From UHGV virus genome UHGV-2113617: a stretch of 64,000 bases of DNA; one strand, given 5' to 3'. This DNA is from a virus. The position numbers were made by a program, and so were the translations under genes. Positions 1 to 64,000 of the stretch are shown one piece after another (position 1 is the stretch's first letter; each line of letters starts with the position of its first letter). The notes under the pieces are model-generated. The model was not told the origin of the DNA and did not search any database. It worked only from the letters and a program-made list of their open reading frames with translations.

Positions 1-309
1 AACTCGGAAGTTATTGGTTAAATCTTTCATAAAAGTTCTTTGACCAGGAACGATTTCAATCAGCCCCCAATCTTCTAACAGCCATGCAATCGAATCACGA
101 CGAACTTCATCTTCTTCTGTCATTTCAACCTGGCGACCATCCATACGAAGCATTTCTTTAAAATGAACGATATAGTATAGTCCTTTTTTCTGAAGAATAT
201 GACAGGACTGATACAGAACTTTATCTTTATTATTAGCAATTCCCATGCGAGTCAAAGTTTCTTTTACTTTCAGAAAATCTTCAGGTTTTTTAAGAGTAAT
301 TTCAATCAT
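1..309 (-). CDS. regA: RegA translational repressor (3' end outside window)
   Basis: Reverse-complement translation from ATG at 309 reads MIEITLKKPEDFLKVKETLTRMGIANNKDKVLYQSCHILQKKG, the T4 RegA N-terminus; ORF runs off window start. Confidence 0.9.
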   Translation of the reverse strand, partial: MIEITLKKPEDFLKVKETLTRMGIANNKDKVLYQSCHILQKKGLYYIVHFKEMLRMDGRQVEMTEEDEVRRDSIAWLLEDWGLIEIVPGQRTFMKDLTNNFRV

Positions 310-310
310 T

Positions 311-874
311 TTACCATTCCAATGCTAGTTTTTTGAGTTGTTTCTGTTCTTTTACGTTCTTAGTCACTTCTTTCAAAAAATCATCCGTGACTAAACCTTT
401 TAGTTCTTTTAATACTAAAGGAAGTTTTCCATTTTTAGTAAGAATTGATTTATAGTTAATTGCATCATTTGTATTAACTTGATACCGCTTAGCAAGTAAC
501 TTAATAATCAATACTTCAGTAGAATCTTCGACCAGTTTTGCCCATTTACCATATCTTTTACCCCGAGGAACAGCAGCCATCAGGTAATTAAAATGGGCTT
601 CATCGCTTAAACCTGATCCAATTAAATTCATAGCATATACAGCTGGCATGCATTCAGGAAATTGTGATAATGCATTCTCAACCATGTATTTTGAATAATC
701 TTTTTGAGCAATAGAGCATTTAGTTTTATTATTGATAGCCCCAATTATTTCAAAAAATTCATTTTCAGCTTTTTCCTTGAAAGAATCAGCAGCAGATTGG
801 ACAGCTGTCCAATCTTTTGAATACCAAGCAACTTGATGCTCGTTTAATTGAATATCATCTTCAAATAAGCTCAT
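311..874 (-). CDS. 62: clamp loader small subunit gp62
   Basis: 187 aa ORF between regA and gene 44, same length as T4 gp62; tightly packed with neighbours. Confidence 0.85.
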
Positions 875-875
875 A

Positions 876-1850
876 TCACTTCCACTGCATTTCGCATGCT
901 AATTGAATGAAAAGATATGCTAAATGTAATTCCGTATTAGCCGCAATTCCATGATACTGGTTATTTTCACCAACAATTTCATACATACGAATAATACTTT
1001 GCGGAGTTACACGTGTATAGATTTCTTCGGCAAGTTTACCAACGAACCACGAATAATCAGCTGCATATTTTGGTGCTAAAGCTCTGAGCTGTTTAACATC
1101 TTTATTTTTGAGAGACTCAAGAACATCATCAATAGCACCACGATCGTTAGTAACCAGTGATAAAATACCAGCATCCAAAACACCTTTAGATGAATAACTA
1201 TCGAGCTCACCAATAGTTTTACGAAAATCAGGAAAATTCTTTTTAACCAAAGCTGCTACAACTTTCATATCAGCTATAGCAATTCCTTCATGCTTACAGA
1301 TTTCAGTCAATCGACGAATCATCTGCTTCATCATTTCAATTTTATCTTCATCGGTCGGTTGACCGAACGTAATAACTCGGCAGCGTGACTGAAGCGGTTT
1401 AATAATACCATCAATATTGTTAGCAGTAATAATAATACTACAGTTTGAACTATAAGCTTCCATAAAGGAACGAAGATGTCGCTGAGACTCTGCTAACCCT
1501 GAACGGTCAAATTCATCAATAACAATTACTTTTTGACGACCATCAAATGAAGCTGCACTAGCAAAATTAGTCAAAGGACCACGAACGAAATCAATTTTAC
1601 AATCTGACCCATTCACAAACATCATATCAGCATTTACATCATGACACAATGCTTTTGCTACAGTTGTTTTACCTGTTCCTGGAGAAGGAGAATGAAGAAT
1701 AATATGTGGAATCTTACCTTTACTTGTAATAGATTTAAAGGTTTCTTTATCAAAGGCGGGAAGAATACATTCATCGATAGTAGATGGACGATATTTCTGT
1801 TCAAGAATGTGTTCTTTTTCATTTACAGTAATCATAATTTCCTCATTCAA
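876..1850 (-). CDS. 44: clamp loader large subunit gp44 (AAA+ ATPase)
   Basis: 324 aa; Walker A GTGKTT, Walker B VIVIDEFD; T4 synteny. Confidence 0.9.
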
Positions 1851-1869
1851 GTTTTAGTGTAAATTATAA

Positions 1870-1883
1870 AGGGCCGAAGCCCT
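1870..1883 (-). promoter_or_regulatory. intercistronic stem-loop, GGGC-UUCG-GCCC on the transcript
   Basis: Plus strand aGGGCcgaaGCCCt between gene 45 stop and gene 44 start; on the minus-strand RNA the loop is UUCG. Confidence 0.6.
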
Positions 1884-1886
1884 CTA

Positions 1887-2573
1887 TTAAAAATCGTGGG
1901 TAGAATCAGCTTCAAGAGCTACTACATAATTCGCATGTTCACCTTCAAATTTAGCAGCGCCTTGTTTACCTTTTGCCCAGAGAAGAAGTTTATAATTTCC
2001 TGGTTGCATTTTCATATTTGCCATATTGATAATGAAATTAAATGTATTTTCACCATCATAATCACCAAGAGTCAAAGAATATTTAACACGGGTCAAAGCA
2101 GAATCTTCTACTTTGTTAAAACCGTTAATTACAATTTTACCTTCTTTTACTGTGATAGCAATTGTATCAATCTGCAGACCGCGAGATACACGCAACAGCT
2201 GTTGAAGGTCTTCAGCTTTAATTTCAGTAACAACAGATGCTACCGGGAATGGAATTGGTTTATTAGGAGCAACTACTGTACTCGGATCGGCTGCTGGCCA
2301 AAAAATTGTTGAACGGGCATCAGCAATTTTAATATTTCCATCTTCTGACTGGGAAATTTCTGCATCGTCATTAACTAGAGACAGAATACCGAGAAAACCG
2401 TTCAAATCGTAAATCGCTACATCAAAATCAATAGTGTCAGAAATATTTGCTTCTGCATAAGTTGTACCATTAACCGCGCGAGTCATAATAAATTGACCGG
2501 ATTTAAGCATAATACCGGAGTTAATAGTAGCGAAATTTTTAAGCAGAGCAGTAGTATCTTTAGACAGTTTCAT
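1887..2573 (-). CDS. 45: sliding clamp gp45
   Basis: 228 aa, same length and position as T4 gp45 upstream of 44/62. Confidence 0.85.
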   Translation of the reverse strand: MKLSKDTTALLKNFATINSGIMLKSGQFIMTRAVNGTTYAEANISDTIDFDVAIYDLNGFLGILSLVNDDAEISQSEDGNIKIADARSTIFWPAADPSTVVAPNKPIPFPVASVVTEIKAEDLQQLLRVSRGLQIDTIAITVKEGKIVINGFNKVEDSALTRVKYSLTLGDYDGENTFNFIINMANMKMQPGNYKLLLWAKGKQGAAKFEGEHANYVVALEADSTHDF

Positions 2574-2604
2574 GTAATTTCCTTCAATTCAAATGAGATT
2601 TAAT

Positions 2605-2628
2605 TTTATAACTAATTTAATAAAGCAA
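2605..2628 (-). promoter_or_regulatory. putative MotA-dependent middle promoter for gene 45
   Basis: Minus strand reads TTGCTTTA (MotA-box-like) followed about 11 nt later by TATAAA, in the rpbA-45 intergenic gap. Confidence 0.45.
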
Positions 2629-3018
2629 TTAACGATTAAAATCAGCAGCAATTGTTTCCGCAACAATTTGAGCAGCAACAATTAGACGTTCATCTGCATT
2701 ACCGCAATAATCATCTTCAAGGCGTTCACCGCATGAAGTCATAATAAATTTAGCACCAGCATTTAGAGATTCTGTCGTATGTTTGCGCATTAGTTCAATC
2801 CATTTATCACTCACTTCACGATCGATAGCTTCATAATACGCATGACGAGCAGGTGCAGATTTAATTTTATTCTGAATAACTTCCATTGCGTTATCAGAAA
2901 GAGACAAAACCCATGCTCGACGAATTTTATTTTGGTTTTGCGGATTTGATTCAGAACGCACGTGTTTTGGCTGAATATCTTTTACATCAACAGTATAATT
3001 CACAGTAATTTTAGTCAT
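2629..3018 (-). CDS. rpbA: RNA polymerase binding protein RpbA
   Basis: 129 aa ORF immediately upstream of gene 45; length and position as T4 rpbA. Confidence 0.7.
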
Positions 3019-3027
3019 AATACACCT

Positions 3028-3228
3028 TTAGTCATAATAATCAGTAACAGTCCAAGCTTCATTCCTGTTGGACATTATTTTCGTATATTCTGATTTAAAT
3101 GCATTCTTAAGCATAGATTCAGTAACTATATGCTCTTCATTAGAAAAATTATTTCTCAGAATATATCGTTTTATTTCAGGAATAGTTAATAGATGCTGTC
3201 CAGTTGAATATTCCATGTTTTCCTCCAT
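3028..3228 (-). CDS. hypothetical protein (T4 45.2 position)
   Basis: 66 aa ORF between rpbA and gene 46. Confidence 0.55.
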   Translation of the reverse strand: MEENMEYSTGQHLLTIPEIKRYILRNNFSNEEHIVTESMLKNAFKSEYTKIMSNRNEAWTVTDYYD

Positions 3229-3270
3229 AGAGATTATACTCTAATAAATTAAAGCATAATCTCTTATAAA

Positions 3271-4953
3271 TTAAACCATTACAGTAAACCGACCAACTTT
3301 CTTCATTTGGAGATGCTGACCATATGTTTGTGGGTCATGGTCTCTATGCGAAATAACAAAAACGTTAGTATTTTTTAAACTATCTAAAATAGTTGAAATA
3401 GCTTTTACACCTTCAACATCAGTTGCTGAATCAAAAACTTCATCGAGAATTAGTGTGTTTATTTTAACACCTGAAACTTTTTCAGCAATATCACGCCAAG
3501 TAAATAAAAGAGCAATATCAATTCGTGCTTTTTCACCTTGACTAAATGAAGCATAACTAAAATCTTCACGACCACGGGATTTAATTGTTTCATTAAATTC
3601 TTCATCTAATGTAAACACATAATCCGCTTCCATTATTTTAAGATAATGGTTAATCTGCTTATTAAATAATGGAATGTACTTTTTAATAATAGCACCTTTA
3701 ATACCAGAATCTTTGAGCATATCAGTCAAAATTCCTCTGTGGTATTTTTCCATTACTAAATTAGTTTTTGTCTTAACAATTTTATCAAGTTCTTCTTGAA
3801 GCAGTGCTATTTCATCAGCATGGTCAATAAACTCAGATGATGCTTTTTCTATAGCTGCTTTAACTTTTTTAGCTTTATCTACAGTCGTGATTAGAGATTG
3901 CTTTTTATTGCGAATATCATTTGCCAACGTCTGCTGGGTTTTAATATTATCTCGGTATTCATCAACAAGAACTTTTAAATTATCACGATGTGTTGAAAGC
4001 TGTTCAAACGAATGCGTGCATTCAGAAACTTTATCTTTAATTTTAGAAACAACTTTATCACCGGAACTTAATTGTGACAAACAGGTTGGACATAATCCAC
4101 CTTCGTGATACATATTAATGACTTTATTATACGAGTCAATTTTTGATTTAATTAAAAATGCTTCTTGACCGATTTTATTAAATGCATCAGTCGGGTCTTC
4201 ATCCAAAACAATATTAACTAATCTTTCATTAGCTTCTTCTATTTCCGATTTTAGCGTTCTAGCTTCTTTTGCCAAATCATCATACATATTCTGCAGACGA
4301 GTAAGGTTATCACCAGTTAATTTTTTCTGGCGTTCAACGTTATCATTATATATTTTAATTTGTTGGATAATACTATCTTTTTTAACATCAAGCACTTGGT
4401 TTTGTGAATTTAATTCACGTATTAGTGCTTTATTAAGCTTATCCATTTCAGCTAATGTTCCTACCTCAAGCAGGTCTTCCACAAGCTTTCTTCGCGCAGG
4501 GGTCGACAAACCCATGAAAGGGGTATACCCTGCTGTACCAAGGACAACAATCTGCTTGAAACTGGCATATGACATTCCGATAAGCTGTTCAAATTCTGCT
4601 TGGAAATCTTTACTGCTGGCAGATTCATTAAGACGTGTACCGTTAACGGTGATTTCGAAAACGTTTGGTTTTTGTCCTCTTTTGATATAGTACTTTTTCT
4701 CATCATATTCCATCCACAGTTCAACTAAAAGTTCTTTCTTATTTGTGCTGTTTATTAATTGACCTTTCTTTACATCACGAAATGGCTTGCCAAAAAGCCC
4801 AAATGTGATGGCTTCTAACATAGTAGACTTACCACCGCCATTTCGTCCAGTAATAAGAGTTTTTTGAACCTTATCTAGTTGAATGTCAATAGGATTTCCA
4901 CCTACTGACATTATATTTTGATACCTAACTCGATTTAGTTTAAAATTCTTCAC
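3271..4953 (-). CDS. 46: recombination endonuclease subunit gp46 (Rad50/SbcC-like ATPase)
   Basis: 560 aa; N-terminal Walker A GRNGGGKST, long central coiled coil, C-terminal ABC-type ATPase region; T4 gp46 length. Confidence 0.9.
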   Translation of the reverse strand: MKNFKLNRVRYQNIMSVGGNPIDIQLDKVQKTLITGRNGGGKSTMLEAITFGLFGKPFRDVKKGQLINSTNKKELLVELWMEYDEKKYYIKRGQKPNVFEITVNGTRLNESASSKDFQAEFEQLIGMSYASFKQIVVLGTAGYTPFMGLSTPARRKLVEDLLEVGTLAEMDKLNKALIRELNSQNQVLDVKKDSIIQQIKIYNDNVERQKKLTGDNLTRLQNMYDDLAKEARTLKSEIEEANERLVNIVLDEDPTDAFNKIGQEAFLIKSKIDSYNKVINMYHEGGLCPTCLSQLSSGDKVVSKIKDKVSECTHSFEQLSTHRDNLKVLVDEYRDNIKTQQTLANDIRNKKQSLITTVDKAKKVKAAIEKASSEFIDHADEIALLQEELDKIVKTKTNLVMEKYHRGILTDMLKDSGIKGAIIKKYIPLFNKQINHYLKIMEADYVFTLDEEFNETIKSRGREDFSYASFSQGEKARIDIALLFTWRDIAEKVSGVKINTLILDEVFDSATDVEGVKAISTILDSLKNTNVFVISHRDHDPQTYGQHLQMKKVGRFTVMV

Positions 4954-5213
4954 AAAAGATTCCTTTTAATGTATCTTTTAGACCATTCTATCATATCATC
5001 ATAATCTAAAAAGTATTCATCAAATTCAGCCATACAAACAACACCTTGTGCTGCTTTTGATGTGATATAAATTATTCCAACATATCTAGAATCTTCTTCG
5101 GTGTAATCAATATTTGCTATGAATTCATCGTTAATGTCAAATGTCGAAAACTTCACAGTATGCATCCTTAATACAAGATACAGCCATATCTTGTAATGAT
5201 TTAGGTGTGTCAT
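4950..5213 (-). CDS. hypothetical protein (T4 46.1 position); start uncertain
   Basis: 87 aa ORF; overlaps next ORF by 77 nt unless it starts at an internal Met (5165). Confidence 0.5.
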   Translation of the reverse strand: MTHLNHYKIWLYLVLRMHTVKFSTFDINDEFIANIDYTEEDSRYVGIIYITSKAAQGVVCMAEFDEYFLDYDDMIEWSKRYIKRNLL

Positions 5214-5400
5214 TATCTAAAATGTTGAAGTTAAAAGATACAGCCCAGTCAGTGCAGACCGTGACCTTTTTAATACAATTATCTTCAACCTCTAGCGGTT
5301 CAAACCAATATTCAATAATTTCTTTATGCCCAATATCATCTTTTACTTCGCATTCAAAATGCTGACTCATCATAACATTTTTAAATTCATCAAAAGTCAT
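5137..5400 (-). CDS. hypothetical protein (T4 46.2 position)
   Basis: 87 aa ORF; start overlaps gene 47 stop (translational coupling). Confidence 0.55.
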   Translation of the reverse strand: MTFDEFKNVMMSQHFECEVKDDIGHKEIIEYWFEPLEVEDNCIKKVTVCTDWAVSFNFNILDNDTPKSLQDMAVSCIKDAYCEVFDI

Positions 5401-6416
5401 TGTGTTGCCTCTACATATAACTGATTTGCATATTGAATAAGTGCTTCGCGATCAGAATCAGTGATGTCTGGAATTGCATTAATGTATTCTTCCATCAATG
5501 TCTGAAGAGATTGAACTTCAACTTCTTCACTATCATCTGACTCAACAGAGTTATCAATCTTTGACACAACTCGTAATGAATGCACAACTTTTTCTAGTTC
5601 AGATTCGAACTTCGTCAGATTTTTGTCTACCTCAGTTACTATAACACGTACTGATAGATTTGTAAAATCTTTATAGTCAATTTTTCCCTTAAATGGATAT
5701 TGAATTCGACGATGCCAGGTGGTGTTGTTTGGAATAAATTCCATTCGTTCTGTTTCTGTATCAAACATCCAGAACCCACGAGGGTCATTCTCGTCACCTG
5801 CAGTTAGTGTCCATGGTGTCCCAATATATCTGACGTTAGCAGCCTCAGAAATAGTATGGAAGTGACCAGACCACACTTCTTTATAAGTCTTAAGGAAATC
5901 AGGTTCAAGACCGTGAGATTTCATTCCTTTATAAAAATAAAATCCATTCAGTTCCCAGTGACCGACACAAAAAGAAGCAGATGAAGTTTTGATGTGTTCA
6001 AGAATTTCACCGGTATTTTCTTCACACATCCAAGGAATTAAATCAATCAAACATCCGTCAAAATCTACTGTAGTAGGCTTATCATATACTTTAACATTAG
6101 GATATTTAGCCAAAAGCTCAGTAGAAGCATTTGGAGTTAAAGTATTTTTAAAGTGCATATCATGGTTTCCTACAACAGTATGCAGGGTAATACCAGCATC
6201 ATCAAGCATTTGAACTATTTCACGGGCGAACTCCATAGTTTTATGCGTGATTGCTTTTCGCACATCAAAAATATCACCATATTGAATCCATGTAGTAATT
6301 CCGTTTTTCTTAGAATATTCTATCGCTTGCTTAATTCCATCCAACTGGATTGATTGAATCCACTCATCATCAGCTTTAACGCCTAAATGCCAATCACCTA
6401 AATTTAAAATTTTCAT
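5397..6416 (-). CDS. 47: recombination endonuclease subunit gp47 (Mre11/SbcD-like phosphoesterase)
   Basis: 339 aa; calcineurin-like phosphoesterase motifs (LGDWHLG, GDIFD, GNHD, GHxH). Confidence 0.9.
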   Translation of the reverse strand: MKILNLGDWHLGVKADDEWIQSIQLDGIKQAIEYSKKNGITTWIQYGDIFDVRKAITHKTMEFAREIVQMLDDAGITLHTVVGNHDMHFKNTLTPNASTELLAKYPNVKVYDKPTTVDFDGCLIDLIPWMCEENTGEILEHIKTSSASFCVGHWELNGFYFYKGMKSHGLEPDFLKTYKEVWSGHFHTISEAANVRYIGTPWTLTAGDENDPRGFWMFDTETERMEFIPNNTTWHRRIQYPFKGKIDYKDFTNLSVRVIVTEVDKNLTKFESELEKVVHSLRVVSKIDNSVESDDSEEVEVQSLQTLMEEYINAIPDITDSDREALIQYANQLYVEATQ

Positions 6417-6553
6417 ATATCAAGAACCGTCATTGAAATGCAAAATAAAATTATTGAAATAAATCCATCTGGAGTGCTAAAGAACCCAATCCAACATGCT
6501 CTAGCAAATAGATAAAATGCAAGAAAAAGTATCACATATCCAAGAAATATCAT
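6413..6553 (-). CDS. small hydrophobic protein (46 aa), putative
   Basis: ORF MIFLGYVILFLAFYLFARACWIGFF... with GGAG 10 nt upstream; its TGA overlaps the gene 47 ATG (ATGA). Below the ORF-track length cutoff. Confidence 0.3.
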   Translation of the reverse strand: MIFLGYVILFLAFYLFARACWIGFFSTPDGFISIILFCISMTVLDI

Positions 6554-6576
6554 TATATCAAACTCCGTATAAAGCT

Positions 6577-6594
6577 AAAGGGCCGAAGCCCTTT
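6577..6594 (-). terminator. stem-loop AAAGGGC-UUCG-GCCCUUU after a-gt
   Basis: 7-bp stem, UUCG loop on minus transcript, overlapping the a-gt stop and followed by a U-rich stretch. Confidence 0.5.
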
Positions 6595-7795
6595 ATTTTG
6601 TAATAATGTCAAACTGTTCTTTAAAGCAGAAGCTTGAATCTTGATGCTGATACAAAAATTCATAAGCTTTTTCGCGTTCACGGTCATAAAGAGCTCGGTC
6701 AGATGACAGTTCTTTAATACGTTCAAATGTTGATTCCATGTCGTTTTCATCAAACCAAACGATACCGCTATCATGTGAAATTAATGGAGTGTTATCAACA
6801 CGGAATTTTAAATTTTCGCCAGTAGATTTCCAAAATACCGGAATTGTTCCACATGCACCAAGCTCGAGATGAGTGTATTCTAAAGAACGCTGTAGATATT
6901 TTTTGTCCAACTTACTCAACTGATAACCAAATCCGGATTTACTCATGCGTTCAAGCATTTCGCTATTTACATAACGGTCGAGAATTTGCGTCGGCAAATT
7001 AGGAGCAATTTTAATTTGGTCTACTTGATGAAGACGATAATACTCGTATGGAATTCCTTTTTCTTTAATAGGAATGAACGCTGGAGAACGTTCCAGACCT
7101 TCCATAATAGTACTTAGTCCTGCAGGTTTAAGATGTTTTTCGTGAAAATCAAACATCTGATAAAAGCCTTTCCATGTAGTAGTACGACCAATCCAACGGT
7201 TGATATTCATGTTAATTTCAGAAACATCTTTCCAGTAAGTTGATCGAACCTTCGCAATATCCATAGGAGGCTGAAAGTTATATACGGTCGGTGCTTCTTC
7301 AATATCATCAAACAGAGAAACAGTTTCCGGATACCATTCTTTCATTAAAACTTTATTAAAATCACCATTATCAGAATGGCTAAAAATAACATCAGCTCGA
7401 CGAACAGTTTCTTCTAATCCCAAATTTCGGCGTAAAGAAAGAGAAGAATGGTCATGCTGATAAACTACAACACGAACCGAAGGTTTAATGTTATCAATAA
7501 TTTTTTTATAGTTATTAATGGTGTCTTCTTCGACTGAAGTAGCAGGAACTGAATTGATAACTAGAATATCACAATCATTTACCAGCTTAAGCGTTTTATC
7601 GTATTCTTTTGCCAATAAAACTGGAATTGAAAATGACTTATAATCATGCGCGCAATTACGAGTAAATGATTTATCTTTAGCATAAACCAAAGTTACTTCA
7701 TGGCCATTTTTAGTAAACCAATCACGCTGCTCAAGAGAAAATTTAGTTACACCACAACCTTCAAGACCTCGAGCCATAAAAATGCATACTTTCAT
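6593..7795 (-). CDS. a-gt: DNA alpha-glucosyltransferase
   Basis: 400 aa; N-terminus M(K)VCIFMARGLEGCGVTKFSLEQRDWF as in T4 alpha-gt; same position. Confidence 0.85.
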   Translation of the reverse strand: MKVCIFMARGLEGCGVTKFSLEQRDWFTKNGHEVTLVYAKDKSFTRNCAHDYKSFSIPVLLAKEYDKTLKLVNDCDILVINSVPATSVEEDTINNYKKIIDNIKPSVRVVVYQHDHSSLSLRRNLGLEETVRRADVIFSHSDNGDFNKVLMKEWYPETVSLFDDIEEAPTVYNFQPPMDIAKVRSTYWKDVSEINMNINRWIGRTTTWKGFYQMFDFHEKHLKPAGLSTIMEGLERSPAFIPIKEKGIPYEYYRLHQVDQIKIAPNLPTQILDRYVNSEMLERMSKSGFGYQLSKLDKKYLQRSLEYTHLELGACGTIPVFWKSTGENLKFRVDNTPLISHDSGIVWFDENDMESTFERIKELSSDRALYDREREKAYEFLYQHQDSSFCFKEQFDIITK

Positions 7796-7844
7796 TTAAT
7801 ATCCTCATTGTTTTGGTTTATTTTACCAAAAATTTATAAAGCAA

Positions 7845-7864
7845 TATAGGAGCCTCGGCTCCTA
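7845..7864 (-). promoter_or_regulatory. intergenic stem-loop upstream of a-gt
   Basis: Inverted repeat ATAGGAGCC..GGCTCCTAT in the gap between ORF 8039-8245 and a-gt. Confidence 0.4.
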
Positions 7865-8038
7865 TCCGCATAATACGCCATACAGAGGCTCATTAGAGCT
7901 TCTAAATTTTATGCGCTTATATGTTATAGTTCCTTCTGCTTTAGCTTTATCGTGAGCCTCTTTAAAGCGTCTCATCATTTCTACTTTAGAGGAACGAATT
8001 TTGTTATAATCTATTTCAGAAGTCTGGGTGTTCATCTT

Positions 8039-8245
8039 TCACAGTTGCCACCATTTTTTGACTTGATAAGAATCAACCCACACTTTCATATTAGGGTCTG
8101 CTCTTACAATAGGAGGATTAACTTCTTTAATTGAACTATCATGGTATTCTTTTTCAGAAATTTTCACACAAAGATGACCGTTCAAAGATTCAGTAAATCC
8201 TGCATTAATTTTAAGACGCTTGAATTTTACGTGTGTAAGCATCAA
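8039..8245 (-). CDS. hypothetical protein
   Basis: 68 aa ORF in the a-gt to gene 55 block. Confidence 0.5.
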   Translation of the reverse strand: MMLTHVKFKRLKINAGFTESLNGHLCVKISEKEYHDSSIKEVNPPIVRADPNMKVWVDSYQVKKWWQL

Positions 8246-8528
8246 TCATATCCTCAATCTGTGATCTAGTAGTCTTCCAAAGAATACTAATGAGTTCATC
8301 GTTATATGGCTGTTTTAGAATATCCCGACTTTTCTTGATAGCATATTCGTATTGAGCAAAATTATTGTTTTCAGCTGCAATCTGAGCGTGCTTATAAAGA
8401 CGGTTCAGTTCGCGTTTATTTTTAGACAATAACTTATTTGCTTTTCTTTCTGCTTCAAGACGGTTCTTTTCTTCAATAGAAGAAATAAGCTTTTCCACTT
8501 CATCATTAATTTCGGGTTTATCAGTCAT
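8211..8528 (-). CDS. hypothetical protein
   Basis: 105 aa ORF, charged/helical. Confidence 0.55.
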   Translation of the reverse strand: MTDKPEINDEVEKLISSIEEKNRLEAERKANKLLSKNKRELNRLYKHAQIAAENNNFAQYEYAIKKSRDILKQPYNDELISILWKTTRSQIEDMIDAYTRKIQAS

Positions 8529-8529
8529 A

Positions 8530-8748
8530 TTATTTCTCTAATATAAAATAAAAATCATCATCTGTTAAATGATACCGATAGTTTAATTCTACACCATTAG
8601 ATTTAAAAGCGGTATCATACGGATTTTCTGGATCAATATCAATGTCAAGAGCTAAAACTTCCCTGAGATACATTTTAAGTAAATAGGGAATAGCTTCAAC
8701 TTCAGGTATTTCTTCCAAGAATCCGGAGAGGTTAATCGTTAGCCTCAT
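8530..8748 (-). CDS. hypothetical protein
   Basis: 72 aa ORF immediately downstream of gene 55. Confidence 0.55.
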
Positions 8749-9289
8749 ATAAAAAATCCAAACTAGGAGAATCGTCTACAACACTTTTCTTTTCAGCCCC
8801 CGGTGTTCTATAGGTTGATTCTTCGTAATGCGTCATTTTATCGTAGATGTCTTGAATAAAAGTTTCATCTACTAACGCAACCATATCGTCGTCACGACTG
8901 TCATAGACATTGTGAACGAAGTAACTGTATTTCTTTGCAACTTCCTTACGTTCTTTTTTAATACGTTGGACGAATGCATTAAAACAAGCTTGAGTTATAT
9001 ATGCATGTGGGTTTTTATATTTCGTTTCATCAAAATTATGAAGTCCTTTAATAGAAGCTTCTATACCATCTGCAATCATTTCTTGTTTCCAAGACTGGGT
9101 GTATCCTGAAAAGTTGAAACGTTTAGATAAGCCTTCTGCAATAAGCATAATGGCTAATCCGATAGTATCATTCTGACGAACTACTTTATTTGGGTCTTTA
9201 TTATTTGCTAATTCTGTTTTCCAATCAATAATAGCTTGTAAAAGCTCTTTATTGTTTACGTAATTATATTTAGGCTTAGTTTCTGACAT
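8732..9289 (-). CDS. 55: late-transcription sigma factor gp55
   Basis: From ATG at 9289 (GAGGTG SD 4 nt upstream) reads [23 protein letters not shown], 185 aa as T4 gp55; the track's GTG start at 9295 is rejected. Confidence 0.9.
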
Positions 9290-9369
9290 TTTCACCTCTT
9301 AGCTCAATTCATAGATCTATTATATCATAATATTTGAAGATCTATCTTAAAGCATAGAGGATGAATCAG

Positions 9370-9639
9370 TTATCTAAGTAAACAGTATGCTTGGAACACT
9401 TTCTCCATCATCTTTTTAAATTCATGAATATCTATATAATGATCATTAATATCAGCACGATATAAAAAGTCTAAAAACTTTTTATGGGTGTTAGAATATT
9501 TACTTTCATTTAATTCAGAAACATGGCTTTCCCAATATCCAACACCAGTCTTATTTGGGAAAAATGAAATTTTCATGTATTGGTCAACATAGAAAATACC
9601 AAAATTTTCAATAGCAATAGAAATATTAATAAATTTCAT
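9370..9639 (-). CDS. hypothetical protein
   Basis: 89 aa ORF. Confidence 0.5.
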   Translation of the reverse strand: MKFINISIAIENFGIFYVDQYMKISFFPNKTGVGYWESHVSELNESKYSNTHKKFLDFLYRADINDHYIDIHEFKKMMEKVFQAYCLLR

Positions 9640-9857
9640 ACATTCATCAACTTAGCCGCTTCAAGAGCTGCATCTAGTGAATCAAATTGATCGACATATT
9701 CAATCAATTCGCCGTAATTAGCATATAACCACCATTGGCTAAATTCATACTCAAGGATGAATCCATTTCCTTCAATTTGAGTTAAACCAATGCCGTTTGT
9801 ATTTACTTCATATCCGGCAAGACGCAAATCGTTAATAAGAGCTTCGTTCATATTCAT
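9636..9857 (-). CDS. hypothetical protein
   Basis: 73 aa ORF, start/stop overlaps with neighbours. Confidence 0.5.
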   Translation of the reverse strand: MNMNEALINDLRLAGYEVNTNGIGLTQIEGNGFILEYEFSQWWLYANYGELIEYVDQFDSLDAALEAAKLMNV

Positions 9858-10180
9858 ACCTTAGCAATTTTCAGGTCAGCAAATTTTTTCTTGCGTTGAT
9901 TTTTCATACGACGAATAGTTTTATCAGAAATTTCATGCTTTTGATAAGCTTTAGATTCTACGCCAAAAGCTTTAACATCAAATTCTGACAAGATATATTG
10001 AACCAACAATTCACGGATAGTATTTCGTCCAATTTTCTGATCATTCTGTTTCATCGTCTGATGAAGCTCTTTTTCCCATTTATCCAAAATTTGAGGAGTT
10101 ACAATATCGCCTTTTTCTAGCAAAGAAACTACTTTATCATATGCATAAGAATTGATGGCGTTTTTAATTTGAATAGTCAT
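9854..10180 (-). CDS. hypothetical protein
   Basis: 108 aa ORF. Confidence 0.55.
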   Translation of the reverse strand: MTIQIKNAINSYAYDKVVSLLEKGDIVTPQILDKWEKELHQTMKQNDQKIGRNTIRELLVQYILSEFDVKAFGVESKAYQKHEISDKTIRRMKNQRKKKFADLKIAKV

Positions 10181-10219
10181 ACATTATCCTCAATTGCGTT
10201 AAAATTTTATTATCCAAAA

Positions 10220-10235
10220 AAGGGCCGAAGCCCTT
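10220..10235 (-). promoter_or_regulatory. intercistronic stem-loop AAGGGC-UUCG-GCCCUU
   Basis: Third copy of the GGGCcgaaGCCC motif, overlapping the stop of ORF 10234-10434. Confidence 0.5.
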
Positions 10236-10434
10236 AGCTAAACCGTTTTGCACCCTTCCAGCCTTCATACATCATTGCGACTGACAATGACAAAGCTCCT
10301 TCACATGCTGCATACTTATTATTCCAAAACCAGTTTAGAAAAACTTCATCCTCAATACCATTGTGTTTCATGTTCTGGAAAAATTTGGCACGTTCTTCAG
10401 CAATTCGTTGTGATAATTTAGATTCAGGATTCAT
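10234..10434 (-). CDS. hypothetical protein
   Basis: 66 aa ORF. Confidence 0.5.
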   Translation of the reverse strand: MNPESKLSQRIAEERAKFFQNMKHNGIEDEVFLNWFWNNKYAACEGALSLSVAMMYEGWKGAKRFS

Positions 10435-10566
10435 TTAAATTTTCCAGTTACCGTTTTCATCAATGAATTTAATCCAGTCATTTACTGACCACTTGGTCAT
10501 ATCGCCTTTTGGAGCAACATTTAAAGTGTATAATCCTTGTTTAAAAAGCATGCGTTTGATATTCAT
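10435..10566 (-). CDS. hypothetical small protein
   Basis: Start moved to internal ATG at 10566 (GAGGA SD upstream) to avoid a 77-nt overlap; 43 aa. Confidence 0.4.
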   Translation of the reverse strand: MNIKRMLFKQGLYTLNVAPKGDMTKWSVNDWIKFIDENGNWKI

Positions 10567-10573
10567 ATTTTCC

Positions 10574-10867
10574 TCAGCTGTAACGATAGCACTCGTTTGA
10601 TTTACGCTTAGCAACTCGTTGAGAAGTATTATAATCAAAATCGTCATCAATGTAAACTGATTTTTTCAACTTTCTTACTTCACTACGTAATTGACGATTT
10701 AACTCATCTTTAACTTCTGAATCAATGCCTTTCATTCTACGCCATTTATCAGAGCGAAAAATGTTTTCAACCATATCTTTATGACTTACGCCATCAGGAG
10801 CTTTACGCTTTCCGAAATAGTCATAATCACGTACTTTTAAATCTTTACGACGATACGTTTTACCCAT
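10574..10867 (-). CDS. hypothetical basic protein
   Basis: Start set at internal ATG 10867 (AAGGA upstream); 97 aa, Lys/Arg-rich. Confidence 0.45.
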   Translation of the reverse strand: MGKTYRRKDLKVRDYDYFGKRKAPDGVSHKDMVENIFRSDKWRRMKGIDSEVKDELNRQLRSEVRKLKKSVYIDDDFDYNTSQRVAKRKSNECYRYS

Positions 10868-11042
10868 GGAGTTTAATTTCCTTAGCAACTGAACTAAATA
10901 CAGCACGATCACAAATCATCTGTTTATGTAACTTGAGTATAAGATAATAAACTTCAAAACCGTTTACATAAGTAACACGAACAACATTACCATTAATAAA
11001 ATAATATTGTCCCTTTTTAATTTCTTTATCAACCACAACCAT
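10860..11042 (-). CDS. hypothetical protein
   Basis: 60 aa ORF directly downstream of an early promoter. Confidence 0.5.
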   Translation of the reverse strand: MVVVDKEIKKGQYYFINGNVVRVTYVNGFEVYYLILKLHKQMICDRAVFSSVAKEIKLHG

Positions 11043-11072
11043 ATCAAATCCTCAAAGGCAATTCATATGTTA

Positions 11073-11102
11073 ATAATACCACAGTTTGAACTTCTTGTAA
11101 AC
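11073..11102 (-). promoter_or_regulatory. T4-type early promoter (GTTTACA-17-TATTAT)
   Basis: Minus strand cacaaagttGTTTACA, 17-bp spacer, TATTAT, about 25 nt upstream of ORF 10860-11042. Confidence 0.6.
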
Positions 11103-11183
11103 AACTTTGTGAAAATTATTTTAGGGAACGATAAGAAGGGAACGATAGCTTAGAATGGTAATATACAGAATGCGAGAAAGAAA

Positions 11184-11197
11184 GGCCCAGAGGGCCC
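11184..11197 (-). terminator. stem-loop after nrdH
   Basis: GGCCC aga GGGCC hairpin immediately after the nrdH stop, followed by a U-rich stretch on the transcript. Confidence 0.4.
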
Positions 11198-11200
11198 GTC

Positions 11201-11509
11201 TTAGTCTTCTATGATATCTCTATCATATCCAAGTGAAATGAGAGTTTCTTTGAAGTGTTTAATGTTCTTTTGTCTAGAATCATTGATGAAAATGACTGGA
11301 TAACGAATGTTAAGAGATGTGAATCCAGCTCGTTTAGCAAGAGATACAATCAGTGGACGATCATACTCAATCTTACCATTATTTGTAAGAACTTTATAGA
11401 AAGTAAAAGGAGCATTGAGCTCCTTTAGAAGTTTTGTAACTGATTGACATCCAGGACAACGACCTACTTCATCTGGAATTCCATAGACTTCAATCTTGTT
11501 TTGTTTCAC
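11201..11509 (-). CDS. nrdH: glutaredoxin-like protein NrdH
   Basis: 102 aa with CPGC redox motif; adjacent to nrdG/nrdD. Confidence 0.75.
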   Translation of the reverse strand: MKQNKIEVYGIPDEVGRCPGCQSVTKLLKELNAPFTFYKVLTNNGKIEYDRPLIVSLAKRAGFTSLNIRYPVIFINDSRQKNIKHFKETLISLGYDRDIIED

Positions 11510-11511
11510 AA

Positions 11512-11748
11512 CTATTCCTTACTAAGAGCAGCATTCAGCTTGTTAGTAATTTTATCCAGACGCTCATTGAACTCGCTAGAAGATAGTCCTTTTTCTGGAG
11601 AAATTAAGCTAATCACGAAAAATATAGCAATAAAAGGAATAAGAAAAATAGCTCCAACTGCCATAAACAAAAAGAATGTTACGGTTGTAAGAAAATCAGC
11701 TAAACCTTTACGAAATTTATACATATTTACCCTTAATTGATTAACCAA
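11512..11748 (-). CDS. small membrane protein
   Basis: 78 aa with one long hydrophobic helix (FFLFMAVGAIFLIPFIAIFFVISLI). Confidence 0.5.
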   Translation of the reverse strand: MVNQLRVNMYKFRKGLADFLTTVTFFLFMAVGAIFLIPFIAIFFVISLISPEKGLSSSEFNERLDKITNKLNAALSKE

Positions 11749-11838
11749 GCATTGATAAGTACTAAACTATACTGCGAATAAAATTCTGGACCAAAATGAA
11801 AAATCATATCATTTATAGTATCAATAATATAATTCAAT

Positions 11839-12309
11839 TTAATCATGTTTCCACACCCCATCGGTATTTGACCAAAGTCGCTGATTATCTGATCCTCGCC
11901 ACAGCTTTTTGGTCGGAAGATTTTTCTCATACTTCCCATCAATAATAACATCAACATATTTAAGCATTTCTAGTTGTTTAATATCTTCAAATTTATATCC
12001 TGTCCACAACCAAATGCTTTTATTTGGATAAAGATTTTTTACCGTTTGAACAATGCAATGAACAACATCTCGGTTATCAGGATAAAGAGGGTCTCCTCCA
12101 GTTATAGTTAATCCTTCTATATAATCATTATTCAAACATTCAATTAATTGTTCTAGTGTTTCACCAGTGAATGGAACGCCATTTCTAGCATTCCATGTTG
12201 ATTTATTATAACACCCTTCACATTTATGCAAACACCCCGTAACGAAAAGAACGACCCTGCATCCAGGGCCATTCACAAAATCACAGGGATAAAATCTATC
12301 GTAATTCAT
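11839..12309 (-). CDS. nrdG: anaerobic ribonucleotide reductase activating protein NrdG (radical SAM)
   Basis: 156 aa; CxxxCxxC cluster (GCLHKCEGCYN); overlaps nrdD stop. Confidence 0.9.
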   Translation of the reverse strand: MNYDRFYPCDFVNGPGCRVVLFVTGCLHKCEGCYNKSTWNARNGVPFTGETLEQLIECLNNDYIEGLTITGGDPLYPDNRDVVHCIVQTVKNLYPNKSIWLWTGYKFEDIKQLEMLKYVDVIIDGKYEKNLPTKKLWRGSDNQRLWSNTDGVWKHD

Positions 12310-14123
12310 TGGTGTTTAACCCTATGCATGATTTCTTTATTTTTGCCAAGATTAAATCCGCGTTCGTTCGGATTTCCCAAATAACCACAAGTTCTTCTTA
12401 TTGTGTTCATCTTTTTAGGATCAGTTTCTCCACAAATAGAACAAACAAATCCGTTTTCAGTAGGAGTCATTTCATGGGTACTTCCACATGTAAAACATTT
12501 ATCTACTGGCATATTAACACCAAAATAATCTAAATGTTGTGCAGCATAATCCCATACAGCCTCAAGACCTTTTAGGTTATTTTTCATATCAGGAAGTTCA
12601 ACATAAGAAATGTGACCACCTGTCGCAATGAAATGATATGGGGCTTCGCGAGAAATCTTTTCAAACGGAGTAATATTTTCTTCTACTGAAACGTGGAAAC
12701 TGTTAGTGTACCAGCCTTTATCGGTAACATCTTTTACACTTCCATATTTTTCGGTATCAAGTTTACAGAAGCGATAGCACAGGTTTTCTGCAGGAGTAGA
12801 ATACAAACTAAAAGCAAATCCGGTTCTTTCAGTCCATTGTTTAAGATGAGTATTCATTTTAGTTAAAATTTCTTGTCCAATATCACGACCGACAAGAATA
12901 TTCAATTCGTGAATACCAATGTATCCTAGAGACACTGAACTTCTACCGTTTTTAAATAACTCAATTATATCGTCATCAGGTTTAAGACGAACCCCGAATG
13001 CACCTTCTTGGTAAAGAATAGGAGCAACAGTAGCTTTAACTCCTTTTAAGGAACTAATTCTACACATCAATGCTTCAAAACATAAATCCATTCGTTCGTT
13101 GAACAATTCGGCAAATTTCTGTTCATTGAACTGTGTTCCAATATAAGAATCTAACGCAATACGAGGAAGATTCAGTGTTACAACACCAAGATTATTACGT
13201 CCATCAAGAATTTCATTACCAGTCGAATCTTTCCATACGCCCAAGAAACTACGACAACCCATTGGAGAAACAGGAATAGATGAACCAGTGATAGCTTTAT
13301 TGTTCTTAGCCGAAATGATGTCAGGATACATTCTTTTACTTGCACACTCTAGAGCAAGCTGTTTAATATCATAGTTCGGATCGTCTTTATAAAGATTAAC
13401 ACCTTCTTCAACGAACATAACAAGTTTAGGGAAAATAGGAGTTATCCCATCACGACCGAGACCTTTAATACGATTTTTCAGAATTGCTTTCTGAATCATT
13501 CGTTCAGTCCAGTCAGTTCCCGTACCAAATGTAATTGTTACAAAAGGCGTCTGTCCGTTTGAACTAAAGAGAGTATTTACTTCATATTCATAAGCTTGGA
13601 ACGCATCGTATACGTCTTTTTCTGTTTTAGATTGGGCATAATTCAATGCATCTGCGATTTGCCATTTTTCCGCGTCCTCAATATGTTTCGCATAGGTGCG
13701 TTTAACATAAGGAGAAAGTACTTTATCTACATTCGCAAAAGTCGTTCCGCCATATTGATGAGAAGCAACCTGTGCAGTAATTTGTGCCATAATTGCAGTA
13801 GCAACGCCGATTGATTTAGGGGTTTCAATCTGTGCATTACCGAGCTTAAATCCGTTCTCAAGCATTCCTTTTAAATCTACTAAACAACAATTAGTAAATG
13901 GAAGAGCAGGGGAATAATCAATATCGTGGAAATGGATAATTCCGCTTTCATGTGCTTTCATAATAAAAGACGGGACCATATTTTTGGCAATGTGTTTAGA
14001 CACAATACCAGCCATAAGGTCCCGTTGAGTTGGAAAAACACGAGAATCTTTATTAGCATTCTCGTTTAAAAGGTCTTTATTAGTTTTATGAATTAATCCT
14101 TCAATTTCTTTTTCAATTGTCAT
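12306..14123 (-). CDS. nrdD: anaerobic ribonucleoside-triphosphate reductase NrdD
   Basis: 605 aa single ORF; C-terminal Zn ribbon (CFTCGS...CSICG) and glycyl-radical motif RRTCGYLG. Confidence 0.9.
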   Translation of the reverse strand: MTIEKEIEGLIHKTNKDLLNENANKDSRVFPTQRDLMAGIVSKHIAKNMVPSFIMKAHESGIIHFHDIDYSPALPFTNCCLVDLKGMLENGFKLGNAQIETPKSIGVATAIMAQITAQVASHQYGGTTFANVDKVLSPYVKRTYAKHIEDAEKWQIADALNYAQSKTEKDVYDAFQAYEYEVNTLFSSNGQTPFVTITFGTGTDWTERMIQKAILKNRIKGLGRDGITPIFPKLVMFVEEGVNLYKDDPNYDIKQLALECASKRMYPDIISAKNNKAITGSSIPVSPMGCRSFLGVWKDSTGNEILDGRNNLGVVTLNLPRIALDSYIGTQFNEQKFAELFNERMDLCFEALMCRISSLKGVKATVAPILYQEGAFGVRLKPDDDIIELFKNGRSSVSLGYIGIHELNILVGRDIGQEILTKMNTHLKQWTERTGFAFSLYSTPAENLCYRFCKLDTEKYGSVKDVTDKGWYTNSFHVSVEENITPFEKISREAPYHFIATGGHISYVELPDMKNNLKGLEAVWDYAAQHLDYFGVNMPVDKCFTCGSTHEMTPTENGFVCSICGETDPKKMNTIRRTCGYLGNPNERGFNLGKNKEIMHRVKHQ

Positions 14124-14593
14124 TTTAAACTCTTTCTAAGCTGCTTCTTAAATGAAGCTATTAATTGTGTTTTAGTGTCAGATTCATTATATTCAAATCC
14201 TCTTTGAAGCATCTCAGCCATCATTTCCTCTTTTCCTAAACGAGAAAATTCCTTTGATTTATCTCCAACAAAGTTAGGGTGAATATTATTTTGGGTGTAA
14301 TCGGATTTTAAATAAGTAAGTAAATTTTCTAACCATTCAAGATAATCAACACCTTGTCCCTTTAAGCCAGAACGATTGAATTTATGCTTCATTTGACCTT
14401 CTGCAGCATTACAGAGATTACATAGCAACCCACGTACCTTTCCTGCTTTTGGTCCATTTAATTCATGGTCATGGTCAAGGTGATTAGCTTGAACATCAGG
14501 ATTTAGTTCTCGTTGGCAAATTAAGCATTTACCGTTTTGTGCATTATAAAATTTTTGTTTTTCTTCTTTGTATAATTTGCCAGTCAATAACAT
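14120..14593 (-). CDS. 49: endonuclease VII (Holliday junction resolvase) gp49
   Basis: 157 aa; MLLTGKLYKEEKQKFYNAQNGKCLICQREL..HLDHDHELNG Zn-binding HNH-like fold; T4 gp49 length. Confidence 0.85.
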   Translation of the reverse strand: MLLTGKLYKEEKQKFYNAQNGKCLICQRELNPDVQANHLDHDHELNGPKAGKVRGLLCNLCNAAEGQMKHKFNRSGLKGQGVDYLEWLENLLTYLKSDYTQNNIHPNFVGDKSKEFSRLGKEEMMAEMLQRGFEYNESDTKTQLIASFKKQLRKSLK

Positions 14594-14599
14594 AATAAA

Positions 14600-14624
14600 A
14601 CCCTTACCTTGAATAGATAAGGGT
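14600..14624 (-). promoter_or_regulatory. 5' UTR hairpin sequestering the gene 49 Shine-Dalgarno
   Basis: ACCCUUA..UAAGGGU 7-bp stem with AAGGG SD in the 3' arm, 7 nt before the AUG; late-promoter-like AATAAATA at its 5' edge. Confidence 0.45.
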
Positions 14625-14635
14625 ATTTATTATTT

Positions 14636-14812
14636 TCAAGTATTGTAAAACATTCGATGCAATCGCTTATATTGTCGAATCATCTTTTTAGTAGGACGAG
14701 AATAAGTTCCTACACAAGTGGTCATATTAGGATCAGTAGGACTTCCTTTAATAAAAAGTTTCCAGACTTTACCACCATTTAGCTTTTCAGTATAAACCAA
14801 TTCAGTTTTCAT
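14636..14812 (-). CDS. hypothetical small protein (58 aa)
   Basis: ORF MKTELVYTEKLNGGKVWKLF...; its ATG overlaps the stop of ORF 14812-15276. Below track cutoff. Confidence 0.35.
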   Translation of the reverse strand: MKTELVYTEKLNGGKVWKLFIKGSPTDPNMTTCVGTYSRPTKKMIRQYKRLHRMFYNT

Positions 14813-15276
14813 TAAAATGCTCGGTCAGAAAAAGAAATTTGAGTTTCAAGCCATTCAATATATTCTGCCGCAGCTTGCATCAAATTTCCTTCATAACCAT
14901 CGTTGTTTTCTTGCGCAGCTAATTTAGCTAATGCATATGAAATGCGTTCACCTTGAAAAGCGGCTTTAGGTTTATGAATAGCTTGATCAACTCGTTCTAC
15001 GACTTCTTCAATTTCGCCATTTTCTACTGATTCAGTATTCCACAAGCACCAATACGTAATTGGCTTATCGTAAATGTTAATAATCTTTCCATCAGAAAGT
15101 TCAATTTCAATAATTCCAGTATCAGGTTCTATATCATCTTCACATTCTTTTACAAGTTCACGAACTTTAAAGACAATACCTGCACTAAGTTCAGGCCAGT
15201 AATTACACAGCCCTTTATCAGCACGATTAATTCTAAACCACTTATCTACTGTAATCATGTCCCATCTCCATATCAA
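14812..15276 (-). CDS. hypothetical acidic protein (T4 pin region)
   Basis: 154 aa ORF between 49 and nrdC; identity not verifiable by eye. Confidence 0.55.
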   Translation of the reverse strand: MIWRWDMITVDKWFRINRADKGLCNYWPELSAGIVFKVRELVKECEDDIEPDTGIIEIELSDGKIINIYDKPITYWCLWNTESVENGEIEEVVERVDQAIHKPKAAFQGERISYALAKLAAQENNDGYEGNLMQAAAEYIEWLETQISFSDRAF

Positions 15277-15381
15277 TTATGTCATTTATTGTAGGTTCAT
15301 TATATACTGTTTCTTCATCAGTGTAAACCGGTTCTTCCGGCTCTGGCTCTACTGTTTCCCATCTAGCCGCCCACCAGGGTT

Positions 15382-15702
15382 TTATAGCGTAATCCATTCT
15401 CGTATTGTCTGAGTTACTACACGTTCACGGGGCTCGACTAGTTCAACAGTCGGAACTGCATAATACCAGTCAGAATGATAAGAACCTGAACGGCATTCAT
15501 TTACGGAAACATGTACATTATGTTTTGGACTAAAATAAACACACTGACGATATTGACATTTACCGTCTTGCACCCAGTCTTCTATTTCGACAGGTTTAAG
15601 ATAATCGGAAAAATCGAAATCATAGTTTTCTGAAAATGCATCATGGTCTTCAATGATTTCACTCAGAACTGCATCAACATCTAATTTATTTTCAATAGTC
15701 AT
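15382..15702 (-). CDS. hypothetical protein
   Basis: 106 aa acidic ORF. Confidence 0.55.
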   Translation of the reverse strand: MTIENKLDVDAVLSEIIEDHDAFSENYDFDFSDYLKPVEIEDWVQDGKCQYRQCVYFSPKHNVHVSVNECRSGSYHSDWYYAVPTVELVEPRERVVTQTIREWITL

Positions 15703-15712
15703 TTGTCACCAC

Positions 15713-15883
15713 TTAATTTCGCAATTTATTAAGTTCTTCATAATCAATCCAGGATTCTAATCCTGATGGCAAATCAGATTCAATTTCCCAAAGAAGCTCT
15801 TCAATTTTCTGAAGACGATCTAATTCTTCAGCTGGAATAGTAACCATTGACGGAGTTCTTGATACACTAATATCGTAAATCAT
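15713..15883 (-). CDS. hypothetical small protein
   Basis: Start set at internal ATG 15883, adjacent to the upstream stop; 56 aa. Confidence 0.4.
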   Translation of the reverse strand: MIYDISVSRTPSMVTIPAEELDRLQKIEELLWEIESDLPSGLESWIDYEELNKLRN

Positions 15884-15885
15884 AT

Positions 15886-16101
15886 TTACCCCAGTTTGAC
15901 CATACAATCGCCATATTTCCATTTAGAAATAGACTTTTCACCGTTAGAATAATAAACTTCGAGTTTAGCACGATTATTTTTAATTTGAATAACCTTTGCT
16001 GTCATCAAAGTTCCATATCCATAATAAACTGCAACCTCATCACCTACATATACCGCGCTTCCGCGGTAGTCATGGATATAATCAGTTCCTTCAAGCATCA
16101 T
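15886..16101 (-). CDS. hypothetical protein
   Basis: 71 aa ORF; overlaps nrdC stop. Confidence 0.5.
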   Translation of the reverse strand: MMLEGTDYIHDYRGSAVYVGDEVAVYYGYGTLMTAKVIQIKNNRAKLEVYYSNGEKSISKWKYGDCMVKLG

Positions 16102-16361
16102 TTAAAGTATTCCCGCAATTGGTCAAATCCACCAATATGACTTCCGTCAGGAGCAAATACCTGAGGCATCGTCAATCCGATTTGAGTATCACGACCCAGT
16201 TTAGTCAGAAGCTCAGCGATTTTCTCATCATCAAAAACACCTTTTTCCGGCATAATGTTGATAAATTCAAACGGCTGTTTCTTCACAGTCAAAAGACGTT
16301 TTGCATTATCGCAATACACACATTTGTGGATGTTGCTATCATAACCATATACTTTAAACAT
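16098..16361 (-). CDS. nrdC: thioredoxin/glutaredoxin NrdC
   Basis: 87 aa; MFKVYGYDSNIHKCVYCDNAKRLL with CVYC active site, as T4 NrdC. Confidence 0.9.
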   Translation of the reverse strand: MFKVYGYDSNIHKCVYCDNAKRLLTVKKQPFEFINIMPEKGVFDDEKIAELLTKLGRDTQIGLTMPQVFAPDGSHIGGFDQLREYFK

Positions 16362-16362
16362 A

Positions 16363-16584
16363 TTATTCCTTAATTCCTAGTACTTGTTTAAAAGTCTCGT
16401 CGTAATCAAGACTTTGGCCCGTTTGTTCTTTATGTTTGTATATAATATCACTTACTTCTGATAGCATATTTTTATATGAACGAGTTAAAGCAGATTTAAG
16501 CACGCTGTATCTATCAGGAAATTTACCATGTTCATTATAATAAGCTATTGCTAATTCACGGACTGCCTTTTCAGCAGTCTCCAT
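16363..16584 (-). CDS. hypothetical protein
   Basis: 73 aa ORF. Confidence 0.5.
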
Positions 16585-16593
16585 ATATATTCT

Positions 16594-16911
16594 TTACGCT
16601 TGGTCATTTTCTTCTCGGTTAAATCGGTGTTTGCAATGACGACATTTATATTCAAGCTCTGGTTTACGCCAGTTAATCAATTGGACCTGTTCAGTACCAC
16701 ATTTTGGGCAGTTCGGAACATTCTTAGAAGCCCTTTCGCGGCGTTCAACCATAACCATAATGGCATCCCAAGCAGGAGGTTTAAAGTCTAGATCGTCACA
16801 GCCATGAATCTTTCCACGCATTTCCAGATCGTCTTCTTCACCAGCCATAATGATTTTAATTAGACTGGAATTACTTGAAGCTGCAATATCTTCTAATAGA
16901 CGCTTTTTCAT
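16594..16911 (-). CDS. zinc-ribbon protein
   Basis: 105 aa; CPKCG...CRHCKH four-Cys ribbon at C-terminus. Confidence 0.55.
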   Translation of the reverse strand: MKKRLLEDIAASSNSSLIKIIMAGEEDDLEMRGKIHGCDDLDFKPPAWDAIMVMVERRERASKNVPNCPKCGTEQVQLINWRKPELEYKCRHCKHRFNREENDQA

Positions 16912-17837
16912 TTCAATACCTCAATAGCATTACGTAAACCATTTGCTTTTGCATTAAGAGCTTTTAACAATTTGGTATGTTCGGCAATCTGGACTTCAAC
17001 TTCAATCAAACGAGCATTGAGATATTCACGTTCTTCGCTCAAGTTATCAATCTTTTCTACTTTAGGTTCTTTTACAACTGGCTTATATGTATTAGGGTTC
17101 TTCAGTTTAATTAGAATGCGTGAACTGTATAACATTGAACCATTATCTTCGGTTTCGTCATACATTTCCACTACGTCCATCATCTCCACCATCGTGCAGA
17201 GTTTATAAGACAACGAACGAATAGTTTTGTTGTGCTTATTAATTTCTCTAGCTGTCATGGTGCCGAGATTACGTGAGTAATAATAAGGAACCTGGATATT
17301 AATTAATACTGATGAACCACCTGGCTTGTGTGTTACTTCATCAGCAATAACCCAGTCCTTAACATGAACTGTATTTGTACGGTCATCGCCGGCGGTAAAT
17401 AGTTTACGAGCATGCTTAAAAAGCATATTCACTTGGTCATTGAATTGACAAGTGAATTTATCAGCAAATTTAGTTTCAGGAATGGTAGATAACCAATCAG
17501 CCAAATGGGTCTTTTTAACATCGTTAACAATAGTAAATTCAACCAAATCGGTTATAGATGTCGCAGATTTAATGAAGCTCGGCTTCATAAAGTTTTTAAT
17601 GTTATCACTAGCTACAGTAGAAGATAACAGACGAGAACGTTTAAACCATTGAAGCAAATTGCCTAACGAATGAGAATAAGCGTTTTGAGTATCTTTACAG
17701 ATATGATTTTCCTGGCCAACATATTGAAAGAAATCACGAAGAATATTATTGATTACTGCTCTGTGCCCAATCTGATAATTACGGTGTTTAGTAATAAGAC
17801 TATCAAAATAATCAATATAATGTTTACGAGTTTTCAT
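16908..17837 (-). CDS. hypothetical protein, paralog family member D (C-terminal coiled coil)
   Basis: 309 aa; starts MKTR like paralog B; motif NMLFKHARKLFTAG; C-terminal ~50 aa heptad-like. Confidence 0.6.
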   Translation of the reverse strand: MKTRKHYIDYFDSLITKHRNYQIGHRAVINNILRDFFQYVGQENHICKDTQNAYSHSLGNLLQWFKRSRLLSSTVASDNIKNFMKPSFIKSATSITDLVEFTIVNDVKKTHLADWLSTIPETKFADKFTCQFNDQVNMLFKHARKLFTAGDDRTNTVHVKDWVIADEVTHKPGGSSVLINIQVPYYYSRNLGTMTAREINKHNKTIRSLSYKLCTMVEMMDVVEMYDETEDNGSMLYSSRILIKLKNPNTYKPVVKEPKVEKIDNLSEEREYLNARLIEVEVQIAEHTKLLKALNAKANGLRNAIEVLK

Positions 17838-17889
17838 GTTCTTCTCACTTGGTTAATGATTTATACTCCGAGCCATCCTTGGCTTTAAA

Positions 17890-18891
17890 TTACTTAATTA
17901 ACTGTAAAGCTTGTTCAAGACGATCCAGGCGATTAACAGATTCTTCCCAAATCCTTTTAGCCTGTTCATATTCTTTCTGCGCTTTATTAGAAATTTCTAG
18001 AGCTTCTTTATAAGCTTTTTCTAATGCAATAACTTCTGGACGAATTTCTACCGATTCAGGTGAATCATCAAGATTATCCATTAGTTCCTCAAGGGTAGTT
18101 TCTTCTTTAGGAGTATTCACAATTTCTTCGCATTTTTGTTGGTAAATTTCTTTATCAGTTAGTGAATAAGCACACTTTACTTCACGAAGACTAACTACAA
18201 TTTTGTATCCTTCCCAACCGCACACATTCTTAAAAGGATAAGTATGAATATTTTCTACTGTTTCCATACAAAGTAGTGCAGTCTCTAATTGACGAGTTAT
18301 ATCACTAGCAATTGAGAAAAATTTATTAATGTTCTTTTGATTAGCTTCTGGTGTAAAAAATTCATAATTCACAAAAATAGCTGCTTTATTTTTATCAAGC
18401 TCATATTCTTTTATGATAATCATATCAGAAGCCCAAGGATGAATTTGACGATAATCGCCATAGCATAATTTAGAAGCTGATTTTAGAATTTGCTTTTTGA
18501 AAAGTCTGAAATTACTAATCCAACGACGAGTAAAAATATTCTCAGGGTCTTCTTTATTATTAAGATGATAAGAATTAACATCACCGAACCAATTATATCC
18601 TACTACATCTTTAGTTCGTTTAATTTCTTTCCCAAATTTACCAAGAATATCCTGATTAACTAAATATGAAAGAAGACGAGAACCTTTAAAGGTTTCCTTA
18701 ATATCATCTTTATCTTCGCGACTAGAAATTTTATGAACTTCATGAATAAATTTGCTGGAAGAAACAATGCTTACATCAATATTATTTAGCCATTGATTGA
18801 TAATGGAAATAACGCTATTCTGACTAGACATAAGTTTAACTTTATCATCAATAACACTATTGAATGATTTGATATATTCGTTACGAGTCAT
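17890..18891 (-). CDS. hypothetical protein, paralog family member A
   Basis: Start at ATG 18891 (GAGGAG SD) downstream of promoter 18920-18949; 333 aa; motif RRWISNFRLFKKQILKSASKL; C-terminal coiled coil. Confidence 0.6.
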   Translation of the reverse strand: MTRNEYIKSFNSVIDDKVKLMSSQNSVISIINQWLNNIDVSIVSSSKFIHEVHKISSREDKDDIKETFKGSRLLSYLVNQDILGKFGKEIKRTKDVVGYNWFGDVNSYHLNNKEDPENIFTRRWISNFRLFKKQILKSASKLCYGDYRQIHPWASDMIIIKEYELDKNKAAIFVNYEFFTPEANQKNINKFFSIASDITRQLETALLCMETVENIHTYPFKNVCGWEGYKIVVSLREVKCAYSLTDKEIYQQKCEEIVNTPKEETTLEELMDNLDDSPESVEIRPEVIALEKAYKEALEISNKAQKEYEQAKRIWEESVNRLDRLEQALQLIK

Positions 18892-18919
18892 ATTAATCTC
18901 CTCAGTAAAAAGTAAGAAC

Positions 18920-18949
18920 ATTATACCACATCCTTGTGGTAAAGTAAAC
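18920..18949 (-). promoter_or_regulatory. T4-type early promoter (GTTTACT-17-TATAAT)
   Basis: Minus strand GTTTACT ttaccacaaggatgtgg TATAAT; inverted repeat ACCACA/TGTGGT in the spacer. Confidence 0.6.
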
Positions 18950-19980
18950 TAGTTCAGTGCATTTAGTGCATTGTTCAGTTTAGAACGTTGCTTCGTGAGA
19001 TTTTTGACTTTTTCTTGAGCTTTTTCTAGCGTCTTTTCAGCTTCTAGCACTTCATTAGTTGCTTTAACGAGTTCATCATCTACTGCCTTGATAGACTTCT
19101 CAATCGCATCTGCATGCCATTTTTCAACAGGTTTAAGACTCGGATTTTCAATAGGAAGAAAATTCACTTTATTGAATTTCCATGCATCCTTATTACCTGA
19201 ACTATACATCCAAAATTTAGGATCGTTTGATGAGTAATTGGATAAATTTAAATTTAAGTTATCTTGCACTTCCTGCTTTTTCTCTTGTGTGACTTCGTCC
19301 TTTCTCAAAAAATCGTATTTAAATGAAACGATCATATCAAGTTCATATGTTGTTGTATGTTCCCAATTTCGCTCAAAATGAGGTAAAATCTTAGACTGAA
19401 CAGCGGCAACAACATCCATATACTTAAATGCTTCTGTCAACTGCGATTTAAGGCATTCACAAATTGAAAGAGAATTTTTTGTATTAGGTTTAAAGCTAAT
19501 TCGTGCAGTTCTATTATTTTCTTTTAATGGTCTTACTTCCATCTGAAGAGTATAACCATCAAATTTCAGATTCTTTAAGTTAATATCAGAACCTTTTAAT
19601 CGACTCGCAGTTGATAAAATTTGCTTTAATTGTCTACGGAACAGAGCAATAAATCTCCATTCAATACGATAATGATTTGGATTGAAAAATCCAGATGATA
19701 AATCGACCTTACTTTGACCAACGCCTTGAACAAATAGAGGATTTTTATAATCAATAGTTTTACAGAAATCGGTGAGCTGCTCACGAGCCGTCATTTGTGT
19801 AATATACCCTGCTTTACTAAAATTACGCACCCATTCACTACTGCTATTCTTATACTTAAAGTGATGAATAGCATGATTAACTTTATCAGGGTCTAAATTA
19901 TTTTCACACAAAAATGTCATAACATCACGAGTATAGCTGGCTCTACGAACTATATCTTCAATTTGAGAACGAGTTTTCAT
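18949..19980 (-). CDS. hypothetical protein, paralog family member B
   Basis: 343 aa; motif FRRQLKQILSTASRL; C-terminal coiled coil. Confidence 0.6.
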   Translation of the reverse strand: MKTRSQIEDIVRRASYTRDVMTFLCENNLDPDKVNHAIHHFKYKNSSSEWVRNFSKAGYITQMTAREQLTDFCKTIDYKNPLFVQGVGQSKVDLSSGFFNPNHYRIEWRFIALFRRQLKQILSTASRLKGSDINLKNLKFDGYTLQMEVRPLKENNRTARISFKPNTKNSLSICECLKSQLTEAFKYMDVVAAVQSKILPHFERNWEHTTTYELDMIVSFKYDFLRKDEVTQEKKQEVQDNLNLNLSNYSSNDPKFWMYSSGNKDAWKFNKVNFLPIENPSLKPVEKWHADAIEKSIKAVDDELVKATNEVLEAEKTLEKAQEKVKNLTKQRSKLNNALNALN

Positions 19981-19988
19981 GGTATTCC

Positions 19989-20879
19989 TTAAGATTTAAG
20001 TAAATCAACAATTTTAATTAACTTTTCACGCTCAGATTTAGCTTTACTACTCAATCCAGATAGTCTGAAAATTTCATCGTCATACTGTTGAATAGAAATA
20101 TTCAGCTCTTCAATCTGCTTATTAAAATAATCAATTTGTTCAGAATGTTTTTCGTTACTACGAACCAGTACAGGTTTTGTAGGCAATTTAGTTGAACTGG
20201 ATTCATCCGGGCGATAAATTAAAATACAACTTGAACCAATAGGGCATTTAGCACCAGATGAATATTCTAGTGTTCCAGCTTCTTTTAAAACTTCAAAAGC
20301 TAAACAGAGATGATGACCCATATTGACATAATCTGTAGAGCGAGCTCTGATGTAATAATCATCTCCACGAATACTAAATTTAAAGCATTTAAGGTCTTCT
20401 GTATTATTGGTCTTAAAAATCATTTGTTTATCTAGACCTTTAGCTAATCGAGCGCCCAATGCTAATAATCGTCGTTGATTTTCCCACAAATCCGCAATCA
20501 TTTGGTCAAATGATAATTTCGGCATTAATCGACCATAAAGGTCATATCCTTTATTATAATTACGAAGGATTTCACTCGCATTAATGCGAGACAACGCTCC
20601 AATTTTATTAAGGGCTTTCATAATGCGATTAGATAAACTCATTCCAGACCCATTTGTTCGCTGTAGATGTTTTTCTAATCCAAACCCAATATCAACTTTA
20701 AATTTATCTAAAATTTCGGCATGAACATCTCTGTCAATAACGTTCAAATTCAGAGTTGGGTTAAATCTATGAAAAAATTTATCTGGCTCTCCACGACGAA
20801 ATACAGTCCATTCATTCATCATTTTTTTATTAACTAAAGATTTAATTACTGTATTGACATTATTAATTACTACTGACAT
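19989..20879 (-). CDS. hypothetical protein, paralog family member C
   Basis: Start at ATG 20879 (GTGAGGAA SD); 296 aa; motif NQRRLLALGARLAKGL; C-terminal coiled coil. Confidence 0.55.
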   Translation of the reverse strand: MSVVINNVNTVIKSLVNKKMMNEWTVFRRGEPDKFFHRFNPTLNLNVIDRDVHAEILDKFKVDIGFGLEKHLQRTNGSGMSLSNRIMKALNKIGALSRINASEILRNYNKGYDLYGRLMPKLSFDQMIADLWENQRRLLALGARLAKGLDKQMIFKTNNTEDLKCFKFSIRGDDYYIRARSTDYVNMGHHLCLAFEVLKEAGTLEYSSGAKCPIGSSCILIYRPDESSSTKLPTKPVLVRSNEKHSEQIDYFNKQIEELNISIQQYDDEIFRLSGLSSKAKSEREKLIKIVDLLKS

Positions 20880-20886
20880 ATTTTCC

Positions 20887-21300
20887 TCACTCAATTTCAA
20901 TTTTAATTTTACTAAATACACAGAATATGATGGAAAAGACTATATAAGCACCACACACAGATTGAACTAATACCATTCCAAAGAACCAAACAATATTATC
21001 AAACAATGTCTGTTTTACGTCGAAAGGACGTAAACTTACAGTAATATTATCACCTTTTTCTATTGAAGAATACATCTCTGGGGAAATATATTCACTAAAT
21101 CTATAACCGTCTTCGAGTTCATATACGGCAATAAACGATAAACTAGACCCCTTTCCTTGAGTTCCTGTAAAGGTATTAACTACAGTAACATCATAATCTT
21201 TATAATGCATATAATCATTAATTGCGTAATAACCATATGCAACTACTATACATAAACAACATATCAATAAATTCAATCTTTTAATTATCAACCGTTTCAT
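20887..21300 (-). CDS. membrane protein (N- and C-terminal TM helices)
   Basis: 137 aa with hydrophobic segments at both ends. Confidence 0.55.
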   Translation of the reverse strand: MKRLIIKRLNLLICCLCIVVAYGYYAINDYMHYKDYDVTVVNTFTGTQGKGSSLSFIAVYELEDGYRFSEYISPEMYSSIEKGDNITVSLRPFDVKQTLFDNIVWFFGMVLVQSVCGAYIVFSIIFCVFSKIKIEIE

Positions 21301-21329
21301 AATAATCTCAATTAAAAGGGCTTAGAACC

Positions 21330-21340
21330 ATTATACCATC
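21330..21340 (-). promoter_or_regulatory. extended -10 promoter (TGGTATAAT)
   Basis: Minus strand tgGTATAAT inside palindrome TATACCAaggaTGGTATA, ~30 nt upstream of ORF 20887-21300; no clear -35. Confidence 0.4.
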
Positions 21341-21355
21341 CTTGGTATAAAGCGG

Positions 21356-21883
21356 TTATGCGAGTACCGTCTTTAACCGTTCTTCAAACTTCCGAAGAGT
21401 ATTTTGGCGTTCAGCTCTTTGCTTTTTGTAAGTTTCAATACGCTCTGAAATGAGAGAGTATCGTTCATTTACTGATTCTTTCATAAAATCAGGAATTTCA
21501 CGAGAAGCTTTAATCTCGTCAAATTTATCAATAACAGCTTGCTCTTCAGCAATTAAGTTATCATACATTAAAATATCTTTCTTGATGAACTCAATATCTT
21601 CTTGAGTTACACGAGACATTTTAGATGCTTTATCATTTTTGTACTGTTCGTTAGTATCACGAGACCAGTGTAATGTACGATTTTTATTCGTATTCTTGTA
21701 AATTTCTACAATACCGATCTCATCAATAATAACGATCCAATTCCAACGGGATTTGTAAATTTGTCCTCCATCAACAGTGATTTCACCTCCGATTGAGATG
21801 TCGTTAAAGAACTTGCTTTGCGCTTCAGATTTAAATTTGCCATCGTTGTAATTTACCAAGTTGAAAATATCTTTAGCGTTCAT
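21356..21883 (-). CDS. hypothetical protein
   Basis: 175 aa; GGAGGAA SD; C-terminal charged helical region. Confidence 0.6.
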   Translation of the reverse strand: MNAKDIFNLVNYNDGKFKSEAQSKFFNDISIGGEITVDGGQIYKSRWNWIVIIDEIGIVEIYKNTNKNRTLHWSRDTNEQYKNDKASKMSRVTQEDIEFIKKDILMYDNLIAEEQAVIDKFDEIKASREIPDFMKESVNERYSLISERIETYKKQRAERQNTLRKFEERLKTVLA

Positions 21884-21911
21884 TTTCTGTTCCTCCGTAG
21901 TTGATAGTTGT

Positions 21912-21941
21912 ATAGTACCACAGAGGAACAGTCTTGTAAAC
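21912..21941 (-). promoter_or_regulatory. T4-type early promoter (GTTTACA-17-TACTAT)
   Basis: Minus strand GTTTACA agactgttcctctgtgg TACTAT acaactatcaactac; member of a repeated promoter family. Confidence 0.55.
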
Positions 21942-21943
21942 CA

Positions 21944-22258
21944 CTAAAAGAAACTTCTTTCACAATTTTTTCCACTGAACCATGCGCTTACTGCTTTCTT
22001 AGTCTCAGGAGCAGTGTTATCCATAAACCATTCAAAGGCAGCCTTTTTATGATTCTGGAGGGCTTCTCGGGCTTTAATCTGCTCACGGTCTATTAACACT
22101 AACATATGAGCCTTTCTTGTCACCATGGGCTTCTTATGATTTTTTGAATACTCCCAGTCATTTGTCCATCGCATTGTCGTTGCGAACTGAAATACTGCTT
22201 CTTTAATTTTAGTTTCGTAAATTTCACGAGCCTTTGAGTATAACATCACTACCTCCAT
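21944..22258 (-). CDS. hypothetical protein
   Basis: 104 aa ORF. Confidence 0.5.
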   Translation of the reverse strand: MEVVMLYSKAREIYETKIKEAVFQFATTMRWTNDWEYSKNHKKPMVTRKAHMLVLIDREQIKAREALQNHKKAAFEWFMDNTAPETKKAVSAWFSGKNCERSFF

Positions 22259-22347
22259 TCACCAGTTTAATTCTAGTCATCTTTTTAATGGCAGTCCATA
22301 TAATCTATTTCTGAACTGCCTTTTTGTCATAGAAGTCCTCTTATGAA

Positions 22348-23316
22348 TTATTTCAGAAGAGTAACCTCAGCAATTTCTTCCCAACCGTTTTTGTCGGTCA
22401 TAATAAAGTCAGCAAGATAAAGAGCAGTACGCAGTGAAACATTGCGTAAACGATTAACATTAACTTTCATCCATGATAATGCTTTATAAGTTTCTTCATC
22501 AGAAAGACCGCGCTTTTGCATCATGTCAGTTGAAAGAATAACATCTTCAACCCTGACCATAATTTCTTCATTAGTGTGAACACCCAAATCTAAATAAACT
22601 GAGCGGGACACTAATGCTTGTAAATGTGGAGCAAGTTTAGTACCACGGTCTAATTCGCGGTCAATGTCAACGTTTGTGATAAAAACAATCGTTCCTTTAA
22701 ATTCAAACTCACGGTCAATGCCTTTTTCTTCTAAGTAAGAAGATGCAGTGCTCCAGCAGACTTTACGGGTCTCTCCAGTGTCCAGAGCAGCTTTTAGAAG
22801 ATTAAGAATGTCCATATCAGAGAAAACATCCACATCATCAATCAAAAGGACAGAATTCTCTTCACGATTATTCCAAAGCTGTTCATAAAGACCAATACCA
22901 GAGATTTTACCGTTAATGCTTTTATATTCAATGTATCCATTATCATTTGCTTTATTTAAAGCTTTATCTAAAGAATACGTTTTACCAATACCTGCTGCGC
23001 CAGAGATAATCAATGAACGAATATTTCCATTAATAATACCATTCGTCATCATTCCCATAACATTAAATCTTTTATTAATGCGGGTTTTCATATCTTCATA
23101 TGATTCTTTAACTTCTTCAACTTTTACACCATCATATGAAATATCTGATTTGTAAACCCAAACACCGCGACGTTTACCGTCAATTTCAACAAAAACTTTA
23201 CCATCTCCTTGTGCATCTACCGGAGCATTATCTGGGAACCATTCGCCTAAGAGCTCAAAAGTTCCAGAGATTTCTTTACCGAAGTAGATACCCTTATTGA
23301 TAGTTACAGTTTTCAT
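22348..23316 (-). CDS. P-loop NTPase (AAA-like ATPase)
   Basis: Start at ATG 23316 (GGAGAA SD), 322 aa; Walker A GAAGIGKTYS, Walker B VLLIDDVD. Confidence 0.65.
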   Translation of the reverse strand: MKTVTINKGIYFGKEISGTFELLGEWFPDNAPVDAQGDGKVFVEIDGKRRGVWVYKSDISYDGVKVEEVKESYEDMKTRINKRFNVMGMMTNGIINGNIRSLIISGAAGIGKTYSLDKALNKANDNGYIEYKSINGKISGIGLYEQLWNNREENSVLLIDDVDVFSDMDILNLLKAALDTGETRKVCWSTASSYLEEKGIDREFEFKGTIVFITNVDIDRELDRGTKLAPHLQALVSRSVYLDLGVHTNEEIMVRVEDVILSTDMMQKRGLSDEETYKALSWMKVNVNRLRNVSLRTALYLADFIMTDKNGWEEIAEVTLLK

Positions 23317-23352
23317 TTTATTCTCCAATTTCACATTTGTTTTGATAGGGTA

Positions 23353-23382
23353 ATAGTATCACACTACTACCCTACTGTAAAC
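23353..23382 (-). promoter_or_regulatory. T4-type early promoter (GTTTACA-17-TACTAT)
   Basis: Minus strand GTTTACA gtagggtagtagtgtga TACTAT taccctatc; inverted repeat GGGTAGT/TACCCTA around -10. Confidence 0.55.
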
Positions 23383-23385
23383 AAT

Positions 23386-23649
23386 TTATTTTAATGTTCG
23401 CCAAATTTTTACTGCTTCGCGACGAGATACTTCTACAGCTCCAAGTTCTACGGCTTTTTGGCGGTGGCGCGCGTGTAAGTCATAATGTTTAATGCGTTTA
23501 TCTTGAAACCAAGAGCGTTTCATTCCTATTGCTTCTGCCATTTCATGAAGCTCTTCAATATCTCCATCAGTGAACATATGACAATTTTTAGTTGGATGAC
23601 CGCGAAGTTTCCATCCATGATTCATTAAAACATCTACGTAAACTGTCAT
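23386..23649 (-). CDS. DUF4031-like protein
   Basis: 87 aa; MTVYVDVLMNHGWKLRG...HMFTDGDIEELHEMAEAIGMKRSWFQ resembles the DUF4031 family signature. Confidence 0.5.
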   Translation of the reverse strand: MTVYVDVLMNHGWKLRGHPTKNCHMFTDGDIEELHEMAEAIGMKRSWFQDKRIKHYDLHARHRQKAVELGAVEVSRREAVKIWRTLK

Positions 23650-23795
23650 TGATTCTGCTCCAAATATGTTTCTATAATTTTCTGAGCGAGATAAACTGCG
23701 TTATCTTCAGTTGCATCTTCTAAGAAATTTTCAAAACAAGCTGAAATCTCTTCTGTGTCAATCAACTTTTTTACTTCAATTAACGTAGTTTTCAT
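23646..23795 (-). CDS. hypothetical small protein
   Basis: Start at ATG 23795 (MKTTLIEVKK); the track's MVLYNYQL extension overlaps the promoter -10 and is rejected. Confidence 0.45.
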   Translation of the reverse strand: MKTTLIEVKKLIDTEEISACFENFLEDATEDNAVYLAQKIIETYLEQNQ

Positions 23796-23830
23796 TTTAT
23801 TCCCCCAAATCCACATCAGTTGATAGTTGT

Positions 23831-23860
23831 ATAGTACCATAAAGCTTTATGCTTGTAAAC
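23831..23860 (-). promoter_or_regulatory. T4-type early promoter (GTTTACA-17-TACTAT)
   Basis: Minus strand cacaaagttGTTTACA agcataaagctttatgg TACTAT. Confidence 0.55.
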
Positions 23861-23908
23861 AACTTTGTGACGTCATTTTAAACAAAAAGGGAGACCGAAG
23901 GCTCCCTA

Positions 23909-24922
23909 TCATTTATAATAACTTCGGTGGTTTTCAAGATATACCTCTTCAACGAACTTGTCCCAGAACTTCATGTCTACCTTATCAGGCATACCGTTCT
24001 TAGCTGCCTGGATGGCTAGGACTTCAACCAAATCAACAGTATCTTCAAGAAGTTCTTGAACTTCTTTAAATGGTAATTCACCGGCTTTAATCAGCTTAAT
24101 GATAGAGGCTTCGCGCAATGGGAACGCCAAATCACCTGTTTGGTAGATTTCCATCAATTGATACCCTGCGCGATAAGCATGACTCAGAGCTTTCCAGTCA
24201 ATACCTTCATTAGCTTCAGCCTTACGAGCACGTTCACCATATTCCGCATCGAGCTTATTCAGAGATTGCTTGAGCTCGATTAAAGACAAGGTGGTTTGGT
24301 ACTTACGTCCAAGAACAGTATAGAACGTTTGAGGACCTGTTTTCTCGTGGTTATGGAATACCCATTCACAGAACTCGTTTTCAGGAAGCCGATGTTTAAT
24401 ATCTACAATTTTAGTACGACGTTGTCCTTGTGTTCCATCTTCTCGGTAATCAACCCACTGATCGGGGATTTGATTAACTACTTTCAATACATTACGCAAT
24501 GCAGCCAAACGAGAACCCTTAACACCATATTTAGAAGCTTGCTTGCGCACATATCCTAAATAGGCTTTCATGTTAGTTGTATAAAACCGTGAACGATTGT
24601 CTTGGATAAATTTCCATACATCAGGCAAATCAGATTTAACTACTAGTTCAGGCGGAGTGTGAAGCATATCCAATGCTACAGTTTCACCGTCTGCTGCTAA
24701 TTTAAAGAAATACTTAAGACTGTATAGTTCATGGTCAATATCATCTTTAGTGTTTTTAGATGATGTGTTGTTAGTGTTTTTACTCATATGCTCTTTAACA
24801 TTTCCGATAAGAATATCGCGAGCAGGAGGAACAAAGATTTCTTTAAAATCTACATCAGATTCTGGAGTAGAAGTTCCATAAAGATGACTACCAAAATAGC
24901 TTTTCATTACTGTTTTCATCAT
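23909..24922 (-). CDS. Pol-beta-fold nucleotidyltransferase, function unknown
   Basis: 337 aa; N-terminal FGSHLYGTSTPESDVDF (GS-x10-DxD) then ALDMLH, the minimal nucleotidyltransferase signature; large helical C-terminal domain. Confidence 0.6.
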   Translation of the reverse strand: MMKTVMKSYFGSHLYGTSTPESDVDFKEIFVPPARDILIGNVKEHMSKNTNNTSSKNTKDDIDHELYSLKYFFKLAADGETVALDMLHTPPELVVKSDLPDVWKFIQDNRSRFYTTNMKAYLGYVRKQASKYGVKGSRLAALRNVLKVVNQIPDQWVDYREDGTQGQRRTKIVDIKHRLPENEFCEWVFHNHEKTGPQTFYTVLGRKYQTTLSLIELKQSLNKLDAEYGERARKAEANEGIDWKALSHAYRAGYQLMEIYQTGDLAFPLREASIIKLIKAGELPFKEVQELLEDTVDLVEVLAIQAAKNGMPDKVDMKFWDKFVEEVYLENHRSYYK

Positions 24923-25380
24923 TCAGCCTTATATTCAATAACAGGACATACTTTAGCTTTACGAGCTTTTAAAAATTCGACGATAATAGATTTCTTGGGT
25001 TGAATAGGAGGTAAACCTTTATACGCCCTATCAATATTTTCTACATGTAAAGCATAATCCTTTTTCCATTTATAATCTTTATATTTTTCATGCAGTTGTG
25101 CAGGAATAACAAATGAACCAATAATAAGTAAAACAAGCAAAATGGCAAGTACAAATGCTGATGGAATAAGAGTCCATAAACTACCAAAAATAAGCCATTT
25201 CTGTATGATTTCTGCACAGATGATAGTTAGACCTGCGAGTATAGTACATCCGAAAAAAGAAACGAAAAATGTAGGAATAACAATAGACCAAAAATACGCG
25301 CATAGTGTCTTAGGCCGTTTCCATTCATCATTAAACATTTTGAATAATTTATAGTGCCAAGAGCTTTCATTAATAATCAT
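24919..25380 (-). CDS. membrane protein (2-3 TM helices), translationally coupled to the nucleotidyltransferase
   Basis: 153 aa; hydrophobic stretches; stop overlaps the downstream nucleotidyltransferase ATG. Confidence 0.55.
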   Translation of the reverse strand: MIINESSWHYKLFKMFNDEWKRPKTLCAYFWSIVIPTFFVSFFGCTILAGLTIICAEIIQKWLIFGSLWTLIPSAFVLAILLVLLIIGSFVIPAQLHEKYKDYKWKKDYALHVENIDRAYKGLPPIQPKKSIIVEFLKARKAKVCPVIEYKAE

Positions 25381-25382
25381 AA

Positions 25383-25904
25383 TTATCCTTTCATTGAAGG
25401 TGTAACAGTTGTTAAATACTTAATCATAGCTTCAGATTCTGATTTTGATAATGAAATTTCTTCATTGTTTTGACGAATAGAAATAAAATCCGGATGACGG
25501 TCACGGCCAGCTTTCAAAACACACATATAAGTATCAGTTTCATCTTCAATATTTGAAATGATTGAAGCAGTTCCACATGAATGCGGTTTTTGATAAATCA
25601 ATACGGCTTTTCTTCCACCGTTTGACTGTTCATAAACTTTTAACACATCAAACAAATCACTTCTTTTATCAATAGCTAAGATGTTGTTTTCATCTTCAAT
25701 GTTAAATCCTTCGGATACTTCATAAAGTGTCACCCATAAATCGCCTATATCGATAGTAGCATTTACTTTTCCATGACTTTCAAGAGCATGACAAATTTTC
25801 TTAATTTCGTCATAACTCATTTTAATATTATCATCTCCTTGAATAAGGAAGATGTCATTTTTAAATTCAACACGAATTAAACCACTTTCACTTGAAATAA
25901 ACAT
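25383..25904 (-). CDS. hypothetical protein (paralog pair, member 1)
   Basis: 173 aa; C-terminus ...EAMIKYLTTVTPSMKG resembles the neighbour's ...AVLLKTYLDSVIPTMISK. Confidence 0.55.
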   Translation of the reverse strand: MFISSESGLIRVEFKNDIFLIQGDDNIKMSYDEIKKICHALESHGKVNATIDIGDLWVTLYEVSEGFNIEDENNILAIDKRSDLFDVLKVYEQSNGGRKAVLIYQKPHSCGTASIISNIEDETDTYMCVLKAGRDRHPDFISIRQNNEEISLSKSESEAMIKYLTTVTPSMKG

Positions 25905-25910
25905 ATTTCC

Positions 25911-26462
25911 TCACTTTGAAATCATAGTTGGAATGACAGAATCAAGATAAGTCTTTAATAAAACAGCTTCTTCTTTGTTTAATACAACAACATTAACATC
26001 ATTTACCGATTGACGAATAGTTAAGACATCTCCCTCTTCATAGCATTTTGATACATTTAAAACAGTTTCATAATTTTGATTACAAGCGTTAGTAATAATA
26101 GCATTGCAATTTTTAAACCATTTTAAACCATGTTTTCTTTCATTAGAATAATAGAAATATTTAATCTTAGCTATAAAATTATCCCAATTATTAATTGATA
26201 AGCATATTGACTCGCTTTCAATATTAAATCCTGGGCATAAAGAATAAAAATGAATTTTATGCTCATCATTAATGCTTACAATTTTATCAGTGTATGGTTT
26301 TTCAATTTGGGTTAAATGAATAATTTCGCTAGGCGTAAAATATAGCATATCGTCTTCTTGCGTCAAACGATACATATTATTTACTTTTTCTATAGCCAAT
26401 TCACCAAAAAGTGAACTAACTTCTAGTACTAATCGTTTCATATTAATCCTTTTTATTGGCAT
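25911..26462 (-). CDS. hypothetical protein (paralog pair, member 2)
   Basis: 183 aa; shares C-terminal motif and GFNIE(D/S)E segment with ORF 25383-25904. Confidence 0.55.
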   Translation of the reverse strand: MPIKRINMKRLVLEVSSLFGELAIEKVNNMYRLTQEDDMLYFTPSEIIHLTQIEKPYTDKIVSINDEHKIHFYSLCPGFNIESESICLSINNWDNFIAKIKYFYYSNERKHGLKWFKNCNAIITNACNQNYETVLNVSKCYEEGDVLTIRQSVNDVNVVVLNKEEAVLLKTYLDSVIPTMISK

Positions 26463-26721
26463 GAATTTGTTCTAAAATTTTAGAGTATTCCTTTGTATCA
26501 GATTTACGTACAATCGATACACTATAAGGCATACTATCGGTGTCTTTTATAAAGCGTTCCAAATGACACTCTAACAAAATTTCTGGGTTATAAATCGTGT
26601 ACATCAAATTACCTGTTGCTCCACGATATTGACAGATTTCTACTGATTGAGCATCATTCCACAATTTTGTTAAGACTAAATCGCCTACTTCTAATTTAGG
26701 AAAGCTCATGTTATTCACCAA
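26443..26721 (-). CDS. hypothetical protein
   Basis: 92 aa ORF. Confidence 0.5.
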   Translation of the reverse strand: MVNNMSFPKLEVGDLVLTKLWNDAQSVEICQYRGATGNLMYTIYNPEILLECHLERFIKDTDSMPYSVSIVRKSDTKEYSKILEQIHANKKD

Positions 26722-26896
26722 TTAAAGTTTCAATATAAGAATCAAGATTTACTTTAGCTTCTTCCATAAGAGTTTTGTATTTAATCTTATTAGCATGTCC
26801 GGAGAAAGCTGATTCATCAATAACTGTTGATGCATGAACAGCTTTACTATACATCTCAATTAATTCTCTTAATTTAAAAGCCTGCTCACTTGTCAT
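26711..26896 (-). CDS. hypothetical protein
   Basis: 61 aa ORF; ATG overlaps the stop of the upstream mini-ORF (TAATG). Confidence 0.5.
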   Translation of the reverse strand: MTSEQAFKLRELIEMYSKAVHASTVIDESAFSGHANKIKYKTLMEEAKVNLDSYIETLIGE

Positions 26897-27000
26897 TACA
26901 TGCTCCTTTGAATAATATCAATAATGTTGTTCACCAGATTATAAGTAAACATTGGGTAATTATATTGAATCATCACATACACAACAAACAAAACTTTCAT
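26896..27000 (-). CDS. hypothetical mini-protein (34 aa, hydrophobic)
   Basis: MKVLFVVYVMIQYNYPMF... directly downstream of promoter 27029-27058 with AAGGAG SD. Confidence 0.3.
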   Translation of the reverse strand: MKVLFVVYVMIQYNYPMFTYNLVNNIIDIIQRSM

Positions 27001-27028
27001 TCTCTTCTCCTTGGCAGTTGGCAAGATT

Positions 27029-27058
27029 ACTATACCATAACCTTGCCAACTTGTAAAC
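27029..27058 (-). promoter_or_regulatory. T4-type early promoter (GTTTACA-17-TATAGT)
   Basis: Minus strand GTTTACA agttggcaaggttatgg TATAGT aatcttgccaac; inverted repeat GTTGGCAAG/CTTGCCAAC brackets the -10. Confidence 0.55.
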
Positions 27059-27060
27059 CA

Positions 27061-27234
27061 TTAAATGACGTTTTCAATAAAATTCTGGAGTTTTGTGTGA
27101 GCATCAACCATGATTTTCATTTCTTCCTTTGCAAAAGCTATGCCTCTTTCCCTAGAAGAACACTCATAGTCAGAAACTGCATTAGCATATTCTTCAATTA
27201 GCTTCATTAAAAACATCTGCTTTTCAGTTTTCAT
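27061..27234 (-). CDS. hypothetical small protein (57 aa)
   Basis: MKTEKQMFLMKLIEEYANAVSDYECSS... with AGGTGG SD; below track cutoff. Confidence 0.4.
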   Translation of the reverse strand: MKTEKQMFLMKLIEEYANAVSDYECSSRERGIAFAKEEMKIMVDAHTKLQNFIENVI

Positions 27235-27418
27235 TATTCCACCTAATCATTTCAAGATATTGAACTAACTTAGCTTTAGATTTATCCAAATCTCTTTTAG
27301 CTGCTGCTATACCTTCGTATGAATATCCTTCACAATGCTCAACTGCTAATTGATATGAATCTATTTCAACATCACGTGCTAATTTAATGATTTTTTCAAA
27401 CTGTTCGTGTGTCAGCAT
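27224..27418 (-). CDS. hypothetical protein
   Basis: 64 aa ORF. Confidence 0.5.
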   Translation of the reverse strand: MLTHEQFEKIIKLARDVEIDSYQLAVEHCEGYSYEGIAAAKRDLDKSKAKLVQYLEMIRWNNEN

Positions 27419-27420
27419 AC

Positions 27421-27624
27421 TTAAACTCTCGTATTGTGATCGATAATTTCATCAAGAAACATATCTAAAGCTTCTACAGCATTATCAACTTTAGCTTCAA
27501 ATTCTTCAATACCTTTATTTGCAATGCCTGCCGAAAACCAAGCAAAGTCACTAAGTTCCTCATCTGCTTTGCGAATTAAAGCTACCAATTCTTTAATTTT
27601 ATCTGCTTGTTCAATACTAATCAT
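27421..27624 (-). CDS. hypothetical small protein
   Basis: Start at ATG 27624 overlapping upstream stop (TAATG); 67 aa. Confidence 0.45.
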   Translation of the reverse strand: MISIEQADKIKELVALIRKADEELSDFAWFSAGIANKGIEEFEAKVDNAVEALDMFLDEIIDHNTRV

Positions 27625-27812
27625 TATTCCACCACATATGAAAGAGAGAATATTGCACACGCCATATGAGTTGCAGCTTCATCACACATATCATAACGTT
27701 TCTTAAGAAGTTCTTCAAGTTCTTCACTAGTAACATCATCCATGTTGACGAAAAAATCACCATTAATGATGACGTAGATATTTCCTTCTTGATTAAGTGC
27801 TTCAATTTTCAT
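27624..27812 (-). CDS. hypothetical small acidic protein
   Basis: Start at ATG 27812 (AAAGAGGAG SD) downstream of promoter 27841-27870; 62 aa. Confidence 0.5.
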
Positions 27813-27840
27813 GATGTTCTCCTCTTTATCCGATAGTTGT

Positions 27841-27870
27841 ATAGTATCACAGCTCAAATGGAAAGTAAAC
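27841..27870 (-). promoter_or_regulatory. T4-type early promoter (GTTTACT-17-TACTAT)
   Basis: Minus strand GTTTACT ttccatttgagctgtga TACTAT acaactatcg. Confidence 0.55.
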
Positions 27871-27907
27871 CGGTAAAATGAAAAAAGTCTCCCGAAGGAG
27901 ACTAATG

Positions 27908-28294
27908 CTATTCGAGGGAAAGAAGATACTTACTTTGGTAAAACATTCCAGTAATATCATCTATCGTGCTTTGAATGGCTGGAGGCATTTCTTTGTAAAT
28001 GCTGTTAGATTGGTCTAGTATACGATCAATCATTTTAATTGTGTCGGTAGGAAGTTTACTAGCATCTGGAATTGAAGGTGTGTATTTTCTACCAGAATAC
28101 CCCAAATATTGCTCACCAAATTTATCAATCAAATCTGGCAACTCAGAGAAAATAAAATCGTATGCTTTGTGTCTAGCATAACTTTTAGTTTCAAAATGCG
28201 CAGAATGAAAATAAGCTTGTGCAGCCATTAATAAACCTAAGTATTCATCTGCCTTTGAAGGTTTTCCACTTTGTGAAAAGTCGCTGAATTTCAT
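27908..28294 (-). CDS. hypothetical protein (upstream of rI)
   Basis: 128 aa ORF overlapping the rI start. Confidence 0.55.
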
Positions 28295-28584
28295 TCAGTC
28301 TCCAATTTAATGTTCATAATTCTAGCGTATGATTGTGCCATCTCCGCGCCTCGTTCTATACATTCAAAATCGGAAGAGCACGGGTCATTTTTATAGGTCG
28401 TTCGCATAAAACTATAGAACTGTTCAGATGATTCTACGCTTTTATTTTCAAAAAGCATATAAACATGTCTAATACCAGATTCCATAAATTTATCAAAATG
28501 AGGATCGACATTCGCTTCAATTGGTGGAGATAAAGCAAACGCTAATCCTAGCATGGCAAATAATGCCGTTGCTTTTAAGGCCAT
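28291..28584 (-). CDS. rI: lysis-inhibition regulator rI (antiholin)
   Basis: 97 aa; N-terminal signal-anchor MALKATALFAMLGLAFALSPPIEANVDPHFDKF, as T4 RI. Confidence 0.85.
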   Translation of the reverse strand: MALKATALFAMLGLAFALSPPIEANVDPHFDKFMESGIRHVYMLFENKSVESSEQFYSFMRTTYKNDPCSSDFECIERGAEMAQSYARIMNIKLETE

Positions 28585-28596
28585 AAAGGCCTCCTA

Positions 28597-28809
28597 TCAT
28601 TTTTGTCCTGTATTTACTTTATGCCGATGCACGGCCTTAACTTTATCAAGGCATTTTTCAAAATTTCGCAATCTAGTATAGTCTGCCGGAGATTGGTTGA
28701 GTGATACTTCTCGACGCAAAGCTGAAATGATATTTCCAACTTCCCTACGAATTTCATCTAATTGAAGAACAGTAAGATTGCGAAGTTGCTTTTCAGTTAA
28801 TTGTAGCAT
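28597..28809 (-). CDS. hypothetical protein (T4 rI.1 position)
   Basis: 70 aa ORF between rI and tk. Confidence 0.55.
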
Positions 28810-28851
28810 ATATACCCCTTTAGTTAGATAAACCTATTTATAACTTTTGCA

Positions 28852-29433
28852 CTAACCGAGCTTTTTAGTTAATTCATTCCAATGTTTTCTACACAAAGAA
28901 ACATAAATTTCATCACCAATACAGATTTGATTACCTTCTTTAACTGGCGTTCCATCTTCCATTAATCGAGCTGTCATAATCGCTTTTTTACCGCAATGAC
29001 AAACTGCCTTTAGTTCAATAAGTTTATCTGCAATCGCCAAAAGTTCTTTAGAACCTTCAAATAATTTTCCAGCGAAATCAGTCCTTAGACCATAAGCCAT
29101 AACAGGAACATTATATGCATCGACAATTCGGCTTAATTGATGTACCTGTTCAGTTTTTAAAAACTGAGCTTCATCTACAAATACGCAATGAATATCTTTT
29201 TGTGCTTCAGCCCATTTATAGAACTCAAAAATATCCATATCATCCGTAATAATATTCGCTTCCTGCTTAATTCCAATGCGAGAAACGACTTCACAGACAG
29301 AATCGCGAGTATCAATAGCAGGCTTAAGAACTAATACACTCATTCCACGTTCTTTATAATTATGCGCAGCAGTCAAAAGAGAAGCAGATTTTCCAGCATT
29401 CATTGCTGCATAAGTAAAAATTAAACTCGCCAT
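28852..29433 (-). CDS. tk: thymidine kinase
   Basis: 193 aa; P-loop AAMNAGKS, C-terminal Cys pairs (CHCGKK...C..C); T4 Tk length. Confidence 0.9.
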   Translation of the reverse strand: MASLIFTYAAMNAGKSASLLTAAHNYKERGMSVLVLKPAIDTRDSVCEVVSRIGIKQEANIITDDMDIFEFYKWAEAQKDIHCVFVDEAQFLKTEQVHQLSRIVDAYNVPVMAYGLRTDFAGKLFEGSKELLAIADKLIELKAVCHCGKKAIMTARLMEDGTPVKEGNQICIGDEIYVSLCRKHWNELTKKLG

Positions 29434-29442
29434 ATCACCTTC

Positions 29443-29628
29443 TTAAAGCGTATTCACATAAGCTATTAATTCGTTTTCTTTCTTATCAAACCGATCAGCA
29501 AATTCTTCCTGGTGTTCGGGAGATAGCGGGCCGTATTCATCATAAAAGGTGTTTGCTTCTGTATGCTCATCTAGAAGTTCATGGATAAGCTCAAACAATT
29601 TATCTTTTTGTTCTTTACTCAGACTCAT
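29443..29628 (-). CDS. hypothetical acidic protein
   Basis: 61 aa ORF. Confidence 0.5.
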   Translation of the reverse strand: MSLSKEQKDKLFELIHELLDEHTEANTFYDEYGPLSPEHQEEFADRFDKKENELIAYVNTL

Positions 29629-29798
29629 ATATTAATTTCCAGAAGTTTTAAAATAATTCGCTTTTGCTTAAATATTTCCATAGTTAAATGATCAGTATCT
29701 TTTTGACCAATTCCAATGGCAAAACCTTTATTAACAGCGAGTTCAATTAAATTATCAAGTTCACGTAACACTTCATATTGTAACTCAAAACTATTCAT
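29625..29798 (-). CDS. hypothetical small protein (57 aa)
   Basis: MNSFELQYEVLRELDNLIEL...; ATGA overlaps at both ends link it to neighbouring ORFs. Confidence 0.4.
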   Translation of the reverse strand: MNSFELQYEVLRELDNLIELAVNKGFAIGIGQKDTDHLTMEIFKQKRIILKLLEINI

Positions 29799-30022
29799 TT
29801 TGGTTTACCTTCTTTAACGAAATCAGGATAAGGATAAAATCCTGAATAAAATCCTTCGCCTTTATGATTGATGCATCCTTTATTAGAGCAATAGCACCAA
29901 TAATCGAAATCACAAGCCATTTCATCATTGCATAAAGCAAAAACAACTGGCCATTTACACTTTTCACAATGTGCATTTTTAAGAATGCTAGTTTGGCTCA
30001 TAACCATGTAACCTTTAAGCAA
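29795..30022 (-). CDS. cysteine-rich (probable zinc-binding) small protein
   Basis: 75 aa with CEKCKW...C..C..C..C pattern. Confidence 0.5.
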   Translation of the reverse strand: MLKGYMVMSQTSILKNAHCEKCKWPVVFALCNDEMACDFDYWCYCSNKGCINHKGEGFYSGFYPYPDFVKEGKPK

Positions 30023-30210
30023 TATTCTTCTACATGCTGTTTACGACCTTTCTTATCAATAAAGGTATATTCAACGAATGTTCCAATATAGTCTTTATCT
30101 ACATCATGTGGACTATTAATTGGGCATTTAGTACGGCAAATGCGTTCCCATTGACGAATAATTTCCACTTTGTTTTTAGGATCAAACGGATGCGGGTAAT
30201 GTGCTTTCAT
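29998..30210 (-). CDS. hypothetical protein
   Basis: 70 aa ORF. Confidence 0.5.
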   Translation of the reverse strand: MKAHYPHPFDPKNKVEIIRQWERICRTKCPINSPHDVDKDYIGTFVEYTFIDKKGRKQHVEEYCLKVTWL

Positions 30211-30661
30211 AATCCACCACTATTAAATCAATATCAGGAGTAAACATGTCGATTAATTTAGAAACCTTATCCCAATCACCGCCAGCAATACCACAACCTA
30301 TGCGTGGAATGTAAATTACTGGTTTAAACAAAAGGGTTTCTGCCTGTAGATTTAATTCTATCATGCAGTTTACTAAAGCACCATAATCAAGATTAGGACC
30401 CGGTTCGTATTGTGTATACAGGTTATAGCATATACCAAATCCCGTAGGATTATGTTTAAAAACAATAGACATATCGCCTAGTTTATCACGAGAACCGTAC
30501 TCAGTAGTGGTTTTATCTATTTCTAAAATTTTAGGATAGGCCCTTGCTAATTGACCTGCTACACCTGAACCCATAGTATGAAAACAATTGCATCCGTGCG
30601 CAATAATATTACCTTGAAGAAATAGGGCGACAATATCGCCCTTGATATATTTTACAATCAT
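30182..30661 (-). CDS. macrodomain protein (TARG1/DarG-like ADP-ribose hydrolase fold)
   Basis: 159 aa; KGDIVALF..IIAHGCNCFHTMGSGVAGQLA and IYIPRIGCGIAGGDW match the two signature motifs of TARG1-type macrodomains. Confidence 0.65.
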   Translation of the reverse strand: MIVKYIKGDIVALFLQGNIIAHGCNCFHTMGSGVAGQLARAYPKILEIDKTTTEYGSRDKLGDMSIVFKHNPTGFGICYNLYTQYEPGPNLDYGALVNCMIELNLQAETLLFKPVIYIPRIGCGIAGGDWDKVSKLIDMFTPDIDLIVVDYESTLPASV

Positions 30662-30999
30662 CTAGTACTCAATCCTCGATTATAAGAATCTACCAAACGG
30701 TCAACCATTGAATGACAAGCGGCTTTATCTTTCTCCTCCGCAACTGAACATTCTAAGGTATTCCACTTTTTAGCATATCGTTTTAATAAAGTATCATTTT
30801 TGTATCTGCTTGATTTATCTCTTTCTCCGTCTTTATATGCATATATTAATTTCTGCGCAAATTCAGCTTGACATGCTTTATTTTTCCCACAATAATCTGC
30901 GGCAGTACGGTTTACATACTCTCTAATTTCAGTGTATGATGTATTTGCTAACGCAGAAAATGAAATTAATCCTACACATAAAACCAAAATTTTAGTCAT
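30658..30999 (-). CDS. secreted small protein (signal peptide)
   Basis: 113 aa; N-terminal MTKILVLCVGLISFSALA-NT signal peptide with AxA cleavage site. Confidence 0.55.
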   Translation of the reverse strand: MTKILVLCVGLISFSALANTSYTEIREYVNRTAADYCGKNKACQAEFAQKLIYAYKDGERDKSSRYKNDTLLKRYAKKWNTLECSVAEEKDKAACHSMVDRLVDSYNRGLSTR

Positions 31000-31537
31000 T
31001 TACTATTTCCAACAGTTTATTATTTTTAAGGTAGTTAGCCTTTTCTAGGACTTCAGAAGCATATTTAGAACCTGCTTTAACATTCCATCCCGAATTATAA
31101 GAGGATATTGCCTTTCTTATATCGCCCTTATGTATATTTAACCAATAAGAAAGTTCAATGTACGCCCAGGAAGCTGAATTGGACCGTTTATTCAACATTC
31201 TTTTTATTTCAGCATCGGTCATATTATAACCAAGTTCCTTAACTCTTGCTCGCATGGTCGGCAAATAATTTTGGAACATTCCATAGGCATGATGCTTTGG
31301 TTTAGATTTTAAATTAACTCCGGCAGAGCTTTCTTGCCATAAAATAGCAGCCATTATATGACCTAATCCACTCTTGTGGATATTTTTGTGTGTTTTATAT
31401 TTTCCATCCTTAGAAAATTGTTCCCCGAATTGATATGCGTAACGCATGTTATCGAGTTGGACATTACTGAAAGTATGCTCGGAGCTATGTGCCATCATTG
31501 AAATGGCCAATAGACCAGCGAGTAGTGCTTTTCTCAT
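30992..31537 (-). CDS. secreted lytic-transglycosylase-like protein
   Basis: 181 aa; signal peptide; WQESSAG catalytic-Glu motif and SYNSG, typical of SLT-domain enzymes. Confidence 0.55.
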   Translation of the reverse strand: MRKALLAGLLAISMMAHSSEHTFSNVQLDNMRYAYQFGEQFSKDGKYKTHKNIHKSGLGHIMAAILWQESSAGVNLKSKPKHHAYGMFQNYLPTMRARVKELGYNMTDAEIKRMLNKRSNSASWAYIELSYWLNIHKGDIRKAISSYNSGWNVKAGSKYASEVLEKANYLKNNKLLEIVND

Positions 31538-31544
31538 GCTTACC

Positions 31545-32006
31545 TCATTGAGTTTTAATTACTGCTTTAGAAGCCTTTCCTGGTAAACGACGACTGTTGA
31601 TAATTGCCATCCTGCACTGAAGTGACGGGTCTTTGAACTTCTCGTTAGGTTTACAAACTGTAAATCCAAGCCAAAGATTTCCATCTGTGATTTCTAAACG
31701 CCCAGGACGATATTCAACCCCATCAATAAAATCCTCATTAATGTCAGGACGCGGAGGCATACTCAGGAATTCATTAACTTCTAAAACATGGTCTTTTATT
31801 TTGTGGAATAATTCAAAAACATATGTCTCATCAATCTCCCGTTGAATTGCACGATCAAGAAGATGCTGAGAATATTTTAGATGAAACGATGAGACCCCTG
31901 CTGCTTTTGATGCCTCACGAATCTCATTGTTAATTTGACGAAACTCCGACTCAAAGTGACGACGGAGCTTATTTCGACGGATAAAAACTTCTGTGTTGAT
32001 AGTCAT
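31545..32006 (-). CDS. regB: endoribonuclease RegB
   Basis: 153 aa; MTINTEVFIRRNKLRRHFESEFRQINNEIREASKAAG matches T4 RegB. Confidence 0.9.
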   Translation of the reverse strand: MTINTEVFIRRNKLRRHFESEFRQINNEIREASKAAGVSSFHLKYSQHLLDRAIQREIDETYVFELFHKIKDHVLEVNEFLSMPPRPDINEDFIDGVEYRPGRLEITDGNLWLGFTVCKPNEKFKDPSLQCRMAIINSRRLPGKASKAVIKTQ

Positions 32007-32033
32007 GTTATTCTCCTCTTAACTGATAGAAAA

Positions 32034-32063
32034 ATTATACCACAGTCAAGAGGAAAAGTAAAC
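32034..32063 (-). promoter_or_regulatory. T4-type early promoter for regB (GTTTACT-17-TATAAT)
   Basis: Minus strand GTTTACT tttcctcttgactgtgg TATAAT, then AAGAGGAG SD and the regB ATG. Confidence 0.6.
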
Positions 32064-32065
32064 AA

Positions 32066-32386
32066 TTATTCTTTAAATCTAATCAATTTATTCATAGACT
32101 TTGTAACTTCTGCACGAACCTCATGTAGGTTTTTGAGTTGCTCAAGACGCTGCTCATAGTAAGCAATTTCATCTTCTTCGAGACAGTCCTGTGAATCTTC
32201 TTTAAGATAGCGTGCATAGTCCTGGAAAGCGTTACGGACTACTTCCTGGAAGTCATCAAGACTTTGAATTTTCTTAGGAGCAACAGATACACGACGAGGG
32301 GCAGTATAATACTCATAACCAAACCCTGCGCTTAATTGGGCCATTAATATTTTTCCTCTGGTTGGAACACAGCACGACAAGCCCAC
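32066..32386 (-). CDS. hypothetical protein (T4 vs.3 position)
   Basis: 106 aa ORF. Confidence 0.55.
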
Positions 32387-32610
32387 ATACTGGCTTCTTT
32401 GAGTTTCGTTTTAGCAATAGTTAACTGATCGAGACTTTCAGCATAATTCTTCGCGAATTCGCAGTCTTCACAATTATCTAGTGCTTCCCAGAATTCATCA
32501 TATAAAGCATCAAAGATAAGCCCTAAACGAACTTCAGCATCTTTGATAGCATTCACTTTACCGATTTTCTCTTCAGTATGTGGCTTATAACCCTTAATAT
32601 CTTCAATCAT
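32344..32610 (-). CDS. hypothetical small acidic protein (T4 vs.4 position)
   Basis: 88 aa ORF; T4 Vs.4 has been reported as a cyclic-nucleotide-binding anti-CBASS protein, but identity is positional only. Confidence 0.5.
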
Positions 32611-32824
32611 ATTTTACTTCCTCACCAGTACCTAAATCATATTCAACTAAACGAATAGGTTCATGAATGCCATATCCCTGAACAGAAATTTCTGTCGTAG
32701 GATAAATTCCATCAATATCACCCATATTCCATGCTTCATTAAATTGCTGTTCGCCTGAATTACTAAACCACTCGGCGAAAGCATTTAGCACATCTTCAGA
32801 ACCTTCAATAATTATCTTTGCCAT
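32603..32824 (-). CDS. hypothetical protein (T4 vs.5 position)
   Basis: 73 aa ORF. Confidence 0.5.
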   Translation of the reverse strand: MAKIIIEGSEDVLNAFAEWFSNSGEQQFNEAWNMGDIDGIYPTTEISVQGYGIHEPIRLVEYDLGTGEEVKYD

Positions 32825-33198
32825 TACAGACTCTCGGTAAAGGTACGAGCGATAACGTCGCGCTGCTGTTCCGGAGTCAGAGAGTTAAAGCGAACTGCAT
32901 AACCGGATACACGGATGGTCAGCTGCGGATATTTTTCCGGATGCTTAACTGCATCTTCCAGAGTTTCGCGACGCAGAACGTTAACGTTCAGGTGTTGACC
33001 ACCCTCGATTTTAACTGTAGGTTGTGTTTCAATTTCAATTTCACGGGCATGCAAACCATAGAAAATTTCTGGGTCTACAAAAGAGTCCTCTTTAAAAGTT
33101 TTAGAGACAATAATTCTTGCTTGAATACCGTCTTCAAAATAAATAGTACCTTTATGCGTGCCTTCAAGAATTTGATATGCTTTCATATAACCTCTCAA
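32824..33198 (-). CDS. autonomous glycyl-radical cofactor (GrcA/YfiD-like)
   Basis: 124 aa; C-terminal ...[56 protein letters not shown], the PFL-type glycyl-radical domain (RVSGY). Confidence 0.8.
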
Positions 33199-33521
33199 TT
33201 AGAAAATAAATTTATCCAAGACTGTTCTTTAATTAAAAATGGCTCAGAATCATATGCCATTAAACTTTGGGTGATTAGTCCTTTAAAAGGTCCATCAATA
33301 AATTCCATGGTAAAATATGGAATTTTATTCATTAATCTTGCATTAGGAGCAGTACACAAAACTCTGCATCCTTTGAATACGCCTTTTTGTAATTTGTATT
33401 GCTTAGGATAAAATTCGCTCAAGACGTTGTTATTTGCCAAAATTTCAAAATGATTCACCAATTTATTTTTAATAGTTTTTGGCGAAAAATAAAGATATTC
33501 GAAAAGCTGCGTGTCTGTCAT
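33195..33521 (-). CDS. hypothetical protein (T4 vs.7 position)
   Basis: Start at ATG 33521 overlapping upstream stop; 108 aa. Confidence 0.45.
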
Positions 33522-34060
33522 CATTGCATTCCGATTACGAAAAACTGCGGACGAGTAATACCACCGATGCAACAATTACTATTGCAGCAGTGTTGTACAG
33601 TGTCAATATGGACGCTATAAATCTTATCCATATCAGGAGATTTAACAGGCTCATCGATTATATACAAAATCCGCGAAAGCGATAAACCTCTGAACTTGCT
33701 TCCTTTATTACCGATAAAACTACGGACAGAATCGGTAAATAAACGAAAACGTATACCATCATTAGAATAACGCGAAAATTCCTTTTTAATGTTATTTGCA
33801 GAAATTTTAGCGTAAGCTGAAGTATTAGAAAGAACAATAACTGTTCCACCGTCATACAACCAATTAGCGGCAAAATTAGTTACTGCAGTTGATTTACCGG
33901 ATTGACGTCCACCATCTAGTCGAAGTGTGCAATACTGCTTAAGTAAGTCTTCAAATGGCGGGATATATTCGTTTTTACAAATTTCTTCTACTCTAGCATC
34001 AGAATGGTGTGTAAAAGCATTCATCAGGGATAGATAAGGACCAGTTAAAAATGTTCTCAT
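33521..34060 (-). CDS. P-loop NTPase (T4 vs.8 position)
   Basis: Start at ATG 34060 (GAGAG SD); 179 aa; Walker A GGRQSGKST, Walker B ILYIIDEP. Confidence 0.55.
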   Translation of the reverse strand: MRTFLTGPYLSLMNAFTHHSDARVEEICKNEYIPPFEDLLKQYCTLRLDGGRQSGKSTAVTNFAANWLYDGGTVIVLSNTSAYAKISANNIKKEFSRYSNDGIRFRLFTDSVRSFIGNKGSKFRGLSLSRILYIIDEPVKSPDMDKIYSVHIDTVQHCCNSNCCIGGITRPQFFVIGMQ

Positions 34061-34108
34061 TTTATTCTCTCTAAATTTGGGCCATTCCATGGCGCATGAA
34101 TTGTCCAT

Positions 34109-34160
34109 TTCTGTATTTACCCATTACCGCACTTGGGCTCGACCTTATTACAGGTTGGCG
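34109..34160 (-). repeat. ~50-70 bp element, copy 1 (homologous to 34650-34740)
   Basis: Shares GCATGAATTGTCC(R)TTTCT(R)TATTTA(Y)C..ATTACCG with the ipIII-ipII intergenic region. Confidence 0.5.
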
Positions 34161-34225
34161 GGAATCCCTCACAGAATCATGAGGTCCAGCTTGTTCCCAT
34201 GTTATTTGAATGTAAATATTTTTGC

Positions 34226-34274
34226 CTTAATACTTATACCAGTGTGGCTTCGTTAAAATTTTTCATCGAGTCAT
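34226..34274 (-). pseudogene. denV: denV (endonuclease V) deletion remnant
   Basis: Promoter and GGAGAGG SD drive ATG ACT CGA TGA (M-T-R-stop; T4 DenV starts MTRINLT); downstream reads K-I-L-T-K-P-H-W-Y-K-Y-stop, resembling the DenV C-terminus KIAQRPTWYKYY. About 115 codons are missing. Confidence 0.6.
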
Positions 34275-34299
34275 TTTACCTCTCCAAGTAATTATGAAT

Positions 34300-34329
34300 A
34301 TACTATCACAATTTTAGGAGAAAGTAAAC
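34300..34329 (-). promoter_or_regulatory. T4-type early promoter upstream of denV remnant
   Basis: Minus strand GTTTACT ttctcctaaaattgtga TAGTAT; near-identical to the promoter at 35359-35388. Confidence 0.55.
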
Positions 34330-34331
34330 TG

Positions 34332-34634
34332 TTATTTACCTTTAATTACTTTAGCTGCTTCGATAGCCGCTTGCTGAAGGTCATCCATAGACATACCGAA
34401 TTTAGAAGCAAAGTTATCAATTTTCTTTTCGACAGCATTCAAAGGCTTGGCCTGTTTACCTTCATTAGCGCCAGGAAGAGCGAGAATACGTTCTTTGTCA
34501 ATATAAAGGCTTACAAGTTTCTTACGGTCTTTATCGGACAAATCATGAAATGAATGGGCCTTTTTATTTATAGCGGCTTCTAATTTACCTGCACTCACTC
34601 GCGCTTCAGTAATAAATTCTTGATATGTTTTCAT
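34332..34634 (-). CDS. ipII: internal head protein II
   Basis: 100 aa; N-terminal capsid-targeting sequence MKTYQEFITEA; adjacent to ipIII and e as in T4. Confidence 0.8.
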   Translation of the reverse strand: MKTYQEFITEARVSAGKLEAAINKKAHSFHDLSDKDRKKLVSLYIDKERILALPGANEGKQAKPLNAVEKKIDNFASKFGMSMDDLQQAAIEAAKVIKGK

Positions 34635-34649
34635 ATGTTTCCTTTAAAT

Positions 34650-34740
34650 GTAAATAGTTTTATTCTTTAAGTTTGGGACAATTCGCACGCATGAATTGTC
34701 CGTTTCTATATTTATCTATTACCGGGTTCGAACTCGGCTT
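34650..34740 (-). repeat. ~50-70 bp element, copy 2
   Basis: ipIII-ipII intergenic region homologous to 34080-34160; contains GATAAATATAG (late-promoter-like) on the minus strand. Confidence 0.5.
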
Positions 34741-34742
34741 TA

Positions 34743-35321
34743 TTAAGAATTACCACGGGCTGCATTAGCAACGGCGTAAGCGTACTGAACATTAGCGTCT
34801 TTAAACGTACCTTTAGAGGTATCTAGTTCTGCCTTAAAGCCGCCTTTAGTCATAACATCGGCAAATTCTTTGCGGAAAGCCATTGCATCAAGGCTTCTCC
34901 ATGACGATTTGTGCTTGGCGAATTCAAGACCAGCGTAGTTGACAGCCTTAGCTAATTTATTATCAATAACCCATTTACCAGCTTTAGGCACAAACACCGG
35001 GCCTTTCTGTTTAGAGAATAGTTTTAAATTCCAGCGACGAAGTTCACCATCAGCTTTAACAAAAGCTGCGTCCAAGTTACTAGCAACAACATCTTGAATA
35101 TGACCAAATTTAAGCCCATCAACTTCAATATTTAGATCGGTGCGCCAGCGAAGTCCTTCCCAAGCGAAAGCTTTAAAGTCGGAAGCTTTTGTAGCTAAGT
35201 ATCGTTCAATAGGAGCTGTTTTAGGGTCAAAGCCGTTTCCTCGGTAAGTCCACTCATCTTTATTAATGCCTTTGGCCTTTTCCACAGAAGCTTCAGCGAT
35301 AAATTCTTTATACGTTTTCAT
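34743..35321 (-). CDS. ipIII: internal head protein III
   Basis: 192 aa; N-terminal MKTYKEFIAEA capsid-targeting sequence; Lys/Ala-rich. Confidence 0.8.
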   Translation of the reverse strand: MKTYKEFIAEASVEKAKGINKDEWTYRGNGFDPKTAPIERYLATKASDFKAFAWEGLRWRTDLNIEVDGLKFGHIQDVVASNLDAAFVKADGELRRWNLKLFSKQKGPVFVPKAGKWVIDNKLAKAVNYAGLEFAKHKSSWRSLDAMAFRKEFADVMTKGGFKAELDTSKGTFKDANVQYAYAVANAARGNS

Positions 35322-35358
35322 GTGTTTCCTTTAAATATTTTAATTAGTAACTGTGAAT

Positions 35359-35388
35359 ATACTATCACAGTTCTAGGAGAAAGTAAAC
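35359..35388 (-). promoter_or_regulatory. T4-type early promoter upstream of ipIII
   Basis: Minus strand GTTTACT ttctcctagaactgtga TAGTAT. Confidence 0.55.
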
Positions 35389-35392
35389 AACT

Positions 35393-35923
<531 letters not shown>

Positions 35924-35935
<12 letters not shown>

Positions 35936-36379
35936 GTTCATTATTCGGTAAAGTGAAGGACCCATCACATATTGCCACTGAGTACGAGGAATAAGAGCAA
36001 AAGCATCCATCTCTGGAATCATAACGCCATCTTTATTTTCAAAATAAGACTCGCAATGGCAATTTCTAAACATCTCATGCTCTACTGGAATCGTATAATA
36101 AAATAACTGTAAGTCTTTATTACTAGAATATTTAAATACACCTAGGTCTTCTAGAAGGTCTGGATTATAATTGCTAAAGCCAGTCTCTTCTAAACATTCT
36201 CTTCGTGCTGCATCTAGTGCGCTTAAATCAGAATTTTCTACACGGCCCTTTGGAATATCCCAGCGATGGGCCATCATTCCAGGCTTACGAGAACCGGTAA
36301 CCCGACCCATGAATAAATCTTTATCTTCTGTCATAAAGATAATACCAGCTGATAATGTTTTCATTTTAATTTCCTGCAA
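35924..36379 (-). CDS. nudE: Nudix hydrolase NudE
   Basis: 151 aa; Nudix box GRVENSDLSALDAARRECLEETGF; T4 e.1 position. Confidence 0.85.
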
Positions 36380-36440
36380 TCAATCACAAACTCTTTCATT
36401 GATTCATTTTCAATATAAGACATGTAGTTATTATATTCTT

Positions 36441-36722
36441 TTAACTGTATTTTGTAATCCTTTTTTCTTTGCCAATTATTTTAAAATTATCATAATGAAA
36501 ATATAGTATAGTGCCAAAGAATGAAAATAATGAAATCGCTATAGTAAAACGAAGTTCACTCCAAACCTCTGTTATAATTGCTGAACTATCGATGTTTAAA
36601 ATAAAACAGTCAATCATTAGTCCAATAAGACTACCCGCAAGAGCTGCAAATACTGATACGGCAAGAATTAATAGCGCCTCAGGAAACGAATATTTGACTT
36701 TATTTAGTTTTGGCTTTTGCAT
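36441..36722 (-). CDS. small membrane protein
   Basis: 93 aa; two hydrophobic helices. Confidence 0.5.
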   Translation of the reverse strand: MQKPKLNKVKYSFPEALLILAVSVFAALAGSLIGLMIDCFILNIDSSAIITEVWSELRFTIAISLFSFFGTILYFHYDNFKIIGKEKRITKYS

Positions 36723-37117
36723 CGTGATTCCTTAACAAATTTCATAATTTCGTTAAATTCATACGCAGCAAGTTTAAGCTGATATTCCTTTTTAATCTTT
36801 TTACACTGTGCTTTCCAATCACGTACGCGTTTACGATAATGTCTTCCTTGATACCAGTATCCTACCCAATTTACAGGTATTAATAAAAGCGGAATTATTA
36901 ATGGAAGAATTAGCGTTGCTCCAAATATTACACCGGATTCAATATCAGTCATAACGTCTATAACCATTCCAGCAATTAGCAGAATCACAAATGATACAGC
37001 TACCACAGGACCCATTAATACATCGGTAGAAATTATCTGGCGCTTTAGTTCATACTTCAAAGGTTTACTTGGAAGGTATAGTGATGGCTTTGACATATTC
37101 TCTGCATTCCTTAACAA
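36704..37117 (-). CDS. membrane protein
   Basis: 137 aa; two TM helices then a basic C-terminal tail; start uncertain. Confidence 0.5.
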   Translation of the reverse strand: MLRNAENMSKPSLYLPSKPLKYELKRQIISTDVLMGPVVAVSFVILLIAGMVIDVMTDIESGVIFGATLILPLIIPLLLIPVNWVGYWYQGRHYRKRVRDWKAQCKKIKKEYQLKLAAYEFNEIMKFVKESRCKSQN

Positions 37118-37673
37118 ATTTTTCTAGTAATAAATCGCTTTCAAAATTAGGATTTTCTACGAATTTATCAAAAAGATCATCAACAATAGTAAAGATATTC
37201 TTTTTACTAAGAATACGCTTATTTTCATATTTTGTTTCAGAGTCAACTATAAGAGTAAAGAAATATTTCTTTCCCTGAAATTTTACTGTAGTATCAATAT
37301 AAAATAAATTTGACTTTTGTAAATTACGTCTAAAACACGCGTCACTTAAACTATAAATGCCAAGATAATCATAATCGTCGTTTAAATAACAAACTGTCCA
37401 TTCAGGAGAAATGAAATCAGTAAATTCAACATCAAAATCACATGTCAATGAATGAATTGATTCAATACTGTTAATAAGTATTCCAGGACGTATTAAGGAC
37501 TTTTTACCTCTATAAAATCTTCCAGAAAGACTTTCGTCAGTTTCATACGAAGACCCCCAATAGTAATTACGCCCTTCTGCCATACGTTTAAGAGCATTTA
37601 GTAATTGGTCTGGAACATCAACATGTCTTTGGAACTCTTCAAACATTGAATTGAAATCATTTTGCATTCTCAT
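37065..37673 (-). CDS. hypothetical protein
   Basis: 202 aa ORF. Confidence 0.6.
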   Translation of the reverse strand: MRMQNDFNSMFEEFQRHVDVPDQLLNALKRMAEGRNYYWGSSYETDESLSGRFYRGKKSLIRPGILINSIESIHSLTCDFDVEFTDFISPEWTVCYLNDDYDYLGIYSLSDACFRRNLQKSNLFYIDTTVKFQGKKYFFTLIVDSETKYENKRILSKKNIFTIVDDLFDKFVENPNFESDLLLEKFVKECREYVKAITIPSK

Positions 37674-37692
37674 TCCTATTTACTCCAGTAAT

Positions 37693-37708
37693 AGGGGCCG
37701 AAGCCCCT
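37693..37708 (-). promoter_or_regulatory. intercistronic stem-loop AGGGGC-UUCG-GCCCCU
   Basis: Fourth copy of the GGGCcgaaGCCC-type hairpin, between ORFs 37714-38307 and 37065-37673. Confidence 0.5.
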
Positions 37709-37713
37709 TATCA

Positions 37714-38307
37714 TTATTTCAGAGAATTAATGTATTCCTGAACATCGGCAGAGGTAGTTTCAACCCCGGAAATATTACCGTTAAAGGTTTCAACTCGAGC
37801 AAGAGTATCTTCAATATCAACCTTAGTTAGCGCTGCGATTTCAACTACATCATCAGCAGTACTAATTCCAAGGGCATTTGCCGCACGAGTTTCACGGATA
37901 TATTCCAATTTAACTGCAAGTTCTTGACGAGCATCATCTAACTCAACTACTTTCTTGGCGATTTCAATTCGCATTTCAGCATAACCATCAGCTTTAGTAG
38001 TCAACTGCTCAGCTGTTCGACGATATAGTAAACCGAGCTTAGCATGCATTGTTACATCTTGACCTTCGGAAAGAAGTTTGCGAATTTCACGCTCTTTTGA
38101 TTCGGCTTGTCGATTCTTTTCGATAACAAGTTCACGAATACGTTTTTCTTCATTAATAGATTTAACAGAAGCAGTTTTTAGGTCTTTAATTTTATCAAGA
38201 AGTTTTGCTGCTGCAGCAGTATACTGTTCTTCAACAGATAGATTTTTAGCCATAGCAGAACCAAGTTTAGTGCGAATAAACTCAACAATTTTCTTCAGTG
38301 TGTTCAT
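37714..38307 (-). CDS. coiled-coil protein
   Basis: 197 aa, highly helical and charged with heptad character. Confidence 0.6.
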
Positions 38308-38350
38308 AGTATTTCCTTAGGTTGATTAAAAATTAAAATCTGTGGAAGAA

Positions 38351-38881
38351 TTATATCATGCTATTTAAGAGATGTAAACTATTTTTAATTTTACAAATTC
38401 GTTCAGCTTCTTCAACAGCGGCGGCGATAATGCTTTTAGCTATAGGAGTACTAATACTAGTAGCTTTTACACTTAACACGATTTCTTTATCTTTACCAGG
38501 CCAACCCCACGATTTTTCACCGTGAGTGCCTTTAATTACAGCAGACACCTCAAGTGAGCATCCATTATCATATGTTTTTACATTGACAACCCAAGGTTCA
38601 CTTTTCTCAATCGGTTTCTCAATCGGTTTATCCCAGTAAATATTAAGAATACGTGGGACATCAAATTTGGCAGGACAAATCTTAACTGTAAGACCTTCGC
38701 TTTCTAGCCAATTAATAAGAGGGCGTTCATACAGGCGACGATGTGGGCTTGGGATTCGACAAGCCTTATGTCCGTTGCTTGCGGCTTCACTAAGCTGTTC
38801 TAATACCTGCTTTTGCATTATTGATAAGATACCATCAAAAGATTTTTCGGAAGTTTCATTCAGTTCGGTATAAAGAGACAT
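38351..38881 (-). CDS. hypothetical protein
   Basis: 176 aa ORF downstream of promoter 38907-38936. Confidence 0.6.
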   Translation of the reverse strand: MSLYTELNETSEKSFDGILSIMQKQVLEQLSEAASNGHKACRIPSPHRRLYERPLINWLESEGLTVKICPAKFDVPRILNIYWDKPIEKPIEKSEPWVVNVKTYDNGCSLEVSAVIKGTHGEKSWGWPGKDKEIVLSVKATSISTPIAKSIIAAAVEEAERICKIKNSLHLLNSMI

Positions 38882-38906
38882 AACAGTTTCCTCAAATTAT
38901 AGGCTC

Positions 38907-38936
38907 ATAATATCTCAATCATGAGCCTATGTAAAC
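38907..38936 (-). promoter_or_regulatory. T4-type early promoter (GTTTACA-17-TATTAT)
   Basis: Minus strand GTTTACA taggctcatgattgaga TATTAT gagcc; inverted repeat GGCTCAT/ATGAGCC around -10. Confidence 0.5.
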
Positions 38937-39200
38937 TTATTTCATATTATTAAAATATTCTTCTGCGATTTCGTCGTTATCATGGTAAACTTTAGAAGAC
39001 AGTTTAACATAACCTTCAGCAGTGAACATGTTAATCACAACCTTTACAGTATACCACTGACCATCTTCATTACCCATTACTGCGTAAGTTTCAAACATCG
39101 GATGATCAGGACCGATAACTTTAATATCATTCACTGTACGACCGAAATCTTCTGAAACGCATTTCATAAAGAAGTTGAACAGTTCGCCGTAATTATCCAT
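38937..39200 (-). CDS. hypothetical protein
   Basis: Start at ATG 39200 (GGAG SD), 87 aa; the track's MVLYNYQL extension is promoter sequence. Confidence 0.5.
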   Translation of the reverse strand: MDNYGELFNFFMKCVSEDFGRTVNDIKVIGPDHPMFETYAVMGNEDGQWYTVKVVINMFTAEGYVKLSSKVYHDNDEIAEEYFNNMK

Positions 39201-39252
39201 TTCATTCTCCAAGTTGTTTTTCTGTATCAGTAGTTGATAGTTGTATAGTACC

Positions 39253-39282
39253 ATGGAAGAACGGGGATGTAAACCGTTTTGT
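39253..39282 (-). promoter_or_regulatory. T4-type early promoter (GTTTACA-17-TACTAT)
   Basis: Minus strand cacaaaacgGTTTACA tccccgttcttccatgg TACTAT acaactatcaactac. Confidence 0.55.
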
Positions 39283-39411
39283 GAAAAAATTTTTAAAAAG
39301 TTTTAGGGAATTCTAGGGCAGGGATGGGCAATTAAAGGATAGGATAATATATTATAAAGGGTATAAACTAAATGATGCCTAGAGAGGTCCAGAAAGGCCT
39401 AGATATCAAAA

Positions 39412-39435
39412 AGCCCCAACCTTTCGGTCGAGGCT
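39412..39435 (-). promoter_or_regulatory. stem-loop, 3' flank of ORF 39443-39916 (GNRA loop on transcript)
   Basis: On the minus transcript AGCCUCGACC-GAAA-GGUUGGGGCU, a 10-bp stem with two G-U pairs; part of a 32-bp direct repeat also at 39966-39997. Confidence 0.55.
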
Positions 39436-39442
39436 AAGAATG

Positions 39443-39916
39443 TTATTTGATTTGTTTAGCAGACCAAATGCGGTCTTTGATGATTTTTTGGAGATCTTCA
39501 ACATACTCTAGGTCATGAGCATGTGGATTATCTTTGAAACTATAGGCACGGGCTAATTTTTGGCCTTCGGTTTTAATTACTAAAAGCTCTTTAAGGATAG
39601 CTTCATATTTAGCGATAATTCCTTTAACAATATTTTTTTCTTGTGCAGCTTTAGGATCTGCTTTAGGAGCAGGTTTACCGGAAGGTTTTTCGAAAGCCGC
39701 ACCAGTAGCAACCAGACTTTTCCAGGCGGTGGTAACATAGTTACCCACAAAGCCTTCAGCTCTCATATCGTCGTAGAACTTGTACCGGGATTCGTCAGAA
39801 GCATCTTTATAAGAATATTTACCAGCTTTAATAGCAGCAGTTGCTACAGCGCGAACATCTGAAGCGGATGCTTCATTTAACACCACTTCATTTAAAAATT
39901 GAGCATATGATTTCAT
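39443..39916 (-). CDS. putative packaged internal protein with capsid-targeting-like N-terminus
   Basis: 157 aa; N-terminus MKSYAQFLNEV resembles the IP targeting sequences (MKTYKEFIAEA) with an L-x-E site; own late promoter and GGAAA SD; Lys/Ala-rich. Confidence 0.6.
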   Translation of the reverse strand: MKSYAQFLNEVVLNEASASDVRAVATAAIKAGKYSYKDASDESRYKFYDDMRAEGFVGNYVTTAWKSLVATGAAFEKPSGKPAPKADPKAAQEKNIVKGIIAKYEAILKELLVIKTEGQKLARAYSFKDNPHAHDLEYVEDLQKIIKDRIWSAKQIK

Positions 39917-39955
39917 CTTATTTCCTGTTTTAATTCGTGATTTAATATACTACTA

Positions 39956-39963
39956 TATTTATA
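39956..39963 (-). promoter_or_regulatory. late promoter (TATAAATA) for ORF 39443-39916
   Basis: Exact TATAAATA on the minus strand 40 nt upstream of the ATG. Confidence 0.6.
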
Positions 39964-39969
39964 CCAAAA

Positions 39970-39993
39970 AGCCCCAACCTTTCGGTCGGGGCT
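39970..39993 (-). promoter_or_regulatory. stem-loop, 5' flank of ORF 39443-39916
   Basis: On the minus transcript AGCCCCGACC-GAAA-GGUUGGGGCU; second copy of the 32-bp repeat. Confidence 0.55.
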
Positions 39994-40044
39994 AAGCCTT
40001 GCGGCAACCTTGTCGGGGTTCCACCTGCTAAGGCAAGTGTTTGT

Positions 40045-40136
40045 ACGAAACGCCGGGATTTGAACCCGGTTATTGAGCAGTTGACGCTACTCAATATTTT
40101 TAAAAGGCCATATCTCGACCATATCCGAACGTTCCG
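40045..40136 (-). ncRNA. tRNA-like stable RNA
   Basis: Acceptor-stem pairing (CGGAACG/CGUUUCG) plus canonical T-arm CCGGG-UUCAAAU-CCCGG, but a non-tRNA body of ~60 nt. Confidence 0.4.
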
Positions 40137-40309
40137 TCAAAAACGCTACTCGGCTTACGGCAAAGATATTTCCTCGAATCGATAATTTGGTGCGCCGTTT
40201 CTGCTGTGATGTAAGAGGGCATCAACAAATCATAAAGATTTATTAACACAATTCCTTACCCAGGGAACATCAGTCCGACGACTTACCGGTAGCGACCCGG
40301 TTTCTCATT

Positions 40310-40386
40310 TGGTCGAGGCAGAAGGATTCTAACCTTCAACCAACGGATTAGAAATCCGTTGCTCTATACAATTGAGCTATGCCCCG
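40310..40386 (-). tRNA. tRNA-Arg (anticodon UCU), CCA encoded
   Basis: Manual fold: acceptor CGGGGCA/UGCCUCG with a G-U pair, D-arm GCUC..GAGC, anticodon loop UUUCUAA, T-arm GAAGG-UUAGAAU-CCUUC. Confidence 0.8.
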
Positions 40387-40389
40387 TAA

Positions 40390-41055
40390 TTAAAATTTCA
40401 TTTTTCGACCTTTAAACCATCCTTCTGGAATTGGGTCAGTTTTCTTAATACGTTTAGAAACTTTTTCATCTAATGAATGAATCCACATCATACCAAATTG
40501 AGAATTCTTTTCACCTTGTTGGTGTTTATTTCTGGCGTGAGATTCTTTCATTTTATTAATAGTTTCAGGAGTATGGGTCTTACCCAAGAAAGATTTAGTA
40601 TTTAAAAATTTCTCTCTATACTTAGGATTATCCCAAAGCTGTTTAAACCTTTCTGAACCCATTTTACGATATTTTTCTTTAAGGTCTGGGTCGTTCTCAA
40701 ATCTGGTTTTAAAAGCGGCAGCTCCTTTTAAGGAAGCTTCTTTCTTTTTATCCAAATATTCTTTAGTGTTTAAATGGTCCCAACCACCTTCACCACCTAA
40801 TTTCAAATTATAAACATCAGGGCGCTTTAAAAACTCTTCAGTCACAATATTCTTTTCTGACTCAAACATAGAGGTTTTATCGTCAAAGAACTCTAATATT
40901 TCTTTAGAAAAATTTTCTATACCATACTTGTCTTGGGCTCTTTTTAATAATTTACCAGAACCCATATATCCATCATCTAAATTTTCGGTAGAATGAGCGC
41001 CTATGTAGATTTTATTATTAATTTTATTTGTTATTTTATAAATGTAATGGAACAT
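40390..41055 (-). CDS. segB: GIY-YIG homing endonuclease SegB
   Basis: 221 aa; N-terminal HYIYKITNKINNKIYIGAHS (GIY...YIG); located between tRNA-Arg and the 7-tRNA subcluster as in T4. Confidence 0.85.
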   Translation of the reverse strand: MFHYIYKITNKINNKIYIGAHSTENLDDGYMGSGKLLKRAQDKYGIENFSKEILEFFDDKTSMFESEKNIVTEEFLKRPDVYNLKLGGEGGWDHLNTKEYLDKKKEASLKGAAAFKTRFENDPDLKEKYRKMGSERFKQLWDNPKYREKFLNTKSFLGKTHTPETINKMKESHARNKHQQGEKNSQFGMMWIHSLDEKVSKRIKKTDPIPEGWFKGRKMKF

Positions 41056-41096
41056 AAATATCTCCTATTTCTAAGAGTATTTATGTTCTCAAAATA

Positions 41097-41168
41097 TGGC
41101 CCTGGGTGGAATTGAACCACCATCTGGCGATTATGAGTCGCTTGCTTGAACCTTCCAGCTACAGGGCC
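41097..41168 (-). tRNA. tRNA-Ile (anticodon CAU; Met not excluded)
   Basis: Manual fold: acceptor GGCCCUG/CAGGGCC, anticodon loop CUCAUAA, T-arm GGUGG-UUCAAUU-CCACC; T4 has a CAU tRNA-Ile here. Confidence 0.75.
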
Positions 41169-41174
41169 TTGATA

Positions 41175-41247
41175 TGCTGATTGACGGAATCGAACCGCCG
41201 ACGTCCTCATTACAAGTGAGTTGCTCTACCTACTGAGCTAAATCAGC
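41175..41247 (-). tRNA. tRNA-Thr (anticodon UGU)
   Basis: Acceptor GCUGAUU/AAUCAGC, D-arm GCUCAGUAGGUAGAGC, anticodon loop CUUGUAA, T-loop UUCGAUU. Confidence 0.85.
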
Positions 41248-41254
41248 GAAATTA

Positions 41255-41341
41255 CGGAGGCGATAGGATTTGAACCTATGAGTCGCCGGAGCGACTGCCG
41301 GTTTTCAAGACCGGTGCATTAAACCACTCTGCCACGCCTCC
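41255..41341 (-). tRNA. tRNA-Ser (anticodon UGA)
   Basis: 87 nt with long variable arm; acceptor GGAGGCG/CGCCUCC; anticodon loop CUUGAAA. Confidence 0.85.
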
Positions 41342-41343
41342 AG

Positions 41344-41417
41344 TCTCCGCGGCAGGATTTGAACCTGCGACATTCTGCTCCCAAAGCAGACGCTCTACCA
41401 AACTGAGCTACACGGAG
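41344..41417 (-). tRNA. tRNA-Pro (anticodon UGG)
   Basis: Acceptor with one G-U pair; D-arm GCUCAGUUUGGUAGAGC; anticodon loop UUUGGGA; T-arm GCAGG-UUCAAAU-CCUGC. Confidence 0.85.
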
Positions 41418-41429
41418 TAAATTAAATTT

Positions 41430-41501
<72 letters not shown>

Positions 41502-41507
41502 AAACTT

Positions 41508-41594
41508 TGGTACGAGAAGTGGGACTCGAACCCACAAGGAAATCATTCCGCAGCATTTTAAGTGCTGTGCCTTTACCAATTTGACCATTCTCGC
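41508..41594 (-). tRNA. tRNA-Leu (anticodon UAA), CCA encoded
   Basis: 87 nt with long variable arm; anticodon loop CUUAAAA; T-arm GUGGG-UUCGAGU-CCCAC. Confidence 0.85.
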
Positions 41595-41595
41595 G

Positions 41596-41668
41596 CTGGG
41601 AATAAAGGACTTGAACCTTTGCATCTAGCAGTCAAAGTGCTATGCCTTACCAACTTGGCTAATTCCCA
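41596..41668 (-). tRNA. tRNA-Gln (anticodon UUG)
   Basis: Acceptor UGGGAAU/AUUCCCA; anticodon loop CUUUGAC; T-arm AAAGG-UUCAAGU-CCUUU. Confidence 0.85.
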
Positions 41669-41765
41669 ATTATTAACAAAGGCTCTCAAGCAAGAACCCT
41701 TGATGATAGAGGGTATTAATCAGTGCGATATGAGTTAATAATAACAAATAATTCTTAAAGCATAT

Positions 41766-42053
41766 TTACCATTTATGATAATACATATTTACGATGCATT
41801 CAAGACCCAAAGGATTCTTGAAAATATCATATTCAAGAGGACCTTTTTCTGTTTCAATAAAGAAATCAAAGTTAACTGTGTTAAATTTACGGTCTTCCTT
41901 TACTAATTTAACCTGAGAAGATGAACGGTCAATGTAAACCTTTTCGACTTCAAAACACGTTAAAATGCCATAATCATCAATCAAGGCTTTAGCTGCTTCT
42001 TGATCATATTTATATCCATTTTCAATGGACGATACTTTCGCATAAAGAATCAT
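41766..42053 (-). CDS. hypothetical protein
   Basis: 95 aa ORF between the ipI-locus gene and the tRNA cluster. Confidence 0.55.
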   Translation of the reverse strand: MILYAKVSSIENGYKYDQEAAKALIDDYGILTCFEVEKVYIDRSSSQVKLVKEDRKFNTVNFDFFIETEKGPLEYDIFKNPLGLECIVNMYYHKW

Positions 42054-42055
42054 TA

Positions 42056-42238
42056 TTAACCTTTAGAAATTTTATCCATAGCAATAGCGATTAAACCAAT
42101 TAAAAATGCTACTACAAGTGAAAAAACGTTTTCTGCTGTAGTTAATAATCCGCATATAAATCCAACAAACATTGAAAAACTAAAAGCAGAAGCAGAAATT
42201 GCAATAGCAACATTTCGAATTAATTCACAGCGTTTCAT
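42056..42238 (-). CDS. small membrane protein
   Basis: 60 aa, two hydrophobic helices; GAGGAG SD and promoter 42267-42296 upstream. Confidence 0.5.
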   Translation of the reverse strand: MKRCELIRNVAIAISASAFSFSMFVGFICGLLTTAENVFSLVVAFLIGLIAIAMDKISKG

Positions 42239-42266
42239 TTTATTCTCCTCAGTAGTTGATAGGGTA

Positions 42267-42296
42267 ATAGTATCACTACCCTATCTAAAAGTAAAC
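42267..42296 (-). promoter_or_regulatory. T4-type early promoter with embedded stem-loop
   Basis: Minus strand GTTTACT tttagatagggtagtga TACTAT taccctatc; inverted repeat GATAGGGTA/TACCCTATC brackets the -10. Confidence 0.55.
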
Positions 42297-42530
42297 TTAT
42301 TTTTTACGAAAAATTGATTTATTTTCTGCTGCCCATTTTTCAATAACTGCAGCAGGACCAGTAACAACAATTTTATCGCCGTAATCTTCTGCGGCGAGTT
42401 GACCGAAATTATCTAATGCATCACGAAGAACTCCATGAGGCATTTCACCCATTTTATCTTTCTTACCAGTGTAAATAAACTCAACTTTTACATCAGCCGC
42501 TTCATTGATAAATTCTTTGAAAGTTTTCAT
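42297..42530 (-). CDS. internal head protein, ipI-locus variant
   Basis: From ATG 42530 reads MKTFKEFINEA... (77 aa); at the T4 ipI position next to 57B; the track's 99-aa version includes promoter/UTR sequence. Confidence 0.6.
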   Translation of the reverse strand: MKTFKEFINEAADVKVEFIYTGKKDKMGEMPHGVLRDALDNFGQLAAEDYGDKIVVTGPAAVIEKWAAENKSIFRKK

Positions 42531-42564
42531 TTTGATTTCCATTTGGTTTTGTTTTGATAGGGTA

Positions 42565-42594
42565 ATAGTATCACAACTAAAACTCCATGTAAAC
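42565..42594 (-). promoter_or_regulatory. T4-type early promoter upstream of ipI-locus gene
   Basis: Minus strand cacaaagttGTTTACA tggagttttagttgtga TACTAT taccctatc. Confidence 0.55.
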
Positions 42595-42606
42595 AACTTT
42601 GTGAAA

Positions 42607-43292
<686 letters not shown>

Positions 43293-43302
43293 TATAGTAC
43301 CT

Positions 43303-44028
43303 TTAGTGTATTTTTAGTGTATTTTTAATTTTAGAAAAAAGTTCTTCAAGAGAACCATCGTTTGTAATTACTAAATCACCATCACGAATTGGCAATCCAG
43401 CTTCTGTAATATGTGTATCATTGGATTTTTGACCAGGACGAACTACATGAATTACTGTAGCACCCATCGCCCTAGCCGCATCCATTTCATGATCTTGACG
43501 AGTATCAGGAACGATATAATAATCATAACCTGAGTTAAATTTATCAAGATAATCTAAAGCAAATAATTTTACCCAATACATGCGGTCGAAGTTATTAACA
43601 ATCAAATCCGTACCTAGGGCTTGCATCAGACGACGGACTGACCATTGATCTTCAATATTATTTATAACGTCAATAATCTTGTTACATGCTACGGAATCAA
43701 CTGATTCTTGTCCTTCGTCCTCAAAAACACACACCCCCTTAATTGGGCTTTTACCGTTAAGATAGCAAAATGCTTGTTCCATAATCGTGATTACTTCTGA
43801 TTTAGTCAGATTTAAATTAGTCTCACGATCATAGTCAATTCCTTCAAACTCTTTACGAGTTAAGCAAGGATAGTCGGTGTTTGCTGCAAATACACCCCAT
43901 GCATAAGCCAATGCATCCTTAATAGGACCAGCAAGTTGGTATTTAACTGCAGAATAATTACTCATGATAAAATCAGCAGTAGTATCTTTTCCACTACGCT
44001 TTACACCGCTTAAAAAGATTAGTTTCAT
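43303..44028 (-). CDS. 1: deoxynucleoside monophosphate kinase gp1
   Basis: From ATG 44028 (GAGGAG SD) reads MKLIFLSGVKRSGKDTTADF (P-loop), 241 aa. Confidence 0.85.
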   Translation of the reverse strand: MKLIFLSGVKRSGKDTTADFIMSNYSAVKYQLAGPIKDALAYAWGVFAANTDYPCLTRKEFEGIDYDRETNLNLTKSEVITIMEQAFCYLNGKSPIKGVCVFEDEGQESVDSVACNKIIDVINNIEDQWSVRRLMQALGTDLIVNNFDRMYWVKLFALDYLDKFNSGYDYYIVPDTRQDHEMDAARAMGATVIHVVRPGQKSNDTHITEAGLPIRDGDLVITNDGSLEELFSKIKNTLKIH

Positions 44029-44077
44029 GTGTTTCTCCTCAAATTTAATTAAGATTATAACACACAAAACTGAAGCA

Positions 44078-44608
44078 TTAAACTTCTGCTATAATTTTAC
44101 CATCTTTTTCTACTTGAAAATAGGTGTAAGGAATCGTTGCTGTACATACTAAAGCCGGGTCTGAATCTTCCGTGTAGCTAAATTCTACTTCAGATAGGTC
44201 AGAAACCCAAGGCTTATAAAAATTTATTGACATCACGATTTCAGTTTTACTATTATCTAAAATGTAAAGCGTAATGTATTCAGGACCTGTTTTTTGGGCA
44301 GTATTTTCGCCTGTAAGATAGTTACTAGTTCCTAGCATCCATTCATACATTCCTATCCACGACTTAAGCTCTTCGTCAACTATAAATCTCACAATGAGTG
44401 GGTCGTACTCAAATGTAACACCTGGACGTTGTGCTCGACCAAGTCCAAACGGCCCAGTCACGGTATCAGTAACAGGTATTCTAATTCCTGGAATAGGAAC
44501 TGACTGAGCATTTAAAGTAAAAGCAGATGTAGTATTACTATGTGGTATTGATACTACAAAGTTAGTTGTATTTGCTTGGTTAAAAATTTGTTGTAGTGCT
44601 TGCGACAT
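44078..44608 (-). CDS. 3: tail completion / sheath stabiliser gp3
   Basis: From internal ATG 44608 reads MSQALQQIFNQANTT..., 176 aa as T4 gp3. Confidence 0.75.
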   Translation of the reverse strand: MSQALQQIFNQANTTNFVVSIPHSNTTSAFTLNAQSVPIPGIRIPVTDTVTGPFGLGRAQRPGVTFEYDPLIVRFIVDEELKSWIGMYEWMLGTSNYLTGENTAQKTGPEYITLYILDNSKTEIVMSINFYKPWVSDLSEVEFSYTEDSDPALVCTATIPYTYFQVEKDGKIIAEV

Positions 44609-44714
44609 ATATTCCTCATAATGCTTTATAAATGTTGGTGGTATAATGGGTCTAAGTCCCTTCCATTCAATTCCAATTAGAACAAACAATAGAAAAGAAT
44701 GGAAGATAATAGAA

Positions 44715-45539
44715 TTAGATATTTGACCAGACTTTGTTTGCAGAGAAACGTTTTCCTTTTGAAACGAACTGCTGAAGTGGCATTAACACAACGTTCGCCC
44801 AGTCTTTCGGGGCGATTTCAACAAGGCTACCCATAATATTACCAGGTATATATGCCTTAATCATTTGGTCTGCACCTCTAAATCCTTTCACTTGACTCCA
44901 ATCAATTTTTAATTTCGTTTTATTAGTAATAGTAGGTGTATTTGCATATTGCTTTAAAAGCTCTTCTAGAAATTGCTGACGAGCTTTAGGTGGAATATAG
45001 TGCAAGTTCAATCCGTACATTAAATTGTGTTTACCTAAACCGAGGTAAATTATCAAAGGAAATTTATCCCAATAAGGAAGAGTTTCTTTGTGTTTAGCAT
45101 CATAAGCAAAAGCATATATTCGTCCCGGCTGCGGGCGAACAACTTTATGTCCTTTTACCTGCTTAATAGTTTCAGCAAACCACTTTCTGGTTTTATTATT
45201 AATTGCTGCACCTTCATTACGAATTTTATCACGCAACGTTTGCCTGAATGAATTTATCATAAGCAGTTGTCTTTCTTGCTTATTGAGTTTATTCATTGGT
45301 TTTGATTCAAGCTTTTGAATCTTTTCAGCCGTTTTAATTCCTGAAGCATATTTTGACATTGCCGAAGTAAACGTAGAGTATTTGATTCCTCTTTCTTCAG
45401 CAAATTGCTTTCCTGTCATTCCTTTTGCTTTGGCCTTTTTGTATTCAAGACCTATCTGAATCCATTTCTTTTCGTTTAATGATTGCTTAACCTTTGGAAC
45501 TTGGGGAGTGCTTTCATTAATTATTTGAAAAATAGCCAT
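44715..45539 (-). CDS. 2: DNA end protector gp2
   Basis: 274 aa, basic; T4 gp2 length and position between 4 and 3. Confidence 0.8.
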
Positions 45540-45991
45540 TATGCCCCCTTAAAGCCAAGAGCTCGTAATCCATCTTCTGTTAAAATTCTAAATTTTATTC
45601 CACGCTTTTCAGCTAAAGCTTGAGCTGCTTTCCATTTGTCAGTATTAACGGAATATGTATAAATTTCATTCATAAATCTTTTCTTCGCTGCAGTTGTTAG
45701 ATGTGCTGGTTTAACTGGTGGTTGTGTTTCTTTTTTAGGCTTTATTTCAATAAAAAATTCTTGTCCAGAAGAATCTTTCATCCAAATATCCATGAAGTAT
45801 CTACGTTTTTTCCCTTCTGCATTACAAAAATAAGGAATTACTGCTGTTTCACTACCCCATGCAATAATTTCTGGATTTTTATCTAACCATTCAAAAAAGA
45901 ATTTTTCCCAATTTGATCTATACGTAATTTTTTTAGGGTCACCTCTATATTTTGATATATTTTTAGGAACCCATTTTCCAGAATATGCCAT
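45539..45991 (-). CDS. 4: head completion protein gp4
   Basis: 150 aa; T4 gp4 length; divergent from gene 53 across a late-promoter region. Confidence 0.8.
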
Positions 45992-46002
45992 TGGATTCTC
46001 CT

Positions 46003-46010
46003 TATAAATA
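46003..46010 (+). promoter_or_regulatory. late promoter (TATAAATA) for gene 53
   Basis: Exact TATAAATA 28 nt upstream of the gene 53 ATG. Confidence 0.65.
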
Positions 46011-46017
46011 GATAATA

Positions 46018-46025
46018 TATTTATA
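46018..46025 (-). promoter_or_regulatory. late promoter (TATAAATA) for gene 4
   Basis: Exact TATAAATA on the minus strand 27 nt upstream of the gene 4 ATG. Confidence 0.65.
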
Positions 46026-46038
46026 AACAGGAGGGCCC

Positions 46039-46629
46039 ATGCTCTTTACATTTTTTGATCCGATTGAATATGCGGCCAAAACGGTGAATAAAAACGCGCC
46101 GACTATTCCTATGACAGATATTTTTAGAAACTATAAAGACTATTTCAAACGTGCTCTTGCGGGATATCGCTTACGTACTTATTATATTAAAGGTTCACCA
46201 CGCCCGGAAGAATTAGCAAATGCTATATATGGAAATCCACAGTTGTATTGGGTTTTATTGATGTGTAATGATAATTATGATCCGTATTATGGATGGATTA
46301 CTTCGCAAGAAGCTGCTTATCAAGCATCTATACAAAAATACAAAAATGTAGGTGGAGACCAAATAGTATATCACGTGAATGAGAATGGTGAAAAATTTTA
46401 TAATTTAATATCATACGATGATAATCCATATGTTTGGTATGATAAAGGCGATAAAGCTAGAAAATATCCTCAATACGAAGGAGCACTTGCTGCGGTCGAT
46501 ACGTATGAAGCTGCTGTTCTTGAAAATGAAAAACTTCGTCAAATAAAAATAATAGCAAAATCAGACATCAATTCATTTATGAACGACCTTATACGTATAA
46601 TGGAGAAATCTTATGGAAATGATAAGTAA
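46039..46629 (+). CDS. 53: baseplate wedge protein gp53
   Basis: 196 aa; T4 gp53 length and position before gene 5. Confidence 0.85.
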   Translation: MLFTFFDPIEYAAKTVNKNAPTIPMTDIFRNYKDYFKRALAGYRLRTYYIKGSPRPEELANAIYGNPQLYWVLLMCNDNYDPYYGWITSQEAAYQASIQKYKNVGGDQIVYHVNENGEKFYNLISYDDNPYVWYDKGDKARKYPQYEGALAAVDTYEAAVLENEKLRQIKIIAKSDINSFMNDLIRIMEKSYGNDK

Positions 46630-48340
46630 TAACCTCAACTGGTTTGTTGGCGTTGTTGAAGATAGAATGGACCCATTAAAATTAGGTCGTGTTCGTGTTC
46701 GTGTGGTTGGTCTGCATCCGCCTCAAAGAGCACAAGGCGATGTAATGGGTATTCCAACCGATAAATTGCCATGGATGTCAGTTATTCAACCGATAACTTC
46801 TGCAGCAATGTCTGGAATTGGAGGTTCTGTTACAGGGCCAGTAGAAGGAACTAGAGTATATGGTCATTTTTTAGACAAATGGAAAACTAACGGAATTGTC
46901 CTTGGCACTTATGGCGGAATAGTTCGCGAAAAACCTAATAGACTTGAAGGATTTTCTGACCCAACTGGACAGTATCCTAGACGTCTAGGAAATGATACTA
47001 ACGTATTAAACCAAGGCGGAGAAGTAGGATATGATTCGTCTTCTAATATTATCCAAGATAGCAATCTAGACACTGCAATAAATCCCGATGATAGACCGCT
47101 ATCAGAAATTCCAACTGATGATAATCCAAATATGTCAATGGCTGAAATGCTTCGCCGTGATGAAGGATTAAGACTAAAAGTTTATTGGGATACAGAAGGA
47201 TATCCGACAATTGGTATTGGTCATCTTATCATGAAGCAGCCAGTTCGTGATATGGCCCAAATTAATAAAGTTTTATCAAAACAAGTTGGTCGTGAAATTA
47301 CCGGAAATCCAGGTTCTATTACAATGGAAGAAGCGGTAACTTTATTTGAACGTGATTTAGCTGATATGCAACGTGACATTAAATCACATTCTAAAGTTGG
47401 CCCAGTTTGGAAAGCAGTTAATCGTTCTCGTCAAATGGCATTAGAAAATATGGCATTTCAGATGGGTGTTGGCGGTGTAGCTAAATTTAACACAATGTTA
47501 ACTGCTATGTTAGCCGGAGATTGGGAAAAAGCATATAAAGCCGGTCGTGATTCATTGTGGTATCAACAAACAAAAGGCCGTGCATCCCGTGTTACCATGA
47601 TTATTCTTACAGGGAATTTGGAATCATACGGTATTGAAGTTAAAACACCAGCTAGGTCTTTGTCAGCAATGGCTGCTACCGTAGCAAAGTCTTCTGATCC
47701 AGCTGACCCTCCTATTCCGAATGATTCGAGAATTTTATTCAAAGAACCTGTTTCTTCATATAAAGGTGAATATCCGTATGTTCACACAATGGAAACTGAA
47801 AGCGGTCATATTCAGGAATTTGATGATACCCCTGGACAAGAACGATACAGATTAGTTCATCCGACTGGAACGTATGAGGAAGTATCACCGTCAGGAAGAA
47901 GAACAAGAAAAACTGTTGATAATTTGTATGATATAACAAATGCTGATGGTAATTTTTTGGTAGCCGGTGATAAAAAGACTAACGTCGGTGGATCAGAAAT
48001 TTATTACAACATGGATAATCGTCTTCACCAAATAGATGGAAGCAACACAATATTTGTCCGTGGCGATGAAACTAAGACAGTTGAAGGTAATGGAACTATC
48101 CTAGTTAAAGGTAATGTTACTATTGTAGTTGAAGGTAATGCTGACATTACAGTTAAAGGGGATGCTACCACTTTGGTTGAAGGAAATCAGACTAATACAG
48201 TAAATGGAAATCTTTCTTGGAAAGTTGCTGGGACAGTTGATTGGGACGTTGGTGGTGATTGGACAGAAAAAATGGCATCTATGAGTTCTATTTCATCTGG
48301 TCAATACACAATTGATGGATCGAGGATTGACATTGGCTAA
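46613..48340 (+). CDS. 5: baseplate hub / tail lysozyme gp5
   Basis: 575 aa; N-terminal OB domain, central lysozyme domain (MAEMLRRDEGLRLKVYWDTEGYPTIGIGHLI, paralogous to e), C-terminal VxGxxxxx beta-helix repeats. Confidence 0.95.
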   Translation: MEMISNNLNWFVGVVEDRMDPLKLGRVRVRVVGLHPPQRAQGDVMGIPTDKLPWMSVIQPITSAAMSGIGGSVTGPVEGTRVYGHFLDKWKTNGIVLGTYGGIVREKPNRLEGFSDPTGQYPRRLGNDTNVLNQGGEVGYDSSSNIIQDSNLDTAINPDDRPLSEIPTDDNPNMSMAEMLRRDEGLRLKVYWDTEGYPTIGIGHLIMKQPVRDMAQINKVLSKQVGREITGNPGSITMEEAVTLFERDLADMQRDIKSHSKVGPVWKAVNRSRQMALENMAFQMGVGGVAKFNTMLTAMLAGDWEKAYKAGRDSLWYQQTKGRASRVTMIILTGNLESYGIEVKTPARSLSAMAATVAKSSDPADPPIPNDSRILFKEPVSSYKGEYPYVHTMETESGHIQEFDDTPGQERYRLVHPTGTYEEVSPSGRRTRKTVDNLYDITNADGNFLVAGDKKTNVGGSEIYYNMDNRLHQIDGSNTIFVRGDETKTVEGNGTILVKGNVTIVVEGNADITVKGDATTLVEGNQTNTVNGNLSWKVAGTVDWDVGGDWTEKMASMSSISSGQYTIDGSRIDIG

Positions 48341-48869
48341 TATACTTCCAATGAGCGCTGATTTAGGAGAATCCATGGAAGGTTCTTCTATCGACGTCAC
48401 CTTTACTGCTCAATTAGAAACAGGTGAAACGTTAGTATCTATAAATATAACTAGTTACGAAGAAACTCCTGGGGTTTTAGTAGAAGAAAATCGCTTATAC
48501 GGAACATATGAATCTGTGTTTGGATTTGGAAATGACGCGTTGAAATATCGTTTAGGCGATGAATTTAAAACTGCTGCTTCATGGGAAGAACTTCCTACTG
48601 ATTCTGATACTCAGTTGTATTTATGGAAAGCTCCTCAAAACCTCCAGAAGACATTCACTTACGAAGTAACATTAATATATGACTACCAAGAACAAAGTGA
48701 ATCTGGAGGTTCTGGCAGTAATTCTAGGTCATCTTCTGATACTACTGAACCGACAGATCCTCCTGCTCCAGTAAGAAAAACTCTCGTTAAAAATTATACT
48801 AAAACTATAGTTGGAAATTGGAGTCGTTGGGCTAATAAATTAAGAAGCTATGTGTATGAGAGGTCATAG
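48312..48869 (+). CDS. gp5.1-position protein
   Basis: 185 aa ORF between 5 and 5.4; Ser/Thr/Pro-rich C-terminal region. Confidence 0.6.
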   Translation: MMDRGLTLANILPMSADLGESMEGSSIDVTFTAQLETGETLVSINITSYEETPGVLVEENRLYGTYESVFGFGNDALKYRLGDEFKTAASWEELPTDSDTQLYLWKAPQNLQKTFTYEVTLIYDYQEQSESGGSGSNSRSSSDTTEPTDPPAPVRKTLVKNYTKTIVGNWSRWANKLRSYVYERS

Positions 48870-49163
48870 ATGTCAGGATTAAGTTATGATAAGTGTGTTA
48901 CTGCCGGCCATGAAGCATGGCCTCCAACAGTTGTGAATGCTACACAAAGTAAAGTATTCACTGGAGGAATTGCTGTTCTCATAGCAGGTGATCCAATTAC
49001 AGAACATACAGAAATTAAAAAGCCATATGAAACACATGGCGGAGTGACACAACCTAGAACTTCTAAGGTATATGTCACTGGAAAGAAAGCGGTTCAAATG
49101 GCTGATCCAATATCATGCGGTGATACTGTGGCTCAGGCATCATCTAAAGTATTCATTAAATAG
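48870..49163 (+). CDS. 5.4: PAAR-repeat spike tip protein gp5.4
   Basis: 97 aa, as T4 gp5.4; PAAR-like repeats ([18 protein letters not shown]). Confidence 0.85.
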
Positions 49164-49171
49164 GATTTAAA

Positions 49172-51154
49172 ATGGCAAATACCCCTGTAAATTATCAATT
49201 AACAAGAACAGCAAATGCTATTCCCGAGATATTCGTCGGGGGTACATTTGCTGAAATAAAACAAAACCTCATTGAATGGCTTAATGGCCAAAATGAATTT
49301 TTGGATTATGATTTTGAAGGCTCAAGATTAAACGTTCTGTGCGACCTTTTGGCTTATAATACGCTGTACATTCAACAGTTTGGTAATGCTGCTGTGTATG
49401 AAAGCTTTATGCGTACTGCTAACTTACGAAGTTCAGTTGTTCAAGCTGCACAAGATAACGGATATTTACCTACTTCAAAATCCGCTGCGCAGACCGAAAT
49501 TATGTTAACATGCACCGACGCATTGAATAGAAATTACATTACTATTCCTCGCGGTACTCGCTTTTTAGCATATGCAAAAGATACTTCCGTTAATCCTTAT
49601 AACTTTGTATCTACCGAAGATGTTATTGCTATTCGCGATAAAAATAACCAATATTTTCCGCGTTTAAAATTAGCCCAGGGACGTATAGTAAGAACTGAAA
49701 TCATTTATGATAAATTAACACCTATTATCATTTATGACAAAAATATAGATAGAAACCAAGTTAAGCTGTATGTTGATGGAGCAGAATGGATTAACTGGAC
49801 AAGAAAGTCAATGGTTCATGCTGGTTCTACATCAACAATTTACTACATGCGTGAAACTATTGATGGAAATACTGAATTTTATTTTGGTGAAGGTGAGATT
49901 TCCGTTAATGCGGCAGAAGGAGCATTGACCGCTAATTATATTGGAGGTCTTAAACCTACCCAGAACTCTACGATTGTTATTGAGTACATCAGTACTAACG
50001 GTGCAGATGCGAATGGCGCAGTCGGATTTTCATATGCAGATACATTAACAAATATAACTGTCATCAACATTAATGAAAATCCAAACGATGACCCAGATTT
50101 TGTTGGGGCAGATGGCGGCGGCGATCCAGAAGATATTGAACGTATTCGCGAATTGGGTACTATTAAACGCGAAACCCAGCAACGCTGCGTAACTGCGACT
50201 GACTATGATACATTCGTTTCAGAGAGATTTGGTTCTATTATTCAAGCAGTTCAGACGTTCACTGATTCTACTAAACCTGGTTATGCATTTATTGCTGCTA
50301 AACCTAAATCAGGACTATATTTAACTGCTGTACAGCGCGAAGATATTAAAAATTATCTCAAAGACTATAATTTAGCTCCTATTACACCATCAATTATTTC
50401 TCCTAATTACCTTTTTATTAAGACTAATTTAAAAGTCACATATGCTTTAAATAAGCTGCAAGAATCCGAACAGTGGCTCGAAGGTCAAATAATTGATAAA
50501 ATTGATCGTTATTATACCGAAGATGTAGAAATTTTTAACTCATCTTTCGCTAAATCTAAGATGTTGACATATGTAGATGATGCAGATCATTCTATCATTG
50601 GCTCATCAGCGACAATTCAAATTGTTCGTGAAGTACAAAACTTCTATAAAACGCCTGAAGCAGGTATTAAATACAATAATCAAATAAAAGAACGTTCTAT
50701 GGAATCTAATACGTTTTCATTTAATTCTGGACGAAAGGTTGTAAATCCTGATACTGGTTTAGAAGAAGATGTATTATATGACGTTCGCATAGTATCAACA
50801 GACCGAAATTCTAAAGGAATTGGTAAAGTTATTATTGGTCCATTTGCTTCTGGCGATGTTACAGAAAATAAAAACATTCGTCCATACACGGGCAACGATT
50901 TTAATAAATTAGCAAATTCTAGTGGACGCGACAAATACTATGTTATCGGTGAAATAAATTATCCAGCTGATATGATTTATTGGAATATCGCTAAAATTAA
51001 TTTAACATCCGATAAATTTGAGGTTCAGACTATTGAACTATATTCTGACCCAATAGACGATGTTATTTTCACACGTGATGGTTCACTGATTGTATTTGAA
51101 AATGATTTACGCCCGCAATACTTAACTATCGATTTGGAGCCTATATCACAATGA
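49172..51154 (+). CDS. 6: baseplate wedge protein gp6
   Basis: 660 aa, T4 gp6 length and position. Confidence 0.9.
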   Translation: MANTPVNYQLTRTANAIPEIFVGGTFAEIKQNLIEWLNGQNEFLDYDFEGSRLNVLCDLLAYNTLYIQQFGNAAVYESFMRTANLRSSVVQAAQDNGYLPTSKSAAQTEIMLTCTDALNRNYITIPRGTRFLAYAKDTSVNPYNFVSTEDVIAIRDKNNQYFPRLKLAQGRIVRTEIIYDKLTPIIIYDKNIDRNQVKLYVDGAEWINWTRKSMVHAGSTSTIYYMRETIDGNTEFYFGEGEISVNAAEGALTANYIGGLKPTQNSTIVIEYISTNGADANGAVGFSYADTLTNITVININENPNDDPDFVGADGGGDPEDIERIRELGTIKRETQQRCVTATDYDTFVSERFGSIIQAVQTFTDSTKPGYAFIAAKPKSGLYLTAVQREDIKNYLKDYNLAPITPSIISPNYLFIKTNLKVTYALNKLQESEQWLEGQIIDKIDRYYTEDVEIFNSSFAKSKMLTYVDDADHSIIGSSATIQIVREVQNFYKTPEAGIKYNNQIKERSMESNTFSFNSGRKVVNPDTGLEEDVLYDVRIVSTDRNSKGIGKVIIGPFASGDVTENKNIRPYTGNDFNKLANSSGRDKYYVIGEINYPADMIYWNIAKINLTSDKFEVQTIELYSDPIDDVIFTRDGSLIVFENDLRPQYLTIDLEPISQ

Positions 51155-54100
51155 CAGTAAAAGCACCTTCAGTCACTAGTCTCAGAATTTCCAAGTTATC
51201 CGCAAATCAGGTGCAAGTACGCTGGGATGACGTTGGTGCTGATTTCTACAAAATAGTAGAAATCGCTGAGACAAAAACAAACTCGGGGGAAAATCTCCCG
51301 AGCAATCAATACCGATGGATTAACTTAGGATATACTGCAAATAACAGCTTCTTTTTTGATAATGCTAATCCATTGACATCGTACATTATTAGAGTAGCTA
51401 CAGCTGCACAGGATTTTGAGCAGTCTGATTGGATTTATACCGAAGAGTTTGAAACTTTTGCTACAAACGCTTATACATTTCAAAACATGATTGAAATGCA
51501 ATTAGCTAATAAATTCATTCAGGAAAAATTTACTCTTAATAATTCTGACTATGTTAATTTTAATAATGATACTATAATGGCTGCATTGATGAATGAATCA
51601 TTCCAATTCAGCCCATCATATGCTGATGTTTCATCAATAAGTAATTTTATTATTGGTGAAAATGAGTATCATGAAATACAAGGTTCTATTCAGCAAGTAT
51701 GTAAGGATATTAATCGAGTTTATTTGATGGAATCAGAAGGGATTCTATATCTTTTTGAGCGTTATCAACCTGTAGTTAAAGTATCCAATGATAAAGGTCA
51801 AACCTGGAAAGCTGTAAAGCTCTTCAATGACCGTGTAGGATATCCTTTATCTAAGACTGTATATTACCAATCTGCGAGCGCAACATACGTTCTAGGATAC
51901 GACAAGATTTTCTATGGCCGCAAATCTACTGATGTTAGATGGTCAGCTGATGATGTCAGATTTAGTTCGCAGGACATAACATTCGCTAAACTTGGTGATC
52001 AACTTCATTTGGGATTTGATGTTGAAATCTTTGGTACTTATGCTACATTACCTGCAAACGTGTATCGTATAGCTGAAGCTATTACTTGCACCGATGATTA
52101 CATTTACGTTGTCGCCAGAGACAAAGTTAGATACATAAAAACGAGTAATGCACCTATAGATTCTGATCCATTATCTCCAACATATTCGGAAAGGCTATTT
52201 GAACCTGATACAATGACTATAACTGGAAATCCTAAAGCAGTATGCTATAAAATGGATTCTATTGGTGATAAAGTTTTTGCTCTTATTATCGGTGAAGTTG
52301 AAACATTAAATGCTAATCCTAGAACGTCAAAAATAATTGATTCTACTGATAAAGGAATATATGTTTTAAATCATGACACAAAAACGTGGAAAAGAGTTTT
52401 TGGCAACACTGAAGAAGAAAGAAGACGTATTCAACCTGGGTATGCGAATATGTCAACTGATGGTAAATTAGTTTCTCTATCTTCGAGTAATTTTAAATTT
52501 TTAAATGATAACGTTGTTAATGACCCTGAAACTGTAGCAAAATATCAGTTAATCGGTGCCGTTAAATATGAATTTCCTCGTGAATGGTTAGCTGATAAGC
52601 ATTATCATATGATGGCATTTATAGCAGATGAAAAGTCTGATTGGGAAACTTTTACGCCTCAGCCAATGAAATACTATGCAGAACCATTCTTTAACTGGTC
52701 TAAAAAGTCTAATACACGGTGCTGGATAAACAACTCTAATAGGGCTGTGGTAGTTTATGCAGATTTAAAATATACTAAAGTTATTGAAAATTTTCCAGAA
52801 ACATCGCCAGATAGATTAGTTCATGAATACTGGGATGACGGCGATTGCACTATAGTAATGCCAAACGTTAAATTCACGGGATTTAAAAAATATGCGTCTG
52901 GGATGCTTTTTTATAAATCCTCTGGTGAAATAATTTCTTATTATGATTTTAACTATCGAGTGAGAGACACGGTTGAAATAATTTGGAAGCCAACTGGAAT
53001 ATTTTTAAAAGCATTTTTACAAAACCAAGAGCATGAGACTCCTTGGTCACCAGAAGAAGAGCACGGATTAGCTGACCCTGATTTAAGACCATTGATTGGC
53101 ACAATGATGCCTGATTCTTATTTACTACAAGATTCGAATTTTGAGGCATTTTGCGAAGCATATATTCAATATCTTTCTGATGGATATGGAACTCAGTATA
53201 ACAATTTACGAAATTTAATTCGTAACAAATATCCACGAGAAGAGCATGCATGGGAATATTTGTGGTCAGAGATATATAAAAGAAACATTTATTTAAATGC
53301 TGACAAACGTGATGCTGTTGCAAGATTTTTTGAATCACGTAGCTATGATTTTTATTCTACTAAAGGAATTGAAGCATCATACAAATTTCTTTTTAAAGTT
53401 CTTTATAATGAAGAAGTTGAAATTGAAATTGAATCTGGTGCTGGTACTGAATACGATATAATCGTTCAATCTGATTCTTTAACTGAAGATTTGGTAGGAC
53501 AAACGATTTATACAGCCACAGGAAGATGTAATGTTACTTATATAGAAAGAAGTTATTCTAATGGTAAATTGCAATGGACCGTAACTATTCATAATCTTTT
53601 GGGAAGATTAATTGCTGGTCAAGAAGTTAAAGCAGAAAGACTTCCGAGTTTTGAAGGCGAAATTATTCGTGGTGTTAAAGGAAAGGATTTGCTTCAAAAT
53701 AATATAGACTATATTAATAGAAGCCGATCATATTATGTAATGAAAATTAAATCCAATTTACCTTCTTCTCGCTGGAAATCTGACGTTATTCGTTTTGTTC
53801 ATCCAGTAGGATTTGGATTTATAGCAATTACCCTTTTAACGATGTTTATTAATGTTGGTTTAACTCTTAAACACACAGAGACTATAATTAATAAATACAA
53901 AAACTACAAATGGGATTCTGGATTGCCTACTGAATATGCTGATAGAGTAGCTAAATTAACTCCAACTGGCGAAATTGAACATGATTCAGTGACAGGAGAA
54001 GCAATTTATGAACCTGGCCCAATGGCTGGTGTAAAATATCCTCTTCCTGATGACTATAATGCTGAAAATAGTAATTCAATATTTCAAGGTCAATTGCCTT

Positions 54101-54249
54101 CTGAACGACGCAAGTTAATGAGTCCTCTATTTGACGCATCTGGAACAACATTTGCACAGTTTAGGGATTTAGTTAATAAACGTCTAAAAGATAATATAGG
54201 AAATCCAAGAGACCCTGAAAATCCAACACAGGTTAAAATAGATGAATGA
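51151..54249 (+). CDS. 7: baseplate wedge initiator gp7
   Basis: 1032 aa, T4 gp7 length; start overlaps gene 6 stop. Confidence 0.9.
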   Translation: MTVKAPSVTSLRISKLSANQVQVRWDDVGADFYKIVEIAETKTNSGENLPSNQYRWINLGYTANNSFFFDNANPLTSYIIRVATAAQDFEQSDWIYTEEFETFATNAYTFQNMIEMQLANKFIQEKFTLNNSDYVNFNNDTIMAALMNESFQFSPSYADVSSISNFIIGENEYHEIQGSIQQVCKDINRVYLMESEGILYLFERYQPVVKVSNDKGQTWKAVKLFNDRVGYPLSKTVYYQSASATYVLGYDKIFYGRKSTDVRWSADDVRFSSQDITFAKLGDQLHLGFDVEIFGTYATLPANVYRIAEAITCTDDYIYVVARDKVRYIKTSNAPIDSDPLSPTYSERLFEPDTMTITGNPKAVCYKMDSIGDKVFALIIGEVETLNANPRTSKIIDSTDKGIYVLNHDTKTWKRVFGNTEEERRRIQPGYANMSTDGKLVSLSSSNFKFLNDNVVNDPETVAKYQLIGAVKYEFPREWLADKHYHMMAFIADEKSDWETFTPQPMKYYAEPFFNWSKKSNTRCWINNSNRAVVVYADLKYTKVIENFPETSPDRLVHEYWDDGDCTIVMPNVKFTGFKKYASGMLFYKSSGEIISYYDFNYRVRDTVEIIWKPTGIFLKAFLQNQEHETPWSPEEEHGLADPDLRPLIGTMMPDSYLLQDSNFEAFCEAYIQYLSDGYGTQYNNLRNLIRNKYPREEHAWEYLWSEIYKRNIYLNADKRDAVARFFESRSYDFYSTKGIEASYKFLFKVLYNEEVEIEIESGAGTEYDIIVQSDSLTEDLVGQTIYTATGRCNVTYIERSYSNGKLQWTVTIHNLLGRLIAGQEVKAERLPSFEGEIIRGVKGKDLLQNNIDYINRSRSYYVMKIKSNLPSSRWKSDVIRFVHPVGFGFIAITLLTMFINVGLTLKHTETIINKYKNYKWDSGLPTEYADRVAKLTPTGEIEHDSVTGEAIYEPGPMAGVKYPLPDDYNAENSNSIFQGQLPSERRKLMSPLFDASGTTFAQFRDLVNKRLKDNIGNPRDPENPTQVKIDE

Positions 54250-55246
54250 TTCAAGTGTTATCTATCGTGCGATAGTTACTTCAAAATTTAGAACAGAAAA
54301 AATGTTGAATTTTTATAATTCAATTGGGAGTGGTCCGGATAAAAACACTATCTTTATCACATTTGGAAGATCAGAACCGTGGTCATCAAATGAAAATGAG
54401 GTGGGCTTTGCTCCACCTTATCCAACTGATTCTGTATTGGGTGTAACTGACATGTGGACTCATATGATGGGAACCGTAAAGGTTCTTCCATCTATGCTTG
54501 ATGCGGTTATTCCTCGTAGAGATTGGGGAGATACTAGATATCCGGATCCATACACATTTAGAATTAACGATATTGTAGTATGTAACTCAGCTCCTTACAA
54601 TGCTACTGAATCAGGCGCAGGATGGCTAGTATATCGTTGTTTAGATGTTCCTGACACAGGAACATGCTCAATAGCATCTTTGACTGACAAGGATGAATGT
54701 ATTAAGTTAGGTGGAAAATGGACTCCTTCTGTTAGGTCAATGACTCCTCCTGAAGGTCGAGGAGACGCGGAAGGAACAATCGAACCTGGAGACGGATATG
54801 TTTGGGAATATCTTTTTGAGATTCCGCCTGATGTATCTATAAATAGATGCACAAATGAATATATCGTAGTTCCTTGGCCTGAGGAATTAAAAGAAGACCC
54901 AACTAGATGGGGGTATGAAGATAATCTCACTTGGCAACAAGATGATTTTGGATTAATTTACCGTGTTAAGGCAAATACTATCCGTTTTAAAGCATATTTA
55001 GATTCAGTTTATTTTCCTGATGCTGCATTACCGGGAAATAAAGGATTTAGACAAATATCAATAATCACCAATCCTCTTGAAGCTAAAGTTCATCCAAATG
55101 ACCCAAACGTTAAAGCTGAAAAGGATTATTATGATCCGGAAGATTTAATGAGGCATTCGGGCGAAATGATTTATATGGAAAATAGGCCACCTATTATCAT
55201 GGCAATGGATCAAACAGAAGAAATCAATATTCTGTTTACATTTTAA
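54242..55246 (+). CDS. 8: baseplate wedge protein gp8
   Basis: 334 aa, T4 gp8 length; followed by terminator. Confidence 0.9.
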   Translation: MNDSSVIYRAIVTSKFRTEKMLNFYNSIGSGPDKNTIFITFGRSEPWSSNENEVGFAPPYPTDSVLGVTDMWTHMMGTVKVLPSMLDAVIPRRDWGDTRYPDPYTFRINDIVVCNSAPYNATESGAGWLVYRCLDVPDTGTCSIASLTDKDECIKLGGKWTPSVRSMTPPEGRGDAEGTIEPGDGYVWEYLFEIPPDVSINRCTNEYIVVPWPEELKEDPTRWGYEDNLTWQQDDFGLIYRVKANTIRFKAYLDSVYFPDAALPGNKGFRQISIITNPLEAKVHPNDPNVKAEKDYYDPEDLMRHSGEMIYMENRPPIIMAMDQTEEINILFTF

Positions 55247-55250
55247 ATTA

Positions 55251-55277
55251 AGGGAGCCCATAGGCTCCCTTTTTTTC
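55251..55277 (+). terminator. rho-independent terminator after gene 8
   Basis: AGGGAGCC cata GGCTCCCT 8-bp stem followed by TTTTTTT. Confidence 0.8.
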
Positions 55278-55279
55278 TT

Positions 55280-55287
55280 TATAAATA
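55280..55287 (+). promoter_or_regulatory. late promoter (TATAAATA) for gene 9
   Basis: Exact TATAAATA 24 nt upstream of the gene 9 ATG, just after the terminator. Confidence 0.7.
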
Positions 55288-55311
55288 CTATAAACTCATA
55301 AGGAAACCGCT

Positions 55312-56178
55312 ATGTTCATTCAAGAACCAAAGAAATTGATTGATACCGGCGAAATTGGTAACGCTTCTACTGGTGATATCTTATTCGACGGTGGTAATAA
55401 AATTAATAGTGATTTTAACGCAATTTATAATGCGTTTGGCGATCAGCGCAAAATGGCAGTAGCAAATGGCACTGGAGCAAATGGCCAAATTATCCATGCT
55501 ACTGGATATTATCAAAAGCACTCTATAGCAGAGTACGCAACTCCAGTAAAAGTTGGCACTAGACATGATATTGATACCTCTACTGTAGGTGTTAAAGTTA
55601 TCATTGAAAAAGGCGAACTTGGCGACTGTGTTGAATTTATTAACTCAAATGGATCAATATCAGTTACTAATCCTTTAACAATTCAGGCTATTGATTCAAT
55701 CAAAGGCGTTTCGGGTAATTTGGTAGTAACTAGCCCATATAGTAAAGTTACTTTACGATGTATTTCATCTGATAATTCTACATCTGTTTGGAATTATTCT
55801 ATTGAAAGTATGTTTGGACAAAAGGAATCACCAGCTGAAGGTACATGGAATATTTCTACATCTGGATCAGTTGACATTCCACTATTTCACCGTACTGAAT
55901 ATAACATGGCTAAATTGTTAGTTACGTGCCAATCGATAGATGGAAGAAAAATTAAAACAGCAGAAATAAATATTCTTGTGGATAATGTTAATTCAGAGGT
56001 CATTTCTTCTGAATATGCTGTCATGCGAGTTGGGAATGAAACTGAAGAAGACGAAATCGCTAATATTGCATTTAGTATTAAAACAAATTATGTAACAGCG
56101 ACTATAAGTTCTTCAACTGTCGGTATGAGAGCAGCAGTTAAAGTTATCGCTACGCAGAAAATCGGGGTGGCTCAATAA
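55312..56178 (+). CDS. 9: baseplate wedge / long tail fiber socket gp9
   Basis: 288 aa, T4 gp9 length. Confidence 0.9.
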   Translation: MFIQEPKKLIDTGEIGNASTGDILFDGGNKINSDFNAIYNAFGDQRKMAVANGTGANGQIIHATGYYQKHSIAEYATPVKVGTRHDIDTSTVGVKVIIEKGELGDCVEFINSNGSISVTNPLTIQAIDSIKGVSGNLVVTSPYSKVTLRCISSDNSTSVWNYSIESMFGQKESPAEGTWNISTSGSVDIPLFHRTEYNMAKLLVTCQSIDGRKIKTAEINILVDNVNSEVISSEYAVMRVGNETEEDEIANIAFSIKTNYVTATISSSTVGMRAAVKVIATQKIGVAQ

Positions 56179-57983
56179 TGAAACAAAATATTAATATCGG
56201 TAATGTTGTTGATGATGGTACCGGTGACTACCTGCGTAAAGGTGGTATAAAAATAAATGAAAACTTTGATGAACTTTATTATGAACTTGGCGATGGAGAT
56301 GTTCCATATTCAGCCGGTGCCTGGAAAACTTATAATGCTTCATCCGGTCAAACATTAAAAGCTAAGTGGGGAAAATCATACGCTATTAATACCTCTTCTG
56401 GAAGAGTAACTTTACAACTTCCTAAAGGAACTGTTAATGATTATAATAAAGTAATTAGAGCTAGGGATGTATTTGCAACATGGAACATTAATCCAGTTAC
56501 TTTAGTAGCTGCTTCTGGGGATACAATTAAAGGGTCGTCATCGTCAGTTGAAATTAATATTCAATTTAGTGATTTAGAGCTCGTTTATTGCGCTCCAGGA
56601 CGTTGGGAGTATGTCAAAAACAAACAAATTGATAAAATTATTAGTTCAGATATTAGTAATGTAGCTCGCAAAGAATTTTTAGTAGAAGTTCAAGGACAAA
56701 CTGACTTTTTAGATGTTTTCCATGGAACTAGTTATAATGTCAATAACATCAGAGTAAAACACCGCGGTAACGAATTATATTACGGCGATGTATTTAGTGA
56801 AAACAGTGACTTTGGCTCTCCGGGGGAAAATGAAGGAGAATTAATTCCTCTTGATGGATTTAATATTAGGTTAAGACAGCCTTGTAATATTGGCGACACT
56901 GTTCAAATTGAAACGTTTATGGATGGTGTATCACAATGGAGAAGTTCATATACAAGACGCCAAATAAAAGTGCTAGATTCAAAACTAACATCAAAGACTT
57001 CTTTAGAAGGAAGCATTTATGTTACTGATTTATCGGCGATGAAATCAATTCCATTTTCAGCTTTTGGATTAATTCCTGGCGAACCCATTAATCCTAATTC
57101 TCTTGAGGTTCGTTTTAATGGAATTTTACAGCAACAGGCTGGAACAGCTGGGTATCCTCTGTTTTTGTGCGAAGGCGCTAATTCAGATACGCAAGAAGGA
57201 TGTATATCTCTTGGTGGCGAATGGAAAGAATCAAACACAGATTATTCTATAGAATATGAAGATGGAAAACCTACCAGTCTTTTATTTGATAGAAAATTTG
57301 AATCAGGCGATATAATCGTTATAACGTGGTTCAATAATGATTTAGGAACTCTTTTAGAAAAAGATGACATCATTGAATTAACGGATGACCGTTATGTTAG
57401 TAAAGGATCATCTACCGAAGTTACTGGTGATGTAGCCTTAACAGATTTTGATAAAATCGGTTGGCCAAATGTTGAAAAAGTTGATTCTTATACTAGAACG
57501 TATAATTCAATATCATCTATTTTCGATAGCATTTATCCTGTAGGTTCAATTTATGAAAATGCTATAAATCCAAATAATCCGGTGACTTATATGGGATTTG
57601 GTTCATGGAAATTATTTGGTAAAGGACAAGTTTTAGTAGGATGGAATGATGATGTTACGGATCCAAACTTTGCTTTAAACAATAATGATTTAGATTCTAG
57701 CGGAAATCCTTCACATACTGCCGGTGGAACAGTTGGAACAACATCGGTGACACTTGAGAACGCAAATCTTCCTGCGACTAAAACTGATGAAAAAGTTTTA
57801 ATTGAAGATGAAAACGGATCAGTTATTATTGGAGGTTGTCAATATGACCCAGACGAAACTGGTCCTATATATACAAAATATCGTGAAGACTACGCAACAA
57901 CAAACTCTTCACATACTCCTCCTACTAATATTAGTAATATTCAACCGTCTATTACTGTATACCGTTGGATAAGGATTGCATAA
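56178..57983 (+). CDS. 10: baseplate wedge protein gp10
   Basis: 601 aa (T4 gp10 ~602); stop overlaps gene 11 start (TAATG). Confidence 0.9.
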
Positions 57984-58642
57984 TGAGTTTACTTAATAAT
58001 AAAGCGGGAGTTATTTCCCGCTTAGCAGATTTTCTTGGTTTTAGAACTAAGAAAAATGATATTTCGGTTATGAATAATCAGCCAGTAGGCGCTGTAACAA
58101 TTTCACAAATAGCAAAAGGTTTTTATGACCCGAATGTAGAATCTGCTATCAATGATGTTAGAAATATGGCAGAGCAACCGGTTGGAGCTGTATTAGTTAA
58201 TATAAGCGGCGTATCTCCTACTGGCGTGCAACAAACCGACTATTGGTCATTTGAAGGAACTGTTACTGATACTTCAGTCAAATCAGGTGACCCAGTTATT
58301 GTTAACATGTTTGGTATTCCAGTTAAAGCTACTAATGGAATGACTTCAATTGAATTTACTAGTGCCGTTAGAATAGCTCTACAGGAAATGGTTGTAAAAT
58401 TTATTGCAATTGATTCATTTGAAGGCCATCCTACCATAGGAAATAAAATACAAGTTAAGTATTTAGATAACCAAGAACATATCTTAGAACAATACTCTGA
58501 TAAAGGAATTACTTTCAAACAGGAAATAATTTCTCCTTCTAAACCTGGGTATGGAACTTGGCAATTATTAGGTGCGCAAACTGTTACGCTAGATAGTCAC
58601 ACACAACCTACAGTATTTTATTATTTTGAGAGAGTAGCATGA
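57983..58642 (+). CDS. 11: baseplate wedge / short tail fiber connector gp11
   Basis: From ATG 57983 reads [20 protein letters not shown], 219 aa as T4 gp11; the track's upstream extension is rejected. Confidence 0.9.
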
Positions 58643-60189
58643 GTAACAATACATATCAGCACGTATCAAATGAATCAAAATATGTTAAATTCGATCCTAC
58701 TGGATCGAATTTTCCTGGCACTGTTACGACAGTACAGTCTGCATTATCAAAAATAAGTAATATCGGCGTAAATGGTATTCCTGATGCAACTATGGAAGTT
58801 AAAGGAATAGCAATGATTGCGTCAGAGCAAGAGGTTTTAGATGGAACTAATAATTCTAAAATCGTTACACCAGCTACATTAGCAACAAGATTATTGTATC
58901 CAAATGCTACTGAAACTAAATATGGTTTAACGCGTTATTCAACAAATGAAGAAACATTAAAAGGCTCAGATAATAATTCATCAATAACACCACAAAAACT
59001 GAAATACCACACTGACGATGTGTTCAAAAATAGATATTCGTCTGAGTCATCAAACGGGGTTATTAAAATATCATCTACACCTGCAGCTTTGGCTGGAGTT
59101 GATGATACTACTGCGATGACTCCGCTAAAAACCCAAAAACTTGCAATAAAATTAATTTCGCAAATAGCTCCTTCAGAAGACACTGCAACAGAATCGGTGA
59201 GAGGAGTAGTTCAATTATCTACTGTTGCACAAATTCGTCAAGGAACTCTCCGCGAAGGATATGCAATTTCCCCGTATACCTTTATGAATTCTGTTGCAAC
59301 ACATGAATATAAGGGTGTTATACGCCTAGGAACGCAGACTGAAATTAATAATAATTTGGGTGGTGTTGCAGTAACAGGTGAAACACTAAATGGTCGAGGA
59401 GCTACCGGTTCTATGCGTGGAGTAGTTAAATTAACGACGCAAGCCGGTATTGCCCCTGAAGGTGATAGCTCTGGAGCATTAGCATGGAACGCAGATGTAA
59501 TTAATACTCGTGGTGGACAAACTATTAATGGTTCTTTAAATTTAGACCATCTTACAGCAAATGGAATTTGGTCACGCGGTGGAATGTGGAAAAATGGCGA
59601 TCAACCTGTTGCCACTGAAAGATATGCGTCCGAACGAGTTCCGGTTGGAACTATTATGATGTTTGCGGGTGATTCAGCACCTCCAGGTTGGATTATGTGT
59701 CATGGTGGAACCGTGTCAGGTGACCAATTTCCTGATTATAGAAACGTAGTTGGAACAAGATTTGGTGGCGATTGGAATAATCCTGGCGTTCCTGATATGC
59801 GGGGTCTTTTCGTCAGAGGAGCCGGCACAGGCGGTCATATTTTAAATCAACGTGGACAAGATGGCTATGGAAAGGATAGACTGGGCGTAGGATGTGACGG
59901 AATGCATGTTGGTGGTGTTCAGGCACAACAAATGTCATACCATAAACATGCTGGTGGTTGGGGTGAATATAACAGAAGTGAAGGCCCATTTGGCGCGTCA
60001 GTTTATCAAGGATATCTTGGAACTAGAAAATATTCCGACTGGGATAATGCTTCATACTTCACTAATGATGGATTTGAATTAGGTGGACCGAGAGATGCTC
60101 ATGGTACACTTAATCGTGAAGGATTAATTGGTTATGAAACTAGACCATGGAATATATCATTAAACTATATTATTAAAGTTCATTACTAA
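58639..60189 (+). CDS. 12: short tail fiber gp12
   Basis: 516 aa; Gly-rich C-terminal receptor-binding region; position after gene 11. Confidence 0.85.
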
Positions 60190-60198
60190 GGATTACAA

Positions 60199-61656
60199 AT
60201 GATTGAATTAAAAGAGTTACCTTTTGTTGATAGCGTTCCTGACGAAGGTCAGGAACGTATTTCATGGATTAAAAATGGTGAAGAAATATTAGGAGCTAGT
60301 ACTAAGTATGGAAATGATGGATCAATGAATAGACCAATTGTTTCCGTGTTTAAAAACGTCGAAGTTCTTGATGAAAATGTGGGAATTCTTAAAACTGCCA
60401 TTGAAACATCACAGAAAGATATTAAAACAATTCAAGGAGTTTTAGATGTATCAGGAGATATAGAAGCACTATCGCAGATCAGTGTTAATAAAAATGACAT
60501 ATCGAATTTAAAGACACTTACCAGTGAACACACTGATATATTAACTGGAACTAATAATACAGTTGACAAAATTATTGCTGATATAGGTCCATTTAATGAT
60601 GAAGAAAACTCTGTCTATAGAACAATTAGAAATGATTTATTGTGGATTAAACAGGAATTAGGACAATATTCTGGCCAAGACATTAACGGTCTTCCTGTTG
60701 TTGGTAATGCTAGCACAGGAATGAAACACAGAATAATAACAAATAGTACATTATTATCTTCACAAGGCATTCGTTTAAGTGAATTAGAAAATAAATTTAC
60801 TGAATCTGACGTAGGATCATTAACTGTTGAAGTTGGTAAATTACGTGATGAACTTGGTAATAAACCAGTAGATTTTGGGCCAAATATTTATAATAGATTA
60901 AACACCATAGATGATAAACAAACTTTAATAATTTCTGATATAGCAGAAATTAAATCTTCTATTGGATACCCAGAAAATGTTTCTATAATAACAGAAATTA
61001 ATAATAACAAAAGTAGCATTGAAGCTATTAATAATGAATTAAATCAGAGTGAAGGTGTTAAACAGCGCTTAACGGCTATTGAAACTTCTATAGGTTCAGA
61101 TGATATTCCTTCTAGTATTAAAGGAAAAATTAAAAATCACACAACTTCTATTGAGTCTTTAAACGGAATTGTTGGTGAAAACACTTCGTCTGGTTTAAGA
61201 GCGAATGTTTCGTGGTTAAATCAAATTGTTGGAACTGACTCCAGCGGAGGACAACCGTCTCCTTCTGGATCTCTATTAAATAAAGTTTCAGTGCTTGAAG
61301 GAGAAGTTTCAGTTTTAAACAATAATGTTCAAAATATACAAGTTGAAATAGGAAATAATAGAACAGGAATTAAAGGTCAAGTTATTGAACTTACTTCACT
61401 TATAAATGGAAATAATCCTGACGGATCAACTGTTGAAGAACGAGGATTAACTAATTCTATAAAAACGAATGAAACTAACATTGCGGCAGTCACACATGAA
61501 GTAAATACAGCTAAAGACAATATATCCTCTTTACAGAGCAGCGTTCAAGCTCTACAAGAAGCAGGTTATATTCCTGAAGCTCCAAAAGATGGCCAAGCTT
61601 ACGTTCGTAAAGACGGCGAATGGGTACTACTTTCTACCTTTTTATCACCAGCATAA
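60199..61656 (+). CDS. wac: fibritin (whisker antigen control)
   Basis: 485 aa, long coiled coil, C-terminal foldon [27 protein letters not shown]. Confidence 0.95.
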
Positions 61657-61659
61657 CAT

Positions 61660-61675
61660 GGGGCCGCAAGGCCCC
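61660..61675 (+). promoter_or_regulatory. stem-loop after wac (GGGGCC-GCAA-GGCCCC)
   Basis: 6-bp GC stem with GCAA loop directly after the wac stop; no strong U-tract, so terminator function is uncertain. Confidence 0.45.
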
Positions 61676-61687
61676 AAAGGATTTTAA

Positions 61688-63389
<1,702 letters not shown>

Positions 63390-63430
63390 TAAATATTATA
63401 AACTAATTAAAGCCCAGATTAGGAGAAATC

Positions 63431-64000
63431 ATGTTTGGTTATTTTTATAATTCGTCTTTTAGACGATATGCTACCTTGATGGGCGATTTGTTTTCAAATA
63501 TCCAAATCAAACGTCAGTTAGAATCTGGTGATAAGTTTATACGTGTTCCTATTACGTATGCATCAAAGGAACACTTTATGATGAAATTGAATAAATGGAC
63601 ATCGATAAATTCACAAGAAGATGTGGCCAAGGTTGAAACTATTCTACCTCGTATAAATTTGCATTTAGTTGATTTTAGCTATAATGCTCCATTTAAAACA
63701 AACATTTTAAATCAGAATTTACTACAAAAAGGCGCAACTTCTGTAGTATCACAGTATAATCCATCTCCTATTAAAATGATTTATGAATTGAGTATCTTTA
63801 CTCGCTACGAAGATGATATGTTTCAAATAGTTGAACAGATTCTTCCATATTTTCAACCTCATTTTAATACAACTATGTACGAGCAGTTTGGAAATGATAT
63901 TCCATTTAAAAGGGATATCAAAATTGTATTAATGTCTGCTGCTATAGACGAAGCTATAGATGGGGATAATTTATCTCGTCGTAGAATTGAATGGTCATTA
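63431..64000 (+). CDS. 15: tail sheath stabiliser / tail completion gp15 (3' end outside window)
   Basis: ORF from ATG 63431 (AGGAGA SD) runs off the window end; N-terminus MFGYFYNSSFRRYATLMGDLF; position after gene 14. Confidence 0.8.
   Translation, partial: MFGYFYNSSFRRYATLMGDLFSNIQIKRQLESGDKFIRVPITYASKEHFMMKLNKWTSINSQEDVAKVETILPRINLHLVDFSYNAPFKTNILNQNLLQKGATSVVSQYNPSPIKMIYELSIFTRYEDDMFQIVEQILPYFQPHFNTTMYEQFGNDIPFKRDIKIVLMSAAIDEAIDGDNLSRRRIEWSL

Follow-up and report, generated by a model that had tools for sequence, protein, structure and literature searches.

A late gene behind the tRNA/rnaC unit of a Tequatrovirus probably encodes an unnamed T4-type internal head protein

The open reading frame (ORF) at 39443-39916 of the virus genome UHGV-2113617, analysed here as one stretch of 64,000 nucleotides (the window), is probably a Tequatrovirus late gene complete in itself. 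Its product would belong to the T4-type internal (packaged, injected) head proteins as a member not named before, encoded at a third locus. The gene is real and under purifying selection, with dN/dS of 0.03-0.18 among six alleles. An initial annotation of the window had correctly placed the ORF and its length of 157 aa; it lies on the minus strand, which that annotation left out, starts with MKSYAQFLNEVVLNEA and matches phrog_2280 ('unknown function') over its full length (E = 3e-54). A Shine-Dalgarno-like AGGA (39923..39926, minus strand), read directly in the sequence, is located 6 nt 5' of the ATG.

The gene is situated between two features of the T4 map. Positions 40044..40182 (minus strand) are occupied by an rnaC-like stable RNA (species 1 RNA), the end gene of the tRNA unit, recognised by eye from its collinearity with T4 rnaC (positions 6909-7047 of the T4 stretch compared); Rfam has no family for it. 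The adjoining gene downstream is an e.8 homologue (38937..39254, minus strand), served by an early-type promoter of its own at 39273->39245. T4 has no gene between e.8 and rnaC.

The ORF is bracketed by a 36-nt direct repeat at 39403-39438 and 39961-39996 (identity 34/36), within which the 32-bp direct repeat described initially is nested. A 30-nt core pattern allowing up to three mismatches finds exactly two sites in the window and none in 100 shuffles. On the transcribed strand both copies form the 10-bp stem and GAAA loop that had been proposed, UUUUU comes next, and the stems include 6-7 G-C pairs, which is the make-up of an intrinsic terminator. The upstream copy (39961..39996, minus strand; stem 39993->39970, GAAA loop, then U-run) is the predicted terminator hairpin of the tRNA/rnaC unit, and the downstream copy (39403..39438, minus strand; stem 39435->39412, GAAA loop, then U-run) that of the ORF itself. 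The two hairpins have energies of -21.6 and -17.3 kcal/mol (z = -3.6 and -2.6), and both are called terminator-like. In a covariation test 92% of cells were paired and the changes were one-sided wobble only, with no two-sided compensatory changes, so the test is uninformative. The annotation of phage RB32 (RB32ORF133c) already carries the remark 'flanked by 34 bp imperfect direct repeat'.

An exact match to the T4-type late promoter -10 element, TATAAATA, occurs at 39956..39963 (minus strand, 39963->39956), its final base lying 40 nt ahead of the start codon, whose A is at 39916, in agreement with the initial annotation. Its opening three bases, TAT, are the final three bases of the upstream repeat. 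The octamer is found 13 times in the window, against 11.3 +/- 3.2 in shuffles, which is the chance rate without enrichment, and its value is therefore positional. It stands 44-48 nt upstream in all Tequatrovirus-type copies examined; in Jiaodavirus KP01 the distance is 44 nt. The one-base variants AATAAATA and CATAAATA come after the hairpin in Mosig-, Marfa- and Winklervirus. In all genera examined a hairpin is followed by the octamer or a one-base variant. A T4 late promoter consists of this octamer at -10 and needs no -35 element, and such a promoter is predicted at 39956-39963. Neither the region directly upstream of the ORF nor either repeat copy has a match to a sigma-70-type early promoter.

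Codons 1-10 (39887..39916, minus strand) encode MKSYAQFLNE, a leader resembling a capsid-targeting sequence (CTS) and ending in an L-x-E prohead-protease site. In the mutational map of the IPIII CTS, targeting depends on residues 4 and 7 and processing on residues 8 and 10 (PMC9026906). The leader keeps all four of these experimentally defined determinants, with Y4 and F7 (targeting) identical to IPIII and L8 and E10 for processing, and hhalign of the family against IPIII gives an alignment confined to residues 1-10. The leader departs from those of ipI, ipII and ipIII in having Q for E at position 6, and further at positions 3, 5 and 9. When all six frames of the window were scanned with the regular expression M-K-[STA]-[YF]-x-[EQDK]-F-[ILVM]-x-E, four ORFs matched, namely ipII, ipIII, an ipI-like gene and ORF 39443-39916. 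The claim of a CTS-like leader holds. The leader is conserved in orthologues of six genera. Position 4 is aromatic (Y or F) in Mosig-, Marfa- and Tegunavirus, and orthologue leaders have F or I at position 7 and L-x-E at 8-10; the leader of Jiaoda- and Winklervirus has nine residues (MKFKEFL.E), with K at position 4.

Codons 11-15 (39872..39886, minus strand) encode VVLNE, a second L-N-E|A site that belongs to a 15-nt in-frame tandem duplication, traced as the repeat 39871-39880 / 39886-39895 with a spacing of 15 nt. The prohead protease gp21 recognises L/I-x-E (PMC9026906), and cleavage is predicted at L8-N9-E10 and/or at the second site, L13-N14-E15|A. Most Tequatrovirus alleles have the duplicated site, and natural alleles without it exist (SYGD1 reads MKSYAQFLNE|ASASDV). 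The allele of the window is also carried by phages such as RPN226, GRNsp7 and RB27. Alleles of 152, 153 and 157 aa occur; the length differences are confined to the leader and its boundary, where some alleles have M-T-E replacing L/I-x-E. In orthologues the leader is followed by a small residue, whose spacing to the mature domain is conserved. The mature N-terminus was previously given as VVLNEA; the orthologue alignment favours a cut after the second LNE instead, and the more likely predicted N-terminus is A16 (ASASDV...).

The mature part of 142 aa (15.7 kDa, pI 9.3) contains 20 Lys and has a net charge of +6, compared with +5 for IPII and +9 for IPIII. Its AF2 model is all-helical (mean pLDDT 76), and an internal L-K-E site is present at residue 110. 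Pfam and NCBIfam scans of the protein gave no meaningful match, and the family and fold searches of the BLASTp/HHpred type proposed initially returned no functional match. Only T4-like phage proteins, all unnamed, came up when 5.8 billion proteins were searched by word index and 1.84 billion representatives were scanned in full with HMMER. Outside the leader the candidate has no sequence or fold similarity to Ip1-3, which is the pattern of the Ip class, where mature domains are unlike each other and the leader alone is common.

Related sequence is present in 512 of 50,697 phage records searched, 468 of which cover at least 80% of the protein, always with the annotation 'hypothetical'. As a sequence the gene is hence not new, contrary to what had been suggested, and its flanking 34-bp repeat was on record in RB32. 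Full-length orthologues occur in six Tevenvirinae genera (Tequatro-, Mosig-, Jiaoda-, Winkler-, Marfa- and Tegunavirus), with one gene copy per record. The position of the family, just 3' of the tRNA cluster, is the same in Tequatro-, Mosig-, Jiaoda- and Winklervirus; in the stretches examined from Marfa- and Tegunavirus no tRNA is annotated. Within Tequatrovirus the N-terminal domain is mosaic, with two deeply diverged alleles. A second CTS-type gene (B, MKTYAEFLTEAAKLP...) directly follows the present one (A) in 165 phage records. Descent of A and B as paralogues was considered and dropped: BLASTP aligns the leader only and the hhalign probability, over a C-terminal hairpin, is 8%, despite one PHROG that matches both.

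The initial annotation saw in the locus the architecture of a mobile gene cassette. On such a reading promoter, ORF and hairpin would move between hairpin copies, for example as excised circles of the PeSL (promoter-early stem-loop) type, with varying cargo. Part of this stands, namely the bracketing by repeats, the empty site in T4 and the addition of gene B at the same point. T4 has a solo hairpin between rnaC and e.8, and the T2 and RB3 records likewise have a single copy. Mobility is also consistent with Mosigvirus LF82-9, which has a Tequatrovirus-type gene and hairpins, with the co-variation of the two hairpin copies by lineage (GA/AG in Tequatrovirus, TT in Mosigvirus) and with the 3-4 hairpin-like sites of a few genomes, LF82-9 and KMB38 among them. 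In the 7-kb stretches around the gene of LF82-9 and KMB38, however, the two gene-flanking sites are the only ones; the tRNA set of LF82-9 is Tequatrovirus-like too, so that the exchange may have involved a larger segment, and transfer driven by the SegB homing endonuclease is known for this region (cited in PMC4122927). The cassette was found at no other locus and the gene is single in each record; in 386 of 772 records one match spans at least 80% of a 1.5-kb query from e.8 to tRNA-Arg, which indicates the same context. A hairpin scan of IMG/VR gave four contigs only and nothing beyond GenBank phages. The upstream copy, moreover, has an independent role as the predicted terminator of the tRNA/rnaC unit, present as a single copy in T4. 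In distant genera the orthologues also follow the tRNA cluster and the flanking hairpins are not repeats, which points to ancestry plus loss. The mobile-cassette reading is weakly supported and we consider it quite improbable. The polymorphism is more plausibly explained if T4, T2 and RB3 lost the gene when the two hairpins recombined, given that the family keeps the same position in Tequatro-, Mosig-, Jiaoda- and Winklervirus. The T4 hairpin is chimeric, joining the 5' flank of the upstream copy to the 3' flank of the downstream copy, which in a phage without the gene argues for deletion; the precise absence of the gene would be explained by the two hairpin copies serving as substrates of homologous recombination.

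Alternatively, the product might be a late protein of the cytoplasm or of assembly that the virion does not retain. The CTS resemblance would then have been left behind by recombination with ip genes, the leader DNA being a shared homology patch, or the protein would be targeted transiently to the prohead core, like scaffold components that are degraded and expelled. Relative to RB32 the leader differs at 1/45 nt and the body at 55/180 nt, as a recombination patch would, and the L-K-E at residue 110 could permit degradation. The leader is nevertheless kept in six genera despite nucleotide divergence, which implies selection on the peptide and not on the DNA alone; in T4 the 10-residue CTS suffices to package foreign proteins (PMC9026906); and the mature composition mirrors that of the retained IPII and IPIII. 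Mass spectrometry contributes non-specific evidence. The orthologue g140 of phage fD1 (85% identical) was particle-associated at the strict threshold in LC-MS/MS of purified virions (PMC8309999, Table S3), but the preparation was dirty: 113-137 of 277 phage proteins (~41%), DenV, lysozyme e and NudE included, and 672 host proteins were scored likewise, so the detection adds little. That search was fully tryptic and a processed N-terminus could therefore not be seen. An unprocessed N-terminus of the candidate would yield the tryptic peptide SYAQFLNEVVLNEASASDVR and a processed one the semi-tryptic ASASDVR or VVLNEASASDVR; for the fD1 orthologue the corresponding peptides would be SYTQFLNEAVLNEASSTEIQAVAK (unprocessed) and ASSTEIQAVAK or AVLNEASSTEIQAVAK (processed). 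In the accessible supplements of the virion proteome of Jiaodavirus ValerieMcCarty03/04 (PMC13119998) no orthologue peptides were found; the gene may be absent there, as neither phage is among the tblastn matches. A non-retained protein seems unlikely. A chance ORF or mis-annotation without any protein product has nothing in its favour except the absence of a functional annotation, and is refuted by the dN/dS values, the full-length PHROG match and the orthologue peptides detected in fD1, besides the conservation across genera; its probability is negligible.

For an internal head protein, the preferred reading, the following course of events is envisaged. Judged by its terminator features, the upstream hairpin would stop transcripts of the tRNA/rnaC unit in the early and middle phases, and TATAAATA, overlapping the end of this terminator, would drive late gp55-dependent transcription of the ORF, which the second hairpin copy would end; the latter two steps follow from the motifs and their conservation. 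MKSYAQFLNE would act as the capsid-targeting sequence and take the precursor into the prohead scaffolding core, where gp21 would cut after L-N-E10 and/or L-N-E15. The product released would be the 142-aa, 15.7-kDa lysine-rich basic helical protein with the N-terminus ASASDV, and it would stay in the DNA-filled head and enter the cell with the DNA. Targeting, cleavage, packaging and injection are proposed here from the sequence determinants, the orthologue boundaries and one noisy virion proteome. Once injected, the protein may neutralise a host defence, as Ip1, Ip2 and Ip3 do, although an anti-restriction function of the candidate would be pure analogy. A DNA-associated or general role of the mature protein is equally open, being suggested by the cross-genus conservation and the IPII/IPIII-like charge.

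Work published in 2025 (PMC12373910) showed that the T4 internal proteins form a set of injected effectors which inhibit type IV restriction enzymes with high specificity, and Ip1-3 target variants of the GmrSD family of these enzymes. Should the present family be packaged, the catalogue of injected effectors is incomplete, and one of those missing is among the most widespread (512 phage records, six genera), having escaped notice because the model phage T4 deleted the gene. To our knowledge, all interaction tests of Ip1-10 so far drew on the two classical Ip loci only. A more far-reaching and tentative proposal, which we regard as possible though doubtful, is that Tevenvirinae have a third Ip locus after tRNA/rnaC, overlooked because T4 lost it, with the injected family A (phrog_2280) and an optional B, in which A disables a host defence other than GmrSD variants and the mosaic N-terminal domain is the specificity determinant. 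If so, the presence or allele of A would add to host-range differences among therapeutic T4-like phages. The locus is in addition a clean natural example of paired terminators as deletion/insertion end-points in a T4-type accessory region.

Among known systems, PeSL cassettes (Arbiol et al., 2010; Comeau et al., 2014) share with this locus the stem-loop repeats that flank small accessory ORFs, the indel end-points between close relatives that fall in the repeat motifs, and the empty site that retains one copy, here the solo repeat of T4. The candidate repeat differs in having no early promoter, a late TATAAATA abutting the upstream copy only, and its hairpin sequence is unrelated. Circles or movement to other loci were not seen for the candidate cassette. 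RB32ORF133c (GenBank DQ904452; 85% protein identity) is the same gene at the same locus, left as 'hypothetical protein' with its leader unremarked, though the same annotators named Ip7 and Ip9. The papers of the Krisch and Bondy-Denomy groups describe two Ip loci only; Silas et al. (2025), also a source for Ip variants, write of 'the two Ip loci', and Arbiol et al. [quoted passage not shown] A literature search with the locus tags of the gene returned no relevant paper. A list of more than 30 Ip variants, said to have been compiled by Comeau in 2007, may include the candidate family. The T-even internal proteins IPI, IPII and IPIII and the variants Ip4-Ip10+ were reportedly treated by Repoila and others in 1994 and by Mullaney and Black in 1996. 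T4-type Ips and the candidate have in common a leader some 10 residues long (aromatic at position 4, F at position 7, L/I-x-E at positions 8-10) outside which they are dissimilar, a mature protein that is small, basic and rich in lysine, a gene that is non-essential and variably present in close relatives, and short direct repeats that bracket the gene, as they do the ipI-like and ipII/ipIII genes of the window; the candidate is compared at the level of gene and sequence, the Ips themselves being packaged and injected. Unlike the Ips, which the literature places at the ipI or ipII/ipIII locus (a descriptive and not a mechanistic definition), the candidate occupies a third locus from rnaC to e.8. 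Its bracketing repeat is an intrinsic terminator hairpin, whereas the ipI and ipII/III brackets in the window consist of early-promoter motifs, and it has a late promoter only. Most of its Tequatrovirus alleles possess a duplicated protease site, and conservation of the family extends over at least six genera, in contrast to the hypervariable T4-type Ips.

The sequence belongs to a Tequatrovirus, a T4-like phage, and region 38900-40400 matches 772 phage records, among them Escherichia phage vB_EcoM-RPN226 (97.9% identity). On the minus strand the order is ipI-like gene (42297-42530), seven tRNAs, segB (40390-41055), tRNA-Arg, rnaD- and rnaC-like RNAs, the candidate ORF (39916→39443; 157 aa, N-terminus MKSYAQFLNEVVLNEASASDV) and an e.8 homologue (39254→38937). 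An exact late-promoter octamer, TATAAATA, is found at 39963→39956 on the same strand, 40 nt ahead of the candidate ATG, with AGGA 6 nt 5' of the start, and a 36-nt direct repeat (39403-39438 and 39961-39996, 34/36 identical) brackets the gene. ORF, leader, promoter, repeats and hairpins are as described in the initial annotation, which left out only the strand.

Several neighbours deserve comment. The ipI-like gene is drawn out to a TTG at 42596 by ORF listing (42297-42596, 99 aa); its match to the PHROG 'internal virion protein' and its capsid-targeting sequence (CTS) both start at ATG 42530 (77 aa), which is likely the true start. The tRNA at 41097-41168 is tRNA-Met (CAT) according to ARAGORN, and its counterpart in T4 and RB32 carries the annotation tRNA-Ile, anticodon CAU. 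The segB-type gene, inside the tRNA cluster and 0.5 kb upstream of the candidate, encodes a GIY-YIG homing endonuclease. Work cited in PMC4122927 reports that, in mixed infections, the tRNA region is preferentially inherited owing to SegB, and the candidate gene could be co-transferred in this way.

The candidate is a real gene. By tblastn, 512 phage records contain related sequence, and in 468 the match spans at least 80% of the protein; six alleles compared pairwise give dN/dS of 0.03-0.18. The homology search proposed earlier placed the protein in a family, with an end-to-end match to phrog_2280 (E = 3e-54), and gave no named homologue: the family is of 'unknown function' and its database names are 'hypothetical' or 'uncharacterised' throughout. 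RB32ORF133c was annotated by its depositors as 'flanked by 34 bp imperfect direct repeat', so the repeat has been on record, uninterpreted, since the RB32 deposit.

A six-frame scan of the window with the leader pattern M-K-[STA]-[YF]-x-[EQDK]-F-[ILVM]-x-E matches four ORFs, ipII, ipIII, the ipI-like gene and the candidate, which bears out its ranking as a fourth targeting-sequence ORF. In profile comparison with IPIII, residues 1-10 of the family align and nothing beyond. The first 10 residues of IPIII are enough for packaging, residues 4 and 7 chiefly setting targeting and residues 8 and 10 processing, and cleavage by the prohead protease gp21 follows L/I-x-E (PMC9026906, a review of Black's work). 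The candidate leader holds Y4, F7, L8 and E10, and the cleavage site is repeated in residues 11-15 (VVLNE), a 15-nt tandem duplication in the DNA. Natural alleles differ in length at the leader boundary only, e.g., SYGD1 (152 aa, MKSYAQFLNE/ASASDV) and RB27 (153 aa, MKTYAQFLMTE/ASASDV). Orthologues of other genera retain a related leader: MKSYAEFLTE/QSSSDV in APCEc01 (Mosigvirus), MKFKEFLAE/ASSDV in KP01 (Jiaodavirus), MITFNDILAE/GLADV in F48 (Marfavirus), MLEYSEFLKELFCE/ASISDV in fHe-Yen9-01 gp153 (Tegunavirus) and MKFKEFLSE/G... in X20 (Winklervirus). The conserved mature domain always opens a few residues past a Glu plus small residue (orthologue alignment A1); from this constant boundary the mature protein is predicted to begin at A16 (ASASDV), and not at V11 (VVLNEA) as first proposed.

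The predicted mature part has 142 aa (15.7 kDa, pI 9.3, 20 lysines) and a net charge of +6, near IPII (+5) and IPIII (+9) of the same phage. In an AlphaFold2 model of the candidate (mean pLDDT 76, pTM 0.58), three helices form a confident N-terminal domain (residues ~17-75) with an invariant GKYSY...E.R..F motif; a K/P/A-rich linker and a long helical hairpin complete the chain. Against the common Tequatrovirus allele (RB32, L001:3543-4016) the gene is a mosaic. The leader (codons 1-15) differs at 1/45 nt (98% identity), the N-terminal domain at 55/180 nt (69%; dS ~2.4, synonymous sites saturated) and the C-terminal domain at 19/177 nt (89%), a pattern that points to modular exchange with the conserved leader as its anchor. 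The orthologue of Serratia phage X20 (L017:1180-1710) is apparently frameshifted, its C-terminal domain being out of frame with the leader and N-domain; the annotated CDS spans the C-terminal domain only, and the shift could mark a pseudogene or a sequencing error.

The order hairpin, U-run, (T/C/A)ATAAATA and ATG recurs in several genera: KP01 has TATAAATA at -44, APCEc01 has AATAAATA, F48 and X20 have CATAAATA, and in fHe-Yen9-01 TATAAATA precedes a two-gene operon. By count alone the octamer shows no enrichment (13 matches in the window vs 11.3 expected), so its weight lies in the conserved position.

The 30-nt core of the repeat occurs in the window at the two bracketing sites only and in none of 100 shuffles. 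On the transcribed strand both copies form, as initially described, 10-bp hairpin stems capped by GAAA loops (-21.6 and -17.3 kcal/mol); UUUUU comes next in each, and both score as intrinsic terminators. Among 19 copies aligned from ten phages, the upstream ones all have CGCAAGGC (where the rnaC region ends) as 5' flank and lead into TATAAATA; the Tequatrovirus-type downstream ones all have TAACATTC (stop codon plus 5 nt) as 5' flank and lead into TATCTAGG. Judged by these flanks, the upstream copy would thus be the terminator of the tRNA/rnaC unit, its downstream counterpart that of the candidate gene. Downstream copies vary by one-sided transitions within the 5' arm, with G-U or A-U pairing retained. 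Two-sided covariation is absent among the aligned copies, so comparison lends the structure little support, and the case rests on thermodynamics and terminator consensus. Both copies vary together within a lineage (alignment A3: window 39398-39445 and 39956-40003; stretches L013 and L015): stem positions 7-8 are GA or AG in Tequatrovirus copies and TT, an internal mismatch, in both Mosigvirus copies, which hints at homogenisation between copies.

In T4 no gene separates e.8 from rnaC. The interval holds exactly one candidate-type hairpin, a chimera with the 5' flank of the upstream copy and the 3' flank of the downstream copy, the product expected of recombination between the two. One hairpin is likewise present in T2 and RB3, and two in gene-bearing phages. 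Across the phage collection the search for the repeat recovered 811 records and 1281 places. The mobile cassette proposed earlier, a gene roaming between hairpin copies, is improbable: in Tequatro-, Mosig-, Jiaoda- and Winklervirus the family lies next to the tRNA cluster, on its downstream side, tblastn found at most one gene copy in each of the 512 phage records, and the hairpins either side of the KP01 gene are not repeats of each other. In its favour, Escherichia phage LF82-9 (L014), a Mosigvirus, holds a Tequatrovirus-type allele with hairpins and a ten-tRNA cluster, unlike the Mosigviruses APCEc01 and KMB38. This is evidence of inter-genus exchange in the region; however, the LF82-9 tRNA set is Tequatrovirus-like, which makes exchange of a larger segment equally likely. 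BLAST gives four hairpin-like sites in LF82-9, two of them placed. Loss of an ancestral gene in the T4/T2/RB3 lineage fits the distribution better, and the repeats make more sense as a pair of terminators at which a deletion in T4 began and ended.

A second CTS-type gene, gene B, absent from the window, follows the downstream hairpin directly in fPS-90 (g135c, L002:2031-2594) and SH-2; it is also found in L006:840-1403, L008 and L009, and in 165 records overall (85-100% identity). Its product has 187 aa (N-terminus MKTYAEFLTEAAKLP), and its terminal hairpin, with the common sequence GGGCTTTTTGGTATCTAGGCC, differs from that of the candidate. Upstream of gene B AATAAATA is present and exact TATAAATA was not found, so it may be transcribed by read-through from the upstream late promoter. 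With gene B variably present and T4 empty, the site holds zero, one or two CTS-type genes. A B-like Tegunavirus protein, gp154 (MLQYNEFLKESLISE/A), has 24% identity to B (E = 1e-4) and its gene precedes the A-like one. In Yersinia phage fHe-Yen9-01 the two (gp154-gp153, L016:601-1716) form one operon behind a hairpin and TATAAATA, in the reverse of the Tequatrovirus order, and both products carry ML.Y.EFLKE leaders plus a second x-x-E/A site.

The candidate orthologue g140 of Yersinia phage fD1 was scored by virion LC-MS/MS as 'PPAP' (particle-associated, strict threshold; Table S3, Skurnik et al., 2021, PMC8309999). The same list includes DenV, lysozyme e and NudE among 113-137 of 277 phage proteins, plus 672 host proteins, so the odds of packaging rise only a little with this detection. 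A cleaner Jiaodavirus virion proteome bears neither way, as those phages apparently lack the gene.

The observation in the initial annotation is confirmed and its interpretation partly supported: the candidate is probably an unrecognised internal head protein. It would be expressed late, its leader would target the precursor to the head, gp21 would trim it to a 15.7-kDa basic protein, and this would be injected along with the DNA. Prior recognition of the family in Repoila 1994 or Comeau 2007 is possible. The gene widens the set of possible injected effectors and is of moderate interest, mainly because tests of it would cost little.

T-even internal proteins are defined as a class by a common leader and are otherwise unrelated (PMC3012670). 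Three of them, Ip1, Ip2 and Ip3, are inhibitors of GmrSD type IV restriction enzymes, a different one in each case, and for ip4-10 no target is known (PMC12373910). By analogy, the candidate may have an anti-defence role. The known Ip genes of the window are likewise bracketed by short direct repeats, of 41 nt around the ipI-like gene (42256-42296 and 42554-42594) and 43 nt around the ipII+ipIII pair (34287-34329 and 35346-35388); a 47-nt repeat (34603-34649 and 35290-35336) takes in the RBS of ipII and ipIII and the 5' ends that encode their CTS. Their bracketing repeats are T4 early-promoter motifs (GTTTAC...TAGTATA / GATACTAT), whereas that of the candidate is a terminator. Unlike the classical Ips, the candidate lies at a third locus, has a predicted late promoter only, and belongs to a family conserved across genera rather than hypervariable.

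Follow-up and report, generated by a model that had tools for sequence, protein, structure and literature searches.

The window, i.e., the whole stretch of 64,000 nucleotides of DNA that was analysed, is a Tequatrovirus (T4/T6-like) genome, of which the 24 kb around the gene ip6 share about 96% identity with many T-even phages of Escherichia, Shigella, Yersinia, and Salmonella and are identical to none of them. In ascending coordinates, the genes on the minus strand follow each other in the order tRNA-Arg, a GIY-YIG segB-like endonuclease, seven tRNAs, tRNA.2, tRNA.4, ip6, 57B, 57A, gene 1, and gene 3. The gene ip6 fills the slot between 57B and tRNA.4, which in T4 is occupied by ipI (NC_000866), and a preliminary description of this DNA had therefore rightly assigned the gene to the ipI locus. 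The same slot holds ip6 in all loci inspected, including those of GiZh, ZN18, T6, RB18, VR25, and IME537. The features of the locus are as follows.

41766-42053, minus strand: tRNA.2
42056..42238, minus strand: tRNA.4, the downstream neighbour, a predicted membrane protein of 60 aa (PHROG 1692, E 2.9e-33; so annotated in GiZh, RB18, and T4)
42256..42296, minus strand: downstream copy of the promoter unit, which is the tRNA.4 promoter (fold -16.4 kcal/mol, z -4.3, 0/200 shuffles as good)
42297..42530, minus strand: coding sequence of ip6 (ipVI), 77 codons plus stop, encoding MKTFKEFINEAADVKVEF...SIFRKK
42501..42530, minus strand: capsid targeting sequence (CTS) MKTFKEFINE, codons 1-10, with the residues F4, F7, I8, and E10
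42536..42540, minus strand: Shine-Dalgarno-like GGAAA, 5 nt before the ATG at 42530
42554..42594, minus strand: 41-nt promoter unit, copy upstream of ip6 (direct repeat D1), with a degenerate hairpin (fold -9.4 kcal/mol, z -1.2)
42565..42593, minus strand: early-type sigma-70 promoter TTTACA-17 nt-TACTAT with a TG before the -10 (promoter scan)
42594..42596, minus strand: TTG of the mechanical 99-aa ORF, abutting the -35 hexamer and judged unused
42607..43062, minus strand: 57B, the upstream neighbour, of the Acb1 anti-CBASS phosphodiesterase family (Pfam PF23474, E 2.6e-60; gp57B in GiZh and RB18)
43659..43666, minus strand: late-promoter motif TATAAATA in gene 1; of such motifs upstream of ip6 on the coding strand, this is the closest (motif search)

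Some observations concern the neighbours of ip6. The product of 57B is a clear member of the Acb1 (anti-CBASS 2H-phosphodiesterase) family, yet it is called ‘RNA ligase’ in RefSeq, and this anti-CBASS gene and the injected-protein cassette ip6 are direct neighbours. Downstream, tRNA.3, which encodes about 130-136 aa in T4, T6, RB18, and ZN18, is cleanly absent at 42053-42056, leaving tRNA.4 within 2 nt of tRNA.2; 517 records matched, and in the 10 listed best, this contiguous tRNA.2/tRNA.4 junction is confined to vB_EcoM_G2133. The segB-like GIY-YIG homing endonuclease (40390-41055, minus strand, 221 aa) lies between tRNA-Arg and tRNA-Met as in T4 and T6, and matches TIGR01453 with an E of 1e-10, which is below the curated cutoff.

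The promoter of ip6 fits the PeSL (promoter-early stem-loop) consensus TTTACW-N17-TAYWAT known from T4 and PST (PMC4122927). According to an alignment, a matching promoter unit is present upstream of T4 ipI, T6 ip5, T6 ip6, and tRNA.4 of the window. The two copies that flank ip6 were detected by the repeat finder as a direct repeat with 80% identity, 298 nt apart. In the downstream unit, a PeSL-type hairpin of 12 bp (at about 42258-42285) extends over the -10; its equivalent in the unit of T4 ipI has 13 bp and a stem of other bases (GAGG/CCTC vs AGGG/CCCT). Judged by its sequence, ip6 is a 298-bp cassette bracketed by two early-promoter units. The arrangement resembles PeSL in that a promoter unit lies on both sides of the gene and a strong hairpin covers the -10 of the downstream copy, but it differs in that most of the hairpin has been lost from the copy upstream of ip6. 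T4-like genomes reportedly undergo modular shuffling by PeSL, as Arbiol in 2010 and Comeau in 2014 are said to have described. PeSL units have been proposed as the mediators of this shuffling (PMC4122927).

The gene content of the slot differs among the compared loci, in agreement with the variability that had been ascribed to the ipI locus beforehand. The window, RB18, and ZN18 have a single ip gene in the slot, so that ip6 of the window has no other ip gene beside it. In T6, GiZh, and IME537, ip5 is located upstream of ip6, and the phage teqdroes combines ipI with ip6. In Gaprivervirus UPEC07, RZ, and VR25, four or five consecutive CTS-bearing genes lie between 57B and tRNA.4 (L005:580-1755, L006:580-2034, L013:525-1734), each of which begins with MKT[YF][QN][ET]F except for one starting with MNIKTYNEF; these arrays are much larger than those of Tequatrovirus. 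The variable combinations of ip genes fit the PeSL shuffling architecture, and the comparison of the loci points to recombination that probably took place at the promoter units.

No late promoter was found adjoining ip6 in the motif search. The nearest such motif is the one in gene 1, and it has a counterpart in T4 gene 1 that is likewise placed 362 nt into the gene. A scan of 41700-43400 revealed no terminator-like site, and late transcripts that pass through 57A, 57B, and ip6 might thus originate from the gene 1 motif. T4 ipI likewise has no proximal late promoter, and the lack of one is therefore no argument against packaging of the ip6 product.

In the six-frame ORF list, the longest version of the ip6 ORF extends over 42297..42596 on the minus strand, encodes 99 aa, and starts with TTG, and an in-frame ATG at 42530..42528 (minus strand) leads to a 77-aa protein (MKTFKEFINEAADVKVEFIYTGKKDKMGEMPHGVLRDALDNFGQLAAEDYGDKIVVTGPAAVIEKWAAENKSIFRKK) with the N-terminus MKTFKEFINEA. 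The ORF coordinates, this N-terminus, and the length of about 77 aa from the credible start had all been given correctly before, as confirmed with the ORF list and the sequence. It had also been recognised that the longer ORF begins inside the promoter: the TTG at 42596..42594 abuts the -35 of the promoter at 42593..42565. The first 22 codons of the 99-aa ORF correspond to the promoter and the 5' leader, and in an alignment of upstream regions the DNA of this extension proved to be common to non-homologous ip genes. In the aligned upstream regions of ipI, ip5, ip6, and tRNA.4, G71, G72, and A73 are invariant columns, and an invariant GGA(A) precedes the MKT start (MKR in the case of tRNA.4) by a few bases in T4 ipI, T6 ip5, T6 ip6, and tRNA.4 of the window. 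Given that the TTG immediately precedes the -35 box and that the GGAAA is positioned for the ATG at 42530, this ATG is, as far as can be read from the DNA, the credible start of ip6, giving 77 aa. Another in-frame ATG at 42542 (81 aa, starting with MEIKMKT) overlaps the GGAAA and is not preceded by a separate purine-rich motif. Public annotations of the start disagree: the GenBank record of IME537 has 99 aa from the TTG (L014:1435-1734, 300 nt), some of the protein clusters (P0001-P0003) have 98 or 81 aa, and RefSeq has 77 aa.

Over its entire length, the 77-aa protein fits the profile of PHROG 8111, ‘internal virion protein’ (residues 1-77 against profile positions 1-77 of 77, E 2.2e-51, 173 bits). 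By sequence, this neighbour of 57B is a complete, ordinary ip6 (ipVI) and belongs to an already known and named family. Using tblastn, ip6 was found in 248 phage records, among them T6, PST, RB18, and VR20/25, with at least 80% of the query covered in every one. The protein is 100% identical to that of vB_EcoM_IME537 and 93.5% identical to that of T6, with which it shares the family, the length of 77 aa, and the position between 57B and tRNA.4. Five residues differ between T6 Ip6 and the protein of the window, four of them in the N-terminal propeptide (MKTFKEFINEA in the window, MKTYQEFIAET in T6) and one being a V/I exchange at position 62. A second allele type with 75-78% identity is represented by RB18 and the VR20/VR25 group, and diverged homologues with 31-47% identity that have kept the core motifs occur in Gaprivervirus and Karamvirus. 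The gene is named ip6 or ipVI in several records, e.g., GiZh, RB18, and VR25 (‘similar to T6 Ip6’), and it is on such GenBank notes that the original naming of Ip6 rests here.

Two large protein searches were performed, one word-indexed against 5.8 billion proteins and one exhaustive with HMMER against 1.84 billion representatives, and both returned only relatives from T4-like phages apart from one 491-aa NHL-repeat protein. The latter was rejected as spurious, as its score arose from five short stretches that are repeated in it. With Pfam, NCBIfam, and PADLOC, the 77-aa protein yielded nothing, a single PADLOC line (E 0.034, 11 bits) being taken as chance, and a sequence search of the PDB gave 0 matches at E<=10.

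The dN/dS of ip6 is 0.28 against RB18, 0.11 against VR25, and 0.11-0.37 across the relatives that differ in protein. In the alignment, K15, L39, E48, G58, I63, and W66 are invariant even when the distant homologues are included. AlphaFold2, run with a 9-sequence alignment, predicted a generic ferredoxin-like βαββαβ fold with a mean pLDDT of 86 and a pTM of 0.71; the pLDDT is about 90 for residues 11-77 and 56 for residues 1-10, the low value of the latter being in keeping with a flexible propeptide. Structural comparison of the predicted fold gave no informative match and no functional clue. Because of the 248 records, the dN/dS values, the conserved core, and the confident AlphaFold model, the ip6 ORF is a real protein under purifying selection and not a chance ORF.

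Two different views of the gene product have to be weighed against this assignment, the first of which concerns its length. The 300-nt form annotated for IME537 and the database clusters of 98 and 81 aa might be taken to mean that translation really begins further upstream, at the TTG at 42596 (99 aa) or at the ATG at 42542 (81 aa). However, the TTG lies directly at the -35 box, the extension consists of promoter and leader DNA that is also found at unrelated ip genes, and the GGAAA is spaced for the ATG at 42530. Moreover, MKT is the start in the PHROG profile, in the RefSeq annotations, and in the distant homologues alike, and an N-terminal extension would bury the targeting sequence, so that we give hardly any credence to a longer product. 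The other view was put forward in the preliminary description, in which the gene was taken for a short variant of T4 IPI, and it would make ip6 a shortened or diverged ipI allele whose product inhibits a GmrSD variant in an IPI-like manner by means of the same fold. IPI* is an injected head protein that inhibits the GmrSD type IV enzyme of E. coli CT596 (PMC3012670). For such an allele speak the same genomic slot, the same upstream promoter unit, and the identity of the first seven residues, MKTFKEF, which are the stretch shared by Ip6 and T4 IPI; the size is similar as well, and the two proteins presumably have the same life history of prohead targeting, gp21 cleavage, and injection. The lengths that had been compared, 77 aa against about 95 aa for IPI, were correct, as T4 IPI has 95 aa in NC_000866, but proteins of the named family to which Ip6 belongs normally have 77 aa, which is therefore not the result of a truncation. 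When the proposed BLASTP check against T4 IPI was run, only residues 1-14 aligned, and beyond the propeptide no similarity of the mature domain to IPI* was found; the gene thus encodes Ip6 of the separate family PHROG 8111 and not an IPI variant. The best PHROG of internal head proteins besides 8111 covers residues 1-20 of Ip6 only, and no profile-profile match between the mature Ip6 and IPI domains was seen. In the phage teqdroes, ip6 adjoins a bona fide ipI, and the two are therefore separate cassettes rather than alleles. Further differences between the two proteins emerge when the propeptides are considered, that of IPI having 19 residues and being cut after ITE and that of Ip6 having a predicted 10. 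Mature IPI has 76 aa and is basic (pI 9.0), whereas mature Ip6 is predicted to have 67 aa and to be neutral (pI 6.8). In IPI*, two beta sheets are flanked by N- and C-terminal helices, and the ferredoxin-like fold predicted for Ip6 may differ from this. Taken together, an ipI allele is highly unlikely. For scale, the mature IPI domain is present in 292 records and the Ip5 domain in about 270 records with at least 90% identity.

Ip6 carries a CTS at its N-terminus. Mutagenesis of T4 IPIII has shown that positions 4 and 7 govern targeting and positions 8 and 10 govern cleavage by gp21, and that the first 10 residues alone suffice to package foreign proteins (PMC9026906). The residues F4, F7, I8, and E10 of Ip6 match the positions set by IPIII genetics, which bears out the targeting-like N-terminus noticed earlier: positions 4 and 7 are aromatic, and positions 8-10 form an I/L-x-E gp21 site. 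In the family alignment, E6, F7, and E10 are nearly invariant. As the I8-N9-E10 motif is the sole [L/I]-x-E site in Ip6, a 67-aa mature form is predicted, which would arise by a gp21 cut after E10 and would have the N-terminus AADVKVEF (AADVKVEFIYTGK), a mass of 7.4 kDa, and a pI of about 6.8. V-K-V-E17 was discarded as a further gp21 site because P3 is occupied by K rather than L/I, because some homologues have Q or D at position 17, and because this stretch forms strand β1. According to its computed net charge of about 0, mature Ip6 is neutral, as opposed to the basic IPI* (pI 9.0), Ip5 (9.2), and IPII-like protein (9.5). The searchable literature, in which the name is shared with inositol hexakisphosphate, yielded neither virion proteomics nor cleavage data on Ip6.

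Two further genes of this kind are located in the window, an IPIII-like gene of 192 aa (35321..34743, minus strand) with the N-terminus MKTYKEFIAE and an IPII-like gene of 100 aa (34634..34332, minus strand) with the N-terminus MKTYQEFITE. By sequence, the phage of the window has ip2, ip3, and ip6 and no ip1, i.e., three such genes within the window. T4 IPII and IPIII have the same 10-residue type of CTS (MKTYQEFIAE) that is cut after E10, but their mature domains are unrelated to Ip6 and the genes lie at another locus, at about 34.3-35.3 kb in the window. A separate observation concerns the nucleotide differences between ip6 of the window and the genes of T6, ZN18, and GiZh, of which 7/10, 7/9, and 6/9, respectively, fall within the first 42 nt (42489-42530, minus strand), the remaining 192 nt being almost identical. 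The CTS codons of ip6 look like a small mosaic or gene-conversion patch, with TTC-AAA as in ipI and ip5 and INEA as in the ip genes of Gaprivervirus.

A homologue of the Ip6 domain that is devoid of a CTS was found in a metagenomic T4-like phage. This protein of 63 aa (P0011, MKAQFIYIGKKDNMGEMPW...) is encoded at L008:3001-3192 on the plus strand of a Logan contig (SRR21291451) and is also present in L009-L011. It is 60% identical to residues 15-76 of Ip6 and acidic, with a pI of 4.5 compared to 6.8 for mature Ip6. Upstream of its ATG, an in-frame stop follows at a distance of 45 nt with no start codon in between. Equipped with a GTTTAC-type promoter and stem-loop of its own, the gene is located between baseplate-like genes and a MotA-like gene, not in an ip locus. 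Since such a free-standing homologue exists, packaging is not an absolute requirement for the Ip6 domain to serve a purpose, and comparison of the two forms suggests that the CTS could be a portable delivery tag that is gained or lost by an otherwise ordinary early protein. For the mature Ip5 domain, a second set of 226 matches with about 52-54% identity was found at another genomic position in many T-even phages, e.g., at 118262-118450 of MN716856.1, which looks like a paralogue outside the ip locus.

We propose that expression of the 77-aa precursor depends on the early-type promoter of ip6 and, in the late phase of infection, probably on read-through transcripts as well. MKTFKEFINE would act as the CTS that brings Ip6 into the prohead scaffolding core, where the gp21 prohead protease would cut after I-N-E(10) and release the small, approximately neutral, ferredoxin-like protein of 67 aa and 7.4 kDa. 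Mature Ip6 would be kept in the DNA-filled head, be injected together with the genome, and act in the next host before phage gene expression. By analogy with T4 IPI, IPII, and IPIII, on which the injection together with DNA is based (PMC12373910), we infer that Ip6 is packaged, cleaved, and injected, and we are quite confident that it is a packaged, processed, and injected member of its family. Of the highly diverged GmrSD type IV enzymes, T4 Ip1, Ip2, and Ip3 each block a specific one (PMC12373910). By the same analogy, Ip6 would most likely bind and block one specific host defence nuclease that attacks glucosyl-hmC DNA, and a role as an injected, pre-made anti-defence protein is probable, though less firmly so than packaging. 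It is uncertain whether the target would be a GmrSD enzyme. When ip4-10 were screened against 15 GmrSD groups, no reproducible inhibition was observed (PMC12373910, Suppl. Fig. 9), the Ip6 allele used there possibly differing from that of the window, and as far as these enzymes are concerned, a GmrSD target thus lacks support. The earlier suggestion that a variant at the ip locus has a different target range appears reasonable by analogy.

With respect to packaging, Ip6 might instead be mainly an ordinary early cytoplasmic protein with an incidental or vestigial CTS, of which little or none is packaged. This would go along with the early type of the sole adjoining promoter and with the occurrence of the CTS-less 63-aa homologue of residues 15-76 as a free-standing early-type gene elsewhere. 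However, the targeting residues are kept throughout the family, including the members with 31-47% identity, and T4 ipI has the same early promoter without a proximal late one and IPI* is nevertheless injected (PMC3012670). As the 10-residue CTS alone also packages foreign proteins (PMC9026906), we hold a mainly cytoplasmic protein to be quite unlikely. It is very unlikely, too, that Ip6 is packaged as a non-specific head component, i.e., a filler for DNA condensation or charge balancing without a dedicated host target, even though the screen of ip4-10 against GmrSD enzymes found no target (PMC12373910) and the fold is generic. Unlike the basic IPI*, Ip5, and IPII, mature Ip6 is approximately neutral (pI 6.8) and so poorly suited to neutralising DNA, its domain is folded and under purifying selection, and the presence of ip6 among close relatives is patchy and interchangeable. 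Furthermore, all three characterised internal proteins of T4 have specific targets (PMC12373910).

More tentatively, it is possible, although on balance doubtful, that injected Ip6 inhibits a host defence outside the tested GmrSD enzymes, maybe even a non-GmrSD one, and that its domain also circulates as a CTS-less early gene. If this were true, T4-like phages would turn early cytoplasmic counter-defence proteins into pre-loaded, injected ones simply by the addition of about 14 codons of CTS and linker, or the reverse. The practical value of the analysis lies in the correct annotation of the gene as ip6, with 77 aa and the start at 42530, which is neither a truncated ipI nor a gene for a 99-aa protein. 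A target is known for only three of at least ten families of T-even internal proteins. As Ip6 is present in about 250 sequenced phages, including T6 and many candidates for phage therapy, its target would be an added host-range determinant, and this importance for the host range would be a property of the Ip6 family as a whole, with nothing in it special to the window.
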